25,859 nt of DNA from Candidatus Nucleicultricaceae bacterium (GTDB taxonomy: Bacteria; Pseudomonadota; Alphaproteobacteria; Caedimonadales; Nucleicultricaceae): positions 1-25,859 of the forward strand of contig JBQCDM010000206.1 of the NCBI GenBank assembly GCA_051961235.1, given 5' to 3'. The position numbers were made by a program, and so were the translations under genes. Positions 1 through 25,859 of this stretch are shown here, in pieces. Every line of letters starts with the position of its first letter. Within the stretch, counting starts at the first letter, position 1. The notes beneath the pieces are model-generated. The model did not search any database. It saw nothing but the letters and a program-made list of their open reading frames with translations, and was not told where the DNA came from.

Positions 1-795
1 AATAAGGTTGCTCATGCGTTGATCGCGATCTTTGCTTCCTTGTGTGCCAATCACAACTGTGATGATTCGGATGCCATCACGCTTTGTTAACGTTGCAAGG
101 TTGTGGCCAGAAGCGCGAGTGAACCCAGTTTTTCCACCTTCCATACCCTTAACAACGCCTAAAAGCTTGTTGGTATTTTTATAGGTGTGTCCCTTATAGG
201 TGAAAGAGGGGAGCCCTAAGAGATGGTAGAATTTGGGAAAACGCTTGTAAATTGCTTGGCATAAAATGGCCATATCGCGCGCTGTTGTTGTTTGTTCAGG
301 ATGCGGCACACCCGAGCCATTCTTAAAGGTTGTTCGAGACATACCAAGCTGACGTGCTTTGATTGTCATGAGTTTTGCAAATTGTGATTCTGAGCCGCCG
401 GCTAGATGTTCGCCAATGGCAGCGCCCATATCGTTCGCGGATTTAGCGAGTAGAGCAATTACGGCTTCTTTTATAGTGACTGTTTTTCCCGCAGGAACGC
501 CAAGTTTCAGATTGGGCAATGATGCCGCATTCTTAGAAACAATAATACGTGTGTTGGGTTTTACGCGACCTTGTTCGAGAGCCTCAAAAAGGATAAGCGC
601 TGTCATTACTTTGGTCAGTGATGCAGGAAAAACAGTTTTTTCAGCATCTTTTGCTTCATAAACGCGACCTGTTTCAGCATTGATGGAGATATGGGCATAT
701 TTTACAGCATGGAGCGTTGGCGTTAACAACATCAAAAAGCTAAACACAAGGAAACATGACAATCTTAAGCTTAATTTTGTGAGGTTTCTAAACAT
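1..795 (-). CDS. D-alanyl-D-alanine carboxypeptidase (peptidase S11, PBP5/6-like); 3' end runs off the window
   Basis: Not in the ORF track; translated manually on the minus strand from ATG at 795: MFRNLTKLSLRLSCFLVFSFLMLLTPTLHA (signal peptide), then FPASLTKVMT (SxxK), KSANDM (SxN) and EGGKTGFT (KTG). Frame is open to base 1, and AGGAG lies upstream. Confidence 0.93.
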   Translation of the reverse strand, partial: MFRNLTKLSLRLSCFLVFSFLMLLTPTLHAVKYAHISINAETGRVYEAKDAEKTVFPASLTKVMTALILFEALEQGRVKPNTRIIVSKNAASLPNLKLGVPAGKTVTIKEAVIALLAKSANDMGAAIGEHLAGGSESQFAKLMTIKARQLGMSRTTFKNGSGVPHPEQTTTARDMAILCQAIYKRFPKFYHLLGLPSFTYKGHTYKNTNKLLGVVKGMEGGKTGFTRASGHNLATLTKRDGIRIITVVIGTQGSKDRDQRMSNLI

Positions 796-838
796 AGACA
801 ACGCGTGCTCCTTTCTCCATGATCAATTCAATCTTTAA

Positions 839-866
839 TTTATATCGATCAATTCGAGCATGTCTA
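839..866 (-). promoter_or_regulatory. Putative sigma70 promoter of the carboxypeptidase gene
   Basis: Minus strand reads TAGACA-N16-TATAAA, about 45 nt upstream of the ATG. Confidence 0.4.
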
Positions 867-927
867 GAGTGTTTTAGTAAATTTTTAGAAGAACAGACTG
901 AGGCGTTATTTTTGACACAAAGGCGCT

Positions 928-2007
928 TTACAAGATAATTTCACCTTTGATCATAGATTTGATCAGAGGCGGAAGCATCTGGTTGCTGCCTTGACCAAGT
1001 CCAATGAAAAAAAGAGGAGCTTCATTTGTCGTGGTAATGTTTAGAAGTTTCTTTGCTCTGTCGTCTTGAAATGCCCCCGACATCCATGTGTGAAGACCAA
1101 GTGCTGTTGCAACGAGAAGGGTTGTTTGTGAAACATGTCCAACATCCATAAGTGCAATACGATAGGCCCTAGAATTCGGATACTTTTGCCAAACCTTATG
1201 AAAGCAGCTGGTCAGAAATAATCCTGCGGAGATATTTTCCATATAGAATTGCTCATTGAGCGTTTCTTGAAGGGTGGTAGGATGAATATCACTGATCAAG
1301 GTTAAGTTATGATTTTTAACATTGTAATGATAAATGCCGGGCTTAAGACCATCGACTGTCAAGGCTGCTAAATACACCTCAGTTGGATGAAGGCCGCCGC
1401 CAGAAGGGCTCGTTTTTCTAAGGCACAGATCTTCTAATCCTAGATCTTCAATCTCAGCGGTTTCTTGATGAAATTTGCCAAAAGCTGTGAAAAGCAGCGT
1501 GGAGATGTCTAGGAGTGAAAGGCGGCTTTCAAAAAAATCTCGACAAGTCTTGCGGGATGACAGTGTTTCATAAAGACTTTTATTCTTTAGAGTGGAAAAA
1601 TCAGGCTCTGGAAGGGCAATGTGTGGACCTTGTTTTTCAATATAAAGGCCCTGAAATTGTTTAAGCCCTTGGTCGTTCTCATTAAATCGTGTCAACAGCC
1701 AATCGTTAATATTTTTAGAGCATTCGAGATACGGTAAGTTTTCAGTACCTATGTGAAAAATTTTGGAGAGAATGTCCCATCCCCAAGAGCTTTCCTTGTA
1801 AGCTTTCTTGCTTATAATATCGGCTTCTTGAAGTTCTTTGTCTATCTTTGGATCATCTTGGGGGGTGTTGCCTTGGGCATAGAGAGCAATACGATCAAGA
1901 TAGTGTGGCTCCATAAGATATTGCTCGTTCGTGCTGTAATTCCATAAAATGTATCCTTCTGGGGAGAAAAGGAGGAAAATGTTTGGATTGACAAAATATG
2001 AGGACAT
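928..2007 (-). CDS. SagB/ThcOx-family FMN-dependent dehydrogenase (nitroreductase fold) with an N-terminal extension
   Basis: Motifs RKTCRDF, KTSPSGGGLHPTEVY, GIYHYN, WQKYPNSRAYR (Lys-Tyr), MDVGHVSQT..LVATALGL and GAFQDD; about 130 aa of extra N-terminal sequence. Confidence 0.88.
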   Translation of the reverse strand: MSSYFVNPNIFLLFSPEGYILWNYSTNEQYLMEPHYLDRIALYAQGNTPQDDPKIDKELQEADIISKKAYKESSWGWDILSKIFHIGTENLPYLECSKNINDWLLTRFNENDQGLKQFQGLYIEKQGPHIALPEPDFSTLKNKSLYETLSSRKTCRDFFESRLSLLDISTLLFTAFGKFHQETAEIEDLGLEDLCLRKTSPSGGGLHPTEVYLAALTVDGLKPGIYHYNVKNHNLTLISDIHPTTLQETLNEQFYMENISAGLFLTSCFHKVWQKYPNSRAYRIALMDVGHVSQTTLLVATALGLHTWMSGAFQDDRAKKLLNITTTNEAPLFFIGLGQGSNQMLPPLIKSMIKGEIIL

Positions 2008-2098
2008 AGCGCATGACTATCAAATATACACCTGATCTAGAAGTATAGTATTTGTATCTATTTGTCAATTTTTTTTAAGAGATCAATTAGCGCTTTGT

Positions 2099-2728
2099 TT
2101 AACAATAAGACGAAATTTGTCGTTTGCCTGAATAGGGAGATAAGACAGGCCCTTCAATACGAATTTTGAAGTCACCAAAAGCGCTTTCATCCACAGGAAC
2201 AATGGAATAAACAGTTGTGCTGTTTGAGCTTGCGTCTTTAATGCGTAAAGGTCTTTGGCTCGATTTGTAAGGCCAACACCCTAAAAACACAAAGTCTTCA
2301 TAGAGCTCAACAGACGATTTTACAATCATGAAATCGATAAGACGGGGCAGGGAAAAACGAAGCATACCTAGATACAAGTTTTGAAAAAAGCGGCGCTGTA
2401 AATAATCTTGTTCTTGGTCATTTTCAAAGAAGGGGCTAAGAGGCTGAATTTTAAAGTCAACTTGATCAAGGAAAAAAATGTTTTGTCGTCGCATTAATCC
2501 GAAGTGATAGAGTACTTCATCACTGACACAAGGTCCTTCTGAAGAGCGCATACGTGCTTGTCCAAATACACCATTGGATGGTTCATAATGAACAATATAT
2601 GCACATTGTTTATGATTCTCCGCCGTCGAATCGAAATGATTTTCAACGTTGAGATTAAGTTTTCTGATAACGGACTGGTGTAACTGCCTGTGTTCTTCGT
2701 AACTGTCAGGTGTTATAATTGTCAACAT
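2099..2728 (-). CDS. Hypothetical protein with a degenerate LuxI/acyl-homoserine-lactone-synthase (GNAT-like) fold
   Basis: ORF 2099..2773; likely start is ATG 2728 after GAGGGG. HKQCAYIVHYEPSNGVFGQARM resembles the LuxI-family segment H-x-x-T-x-YIV...G-x-x-G-x-AR. The N-terminal R/F/W and E-x-D-x-x-D motifs are absent. Confidence 0.5.
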   Translation of the reverse strand: MLTIITPDSYEEHRQLHQSVIRKLNLNVENHFDSTAENHKQCAYIVHYEPSNGVFGQARMRSSEGPCVSDEVLYHFGLMRRQNIFFLDQVDFKIQPLSPFFENDQEQDYLQRRFFQNLYLGMLRFSLPRLIDFMIVKSSVELYEDFVFLGCWPYKSSQRPLRIKDASSNSTTVYSIVPVDESAFGDFKIRIEGPVLSPYSGKRQISSYC

Positions 2729-2859
2729 TTTTGACACCCCTCTTTTATTATTAAGCCATAAAGAAAACTGCACAAGAGATCAAATAGTAATTTTTTATAT
2801 CCATATAAAAAATTTTTATAATTAAGTGTCCAAAAGGGTTTGCAGGGCTTTAGCTTATT

Positions 2860-4122
2860 TTATTTGTGTGTGCTTATCTCAAAGGGAGAAAAATTCTTTA
2901 AGGAAAGAAAATCTTCCATTAAAACTTCATAATCCTCATTGGCGACAAACATTTGAGCTGTTTTATCGAGGATGCACGTGGGAGCATCAAGCATATCTCC
3001 TTCTTTGACAAACCAACGAAGTTCTGCAGAGCTTTTCAAAGAGAGAGGATGAATACGCTCAATAATCCCAGCTTTCCATGGAAAATAAACCCAAAAAGTA
3101 TAATGTGTTTTAGATTCCTTCAGCGGTTCAAACAGTCCTAGCTTTATCTTGAGATCTTCATCCAAAAAATTAACACCAAATGATCGGCTATAATTTTCTA
3201 CAACCAACGAGCCAGGAGGACGCGCGCTGACCTCTAGGAAAACAAGTTCATCTTTGTCATTTAAGAAAACTTCGAGGTGACTTGATCCGTCAATCCAACC
3301 AAGCGTTTCCAAAGCTTTCGTTGTAAAATTCTGTATCCGTTCAAAAAGAGGATTGTCTTTTTTTAGAGGGATACTGCCATGGATGTTGCCAGAGAGAAAG
3401 GCAAGCCCAGAACTTAGGTATTGAGAGGCTTGAAAGTAGACAATTTTTCCCGCTTGAATAAGGGAATCCGCATGGAAAAGTTGTCCATTAATAAATTCTT
3501 CTGCTTCATATCGTTCATTGCCAAAATGTTTTAGGGCTTCATTAAAATCATGATAATTTTTGATTTTCATAACGCCAAAGGTGGCAGATTGATCGGTGGG
3601 CTTTAAAATGAATGGGAGCCCAAATTCCTGTGCAATCTCCTCGAAAGAGTGTCTTATCTGATCTTCTCTGTCACAATGCTCAAGAATTTTATAGCGTGGA
3701 CATAATATATTGGCTTTGGAGAGCTTTTCTTTCATCGCAATTTTGCTTTTGTAAAAGATAACATCAGCGTAATGCGGCTCACCTAAATGGTAACGCTCCC
3801 GAAGACGTGCCGCCTGAAGCATGTTAAGTTCAGACGTGCAAATAATTGTCAGGTCACTTTGTTGTGGAGATAAACTTTCTACAATGTTTTGTAAGAACTC
3901 TAAGGGGAGAGGACTAAGTTTTTCCGCTGAAGCGGGCGTGTCGTATACATGTATTTCTTTAAAGCACGATTTGATTTCTTCACTGACATCAAGCAGGTAT
4001 TTTCTTGAAGAAGCAAGGTGTAGTTCAAAGTTCTGGCTGATTGCGCGAAGGGTTTTTGCCTCATAAAATTTAAGAAGATGTTCACAAATTAACAGCAATT
4101 TTCTCACTTTGTTCACCTTCAT
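2860..4122 (-). CDS. ATP-grasp domain protein (carboxylate-amine / L-amino-acid ligase type)
   Basis: Motifs ELNMLQAARLRE, SKIAMKEKL, LPFILKPTDQSATFGV, EAEEFINGQLFHADS, HLEVF and FLEVSARPPG. Confidence 0.88.
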   Translation of the reverse strand: MKVNKVRKLLLICEHLLKFYEAKTLRAISQNFELHLASSRKYLLDVSEEIKSCFKEIHVYDTPASAEKLSPLPLEFLQNIVESLSPQQSDLTIICTSELNMLQAARLRERYHLGEPHYADVIFYKSKIAMKEKLSKANILCPRYKILEHCDREDQIRHSFEEIAQEFGLPFILKPTDQSATFGVMKIKNYHDFNEALKHFGNERYEAEEFINGQLFHADSLIQAGKIVYFQASQYLSSGLAFLSGNIHGSIPLKKDNPLFERIQNFTTKALETLGWIDGSSHLEVFLNDKDELVFLEVSARPPGSLVVENYSRSFGVNFLDEDLKIKLGLFEPLKESKTHYTFWVYFPWKAGIIERIHPLSLKSSAELRWFVKEGDMLDAPTCILDKTAQMFVANEDYEVLMEDFLSLKNFSPFEISTHK

Positions 4123-4996
4123 ATGCTTGAATAATAAAATTAGTAAAGTAAGTAATTTTCTTTAAGGTCTCGAGGCGTTTTGGGTAAATGCAGTATAGAT
4201 CAACCTTAGGGGTAGCAACCTCTGACATAATGCAAACAAGTCCCTCTTCAACAATCGCAGGATGTTTATCGGGAATTAAGATAATGCCAAGAGAAGCTTC
4301 TGCATAACGTGTGCGACCAAAAGTGGCATTCGTGACCAGGTAAGGCTCTCGCGTTTTTCCCTCAGGCATACCTACTTTTAAGTGCCAATTGAGGTCAGCG
4401 TATGGATGTTTATCAAGATTACCATAGGCAATAAGCTTGTGGTGATCCAGATCTTGGGGTGTTTTAGGTGTGCCATGTTTTTCAAGGTACTCTGCGCTCG
4501 CATACATTTTTAAAGACATGGTCATCAGATGATGTTGAATAAGATCCTGACGGTCTTTCATTTTAGGTCGTATGACAATATCAATATCGCCATCTGTTGG
4601 ATCAATTGTAAGGTCTGTTCCATAAAGAGAGAGGCGAATTTTTGGGTAGAAATTTAAGAATCGTACGATATGTTCTGTGAGATAAATAGATGCGAATCCA
4701 TGGCTTGTGCAAATCCGAAGAGGTCCCTCAATTTCTTTTTCTTCTTCTTTAACATGAGCGATGACAGCATCAATGTTTTGATACGTATCTTGAATGACGC
4801 GATTGAGAATTTCTCCCTTGGGCGTCAACCGGACGCCTTGTGGTAATCGAACAAAAAGCTCAAGGCCTAGGCTATCTTCAAGCATGAGTATCTGATGTGA
4901 TACAGCTGGTTGACTTGTGTTGAGTTTTTGTGCAGCTTTGCTAATGGATCCGAGTTTCGCAACCCAGTAAAATATACGTAGTCGATCCCAATTCAT
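4082..4996 (-). CDS. LysR-family transcriptional regulator
   Basis: N-terminal HTH MNWDRLRIFYWVAKLGSISKAAQKLNTSQPAVSHQILMLEDSLG, followed by a substrate-binding domain (GPLRICTSHGF, DIDIVIR); 304 aa; AAGGAGG RBS upstream. Confidence 0.96.
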   Translation of the reverse strand: MNWDRLRIFYWVAKLGSISKAAQKLNTSQPAVSHQILMLEDSLGLELFVRLPQGVRLTPKGEILNRVIQDTYQNIDAVIAHVKEEEKEIEGPLRICTSHGFASIYLTEHIVRFLNFYPKIRLSLYGTDLTIDPTDGDIDIVIRPKMKDRQDLIQHHLMTMSLKMYASAEYLEKHGTPKTPQDLDHHKLIAYGNLDKHPYADLNWHLKVGMPEGKTREPYLVTNATFGRTRYAEASLGIILIPDKHPAIVEEGLVCIMSEVATPKVDLYCIYPKRLETLKKITYFTNFIIQAYEGEQSEKIAVNL

Positions 4997-5151
4997 GGTA
5001 ACCTCCTTATATGCATCTTTTTATCTCTTGAGTACTATTTATCTGTATAAATTCCACAATGTCAACAATCCTTTACCTGGCGTGCATAAAAGCATATTAG
5101 AGAACTAACTTAAAGCTATTAAGACTTAATAGTAAAAAAATTGAAAAATTG

Positions 5152-5168
5152 CATCAATTAATTAGATG
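5152..5168. promoter_or_regulatory. Candidate LysR-type operator (ATC-N9-GAT, T-N11-A)
   Basis: CATC-AATTAATTA-GATG dyad in the divergent LysR/mutase intergenic region. Confidence 0.5.
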
Positions 5169-5267
5169 AGGTATGATTTTTTTTGTGAAAAATTTTTGAG
5201 TTCTAGTCAAAATTATTGATTTGCGCTATGTATGCTAAAGCGAGCTCATACTTCAAGGAGGCAAAAC

Positions 5268-5690
5268 ATGCATCGGAAAGTGATCTTATCCAGTATTTCA
5301 TCAGATTCCCATGTCTGGAATTTAATTTATCTTCAGCTCTTGCTCGAAGAATTGAATTTTGATGTTATTAATTTAGGCCCTTCTGTTGCAACGCAGGATC
5401 TCGTGAAGGCATGTCATCGCCATAAACCGACCCATCTTGTCGTTAGTACTGTTAATGGGCATGGATATATAAAAGGTCTTGAGATTATTCGAGCTGTGCG
5501 TCAAATGAACCTTTTAAAAAACATGAATGTGGTTATTGGCGGAAAGCTTGGGGTGAATGGCGTTATTTCAAACGAGCAAATACAGCATTTACATGCGGAA
5601 GGATTTGATGGTGTTTTTGTTAATAGTACAGCCATTGAAGAGTTTCGATATTATATGCATCAAGGCCAGCGCGTGATGCGTGTTGTATGA
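5268..5690 (+). CDS. Glutamate/methylaspartate mutase S (cobalamin-binding) subunit
   Basis: SSDSHVWNL (DxHxxN variant of the base-off/His-on motif), VINLG, VSTVNGHG and IGGKLG. Start at 5268 follows AAGGAGG; the track's 5232 start lies 12 codons upstream. Stop overlaps the next ATG (ATGA). Confidence 0.9.
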   Translation: MHRKVILSSISSDSHVWNLIYLQLLLEELNFDVINLGPSVATQDLVKACHRHKPTHLVVSTVNGHGYIKGLEIIRAVRQMNLLKNMNVVIGGKLGVNGVISNEQIQHLHAEGFDGVFVNSTAIEEFRYYMHQGQRVMRVV

Positions 5691-6943
5691 GTGAGTCAAA
5701 AAGTTTTTATGCCTTTGTTGAGTCTGTAGCGCAAAAGAAGCAGCTTATTGTTCAGCCTCGGATGGGGGTGAGTGATTTCAAAAAAATGGGGCAGGGGCTT
5801 CGGGCCGTTTCAAATTTACCTTTCCCCGTTGTGGCCACGATTACAATTGATAGTTTTACCCGAAATCTTGAGCTTCAAGAACTTGATCAAGTTTTAAAAG
5901 AGGGGCATGAGCTCAATGGCTTTCCCTTGATCACCTATGGGGCTGAATCTCTTCAAGAGCTTTTAAAAACGTATTCACGGCCCGATTTGCTTGTGCAGGT
6001 GAGACATGGATCACCTCTCCCCTATGAATTGTTTAAGGTTATGGTTGAGGGCGGAATCTATTTTTCAGAAGGCGGCCCTCTTTCTTATTGTCTGCCATAC
6101 AGCCGAGTGCCTATTGAACAAACACTTGAAAATTGGACAAAAAGCCTGACATTTCTCGCTCAGTATCCCGCTGCTCACATGGAAAGTTTTGGTGGATGTA
6201 TGCTGGGTCAGCTGTGTCATCCATCACTTCTCATTGCTGTTGCTGTTCTTGAGGGACTATTTTTTAAGCAATGCGGTATTCGAGATGTGTCACTAAGCTA
6301 TGCTCAAGGGACTCATCTTACGCAAGACTTGGCAGCGTTGCGCGTGCTCCAAGAATGTGCGACACAGTATTTAGAGGGATGTAACGTCCATAGGGTGCTA
6401 TATACCTATATGGGCATGTATCCAATAACGCCTGCAGGCGCACGTGCTCTTTTAAAGGAAAGTGTGCGCTTAGCTAAGATTTCAGGCGTAGAGCGTCTTG
6501 TGGTCAAAACAGAAGTTGAGTCAATTCGCATTCCAACCTTTGATGAAAATATTAATGCGCTCATTACAGCGCATCGTATAGCAGAATCAAAAGAGATTTT
6601 GAGTGACGTAACTTTTGACCTAGAAGAATACGACCGAATAAAATTACAGGCACATTCAATTATTCATGCCGTGCTTTCCCTTGATGCCTGTGTCGGAGAG
6701 GCTATTGGAAAGGCTCTTCATAGGGGGATGATCGATATACCTTATTGTTTACATCCTCAAAACAAAAATCAAGCGAGATGCGGCATCGATGCGCGTGGTT
6801 ATCTTCAATGGATTTCAGCTGGTAATATTCCTTTAGACTCTAAAACAATTTCTCCGTACTTTGGACGAGGATTTAAGTTATCACCTGATGGATTTATTAA
6901 TATGCTTTCCTTTATGCAGAGAAAATTCGATGGTGCTGCATAA
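5687..6943 (+). CDS. Glutamate/methylaspartate mutase E (catalytic) subunit
   Basis: Motifs QPRMG, TIDSFTR, LNGFP, QVRHGS, EGGPLSYCLPY, HMESFGG, SLSYAQG, YTYMGMYP and VVKT..ESIRIPT; matches the GlmE Arg-claw and Glu positions. Confidence 0.92.
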   Translation: MSESKSFYAFVESVAQKKQLIVQPRMGVSDFKKMGQGLRAVSNLPFPVVATITIDSFTRNLELQELDQVLKEGHELNGFPLITYGAESLQELLKTYSRPDLLVQVRHGSPLPYELFKVMVEGGIYFSEGGPLSYCLPYSRVPIEQTLENWTKSLTFLAQYPAAHMESFGGCMLGQLCHPSLLIAVAVLEGLFFKQCGIRDVSLSYAQGTHLTQDLAALRVLQECATQYLEGCNVHRVLYTYMGMYPITPAGARALLKESVRLAKISGVERLVVKTEVESIRIPTFDENINALITAHRIAESKEILSDVTFDLEEYDRIKLQAHSIIHAVLSLDACVGEAIGKALHRGMIDIPYCLHPQNKNQARCGIDARGYLQWISAGNIPLDSKTISPYFGRGFKLSPDGFINMLSFMQRKFDGAA

Positions 6944-7234
6944 CAATGCTGGCTAAATATTTCAACATTTGAATGATTTCTAATATCATTCTAAATAAAT
7001 AAGAGAATTATTTAGATTATTGTGTGTGTTACTCAAGAAAAAATATCACATATAATCAATAGCTTACGAGAGGTGTTTTTGGGAGAGCCAGTAAAACACA
7101 CGGAAAAAAGTCATTTTTTTGAAAATATATCTAGGCGAACCAAATCTAATCGAGTAGAATTCAATCACATCCTAAGGAATTTGGGATTATGGTTTCTACA
7201 GCGAGCTTATTTATTAGTTGAAAGGTAAATATTC

Positions 7235-7510
7235 ATGAACAAGAATGATTTGATCGAACAAGTTGCTAAAACAACTAAATTAGCAAAAACAGATGTCACA
7301 AAAGTAGTTAACAGCGCTTTTGAAAGCATTACAAAGTGCTTGAAAAAAGGCGATACAGCAACTTTTGTTGGATTCGGTACGTTCTCCACGTCAAAGAGAA
7401 AAGCACGTGAAGGTCGCAATCCACGTACAGGTGCAAAAATTAAAATTGCAGCATCAGTACAACCAAAGTTCCGTCCAGGTAAGTCTTTGAAAGAAGCTGT
7501 AAACGGCTAA
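7235..7510 (+). CDS. hup: DNA-binding protein HU
   Basis: MNKNDLIE...FVGFGTFS...REGRNPRTG..IKIAAS..PKFRPGKSLKEAVN; 91 aa. Confidence 0.97.
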   Translation: MNKNDLIEQVAKTTKLAKTDVTKVVNSAFESITKCLKKGDTATFVGFGTFSTSKRKAREGRNPRTGAKIKIAASVQPKFRPGKSLKEAVNG

Positions 7511-7526
7511 TTTCAACCCTATGGGC

Positions 7527-7560
7527 AAAAACGTAACATGATTATCATGTTACGTTTTTT
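7527..7560. terminator. Bidirectional intrinsic terminator between convergent hup and prmA
   Basis: AAAAACGTAACATGAT-T-ATCATGTTACGTTTTT: perfect 16-bp arms with A and T tracts at the ends. Confidence 0.75.
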
Positions 7561-7640
7561 TATATCAAAATTAAAGTCGCAGTCATTCTCAAAAACGTGC
7601 AACAAGCTCCAAAAGCCTAAAGATCAATTGGTTCGGGTTT

Positions 7641-8510
7641 TTAAGCTGTACGTTTCAAAAGCAAGCTGCACCACTCTCCTAGAATATAATCACTCTGTTT
7701 TGTACAACCTGCTTTTATGTAGGCATCCAAGACATCTTGCTCTTGATGCACCATAAGGCCAGAGAGAATGATAAAGCCATCCAAAGCTGTTTCTTTAACA
7801 ATACTTGGGGCGAGTTGAATGAGTGGTTCTGCCAAAATGTTCGCAAAAACCAAAGAATAGGGAGCATATTGGGATGTAATCGTGTTTGCAACGCCATCAC
7901 TTAAAGCCACAAAAACGCGATCTTTAAGATTATTTCTCTTAACGTTTTCATCAGCCATTTGCACCGCATCTTCATCAATATCTAACGCAACAAAAGGTAT
8001 GTTAAGGAGTCGCGCTCCCGCCATGGCAAGGATCCCCGTGCCACATCCCACATCGAGCCCATGGGTAAAAGATTGTTTTGGCAATTGTTCAAGAAGTGCA
8101 AGACATCCTTGGGTTGTTGCATGTTGGCCCGTACCAAAAGCAGTTGCTGCATCGATATGCAGACAAATCTTGTTGGGTGGTAATGGCTGGTCCTCATGAT
8201 GGGAGCCATAGATGTAAAAAGATCCTAATTCTAGCGGCGGAAAAGATTTGCGATTTTCTGCCAGCCAATCAATGGAAGGAAGTTCTTGAATAGAAAAATC
8301 AAGCGTATCTTGACTCAATTGGAGATCATGAATCAATTGTTCAAGTGATTCATGAATGGGTTCGTTCGTGTAAATAGCCTGAAGACGCCATAAATCTTTC
8401 TTTGGATCTAATTCAAACGAAGAGATCGCTTCTGAGTCCAGAAGATGCGAGAGTGTGTCAATGGATGATTTGGATCCAAGGATGGTAACCTGCCAAAGAG
8501 GTTGTGTCAT
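7641..8510 (-). CDS. prmA: Ribosomal protein L11 methyltransferase
   Basis: Motifs IDAATAFGTGQHATT, LDVGCGTGILAM, ANILAEPL and ILSGL. Confidence 0.93.
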   Translation of the reverse strand: MTQPLWQVTILGSKSSIDTLSHLLDSEAISSFELDPKKDLWRLQAIYTNEPIHESLEQLIHDLQLSQDTLDFSIQELPSIDWLAENRKSFPPLELGSFYIYGSHHEDQPLPPNKICLHIDAATAFGTGQHATTQGCLALLEQLPKQSFTHGLDVGCGTGILAMAGARLLNIPFVALDIDEDAVQMADENVKRNNLKDRVFVALSDGVANTITSQYAPYSLVFANILAEPLIQLAPSIVKETALDGFIILSGLMVHQEQDVLDAYIKAGCTKQSDYILGEWCSLLLKRTA

Positions 8511-10744
8511 TTTGCTTTCTCCACAAAGCTTGCAAGGACTTTTTTGAGTCCTGTGTGTTCAAAGTTAATATCAAGTTTATCGGCCTCTATAGCCCTAATA
8601 CGTCCATATCCAAATTTAATATGAAAGACCCGATCTCCTATCTGAAGCCCTAAAGCGGAGGACGAGGGAATTGTGGATTGTGGTGACAGAGGACGAGAAG
8701 TAGGGCCGCTAATATAGGGCCTGATTTTAGATTCTGATAGATAAGGCGTTGACGAAAAACCAGATTGTCTTCTGTGATCCGTGTGGTTGTTTGGAATTTC
8801 TGCAATAAAACGGGATGGAATGCTGGATTGCCAACTACCATGAATCCGTCGATTGGCTGCATAAAGAATGTAAAGCGTTTCTCTTGCACGTGTGATACCT
8901 ACATATGCTAGGCGTCGTTCTTCTTCCAGCCCCTTTGTGCCGACCTCTTCAAGCGTGCGTTGATTAGGAAATAGGCCTTCTTCCCAGCCGGTTAAAAAGA
9001 CATGCTTAAACTCTAGCCCTTTTGCGCTATGCAGCGTCATAATGCTCACACAGTCTAAGTCTGTGGGGCCCGTATTTTCCATGACTAAGCTCACGTGATC
9101 CAGAAAGGCTGCAAGGGTATCGAAATTCTCGAGTGCAAGCACAAATTCTTTGAGGTTTTCAAGTCGCCCCGGTGCTTCGGGTGTTTTGTCATTCAGCCAC
9201 ATGGCTGTGTATCCTGACTCATCGAGTACAAGCCTTGCCATATCTGCTGGCGATGTGCGCTCATACAATCCGCGCCAGCGATCAATATCATTTAAGAAGT
9301 CAGAGAGTGCTTTCCTGGCAGCGCCTCGTAATTCTTCTGTCTCAATAATCTTATGGGATGCCAGATAAAGGGAGATATTTTGAGTGCGTGCAAGATGATG
9401 GAGGGTTTGCAGTGCCGCTGCTCCAAGTCCTCGCTTGGGTGTATTGATGATGCGTTCAAACGCAAGGCTGTCATGGGGTTCAAAAATGATGCGTAAATCA
9501 GCCAAAGCATCACGGATTTCCATGCGTTCGTAAAAACGTGGGCCTCCAATAACACGAAAGGGAATGCCCAGTGTCATAAGACGTTCTTCAAACTCACGTG
9601 TTTGATGGCTGGCGCGTACAAGAATGGCCATTGAAGAGAGAGATGATTTGTTTTTTTGAAGATGTTCAATCTCATCTCCTACAAATCGCGCTTCTTCTTG
9701 ACCATCCCAGAGACCTTGAATGATGATTTTTTCACCCCCCTCTGTTTCAGTCCAGAGGGTTTTACCAAGACGACCTGCATTATGCGCAATAAGACCTGAA
9801 GCGGCTCCAAGGATGTGATTGGTGGAGCGATAGTTTTGTTCGAGGCGAATGACAACGGCGCTCGCAAAATCTTGTTCAAATTTTAAAATATTCGTGATTT
9901 CAGCACCGCGCCAACCGTAGATGGATTGGTCATCATCGCCCACACAGCAAATGTTGTGATGCCCCATGGCAAGCAATCTCAGCCAAAGGTACTGGGCAAC
10001 ATTGGTGTCTTGATACTCATCAACTAAAATATATTTGAATTGTGATTGATACGACTCTAACACATCAGGACACGTTTTAAAGAGCGTGAGGGCGTGGAGC
10101 AGGAGATCGCCAAAATCAAGGGCATTCAAAGTTTTAAGGCGTTCCTGATATTGGGGATATAGGTCGTACGCGGGGTTGCCATAGCCGCTTAAATCTTTTG
10201 CATGAGCGGGTACTTGATCAGGATTTAAGCCACGGTCCTTCCACTGATTAATTTGTCCAAGCACGAGGCGTGCTGGCCATTTCTTTTCATCAACATTTTC
10301 CGCTTTTAAGAGTTGTTTGATAAGGCGCAATTGATCATCCACATCCAGGATGGTGAAGTTGGTATGAAAGCCAAGGCGTTCAGCGTGGCGTCTTAGAATC
10401 TTAACGCAAAGCGCATGAAATGTGCCAAGCCAGAGACCTTCAACGGCCATACCCATCATCTTTGATACACGCTCACGCATTTCGAAAGCAGCTTTGTTGG
10501 TAAAAGTAACAGCCAGAATTTGGTGCGGCAAAGCTTTACGTTGGAAGAGGATATGCGCAATGCGAGACGTGAGAACGCGGGTCTTTCCCGTGCCAGCACC
10601 CGCTAAAACGAGCAAAGGACCATCAATTGTTTCAACTGCCTGACGTTGCTCTGGATTCAGCATATCAAGATAAGGAAAGTCTTTTGCGTCCGTCATAGGT
10701 GCTAATGATGTTTGTGATTGGCCGTGTGTCATGATCCACACCAT
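8507..10744 (-). CDS. uvrD: UvrD/PcrA superfamily-1 DNA helicase
   Basis: Motifs LAGAGTGKT, TFTNKAA, VDEYQDTN, VGDDDQSIYGWRGA, LEQNYRS, TLHSAKGLEF and EEERRLAYVGITRAR. Start may instead be 10732 or 10696. Confidence 0.95.
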   Translation of the reverse strand: MVWIMTHGQSQTSLAPMTDAKDFPYLDMLNPEQRQAVETIDGPLLVLAGAGTGKTRVLTSRIAHILFQRKALPHQILAVTFTNKAAFEMRERVSKMMGMAVEGLWLGTFHALCVKILRRHAERLGFHTNFTILDVDDQLRLIKQLLKAENVDEKKWPARLVLGQINQWKDRGLNPDQVPAHAKDLSGYGNPAYDLYPQYQERLKTLNALDFGDLLLHALTLFKTCPDVLESYQSQFKYILVDEYQDTNVAQYLWLRLLAMGHHNICCVGDDDQSIYGWRGAEITNILKFEQDFASAVVIRLEQNYRSTNHILGAASGLIAHNAGRLGKTLWTETEGGEKIIIQGLWDGQEEARFVGDEIEHLQKNKSSLSSMAILVRASHQTREFEERLMTLGIPFRVIGGPRFYERMEIRDALADLRIIFEPHDSLAFERIINTPKRGLGAAALQTLHHLARTQNISLYLASHKIIETEELRGAARKALSDFLNDIDRWRGLYERTSPADMARLVLDESGYTAMWLNDKTPEAPGRLENLKEFVLALENFDTLAAFLDHVSLVMENTGPTDLDCVSIMTLHSAKGLEFKHVFLTGWEEGLFPNQRTLEEVGTKGLEEERRLAYVGITRARETLYILYAANRRIHGSWQSSIPSRFIAEIPNNHTDHRRQSGFSSTPYLSESKIRPYISGPTSRPLSPQSTIPSSSALGLQIGDRVFHIKFGYGRIRAIEADKLDINFEHTGLKKVLASFVEKAK

Positions 10745-10793
10745 AGCGGATTCAGCAGAAAAGGAGAAGACGTTTTATTACATTTCAAAATGA

Positions 10794-10817
10794 AAGAAAA
10801 AAAGAGGGTCTAGACCC
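10794..10817 (-). terminator. Putative intrinsic terminator after the DUF721 gene
   Basis: Palindrome GGGTCTAGACCC (10806-10817) followed on the minus strand by TCTTTTTTTC; the stem is short. Confidence 0.4.
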
Positions 10818-10819
10818 AA

Positions 10820-11311
10820 TTATAGTCCCATACTTTCCGCGAGGTCTTTGAGCGCTTGTTTGAGATCTGGATCCATAATAGATTTTAACGCGTTATCATT
10901 TTGTATGGTTTTTTGTCCCTCAATAGGGTTGGAGACAACTGCTTTTTGTTGAAGTGGGGGAGGTGCCGGCCTAAAGAGAGCTGCATTTTTCTGCAATTTT
11001 AAAGTCGTAATGGCTTTGCATCCAAGATAGGTGTTTATACGCTCTAAAATTTGTGGCGCACTGTATTGAATTTCAAGCGCACGAACTGGATCAACAAATG
11101 CATGAAGAATAGCAACATAAGGTGCGGAACGTGTATAGCTGATCTTTGATGGTTTAAGCGCCGCCGCATACTCAGGTCCTATGACTTTTAGCCAGTTGGT
11201 GAGAATTGACGCTTCATGAAAACCACGCTTCTTTGCAAGCGGTTTTAAAAGATTAGGCAAAAGCCGATCTATGCTCTTGAGTGTGTTGGATGGTCGTGCT
11301 AACGGATACAT
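10820..11311 (-). CDS. DUF721/DciA-family protein
   Basis: KRGF..ASILTNW..VIGPEYA..., ALEIQY..PQILERINTYLG..AITTLKL; divergent from mutY, the usual alphaproteobacterial arrangement. Confidence 0.75.
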   Translation of the reverse strand: MYPLARPSNTLKSIDRLLPNLLKPLAKKRGFHEASILTNWLKVIGPEYAAALKPSKISYTRSAPYVAILHAFVDPVRALEIQYSAPQILERINTYLGCKAITTLKLQKNAALFRPAPPPLQQKAVVSNPIEGQKTIQNDNALKSIMDPDLKQALKDLAESMGL

Positions 11312-11325
11312 GAGCCCACTCTAGC

Positions 11326-12435
11326 ATGAAATTGATGACAAACAAGACGAAAATCCAGAATGATCCAAGAACAACAAAGAAGCTTCTCCTTTCTTGGTAC
11401 GATGCAACGCATCGCAAGCTTCCCTGGCGTCATGTGGGACCTCAACTTCAAGATCCTTATCCCATATGGATTAGCGAGATTATGTTGCAGCAAACAACGG
11501 TTCAAACCGTGGAGCCTTATTTTATTAAATTTATGAAACGTTGGCCGACGATAGAGGCTTTAGCGAGTGCTGATCTTGAAGAGGTTTTAAGTGCTTGGCA
11601 AGGGCTTGGATATTATCATCGGGCGAAAAATTTGCATAAAGCGGCTCAGGTTCTCGTGCATGATCGAGGCGGTGTTTGGCCCATGACGCATGAGGCACTT
11701 TTGGCGCTTCCAGGCATTGGAGGGTACACGTCAAAAGCTATTTCTGCCATTGCATTTCAGCAACCCGTTGTTCCGGTGGATGGTAACATTAAACGTGTGA
11801 TAGCCCGATTACATGGGTTATGGACGCCACTCGATCGCTTGCTTAAAGAAACGGAAACAGTTTTAGAGGCGTACGCCGATAAAGAGCGCCCAGGTGATTT
11901 TGCGCAAGCGCTCATGGATTTAGGTGCGCGCGTGTGCACGCCTAAAAATCCCAAATGCACCTCTTGCCCTTTTCAGTCGTCCTGCTATGCTTTTTCCAAC
12001 AATAAAGTCGATGAATTACCAAAGCTTCCTTTAAGGGTGGCAAAGCCTCATCGTAAAACGCGTGCTTATGTTTGTATTGCAGAAGATTGTCTGCTTTTGA
12101 GAAAACGTCCTCATACAGGGCTTTTGGCCCATATGATGGAGGTGCCAACGGGACATTGGTGTGACATCAGTGCTTTTGATCACACCGCAGATCCATATAT
12201 GGATGCGCCCTTTGAGGGGGAATGGCAGAAATTGGACTTTACCGTGATCCATGTTTTTACACATTTTAAGCTTGAGGTGGAGGTCTATGGCATCAGACTT
12301 TCTCAAAAAAGGGAAACACCATACCTTTGGGTTCCGCTTATTACGCTTGAAGAAAAACCACTGCCAACTTTAGTGAAAAAGATCATGATGCCAGCGCTAG
12401 AAAAGCTTAAGATGCCTTTAGAAGTAGCGCTTTGA
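11326..12435 (+). CDS. mutY: A/G-specific adenine glycosylase
   Basis: Motifs RKLPWR, SEIMLQQT, WQGLGYY, LPGIGGYT (HhH), VDGNIKRV and Fe-S motif CTPKNPKCTSCPFQSSC, plus a C-terminal NUDIX-like domain (HVFTHF). Confidence 0.97.
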   Translation: MKLMTNKTKIQNDPRTTKKLLLSWYDATHRKLPWRHVGPQLQDPYPIWISEIMLQQTTVQTVEPYFIKFMKRWPTIEALASADLEEVLSAWQGLGYYHRAKNLHKAAQVLVHDRGGVWPMTHEALLALPGIGGYTSKAISAIAFQQPVVPVDGNIKRVIARLHGLWTPLDRLLKETETVLEAYADKERPGDFAQALMDLGARVCTPKNPKCTSCPFQSSCYAFSNNKVDELPKLPLRVAKPHRKTRAYVCIAEDCLLLRKRPHTGLLAHMMEVPTGHWCDISAFDHTADPYMDAPFEGEWQKLDFTVIHVFTHFKLEVEVYGIRLSQKRETPYLWVPLITLEEKPLPTLVKKIMMPALEKLKMPLEVAL

Positions 12436-13036
12436 TGGGCGCAAAACTGGTGCGATGGTGAGGCGTTATACCAAATTGAGCGAGCGCTTCTTGATGCGTT
12501 TTTGTGCCATATCCAGCATTGTTTTGCCAACCATACGCAGGGAATTGCAGGCCTAGCTCTGTCATTAGGCGATCCCGTGTAACTTTGGCGATGATAGATG
12601 CTGCTGCAATGGAATAGCTTTTTTGATCACCTTTGATAATGGGCTCGGATGCAAAAGACCAGGCGGGATTACCTGTTCCGTCAACTAGTACATAAGAAGG
12701 CTTCAATGAAAGTGATTCAACAGCACGTTTCATGGCAAGTTGGGCAGCGCGTCGAATATTGAGTTGATCGATTTCTTTAACGCTCGCTTGACCGACACCA
12801 ACCCAACACCCTGTTCCATGGGCCCCCATCAGTGCATCAAAAGCGGATTCCCTTTTTTTTGCTGTTAATTTCTTGGAGTCATTCAAAAGAGACAACAGTA
12901 TGGGGGAGATTGTGTTTTGTAAAAGTATAACAGCGCCTGCCACAACAGGACCGGCCCAGGGGCCGCAACCCGCCTCATCACAACCTGCAACAGGTTGAGC
13001 TTGACGATTTTCAAGGTCAAATGTTGGTGCATTCAT
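12407..13036 (-). CDS. rnhB: Ribonuclease HII
   Basis: Motifs GCDEAGCGPWAGPVVA, LNDSKKL, VLVDG, KGDQKSYSIAAASIIAKVTRD, GYGT and HHRTSF. Confidence 0.96.
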   Translation of the reverse strand: MNAPTFDLENRQAQPVAGCDEAGCGPWAGPVVAGAVILLQNTISPILLSLLNDSKKLTAKKRESAFDALMGAHGTGCWVGVGQASVKEIDQLNIRRAAQLAMKRAVESLSLKPSYVLVDGTGNPAWSFASEPIIKGDQKSYSIAAASIIAKVTRDRLMTELGLQFPAYGWQNNAGYGTKTHQEALAQFGITPHHRTSFAPIKALLLKAS

Positions 13037-14343
13037 GAAGCATCATCCTTAGGTGGATGGGATCGCTTTGCTTCATAATGATTCTGAAGTTTCAGTTTGA
13101 GGAGAACAATAATCTTCTTCAAAAAACGAAATGCTTGAATTTCGGGTGCATACACCACATTGAAGTAATGCTTAAAGTTTTGCAATTTTTCGGGCGCATG
13201 TGCATGTAGTCGTCTTGCCGCCTCTAGCCAAAGCGGGCTTATGGCAAGGGACAAAGCTGTAAGTACGAGAATCATTTTAAATCCATATGTATTTAAGATT
13301 TTTTCTTCAACACCCATGTTTGCAAGCATAAAGGCAAACTCTCCGATTTGGGATAAAATCAAACTCACCAAAAAGGCTTCCGGCCAAGGTTTGCCCATAA
13401 ACCGAAGAATGGAAATGTTCAAAAACGTTTTGCCGATGGTTAAAATAAAAAGCAAAATCATAACCGTACCAAGATTTTCCCAGATAAAATTTAAGTCCAT
13501 CATAAGACCAACGGATAAGAAAAAGATCATGAGCAAGACGCTTTGAATGGGACGCATGCTATGAAGCATGTCTTTACGTTCAGCGGTATTGCCAAGAATA
13601 AGTCCGCCTAAGAAAGCACCATAGGCTGCAGAAAGTCCGATGAGACCGGAAAATGTGGCCATCCCAAAGCAAAAGACAAGGCCAGCAAGAGGCAATAAAT
13701 CACTGTGCCCAGAGACGAGCTTAGAAAAGGGGATGCGCATGGTGGTTTTGCGACCAAGGTACCAAATAAGTGCCGCCAAAATGGCTATAGAAAGAGCGAT
13801 TTTAAGAAAAATCTCATATCCGATTCCGTCATGCATATGGCGAATCACTAAGATCATAGGCACAATGGCAAGGTCTTGGCCGATCAAAATAGCGAGTGTC
13901 AGTCGTCCTTTGGCTGTTTTGAGTTCGTCAATACTCTCGAGCATCTTAACCGCAACAGCAGTACTCGATAAGGCAACAGCAAAAGCAAGAAGAATGGTAA
14001 ATTCCATAGGCCAATTAAAAAAGGTGCCCACTCCCCACATAACACCAAGACTGCCGAAGATTTGCAATAACGTACAAACAAGGCTGATGTGCCATACACT
14101 TTTAAAGTCACGAACGCTCAATTCCATGCCGATCAAGAACAAAAGCATCAATACGCCAAGGTTAGCCAGCGCATTCACAAGACCTGTATTTTGGATAAGT
14201 TCAAAGGAGGGATGCCCAAGGATAATGCCGGCCAGAATATAGCCAAGCACCGCTGGCTGACGCAAGCGTTCAAATAAAAGACCACACCCCAATGCCGCAA
14301 GAACAACGAGGGCAATACCTGTTAATTCTAAGTGTCCATGCAT
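13033..14343 (-). CDS. Cation:proton antiporter (CPA2, KefB/KefC-like membrane domain, no TrkA-N domain)
   Basis: Many TM helices; motifs LRQPAVLGYILAG, GVLMLLFLIGMELS, ALSSTAV, ILIGQDL, GAFLGG, FFLSVG and LSQIGEFAF. Confidence 0.9.
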   Translation of the reverse strand: MHGHLELTGIALVVLAALGCGLLFERLRQPAVLGYILAGIILGHPSFELIQNTGLVNALANLGVLMLLFLIGMELSVRDFKSVWHISLVCTLLQIFGSLGVMWGVGTFFNWPMEFTILLAFAVALSSTAVAVKMLESIDELKTAKGRLTLAILIGQDLAIVPMILVIRHMHDGIGYEIFLKIALSIAILAALIWYLGRKTTMRIPFSKLVSGHSDLLPLAGLVFCFGMATFSGLIGLSAAYGAFLGGLILGNTAERKDMLHSMRPIQSVLLMIFFLSVGLMMDLNFIWENLGTVMILLFILTIGKTFLNISILRFMGKPWPEAFLVSLILSQIGEFAFMLANMGVEEKILNTYGFKMILVLTALSLAISPLWLEAARRLHAHAPEKLQNFKHYFNVVYAPEIQAFRFLKKIIVLLKLKLQNHYEAKRSHPPKDDAS

Positions 14344-14392
14344 AGATGCAGGATAACGTTTTTAAGCGCACGTGCAAGTAAAACTTTAAAAA

Positions 14393-15229
14393 CTAATGTT
14401 TTTCAAGAATGGCTTTTACTTTTAAGAAGTCTTGCCAGACAAATTTTTTCTGACCCGGTGAGCGCAATAAAAAGGCAGGATGAAATGTTGCCATTGTTGG
14501 GACTTTAAACTGAGTAAACGGCGTTTCAAAATCAACCCACTGCCCTCGGATTTTCATGATGCCTTCATTGGTTTGAAGAATGCTTTTTGTTGCTGTTGCA
14601 CCAAGCAAAATAAGAACCTTTGGCTGGATGAGCTCAATGTGTCTTTGGATAAAGGGAAGGCAAAGCGCAATTTCTTGGGTTGTAGGTGCTCTGTTCCCGG
14701 GCGGTCTCCAGGAGAGGATATTAGAGATATAGACATTTTTTTCACGCGTTAAGCCGACGGATGCTAGAATGCGATCGAGCAGCTGGCCACTTAAGCCTAC
14801 AAATGGTTTTCCTTGTTTATCCTCTTCTGCACCAGGTGCTTCACCGATGAGCATAACAGGCGCATTGGGTTGACCATCACTAAAGACCGTATGTGTTGCC
14901 GTGAGTTTTAAGGGGCATGCGTCAAAGGTCTCAATAAGCTGCTTCAGCTCAGCAAGCGTGGATGCTTGTTTTACTTTTTGTTGGGTTGTCGCATCCATCC
15001 CACTTATCGGTGCTTTGGTGGGTTTTGAGGGTTGCACAACGTTTTCTACGATTGGTGGAGAAATTTTCTCCACTTTAGGGGTTAAAAAAGACGCGACCTC
15101 GGGTTTTAGCGTTTTAAATGTGTTGAAAGTTTTCTTGTTCGTTGGGATTTGATGCACAGCATCAGTGACCCCAATTTCGTCTTGAAATTTAAGCGTCTCG
15201 AGGAGGGCGATGATGGCGTCTTTTTTCAT
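14393..15229 (-). CDS. Uracil-DNA glycosylase, family 4
   Basis: Motifs [37 protein letters not shown] and [11 protein letters not shown]. Confidence 0.93.
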
Positions 15230-15771
15230 AAGTTTCTCAAATAGCTTTGTACTTTTAAGATAATGCTCTCGGCCGTGTGTTGGGCGCTTTGGCTGTCACA
15301 ATTGACGTGAATGTGGGCATTTGAATAAATGGGTGAGTAAGACTCAATTAGCTGTTCAAGAATCTGTTTTTTATTGCCTTGTTCGAGTTGAGGGCGATGG
15401 CTTCTTCGTGCAACACGCGGGTAAATCGTGTCAATCGACGCTTTAAGCCAGACGGTTACAGTATTTTTGAGCAACAATTCTCTACAGTCGTCGTGGATGA
15501 AAACTTCAACCCCCGTTGATAAAATATGCGGAGATTCAGTCACGAGTCTTTTGATAACGAGTCGTTCGGTATCTCGAAATGCTTTTTCGCCATACCAAGC
15601 ATAAATGTCTGCAACGGAGCATTTGGCGGCTGCTTCAACTTCATGGTCAGAATCTCTAAAAGCTACATCAAGCCGCTTTGCCAAAATACGGCCAATGCTG
15701 GTTTTGCCCACTCCCATCATGCCGACAAGCGTAATCGTTTTAGGTAACCTAAAAAAAAGAGGGTCATTCAT
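15226..15771 (-). CDS. aroK: Shikimate kinase homolog with an altered substrate pocket
   Basis: P-loop GMMGVGKT, DSD, FRDTE, VWLKAS and lid RPQL. Likely start is 15771 (track start 15840). The GGG motif reads GVE. Confidence 0.85.
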   Translation of the reverse strand: MNDPLFFRLPKTITLVGMMGVGKTSIGRILAKRLDVAFRDSDHEVEAAAKCSVADIYAWYGEKAFRDTERLVIKRLVTESPHILSTGVEVFIHDDCRELLLKNTVTVWLKASIDTIYPRVARRSHRPQLEQGNKKQILEQLIESYSPIYSNAHIHVNCDSQSAQHTAESIILKVQSYLRNL

Positions 15772-15877
15772 CAGTGTTCCAAAATTTTGCATCCTTAATG
15801 GTATAAACAAAAATGATCCAACAGCCAAATCTAAATTCATCGTATTGTGTGATTATTATAAAGAGTGCTATGAAGGT

Positions 15878-16090
15878 ATGAAACACGGAAAGGAAACAAA
15901 AGTGTCGATTTCTTTTAAAATTTTATGGGTACTTTTAGGTGTTGCAGTGCTCGCCATTGCACTTGTGATGAGCTTTGGCGGCGTGCCAGCGCCCAAAGGG
16001 CAGACAAGTAAAGAGTATTCACTTGAAGCGCTGAAGCAAAAGCAACAAGTGCCACAAAATCCAAAGACTAATCCTGAGCAAGGATCATAA
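15878..16090 (+). CDS. Small single-TM hypothetical protein upstream of xerD
   Basis: 3' part of track ORF 15605..16090: MKHGKETK, hydrophobic ILWVLLGVAVLAIALVMSFGG, then a polar tail; stop is 4 nt before xerD. Confidence 0.65.
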   Translation: MKHGKETKVSISFKILWVLLGVAVLAIALVMSFGGVPAPKGQTSKEYSLEALKQKQQVPQNPKTNPEQGS

Positions 16091-16094
16091 AAGC

Positions 16095-17054
16095 ATGAAG
16101 GCAGATGGGCGCCTTTTTATAGAGTGTTTTCTCGAAAAAATGCTGGCTGAGGCGGGCGCTTCGAGAAACACAATACAAGCCTATCAAAGAGATTTACTCG
16201 ATTTGAGGGCTTACTTAGACAAAAATGGGATTGTGCTCGAGCAAGCCCTGAGCGAAGATTTGCAGGCCTATTTAGCATTTCTCTCGTCTCAAGGGTTGGC
16301 GGCCTCAACGCGGTCAAGGCGTCTTTCTGTCCTTCGACAATTTTATCGCTTTTTACGTGAAGAACATCACATTGAAAATGACCCATCTCTTTATTTAGCG
16401 TTTCCGAAAAAAGCGCGGCGACTGCCAAAAATCTTATCTGAGCACTATGTGGATCAGTTACTTGCTTTTGATGAAACCGAGAAGCAGCCAGAAGCACTTC
16501 GGTTGCGGGCACTCTTAGAAGTTCTTTATGCAACAGGCATGCGTGTAACAGAGCTTGTAACCTTACCGCTTAAAACGATTGAGTCAGCCCTCTTATCTGA
16601 GCGAAAAGTAATTTATATTAAGGGTAAGGGAGGCAAAGAAAGAATCTCGCTTTTAAATGATTCAGCGATAGAATCCCTTAAGGCTTATTTGGCCATACGT
16701 GCTTTTTTTGAGGGCAAGGATAAAAGTCCTTGGCTTTTTCCATCCAATGCAACGGCAGGTCATCTCACCCGTCAGCGATTTTGGCAACTGCTCAAGGATA
16801 GAGCTTTTAAGAAAGGTTTGGATGCGCACTCTTTATCTCCACACGTTTTGCGTCATGCCTTTGCAACGCATCTTTTGGCGCATGGAGCAGATTTGCGGAG
16901 CATTCAAAAGCTTTTAGGTCATAGTGATATTTCCACGACTGAAATTTATACACATGTTCAGTTGGAAAAGCTCAAGCAGACTGTCGTTGAACATCACCCC
17001 TTGTCAACGGCATCAAAAGGCAATAAGGAAGTTAGAATAGAGTCGAATGAATAG
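16095..17054 (+). CDS. xerD: Tyrosine recombinase XerD
   Basis: Motifs SRNTIQAYQRDL, LYATGMRVTEL, KGKGGKER and SPHVLRHAFATHLL..GADLRSIQKLLGHSDISTTEIYTHV; adjacent to accA. Confidence 0.92.
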   Translation: MKADGRLFIECFLEKMLAEAGASRNTIQAYQRDLLDLRAYLDKNGIVLEQALSEDLQAYLAFLSSQGLAASTRSRRLSVLRQFYRFLREEHHIENDPSLYLAFPKKARRLPKILSEHYVDQLLAFDETEKQPEALRLRALLEVLYATGMRVTELVTLPLKTIESALLSERKVIYIKGKGGKERISLLNDSAIESLKAYLAIRAFFEGKDKSPWLFPSNATAGHLTRQRFWQLLKDRAFKKGLDAHSLSPHVLRHAFATHLLAHGADLRSIQKLLGHSDISTTEIYTHVQLEKLKQTVVEHHPLSTASKGNKEVRIESNE

Positions 17055-17066
17055 ATTGGAAAGTAC

Positions 17067-18014
17067 ATGATTACACCACTTGCCTTCGAACAACCCATTG
17101 CAGAGCTAGAAAGCAAACTGAATGAGTTGAGACATTTATCCAGTTCGCGCGATGTGAACATTACAGAGGAAATCGCGAGACTTGAAAAAAAGCTTCAAAA
17201 ACTTATCAAAGATACCTATGGCAATTTAACGCCTTGGCAAAAGGTGCAGGTTGCGCGTCATGCAGATCGTCCTCAATTTTTAGCGTATGCAGATGGATTG
17301 ATCGAGGATTTTATGCCGCTTGCTGGAGATCGCGCTTTTGCGGAAGATCGGGCCCTTATTGGTGGCATTGGTCGTTTTCGTGGTCAAGCCGTGATGGTGA
17401 TGGGGCATCAAAAAGGCCATGATACCGAAACACGGATATATCATAATTTTGGCATGCCTAAACCTGAAGGATATCGCAAGGCGCGACGTCTCATGGAATT
17501 GGCGAATCACTTTGGGTTGCCGATCCTCACCTTTGTGGACACCGCAGGCGCTCATCCTGGTATTGATGCGGAAGAGCGTGGACAATCAGAAGCAATTGCA
17601 CGTTGTATTGAGGAGTTGCTCACGGTTAAGGTTCCGGTTTTAACTGTCGTCACAGGCGAAGGTGGATCGGGTGGTGCTATTGCGATTGCGGTTGCCAATA
17701 GTGTGATGATGTTAGAACATGCTGTTTATTCGGTTATTTCGCCAGAAGGGTGTGCTTCTATTCTATGGAGAACAGCTGAGAAAAAAGAACTCGCGGCGGC
17801 TGCGCAAAAATTAACGGCCTCTGATCTTTTAGAATTTGGTGTGATTGATCGCATTATACAAGAACCAGTTGGTGGTGCGCACCGTTCACCCAAATCAACG
17901 ATCACAGCGGTCGGAGACGCTCTTGAGACGCAACTCAAAATTTTATTGAAAATTGCGCCTGAAGAACTTTTGAAATCGAGACGTGACAAGTTTGCCTCGA
18001 TGGGAGCTATTTAA
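17067..18014 (+). CDS. accA: Acetyl-CoA carboxylase carboxyltransferase alpha subunit
   Basis: Motifs LTPWQKVQVARH, GDRAFAED, NFGMPKPEGYRKA, DTAGAHPG..AEERGQ, GEGGSGGA and YSVISPEGCASILW. Confidence 0.98.
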   Translation: MITPLAFEQPIAELESKLNELRHLSSSRDVNITEEIARLEKKLQKLIKDTYGNLTPWQKVQVARHADRPQFLAYADGLIEDFMPLAGDRAFAEDRALIGGIGRFRGQAVMVMGHQKGHDTETRIYHNFGMPKPEGYRKARRLMELANHFGLPILTFVDTAGAHPGIDAEERGQSEAIARCIEELLTVKVPVLTVVTGEGGSGGAIAIAVANSVMMLEHAVYSVISPEGCASILWRTAEKKELAAAAQKLTASDLLEFGVIDRIIQEPVGGAHRSPKSTITAVGDALETQLKILLKIAPEELLKSRRDKFASMGAI

Positions 18015-18037
18015 CCTTAAAAAGGTGTGTTTGCAGA

Positions 18038-19825
18038 TTGGAACACCAGGATATTTTTGTCGATCAATCCTGTACAGGTAAACGCTGGGAAGCGCGGCCT
18101 TACCGGGAAAAGGATGCCTTAGCGATTACACAACAGTGTGAAACGCCGGAATTGATTTCACGTTTGATTGCATCGCGTGGTGTTGATTGTTTGATGGCAG
18201 ACGCTTTTTTAAATCCTACCTTGAAAGCATCTATGCCAGATCCAGATCATTTGAAGGATATGAACCTGGCCGTAGAGCTTGTGGCGAATCTTGTTATCAA
18301 TCAAAAGACTATTGGTGTTTTTGGCGATTATGACGTGGATGGAGCGACGGCCTCCTCTTTGCTTGTGAACTATTTTGATGCGTTAGGTATCAAAACGTTT
18401 GCACACATCCCTGATCGAATTGAGGAGGGATATGGTCCTAATATTGAAGCGATGCGGAAACTCAAAAATCAGGGCTGTGCGGTTGTTTTAACGGTTGATT
18501 GTGGAACCACGTCATTTGATGTTTTAGAACAAGCGCATAATGAGGGTATTGATGTCATCGTCTTAGATCATCACGGTAGCGAATCAGAGCTGCCACGGAC
18601 CAAGGCATTGATTAATCCCAATCGATGGGATGAGGATAGCGCGCTCACCTATGTTTCTGCCGTGGGGCTTGTTTACTTGTTTATTGTTGCATTGAACCGA
18701 TTATTGCGTTTGCGCGGGTTTTTTGAAAAACAAGACGCGCCAGACTTATTACAATTTCTGGATTTAGTGGCTTTAGGCACGGTTTGTGATGTTGTTCCAT
18801 TGATTGGGCTCAATCGGGCTTATGTTCGTCAAGGCTTAAAAGTCTTTCACCAGCGTCAGAATTTGGGATTAAAGACTTTATGTGATGTTGTTGGTATTCA
18901 TCAAAAAATATCAGCGTATCACTTAGGGTTTGTTATTGGCCCTCGTATTAATGCAGGTGGGCGCGTTGGCTCATCAAATCTTGGTCTTCGGTTGTTGACG
19001 ACAAAGGATCCCTTGGAAGCTCTCGATATTGCGCGAAAACTCGATGCGTTAAATAAAGAACGCCAGCAAATCGAATTGCAAGCACTAGATGAAGCCTATC
19101 AAATGGCTGATGCCATGACGGATGATATGATTATTGTTGATGGCCAATGGCACCAAGGGATTATTGGTATTGTGGCTGGACGCCTTAAAGAACGTTACCA
19201 TAAACCAACCTTAGTAATTACCTTTGATGAAGAGAATATTGGAAAAGGATCGGGGCGCTCCATTGAAGGGATTGATCTTGGATCCTTAATGCATGCCGCC
19301 AAAGCCGAAGGTTTGCTGATTAATGGTGGGGGGCATGCTATGGCGGCGGGTTTTACAATCCACCGGGATAAAGTGCAGGCGTTCAAAGTATTTATGAACG
19401 AGCGGTTGAAGAACATGTCCTATAAAAAGACGCCGGTTATATGTTTTGATGGTTTTTTGACGCTGAATGCTCTTAATGAAGAATTTATGTGCTCCCTTGA
19501 TCTGGTCGCGCCCTTTGGCCAATCAAACCCTTCTCCTCTTTTTGTGTTAAACGATCTTTTCATTAAAAAAGTCGATCTTTTGGCGCAAGGTCATATCTCA
19601 TGCATCTTAAACGACTTGTCTGGAAAAACTATTAAGGCCTTTGCTTTTAAAGCGATGGATTCAGACTTAGGTCCAAGGCTTTTGAAGCATGAAGGGAAGA
19701 GGTTTCATTTTATTGGCTCTCCTAAAATTAATGCATGGGGTGGCCAAGAGACAATCCAATTTACCATTCAAGATGTGTCTGATGTAGCAAAAGGAAACAG
19801 TGCTCAACTCAAGACGGGGAGTTAA
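18038..19825 (+). CDS. recJ: Single-stranded-DNA exonuclease RecJ
   Basis: Motifs FGDYDVDG, TVDCG, LDHH, DLVALGTVCDVVPL, GPRINAGGR, GSGRS and GGHAMAAG; TTG start. Confidence 0.97.
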   Translation: MEHQDIFVDQSCTGKRWEARPYREKDALAITQQCETPELISRLIASRGVDCLMADAFLNPTLKASMPDPDHLKDMNLAVELVANLVINQKTIGVFGDYDVDGATASSLLVNYFDALGIKTFAHIPDRIEEGYGPNIEAMRKLKNQGCAVVLTVDCGTTSFDVLEQAHNEGIDVIVLDHHGSESELPRTKALINPNRWDEDSALTYVSAVGLVYLFIVALNRLLRLRGFFEKQDAPDLLQFLDLVALGTVCDVVPLIGLNRAYVRQGLKVFHQRQNLGLKTLCDVVGIHQKISAYHLGFVIGPRINAGGRVGSSNLGLRLLTTKDPLEALDIARKLDALNKERQQIELQALDEAYQMADAMTDDMIIVDGQWHQGIIGIVAGRLKERYHKPTLVITFDEENIGKGSGRSIEGIDLGSLMHAAKAEGLLINGGGHAMAAGFTIHRDKVQAFKVFMNERLKNMSYKKTPVICFDGFLTLNALNEEFMCSLDLVAPFGQSNPSPLFVLNDLFIKKVDLLAQGHISCILNDLSGKTIKAFAFKAMDSDLGPRLLKHEGKRFHFIGSPKINAWGGQETIQFTIQDVSDVAKGNSAQLKTGS

Positions 19826-19831
19826 GGGTGA

Positions 19832-20572
19832 ATGGTCGGGTTTGGCGATTTCTTCGAGAAAGTGATTCACTTTATTATGCCAGCGCGCTGTTTAATGTGT
19901 GCTGATCCGCTTCAGTCTGATTATGGTTTGTGCCAACAGTGTTGGGCATATTTTGATTTTGCAAATCCACCGCTGTGTTGTTCTTGTGGGTGTCCTTTGG
20001 CAATGGAGATGGATGAAGACTTGAGGTGCCCTTTCTGTCTTAACGATAGTGAACCTTGGCGGCAGCAACGATACGTTTTTACATATGGGATAAACAGTAA
20101 AGCCCTCGTGCTGCGATTTAAACATCATGATGCTTTACACCTAGCGAAAACATTTGGTCCGTGGCTTGCAAGAGTCTCGGAAACATTCGAAGCAACACAT
20201 GACTATATTATTCCCGTGCCGCTTTATTGGACACGCTTATTTAAACGGCAATATAATCAATCGGCACTTTTGGCTGAGGAATTATCAAAAATTATTAAGA
20301 AACCACTTGTCGTGGATGGTCTTATTAAGAATCGTGCAACACCGTCGCAAGGTGTTTTATCTCGCTATAAGCGCATGAAAAACGTCCAGAATGCGTTTCA
20401 GGTAAAAGAGTCTCATCAAAAGAAATTACAAGGATCTCGTGTGCTTTTGGTGGATGATGTTTTTACAACGGGATCAACGGTTCGAGTATGCACAGAAGCG
20501 TTGTTAAACGCTGGTGTTTTAGCCGTGGATGTTTTAACTTTAGCGCGTGTTAAGAAGGAGCAAAAACAATGA
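19832..20572 (+). CDS. comF: ComF-family protein (double zinc ribbon plus phosphoribosyltransferase domain)
   Basis: CxxC pairs (CLMC, CQQC, CSC.C, CPFC), PVPLY..R...RQYNQS and LLVDDVFTTGST. Confidence 0.9.
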   Translation: MVGFGDFFEKVIHFIMPARCLMCADPLQSDYGLCQQCWAYFDFANPPLCCSCGCPLAMEMDEDLRCPFCLNDSEPWRQQRYVFTYGINSKALVLRFKHHDALHLAKTFGPWLARVSETFEATHDYIIPVPLYWTRLFKRQYNQSALLAEELSKIIKKPLVVDGLIKNRATPSQGVLSRYKRMKNVQNAFQVKESHQKKLQGSRVLLVDDVFTTGSTVRVCTEALLNAGVLAVDVLTLARVKKEQKQ

Positions 20573-20826
20573 AACCTGTTCAAGTTTATACAACGAATTA
20601 TTGCCCATATTGTGTTCGTGCAAAAGCGCTTTTAGAGAAAAAAGGCGTTGCTTTTGAAGAGATCGATTTAACCCATGATGATGCAGGACGTATAGCCTTG
20701 GTAGAAAAATCAGGCGGCCGTAAAACAGTGCCACAAATTTTTATCGGGGATTATCATGTGGGTGGCTGTGATGATTTATATGCACTAGATCTGGATGGAA
20801 AGTTGGATGACTTGCTGAAGGATTAG
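20569..20826 (+). CDS. grxC: Glutaredoxin 3
   Basis: CPYC active site, TVPQIFI and GGCDDL. Confidence 0.96.
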   Translation: MKPVQVYTTNYCPYCVRAKALLEKKGVAFEEIDLTHDDAGRIALVEKSGGRKTVPQIFIGDYHVGGCDDLYALDLDGKLDDLLKD

Positions 20827-20828
20827 AA

Positions 20829-20856
20829 AAAAAGAGGCCCAAAGAGGCCTCTTTTT
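20829..20856. terminator. Bidirectional intrinsic terminator between grxC and the patatin gene
   Basis: AAAAAGAGGCC-CAAAGA-GGCCTCTTTTT stem-loop directly after the grxC stop. Confidence 0.85.
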
Positions 20857-20895
20857 ATTGCATGCGTCAATAATCTTTACAAAGAATGATCGTTT

Positions 20896-22086
20896 TTATT
20901 CTTCCTCAGTGGGGAGAAGAAGTTTGGCCGCTCTTAAAATCAGCTGTTTGTTGTTTTCATTCTCAATAAAGGCATCATAAGCAACTTTCATTTTTTGGAA
21001 GTTGGCGGTATCAACACCATCCATAGCCACTTTTTCGGGTAGGATAATGTTAAGACGGACAAAACGATTCCCAAAGATTTTCTTAGCCATTTGAGCGGTG
21101 CATTGTGAATTTCCATCCATACAAAGATCCATCAATTGTGGAACATAATCCTCTGCGCCTAGATCAGGATTAAACTCTCTTTTTGTTGATGGACGACCTG
21201 TTCCAATGGAAACGTAGTGATAGGTGAGTGCTTCTGGCCCCTTGTGTTTTGTCAGAATGCTGAAAGCTGCGAGCACTGGGTTGTTGGCATCAAGGCCGCC
21301 ATCAACCAACATGTCTTTTGTTAATTCATCTTGTTCACCTTGGAAATAAACCGGCGCTGACGCTGAAGCTAAAACGACTTTTGCAACCTTTTTATTTTTG
21401 CGCCATGTCACGTCTTCCGTTTTGACTGCTTCGTTTTTCTGGACTTCTTTGCGTGCAGAAAAAGTTGACATAATTTCTGTTTTTTGTTGGGTTGAGTTGT
21501 GGGCTACAACAACTAAATCCTTTTCGATATCCGCAAGTCGTGTGTCTGCGCCATGGATTTCTTTTAGGCGGGTTTCAAGGTAACTCTTATCGTAAATTTC
21601 ATCTCTTAATCCAAAGAGTGAAGAGATGCGTTTAAAAAAAGTATGGTTAAAGATACTGCCGCCTTCGGTCTCAAGAATTTTTTTGAGATCATCCAGGTTC
21701 ATTTTGCCTCTTGAAAGGGCACTTGCAATCATCGCGCCTACCGATGTTCCTGCAAAAACATTCACATGTTCTCCAAGATTGACAGGCTTTCCAGTGAGTT
21801 CACGCATCTTGTCTTGGATTGCAAGCGCAACCAAAATCTGCCACCAACCGCGTATGCCGCCACCATCGAGCGTCAAAACGCGAAGAGGTGCAGGTTTTTC
21901 TGATGGAATCAAAGATGTGGAGGCTGATGCGGTGGTTGTCGTTTGATTTTGCACAATGCCGTCTGTAGATACCACTGTACTTGACTGAGTTTGAGTCAAC
22001 GTTACTCCAGAAGTAGCTTTTGTCTCTGATGTGCAAGTAATAAAAAGAAAAGATAGTATTAAATGAAAGGGTGACTTTTTTAGCAT
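20896..22086 (-). CDS. Secreted patatin-like phospholipase
   Basis: Motifs LTLDGGGIRG, AGTSVG (GxSxG) and VDGG; N-terminal signal peptide MLKKSPFHLILSFLFITCTSETKA followed by a Ser/Thr-rich linker. Start 22086 has GAGGT upstream (track start 22110). Confidence 0.9.
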   Translation of the reverse strand: MLKKSPFHLILSFLFITCTSETKATSGVTLTQTQSSTVVSTDGIVQNQTTTTASASTSLIPSEKPAPLRVLTLDGGGIRGWWQILVALAIQDKMRELTGKPVNLGEHVNVFAGTSVGAMIASALSRGKMNLDDLKKILETEGGSIFNHTFFKRISSLFGLRDEIYDKSYLETRLKEIHGADTRLADIEKDLVVVAHNSTQQKTEIMSTFSARKEVQKNEAVKTEDVTWRKNKKVAKVVLASASAPVYFQGEQDELTKDMLVDGGLDANNPVLAAFSILTKHKGPEALTYHYVSIGTGRPSTKREFNPDLGAEDYVPQLMDLCMDGNSQCTAQMAKKIFGNRFVRLNIILPEKVAMDGVDTANFQKMKVAYDAFIENENNKQLILRAAKLLLPTEEE

Positions 22087-22121
22087 TTTTATATACCTCA
22101 TAATTAACATGAAATAATTTA

Positions 22122-22136
22122 TTAATGAGGCGTTAA
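22122..22136. promoter_or_regulatory. Candidate CtrA box (TTAA-N7-TTAA)
   Basis: TTAA-TGAGGCG-TTAA located 36-50 nt upstream of the likely patatin start. Confidence 0.35.
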
Positions 22137-22189
22137 TAAACTATTTATAAAGGTTTATGTTTTATTGAAGTATTGTTAGTGTTTTGATT

Positions 22190-22939
22190 TTATTCGGAAA
22201 AACTTGGGTCATGAACACCGACCATAATATAATTAATCCCTAAATCATGAGAAAGTGACCATGCACCTGTGAGCGGATTATAGACCATGCCCTTTAAATC
22301 AAAGGGGCGAATGCCTTCATTTTGGAGGAGTTGGTGGAGCGTTGCAGGCGGTAGAAACTTATCCCATTGATGGGATCCCTGAGGCACCCATTTCAAAATA
22401 AACTCAGCACCAAGAATGGCAAGCGCGTAAGACTTTAAGGTTTTATTTAAAGTGCTTAAGAAAATGAGGCCATTCTTCTTGAGGAGTTTGACGGAATCAT
22501 TAAGAAACTGCCCTGGATCTGTCACATGTTCAATAATCTCGAGCGCGGTGATAACGTCAAAGCGTCCCTCTTCGTGTGCAAGACCCTCAGGCGTTGATAC
22601 TTTATAGTTAATAGTAAGATTGGATTGTTGGGCGTGAAGGGACGCCATCTTAATGTTTTTTTCTCCGGCATCAATCCCTGTGACGGTTCCACCTAAACGT
22701 GCAAGAGGTTCTGTTAAAATGCCGCCGCCGCACCCAATATCAAGTATGTCTAGACCCTGAAAGGGCGTGGGGGATGTCCCATCAAGATTAAAGTGTTGAA
22801 TGGTTTTTTCACGGATATAACTGATTCTGCAAGGATTCATTCTGTGGAGAATTTTAAAAGGACCTTCTGGATCCCACCATGCTTTGGCATCTTTCTCAAA
22901 ATGTTTAATTTCGTCGGGATGAGAGGATGAATACGTCAC
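22190..22939 (-). CDS. ubiG: Ubiquinone biosynthesis O-methyltransferase
   Basis: Motifs WWDPEGPFKILHRMNPCR, LDIGCGGGILTEPLARLG, ALEIIEHV, STLNKT and AEFILKWVPQGSHQW; GTG start. Confidence 0.96.
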   Translation of the reverse strand: MTYSSSHPDEIKHFEKDAKAWWDPEGPFKILHRMNPCRISYIREKTIQHFNLDGTSPTPFQGLDILDIGCGGGILTEPLARLGGTVTGIDAGEKNIKMASLHAQQSNLTINYKVSTPEGLAHEEGRFDVITALEIIEHVTDPGQFLNDSVKLLKKNGLIFLSTLNKTLKSYALAILGAEFILKWVPQGSHQWDKFLPPATLHQLLQNEGIRPFDLKGMVYNPLTGAWSLSHDLGINYIMVGVHDPSFSE

Positions 22940-22974
22940 CGTTAGCCGCCATTAAAATTGTATATATTGGCCTT

Positions 22975-23048
22975 AAAGTAAAGTAAGAGGAATCCTACTG
23001 TCAATCGGAAGAGTATTTCTTGACCTTTTTTAGTGATCTGTTTAAATC
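22975..23048. promoter_or_regulatory. Back-to-back sigma70-like promoters for ubiG (minus) and the flavoenzyme-ptsP operon (plus)
   Basis: Minus strand TTGACA(23004-22999)-N18-TACTTT; plus strand TTGACC(23020-23025)-N17-TAAATC. Confidence 0.4.
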
Positions 23049-23081
23049 GATCATCTCTTTATATTAATTGATGAGGATAAG

Positions 23082-24152
23082 ATGATTTCGGCGACAGAAC
23101 AATTAAACACACTCATGAAAAAGGGAACGGACCTTCTGGGATCTCGTTATGCTATCTTAGGCGGTGCTATGACATGGGTGTCTGAACGGAATCTGGTCTC
23201 AGCGATCTCCAATGCAGGTGGCTTTGGTGTTCTTGCTTGCGGTGCGATGAATCCTGATCTATTGAGGGCGGAAATTGAGGGCACGCAATCACTTACCCAA
23301 AAGCCATTTGGCGTTAATTTAATCACCTTGCATCCAGAGTTGAAAGCTCTGATCCAAGTCTGTATTGAAACCGGTGTGACGCATGTGGTTCTTGCAGGTG
23401 GTATTCCAAGTCAAGAATCTATAGAGATGCTTAAAGGATCAGGGGTAAAAGTTTTGTGCTTTACGCCAGCGCTTGCACTTGCAAAACGATTGATACGTCA
23501 AGGTGTGGATGGCCTTATTATTGAGGGGCATGAAGAAGGTGGGCATATTGGTCCAGTTTCAACAAGTGTGCTGGCGCAAGAAATTTTACCACATATCCAA
23601 GACGTACCTGTTTTTGTTGCAGGTGGTATTGGACGTGGTGAAGTGATGTTATCGTATCTGGAGATGGGGGCTGCGGGATGTCAATTTGGTACACGTTTTG
23701 TGTGTGCCCATGAATCAAGAGCGCATCCAAACTTTAAAAAAATGTTTCTTCGAGCGTCCTCTCGTGATGCTGTGGCTTCTTCTCAAATAGATGCTCGATT
23801 TCCTGTGATTCCTGTGCGTGCTCTTGCCAATGAAGGCACGAAAAATTTTCTAGAACTTCAGAGAAAATTAATAGATTTAGTTGATAAAGGCGAAATGGAA
23901 CTTAAAGACGCGCAGATGCAAATCGAACATTACTGGGCGGGGGCTCTTCGTCGTGCTGTGATTGAAGGCGATGTTGATCATGGATCAATAATGGCAGGAC
24001 AAAGCGTTGGTCTTGTTTCTGCGGAAGAACCAACAGAAAAAATAGTAAAAGATTTAGTGGCGCAAGCCATTGATCAAATCGATAAAAAACAGGCGAGATA
24101 TGAAAGCACTTCTTCAATTTCAGGTGAGCAACGACCGCTCACGACTTCTTAA
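23082..24152 (+). CDS. Nitronate monooxygenase / FabK-like FMN oxidoreductase
   Basis: Motifs GGAMTWVS, AGGFGVLA, KPFGVNLI, EGHEEGGHIG, VFVAGGIGRG, GTRF and GSIMAGQSVG. Confidence 0.9.
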   Translation: MISATEQLNTLMKKGTDLLGSRYAILGGAMTWVSERNLVSAISNAGGFGVLACGAMNPDLLRAEIEGTQSLTQKPFGVNLITLHPELKALIQVCIETGVTHVVLAGGIPSQESIEMLKGSGVKVLCFTPALALAKRLIRQGVDGLIIEGHEEGGHIGPVSTSVLAQEILPHIQDVPVFVAGGIGRGEVMLSYLEMGAAGCQFGTRFVCAHESRAHPNFKKMFLRASSRDAVASSQIDARFPVIPVRALANEGTKNFLELQRKLIDLVDKGEMELKDAQMQIEHYWAGALRRAVIEGDVDHGSIMAGQSVGLVSAEEPTEKIVKDLVAQAIDQIDKKQARYESTSSISGEQRPLTTS

Positions 24153-25671
24153 ACGGCTGCGCGACACCCTCGCTGAGGCTGTGATTTCGCCACAAGAAAA
24201 ACTCGATTCTATCGTGAAGCTTGTGGCATCTGAAATGAAGACAGATGTTTGTTCTATTTATTTGCTGAGGTCTGGTACCTGCCTTGAGCTTTTTGCAACC
24301 TATGGATTGAATGCGGGTTATATTCATAAAACGCGACTCAAGAAAGGTGAAGGGGTTGTGGGCGAGGTTGCTCAACATGGCCATGTTCTCGTTTTGGCGG
24401 ACGCTAAACAACACAAGAATTTTAGATTTATTGAGGGCATAGGCGAAGATCTTATGTGTGGTTTTGCAGGTGTGCCTATCAGCCGCAGCGGTCGCATTCT
24501 TGGCGTTCTTGTGGCGCAAACGCGAGACAAGAGATTTTTCCACGCCGAAGAGGTTGAAACACTTCAGACGATTTCCATGATTTTAGCGGAGATCGTGGGC
24601 TCTGGACAAATTATTAGTTTGAATGAGCTCATGTCATCCGATGGTGTTGATGCGCTGTCCTTACGATTTAAAGGCATTACATTAAATCAGGGATTGGCTC
24701 TAGGGCAAGCTGTGTTGCATCGTTCCAATATTATTGTGGGGCAATTTTTTGCCGATGATATTGGGATGGAGTTGAGCCATTTTGAAGAATCCGTGAACAA
24801 TATGCACCGCTCGCTTAAGAAACTCATTGATTCGAGCTCCTATATTTTAGCGCAAGAAGAAAGAGCTATTCTTCAAGCGTATGACCTTTTTGCTAAAGAT
24901 CATGGCTGGCTTGATGAGATTCGATCCGCCATACACACGGGCCTTACAGCAGAAGCAGCAGTACAACGGGTTTTTGCAAAAATCCGATTGGATTTTCTGT
25001 CATCTAAAAATGCTTATGTGCAAGCAAAGTTATGGGATTTTGAAGATTTAACGCATCGGCTGATGAAGCATCTAAAAAAAGATAATCAAGAGGACAATAC
25101 AGCCATTCAATGTGATGAGGGTATTATTGTGGTAGCGCGTCGTATGGGGCCTGCTGAATTGATTGATTATCAAAAGAAGCATGTGAAAGGTCTTGTGCTT
25201 GAAGAGGGAATCGATACAGCCCATGTATCTGTTATTGCGCGTGCCTTAGATATCCCGGTCATTAGCCATGTGCCCGGAATCTTTAAACGCATAGAGCAAG
25301 GCGAAATGATTTTTATGGATGGTGAGACGGGGCATGTCATTATTCATCCTTCCGATGAAGATCTTGAGAATTTTAAAAAGAAGCAATCGTGGTTTCTTCA
25401 AAAACATGTGGACCCAGAAGAAATGAGAGATTTGCCCGCGCAAAGTTTGGATGGGCAAACGATAGAGTTAGATTTGAATGCAGGTTTGTTGAGTGATTTG
25501 CGTTATGTGGATTTGCTCAACGTTAATGGCATCGGGCTTTATCGCACAGAGATACCATTTATGATGACATCAACGTATCCTGATGTTGAAGCACAAGAAA
25601 AGATCTATGGGGACGTTTTTTCGTACACGAAAGATCGGTCTGTTCGTTTTAGAACACTTGATATTGGCTGA
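24100..25671 (+). CDS. ptsP: Nitrogen-related PTS enzyme I (GAF + PEP-utilising), interrupted by an in-frame TGA at 25669
   Basis: GAF domain (CSIYLL..LELFATYGLN, GEGVVG), phospho-His motif TAHVSVIARALDIP, GIGLYRTE and FRTLDIG*. Start is probably 24100 (track start 24070). Confidence 0.92.
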   Translation: MKALLQFQVSNDRSRLLKRLRDTLAEAVISPQEKLDSIVKLVASEMKTDVCSIYLLRSGTCLELFATYGLNAGYIHKTRLKKGEGVVGEVAQHGHVLVLADAKQHKNFRFIEGIGEDLMCGFAGVPISRSGRILGVLVAQTRDKRFFHAEEVETLQTISMILAEIVGSGQIISLNELMSSDGVDALSLRFKGITLNQGLALGQAVLHRSNIIVGQFFADDIGMELSHFEESVNNMHRSLKKLIDSSSYILAQEERAILQAYDLFAKDHGWLDEIRSAIHTGLTAEAAVQRVFAKIRLDFLSSKNAYVQAKLWDFEDLTHRLMKHLKKDNQEDNTAIQCDEGIIVVARRMGPAELIDYQKKHVKGLVLEEGIDTAHVSVIARALDIPVISHVPGIFKRIEQGEMIFMDGETGHVIIHPSDEDLENFKKKQSWFLQKHVDPEEMRDLPAQSLDGQTIELDLNAGLLSDLRYVDLLNVNGIGLYRTEIPFMMTSTYPDVEAQEKIYGDVFSYTKDRSVRFRTLDIG

Positions 25672-25859
25672 GATAATGTTCTTCCTTATTATAGCTCTTT
25701 TGAGGAAGAAAATCCGCTTATGGGATGGCGTGCTATTCGTATTGGGTTAGATCGTCCAGCGCTTTTACGTCAGCAATTAAATGGTTTGCTGCGTGCGGCA
25801 CAAAACAAACCGCTTTCTATTATGTTTCCCATGGTGACCGAACCATGGGAATTTCAAGA
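25672..25859 (+). pseudogene. ptsP: In-frame continuation of ptsP beyond the premature stop; runs off the window
   Basis: Same frame reads DNVLPYYSSFEEENPLMGWRAIRIGLDRPALLRQQLNGLLRAAQNKPLSIMFPMVTEPWEFQ, i.e. the conserved EI EENP..G.RAIR and MFPMV motifs. Confidence 0.85.

Follow-up and report, generated by a model that had tools for sequence, protein, structure and literature searches.

The stretch of DNA analysed here (the window, 25,859 nt) comes from a Candidatus Nucleicultricaceae bacterium, a soil bacterium of the protist-symbiont type. Six genes form one block between dac and the gene for HU, and their coordinates, their flanks and the divergent arrangement about an AT-rich spacer, as given in the original prediction, were all confirmed with every gene intact. 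The features are as follows:

1–801: Peptidase_S11 gene dac (flank)
928–2007, minus strand: SagB-type nitroreductase/FMN dehydrogenase, 359 aa (PF00881, TIGR03605)
2099–2728, minus strand: LuxI-like protein (GNAT superfamily), 209 aa, within an ORF that stays open as far back as 2773
2860–4122, minus strand: ATP-grasp ligase, predicted L-amino-acid-ligase type, 420 aa (PF13535 and PF07478)
4082–4996, minus strand: LysR-type regulator, 304 aa (PF00126 and PF03466)
5128–5225: conserved core of the divergent spacer, defined by identity to the related loci L043 and L134
5268–5690, plus strand: glutamate mutase S (sigma), B12-binding subunit MutS, 140 aa (PF02310); the ORF is open from 5232
5687–6943, plus strand: glutamate mutase E (epsilon), catalytic subunit MutE, 418 aa (PF06368)
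7235–7510: HU gene (flank)

The leftward arm begins with lysR, whose stop overlaps the start of the ATP-grasp gene by 41 nt, and this overlap is repeated in L043, L134 and the sister genus G001. The ATP-grasp, LuxI-like and SagB genes lie on one strand with gaps of just 86–91 bp, in which our scan detected no terminator-like site. On the rightward arm the ATG of mutE overlaps the stop of mutS by 4 nt. The start of mutS is most likely at 5268, which has an AAGGAGG site upstream and fits relatives of 140–141 aa, and that of the LuxI-like gene is most likely at 2728 since its homologues are 208–209 aa long. It was also confirmed that the window holds no NRPS, YcaO, transporter or obvious precursor peptide. 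No exporter, acyl carrier protein or second-substrate gene is present in the block, no conserved small ORF stands out there, and a search of the 89.8%-complete genome found no YcaO.

Three diverged lineages have all six genes intact, and each gene is under purifying selection, with dN of 0.02–0.18 against dS of at least 1.6 in the comparison with L043. Within the block LysR is the best conserved protein (97% identity to L043 and 90% to L134), whereas the enzymes are 50–87% identical to their counterparts in these two loci. With the corrected mutS start the AT-rich divergent spacer spans 4997–5267, and its core at 5128–5225 is 90% (L043) and 82% (L134) identical, in contrast to 63% and 36% for the adjacent spacer and approximately 70% for the whole block. 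Reading by eye, we found in this core a candidate mutS promoter (TTGCAT at 5149–5154 and TATGAT at 5172–5177, separated by 17 nt, with a −35 element under the scan threshold) and a candidate LTTR-type T-N11-A dyad, TGA-N7-TCA, at 5197–5209. A single 340-nt metatranscriptome contig, the sole RNA contig found, covers 2351–2690 with 99.4% identity.

MutE matches PF06368 with 278 bits, and neither mutase subunit reaches its NCBIfam equivalog cut-off (MutE 175.6 bits against 390.1 for TIGR01503, MutS 65.5 bits against 110 for NF002612), thus the pair represents a divergent subfamily and not the clostridial equivalog. Aligned to the GlmS/MutS structures 1BE1 and 1I9C, MutS retains the Asp and His of the cobalamin motif DxHxxG, which here reads DSHVWN with Asn in place of the Gly, a replacement shared by all 83 subfamily loci. 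All 83 subfamily loci with a tblastn match show the resulting signature D[SA]HxWN, which is complete in 72 of them, and MutS adjoins MutE in 78 of 80 subfamily loci. In MutE the equivalents of Arg66, Arg100, Arg149, His150, Glu171, Tyr177 and Tyr181 of Clostridium cochlearium GlmE are retained, and all of them are invariant across the subfamily alignment (A1), where Arg66, Arg100, Arg149, Glu171 and Tyr181 correspond to R25, R59, R106, E128 and Y138. The genome, complete to 89.8%, yielded neither methylaspartase (methylaspartate ammonia-lyase) nor MutL. Together with the full set of glutamate-binding residues, this supports the assignment of the mutase to the biosynthetic kind, as originally proposed. 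Supply of the AdoCbl cofactor is plausible because the genome carries two cobalamin riboswitches as well as a PduO-type adenosyltransferase (200 bits). The named homologues nearest to MutE are “methylaspartate mutases” of Streptomyces with approximately 45% identity, some of which share clusters with ATP-grasp genes of the LAL type.

Among solved structures the L-amino acid ligase 4WD3 is nearest to the ATP-grasp enzyme (E 1.6e-15, 60.6 bits), followed by 3VOT; no LAL_C2 domain was detected. These matches support a predicted enzyme of the L-amino-acid-ligase type. In the ATP-grasp tree, the clade of the window is nested among mutase-linked ATP-grasp genes. A partnership of this kind is familiar from nikkomycin, where NikS is the ATP-grasp partner of the glutamate mutase.

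The family of the LuxI-like protein is small and confined to a Paracaedibacterales/Holosporales-type order, and at E ≤ 1e-3 just nine representative homologues were retrieved among 1.84 billion proteins. The window protein has no Pfam match, and none to PF00765 at E ≤ 1, while 5 of 17 family members match PF00765 weakly (best E 6e-5). Its AF2 model (pLDDT 84.7) has as top folds the AHL synthases TraI (TM 0.61, E 3.6e-7) and BjaI (TM 0.54), followed by FeeM, TofI and EsaI, and this modelled similarity supports the LuxI/GNAT fold that the original prediction had assigned; another family of the order likewise has a LuxI-like gene behind mutE. The family consensus contains ARL and WECS-type motifs. 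The clade of the window carries FFLDQ in place of WECS and has no W-E-x-S-R-type block, and the proposed acylation by this protein has accordingly become doubtful. No LuxR-type receptor (Autoind_bind, PF03472) was found in the 89.8%-complete genome.

The SagB-type enzyme scores above the cut-off of TIGR03605 (121 bits against 78) and below that of TIGR04511, “peptide maturation dehydrogenase” (133 bits against 240). K275-Y276, R152 and R156 are invariant in the alignment of this family (A3). The N-terminal domain of approximately 125 aa, modelled as three strands plus helices, carries an invariant WGWD...H..G motif that is specific to its subfamily. Best Foldseek matches of the AF2 model (pLDDT 79) are ThcOx, BmdC, 3EO7 and McbC.

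Comparison among genomes indicates that the block is composed of two ancestral halves, namely [lysR→ATP-grasp <> mutS-mutE] and [LuxI-like + SagB]. In the sister genus G001 the order ATP-grasp-LysR<>MutS-MutE-HU is found at 1.61 Mb, and SagB stands next to a 219-aa ORF and dac at 0.60 Mb, approximately 1 Mb away, which speaks against the insertion of the block as one unit. G014, from another family of the order, has ATP-grasp<>MFS-MutS-MutE-LuxI-like with the LuxI-like gene immediately after mutE and in the same orientation, and this argues for a shared pathway of both halves. The co-occurrence of mutase and ATP-grasp genes that had been anticipated therefore recurs: it is seen in G001, in G014, in a gammaproteobacterial MAG and, among 80 mutase loci from other phyla, in 18 with an ATP-grasp homologue within 10 kb, 12 of which form a Pseudomonas/actinomycete operon clade with the order MutS-ATPgrasp-X-MutE. 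Other members of the mutase subfamily adjoin tRNA-synt_2-like ligases or NRPS.

The six families do not travel together as a general cluster, since homologues of SagB and of the LuxI-like protein occur at none of the 80 mutase loci of other phyla, SagB is linked to a mutase only in the clade of the window, and the two halves are joined only there. The single-cluster reading is thus right only in part: the link of mutase and ATP-grasp stands, and LuxI-like and SagB genes form elsewhere a separate, order-restricted cassette. The LuxI-like family is present in 14 of 23 genomes of the order with up to five copies, and lies within 5 kb of SagB at nine loci in seven genomes of four genera, where an estimated 0.3 or so would be expected by chance. 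This cassette, found in many genomes without the mutase and in one case on a plasmid, usually sits beside LysR or XRE regulators and exporters; by hand count, a LysR gene lies within about three genes at approximately 15 of 33 LuxI-like loci, in genomes that hold just 3–20 LysR genes each. No published description of the cassette was found.

We propose that the locus makes a small molecule derived from amino acids and is an island under LysR control, built from two older modules, a reading that we hold with roughly even confidence. One module is lysR→ATP-grasp facing mutS-mutE across the conserved spacer, and judged by its sequences it probably makes 3-methylaspartate, which is then ligated to give a small amide or dipeptide, a route well supported by the complete retention of the glutamate-binding residues. 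The AdoCbl glutamate mutase would convert L-glutamate to (2S,3S)-3-methylaspartate, as suggested by the fully conserved substrate claw and the B12 handling encoded in the genome. The ATP-grasp enzyme would then couple this product via an acyl-phosphate to a second amino acid or an amine, a step suggested by the recurrent linkage of mutase and ligase genes. The other module, the LuxI-like GNAT-fold protein with the SagB-type FMN dehydrogenase, is on its own a common cassette of the endosymbiont order, normally beside a LysR/XRE regulator and an exporter. In the window it follows the ligase gene and most likely tailors the same product, which the SagB enzyme would dehydrogenate and the LuxI-like protein would bind or acylate, although the chemistry of the latter may differ in the clade that lacks the W-E-C-S motif. 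Transcription of both arms is probably set by LysR, which would act at the 5128–5225 core in response to the product or an intermediate.

Another possible reading, to which we give distinctly less credence, is that a 3-methylaspartate ligation module and a LuxI-like/SagB cassette are two unrelated systems joined by rearrangement, with the cassette making or modifying a molecule of its own, and that their adjacency is inherited synteny without a common pathway. The separation of the halves in G001 (0.60 Mb against 1.61 Mb), the many mutase-free genomes with the cassette, and the absence of SagB and LuxI-like genes at all 80 mutase loci elsewhere are consistent with it. Moreover dac and HU are conserved together with the block equally well in L043 and L134, and with such housekeeping genes included synteny alone is no proof of shared function. 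However, in G014 the LuxI-like gene directly follows mutE, with MFS and a divergently oriented ATP-grasp gene alongside, and in the window the genes from ATP-grasp to SagB share one strand, short gaps and no terminator-like site. Also, just one LysR is present in the window block, while in other genomes the cassette usually comes with one of its own.

It is improbable that the locus is RiPP-like, with SagB using a peptide-recognition-like N-terminal domain to oxidise a ribosomal peptide that the ATP-grasp enzyme cross-links or adds to. The SagB domain score, the invariant Lys-Tyr motif, the modelled strands and helices of the N-terminal domain, the cyanobactin oxidase ThcOx as best fold match and the 133 bits to TIGR04511 would fit such an oxidase, but the last score falls short of its cut-off and neither YcaO in the 89.8%-complete genome nor a conserved small ORF in the block was found. 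SagB homologues have as neighbours EamA, POT or MFS transporters, LysR regulators and AurF-like genes, not RiPP machinery, and the ATP-grasp enzyme is closest to ligases of free amino acids. Slightly harder still to sustain is a catabolic function in the methylaspartate route of glutamate breakdown or a cell-wall function in which a Ddl-like ATP-grasp enzyme and dac act on the stem peptides of peptidoglycan. The D-Ala-D-Ala carboxypeptidase gene at the flank and weak D-Ala-D-Ala ligase matches invite this idea; yet the Ddl models give approximately 36 bits, far under their cut-offs of 243–457, and dac goes with SagB in G001 and not with the ligase or the mutase. Against catabolism, methylaspartate ammonia-lyase and MutL were not found in the 89.8%-complete genome, and the mutase subfamily elsewhere occurs in biosynthetic clusters.

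The proposed island can be compared with several known systems. Azoline oxidases (SagB, McbC, ThcOx, BmdC) and the cyclodipeptide oxidase AlbA/B share the nitroreductase-fold FMN domain with the window SagB, which retains the Lys-Tyr motif of the former and has ThcOx and BmdC as top fold matches with cyclodipeptide oxidases further down the list; unlike these enzymes, it has no cyclodehydratase, NRPS or cyclodipeptide synthase partner. L-amino acid ligases (4WD3; BL00235, which is 3VOT) are ATP-grasp proteins of approximately 410–425 aa that join free amino acids. The window enzyme is of similar size, distant from 4WD3 and lacking LAL_C2, and its amino-acid ligation is predicted from sequence. 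For the LuxI-like protein the best fold matches (TM 0.49–0.61), at just 10–14% identity, are the LuxI-type synthases TraI, BjaI, EsaI and TofI and the N-acyl amino acid synthase FeeM, and the LuxI-like/SagB cassette, itself specific to the order, resembles a signal-synthase system. Unlike AHL synthases, LuxI-like genes neighbour LysR or XRE regulators and have SagB, 2OG oxygenases, TenA/PqqC-like proteins and transporters as partners.

Clostridial GlmS/GlmE (PDB 1CB7, 1CCW, 1I9C, 6H9E) has the same fold as the window mutase, the same five substrate residues (Arg66 to Tyr181 as listed above) and the same Asp-x-His cobalt ligand. The structure is nevertheless distant from the window MutE (phmmer E 4.5e-35, approximately 30% identity as estimated from the alignment), whose chain is some 65 aa shorter; the MutS motif is DxHxWN instead of DxHxxG, and neither MutL nor methylaspartase was found here. 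Similar in role are the two-subunit AdoCbl glutamate mutases SanU/SanV (NikU/NikV) of nikkomycin producers (Li et al., 2005, Metab Eng 7:165, cited in PMC4021061) and GlmA/GlmB of friulimicin (Heinzelmann et al., 2003, cited in PMC9113097), which provide 3-methylaspartate for a secondary metabolite as proposed here; the likeness is one of role and does not imply membership in the D[SA]HxWN group. In contrast to these systems, nucleoside, NRPS and aminotransferase genes are absent here, and the partners of the window mutase are the LysR regulator, the LuxI-like protein and the SagB oxidase.

Six genes were located between dac and the HU gene (hup) by ORF listing and profile searches, at the coordinates given for them in the original prediction, and both flanks were likewise recovered. 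The features are as follows.

1–801: Peptidase_S11 gene (dac), one flank
928–2007, minus strand: SagB-family nitroreductase-fold protein (TIGR03605, 121 bits against a cut-off of 78)
2099–2773, minus strand (corrected to 2099–2728, 209 aa): LuxI-like ORF without a Pfam or NCBIfam match
2860–4122, minus strand: ATP-grasp protein (profile search)
4082–4996, minus strand: LysR regulator (profile search)
5232–5690, plus strand (likely start 5268): B12-binding protein, mutS (profile search)
5687–6943, plus strand: mutE, Met_asp_mut_E protein (278 bits)
7235–7510: HU, the other flank, followed by PrmA and UvrD/PcrA

The LuxI-like gene was shortened because its homologues start at Met16 of the window ORF. 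The start of mutS is most likely at 5268, after an AAGGAGG site, and would give a protein of 140–141 aa as in its relatives. The lysR and ATP-grasp genes overlap by 41 nt and mutS and mutE by 4 nt, the gaps in the leftward arm measure 86–126 bp, and a terminator scan found no terminator-like sites between the genes of this arm. No riboswitch or other known RNA reached the Rfam gathering thresholds in the spacer or in the whole window. Outside the block the window holds housekeeping genes, amid which lies a patatin-like phospholipase of 404 aa (20896–22110, minus strand) that might serve in host interaction, given the endosymbiont-type genome.

The assembly comprises 1.70 Mb in 298 contigs and is 89.8% complete. 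The organism belongs to an order of the Paracaedibacterales/Holosporales kind, the known members of which are protist endosymbionts. Among named sequences, SagB homologues are found in 'Caedibacter sp.' MAGs and on a plasmid of Candidatus Paracaedimonas acanthamoebae, and the window sequence is present in soil, rhizosphere and freshwater metagenomes. Its earlier description as a reduced, host-associated alphaproteobacterium is a fair one, the host association itself being read from relatives.

Alignment of MutE with GlmE of C. cochlearium shows that Arg66, Arg100, Arg149, His150, Glu171, Tyr177 and Tyr181 are all kept, and these positions are invariant across a 12-sequence alignment of the subfamily. 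MutS keeps the Asp and His of the DxHxxG motif in the sequence DSHVWN, and since D[SA]HxWN is present in all 83 subfamily loci examined, it is regarded as a hallmark of the subfamily and not as decay. Both subunits score under the NCBIfam equivalog cut-offs. A total of 1,458 proteins match MutE at E ≤ 1e-20, and among named proteins those nearest to it are the 'methylaspartate mutases' of Streptomyces (about 45% identity), together with proteins of Pseudomonas and assorted MAGs. The genome encodes a PduO-type adenosyltransferase and two cobalamin riboswitches. A catabolic methylaspartate pathway was rejected, because neither methylaspartate ammonia-lyase (MAAL_C) nor MutL has a match in the 89.8% complete genome. 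We conclude that MutS and MutE form a biosynthetic-type glutamate mutase, with the production of 3-methylaspartate as its predicted activity.

The best solved relative of the ATP-grasp protein is the L-amino acid ligase (LAL) 4WD3 (E 1.6e-15); it also matches the LAL BL00235 (3VOT), and Ddl models score far under their cut-offs. Its pairing with the mutase extends beyond the window. In a sister genus of the same family (genome G001) the order ATP-grasp-LysR<>MutS-MutE-HU-PrmA-UvrD is syntenic with the window, with flagellar genes in place of SagB and the LuxI-like gene, and in another family of the order (genome G014) a divergent ATP-grasp gene faces MFS-MutS-MutE. Among 80 named subfamily loci from other phyla, MutS adjoins MutE in 78, and an ATP-grasp homologue lies within 10 kb of the mutase in 18, of which 12 represent one operon type, MutS-ATPgrasp-unknown-MutE, of Pseudomonas and actinomycetes. 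On the tree of ATP-grasp sequences, the sister group of the window clade (plus G017) is a pair that includes a mutase-adjacent gammaproteobacterial gene, and the 12-member operon clade is placed next to them. Three label changes are needed on this tree, and thus association with the mutase is frequent but not exclusive. Other members of the mutase subfamily adjoin tRNA-synt_2-like ligases or an NRPS, and two LAL-type ATP-grasp genes are present at one locus of Streptomyces. A mutase that leads into an amide-forming enzyme is the recurrent theme, and this repeated wiring of the broad D[SA]HxWN subfamily to ATP-grasp proteins, tRNA-synthetase-like ligases and NRPS appears to be an undescribed pattern.

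Two further arrangements were observed in the subfamily. A conserved operon, common to Pseudomonas and several actinomycete genera and apparently uncharacterised, is found in Pseudomonas auratipiscis (L069:4421-13338) and also at L126, L071, L081, L096, L101, L102 and L123. It encodes a tRNA-synt_2-like ligase, a luciferase-like monooxygenase, MutS, an ATP-grasp protein, a 498-aa protein with no Pfam match, MutE, a second ATP-grasp protein and then PanB. In three metagenomic lineages (L159:416-10341, L160:4310-9260 and L161:1225-3879), a tRNA-synt_2 paralogue of the class-II aaRS catalytic domain (~310 aa) immediately precedes MutS-MutE; one of them, a MAG labelled Coxiella, carries an Asp/Arg hydroxylase and a formyltransferase-NRPS after these genes.

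The AF2 model of the SagB protein (pLDDT 79) shows three N-terminal strands and helices followed by the FMN domain. Its best fold matches are ThcOx, BmdC, 3EO7 and McbC, with cyclodipeptide oxidases lower in the list, and the Lys-Tyr motif and the WGWD...H..G block are invariant in the subfamily. No YcaO was found in the window's genome (89.8% complete). In Pseudomonas koreensis (L132:8001-11255) a homologue of this SagB subfamily (~39% identity) belongs to a three-gene unit, SagB-AurF-like-MFS, in which the AurF-like gene encodes a di-iron oxygenase and the last gene a transporter. Taken together, the fold matches, the invariant motifs and such transporter-rich contexts favour a small molecule or short peptide as substrate over a classical RiPP.

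The LuxI-like family is tiny, with nine representatives at E ≤ 1e-3 among 1.84 billion proteins. The autoinducer synthase profile PF00765 gives weak matches in 5 of 17 aligned members and none in the window protein. The AF2 model of the latter is confident (pLDDT 84.7, pTM 0.82), and its top fold matches are AHL synthases, namely TraI (TM 0.61), BjaI (0.54), SwrI, EsaI and TofI; the N-acyl amino acid synthase FeeM is a further match, ranked before generic GNATs. The LuxI fold originally proposed for this protein is thus borne out by the predicted model. The window gene is under purifying selection. The W-E-C-S of the other family members is replaced by FFLDQ, FLLDQ or YHVDQ in the window clade (window, L043 and P0121), which suggests that the chemistry may differ or that the protein may be non-catalytic. 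A second paralogue in the same genome (L154, G000:C62:3462-3905, minus strand), which scores 102 bits with the family profile, is located at the end of a contig, and its matching region contains a single in-frame TAG.

According to the family profile search, LuxI-like genes occur in 14 of the 23 genomes searched from the order, where one genome may carry as many as five, and SagB-type proteins are also multi-copy, with up to four. Crossing the coordinate tables placed the two within 5 kb of each other at nine loci in seven genomes of four genera and in at least four different arrangements; about 0.3 pairs are expected by chance from copy numbers and genome sizes, an estimate to be read with the non-independence of related genomes in mind. 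By our own count LysR lies within about three genes of some 15 of 33 LuxI-like loci, in genomes that hold 3–20 LysR genes each. XRE-type HTH proteins and ProQ recur beside LuxI-like genes as well, as do EamA, MFS, POT and SSF transporters, and further enzyme partners are a 2OG-Fe(II) oxygenase and a TenA/PqqC-family protein. The oxygenase (~245 aa; 40% identity between G014 and G020) recurs at L042:118-5346 (G020), L005:1250-1978 (G014), L156:4340-7627 and L148, where MFS/EamA transporters and LysR regulators are also present. On the Paracaedimonas plasmid, LuxI-like-EamA-SagB-LysR lies between DnaA_N/DUF3310 gene pairs. At L138 (G009:C5, apparently this plasmid copy) and L039 (G009:C3), LuxI-like-(EamA)-SagB-LysR has on either side a gene with a DnaA_N domain (419–486 aa) and an 89-aa gene; one of the 89-aa genes is DUF3310, and the layout suggests a mobile or duplicated unit.

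Whether the six genes serve one pathway or two was approached by comparison. The block is kept at two related loci, L043 (MutE 85% identical by pairwise alignment) and L134 (MutE 70%, SagB 53%; region past HU rearranged); however, dac and HU are conserved along with it, so that synteny alone proves little. In the sister genus, SagB, an unrelated 219-aa gene and dac lie at 0.60 Mb and the mutase at 1.61 Mb; the 219-aa gene was considered as a hidden LuxI-like homologue and rejected (hhalign probability 0.2%). This layout indicates that the block arose by joining [dac-SagB...] with [...ATP-grasp-LysR<>MutSE-HU], and it refutes insertion as a unit between dac and hup. General co-occurrence of the six families fails too, as SagB and LuxI-like homologues are absent from 80 of 80 mutase loci of other phyla. 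On the other side, mutE of G014 is immediately followed, on its own strand, by a gene for a 175-aa member of the LuxI-like family (hhalign probability 99.1%, E 8e-19), and thus the association of LuxI-like gene, mutase and ATP-grasp gene occurs twice, in different gene orders and families. The MFS protein of G014 was also tried as an orthologue of the SagB-adjacent POT-type transporter, but similarity was weak to L032 (26% over 165 aa) and nil to L042, and therefore no transporter-based link is used. Of the single methylaspartate-peptide or -amide cluster first envisaged, what stands is a LysR-controlled module predicted to make 3-methylaspartate and then ligate it, the best supported reading; that an order-specific LuxI-like/SagB cassette tailors the same product is a moderately supported prediction.

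A more far-reaching proposal, which we consider unlikely, is that the LuxI-like family is a LuxR-independent signalling system of protist endosymbionts. Its cassette would consist of a LuxI-fold synthase, a LysR/XRE receptor, an exporter and a variable tailoring enzyme (SagB oxidase, 2OG oxygenase, TenA/PqqC-like protein, or B12 mutase plus ligase), spread on plasmids, and at this locus the unusually conserved LysR would sense a modified 3-methylaspartyl amide or dipeptide as the signal. No LuxR-type receptor was found in the window's genome (89.8% complete). 

Within the block LysR shows the highest protein conservation, with 97% and 90% identity to L043 and L134, against 50–87% for the enzymes. 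The spacer core (5128–5225) is 90% and 82% identical to the same loci, against 63% and 36% next to it and about 70% for the block overall at the nucleotide level. Within the core, TTGCAT-17 nt-TATGAT, read by eye, is a candidate mutS promoter; its -10 element is also present in G001, and a sigma-70 scan did not call it because the -35 element matches at just three of six positions. A TGA-N7-TCA dyad (T-N11-A) at 5197–5209 may be a LysR-type site, T-N11-A dyads being of the kind that these regulators bind. Of the metatranscriptomes, a single one, from roots, yielded a match to the block, a 340-nt contig within the LuxI-like gene (99.4% identity); no other block transcripts were found in metatranscriptomes, and an HU contig there derives from a relative.

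In the searchable literature neither the LuxI-like/SagB/LysR cassette nor the mutase-LAL pairing was found described, and searches for Holosporales autoinducers, glutamate mutase with ATP-grasp, and methylaspartate mutase BGCs returned nothing relevant. An order-restricted LuxI-fold family paired with LysR/XRE, SagB and exporters could prove to be a signal or effector cassette of a novel class among intracellular bacteria, and the signalling proposal, if true, would make this the first bacterial signal pathway with a B12-dependent step. The cost of importing B12 suggests a product of importance to the bacterium or its host. Glutamate mutase as a supplier of building blocks is known from a few actinomycete antibiotics, and here the same chemistry is predicted in a 1.7-Mb soil/rhizosphere genome of protist-symbiont type that must import its B12.
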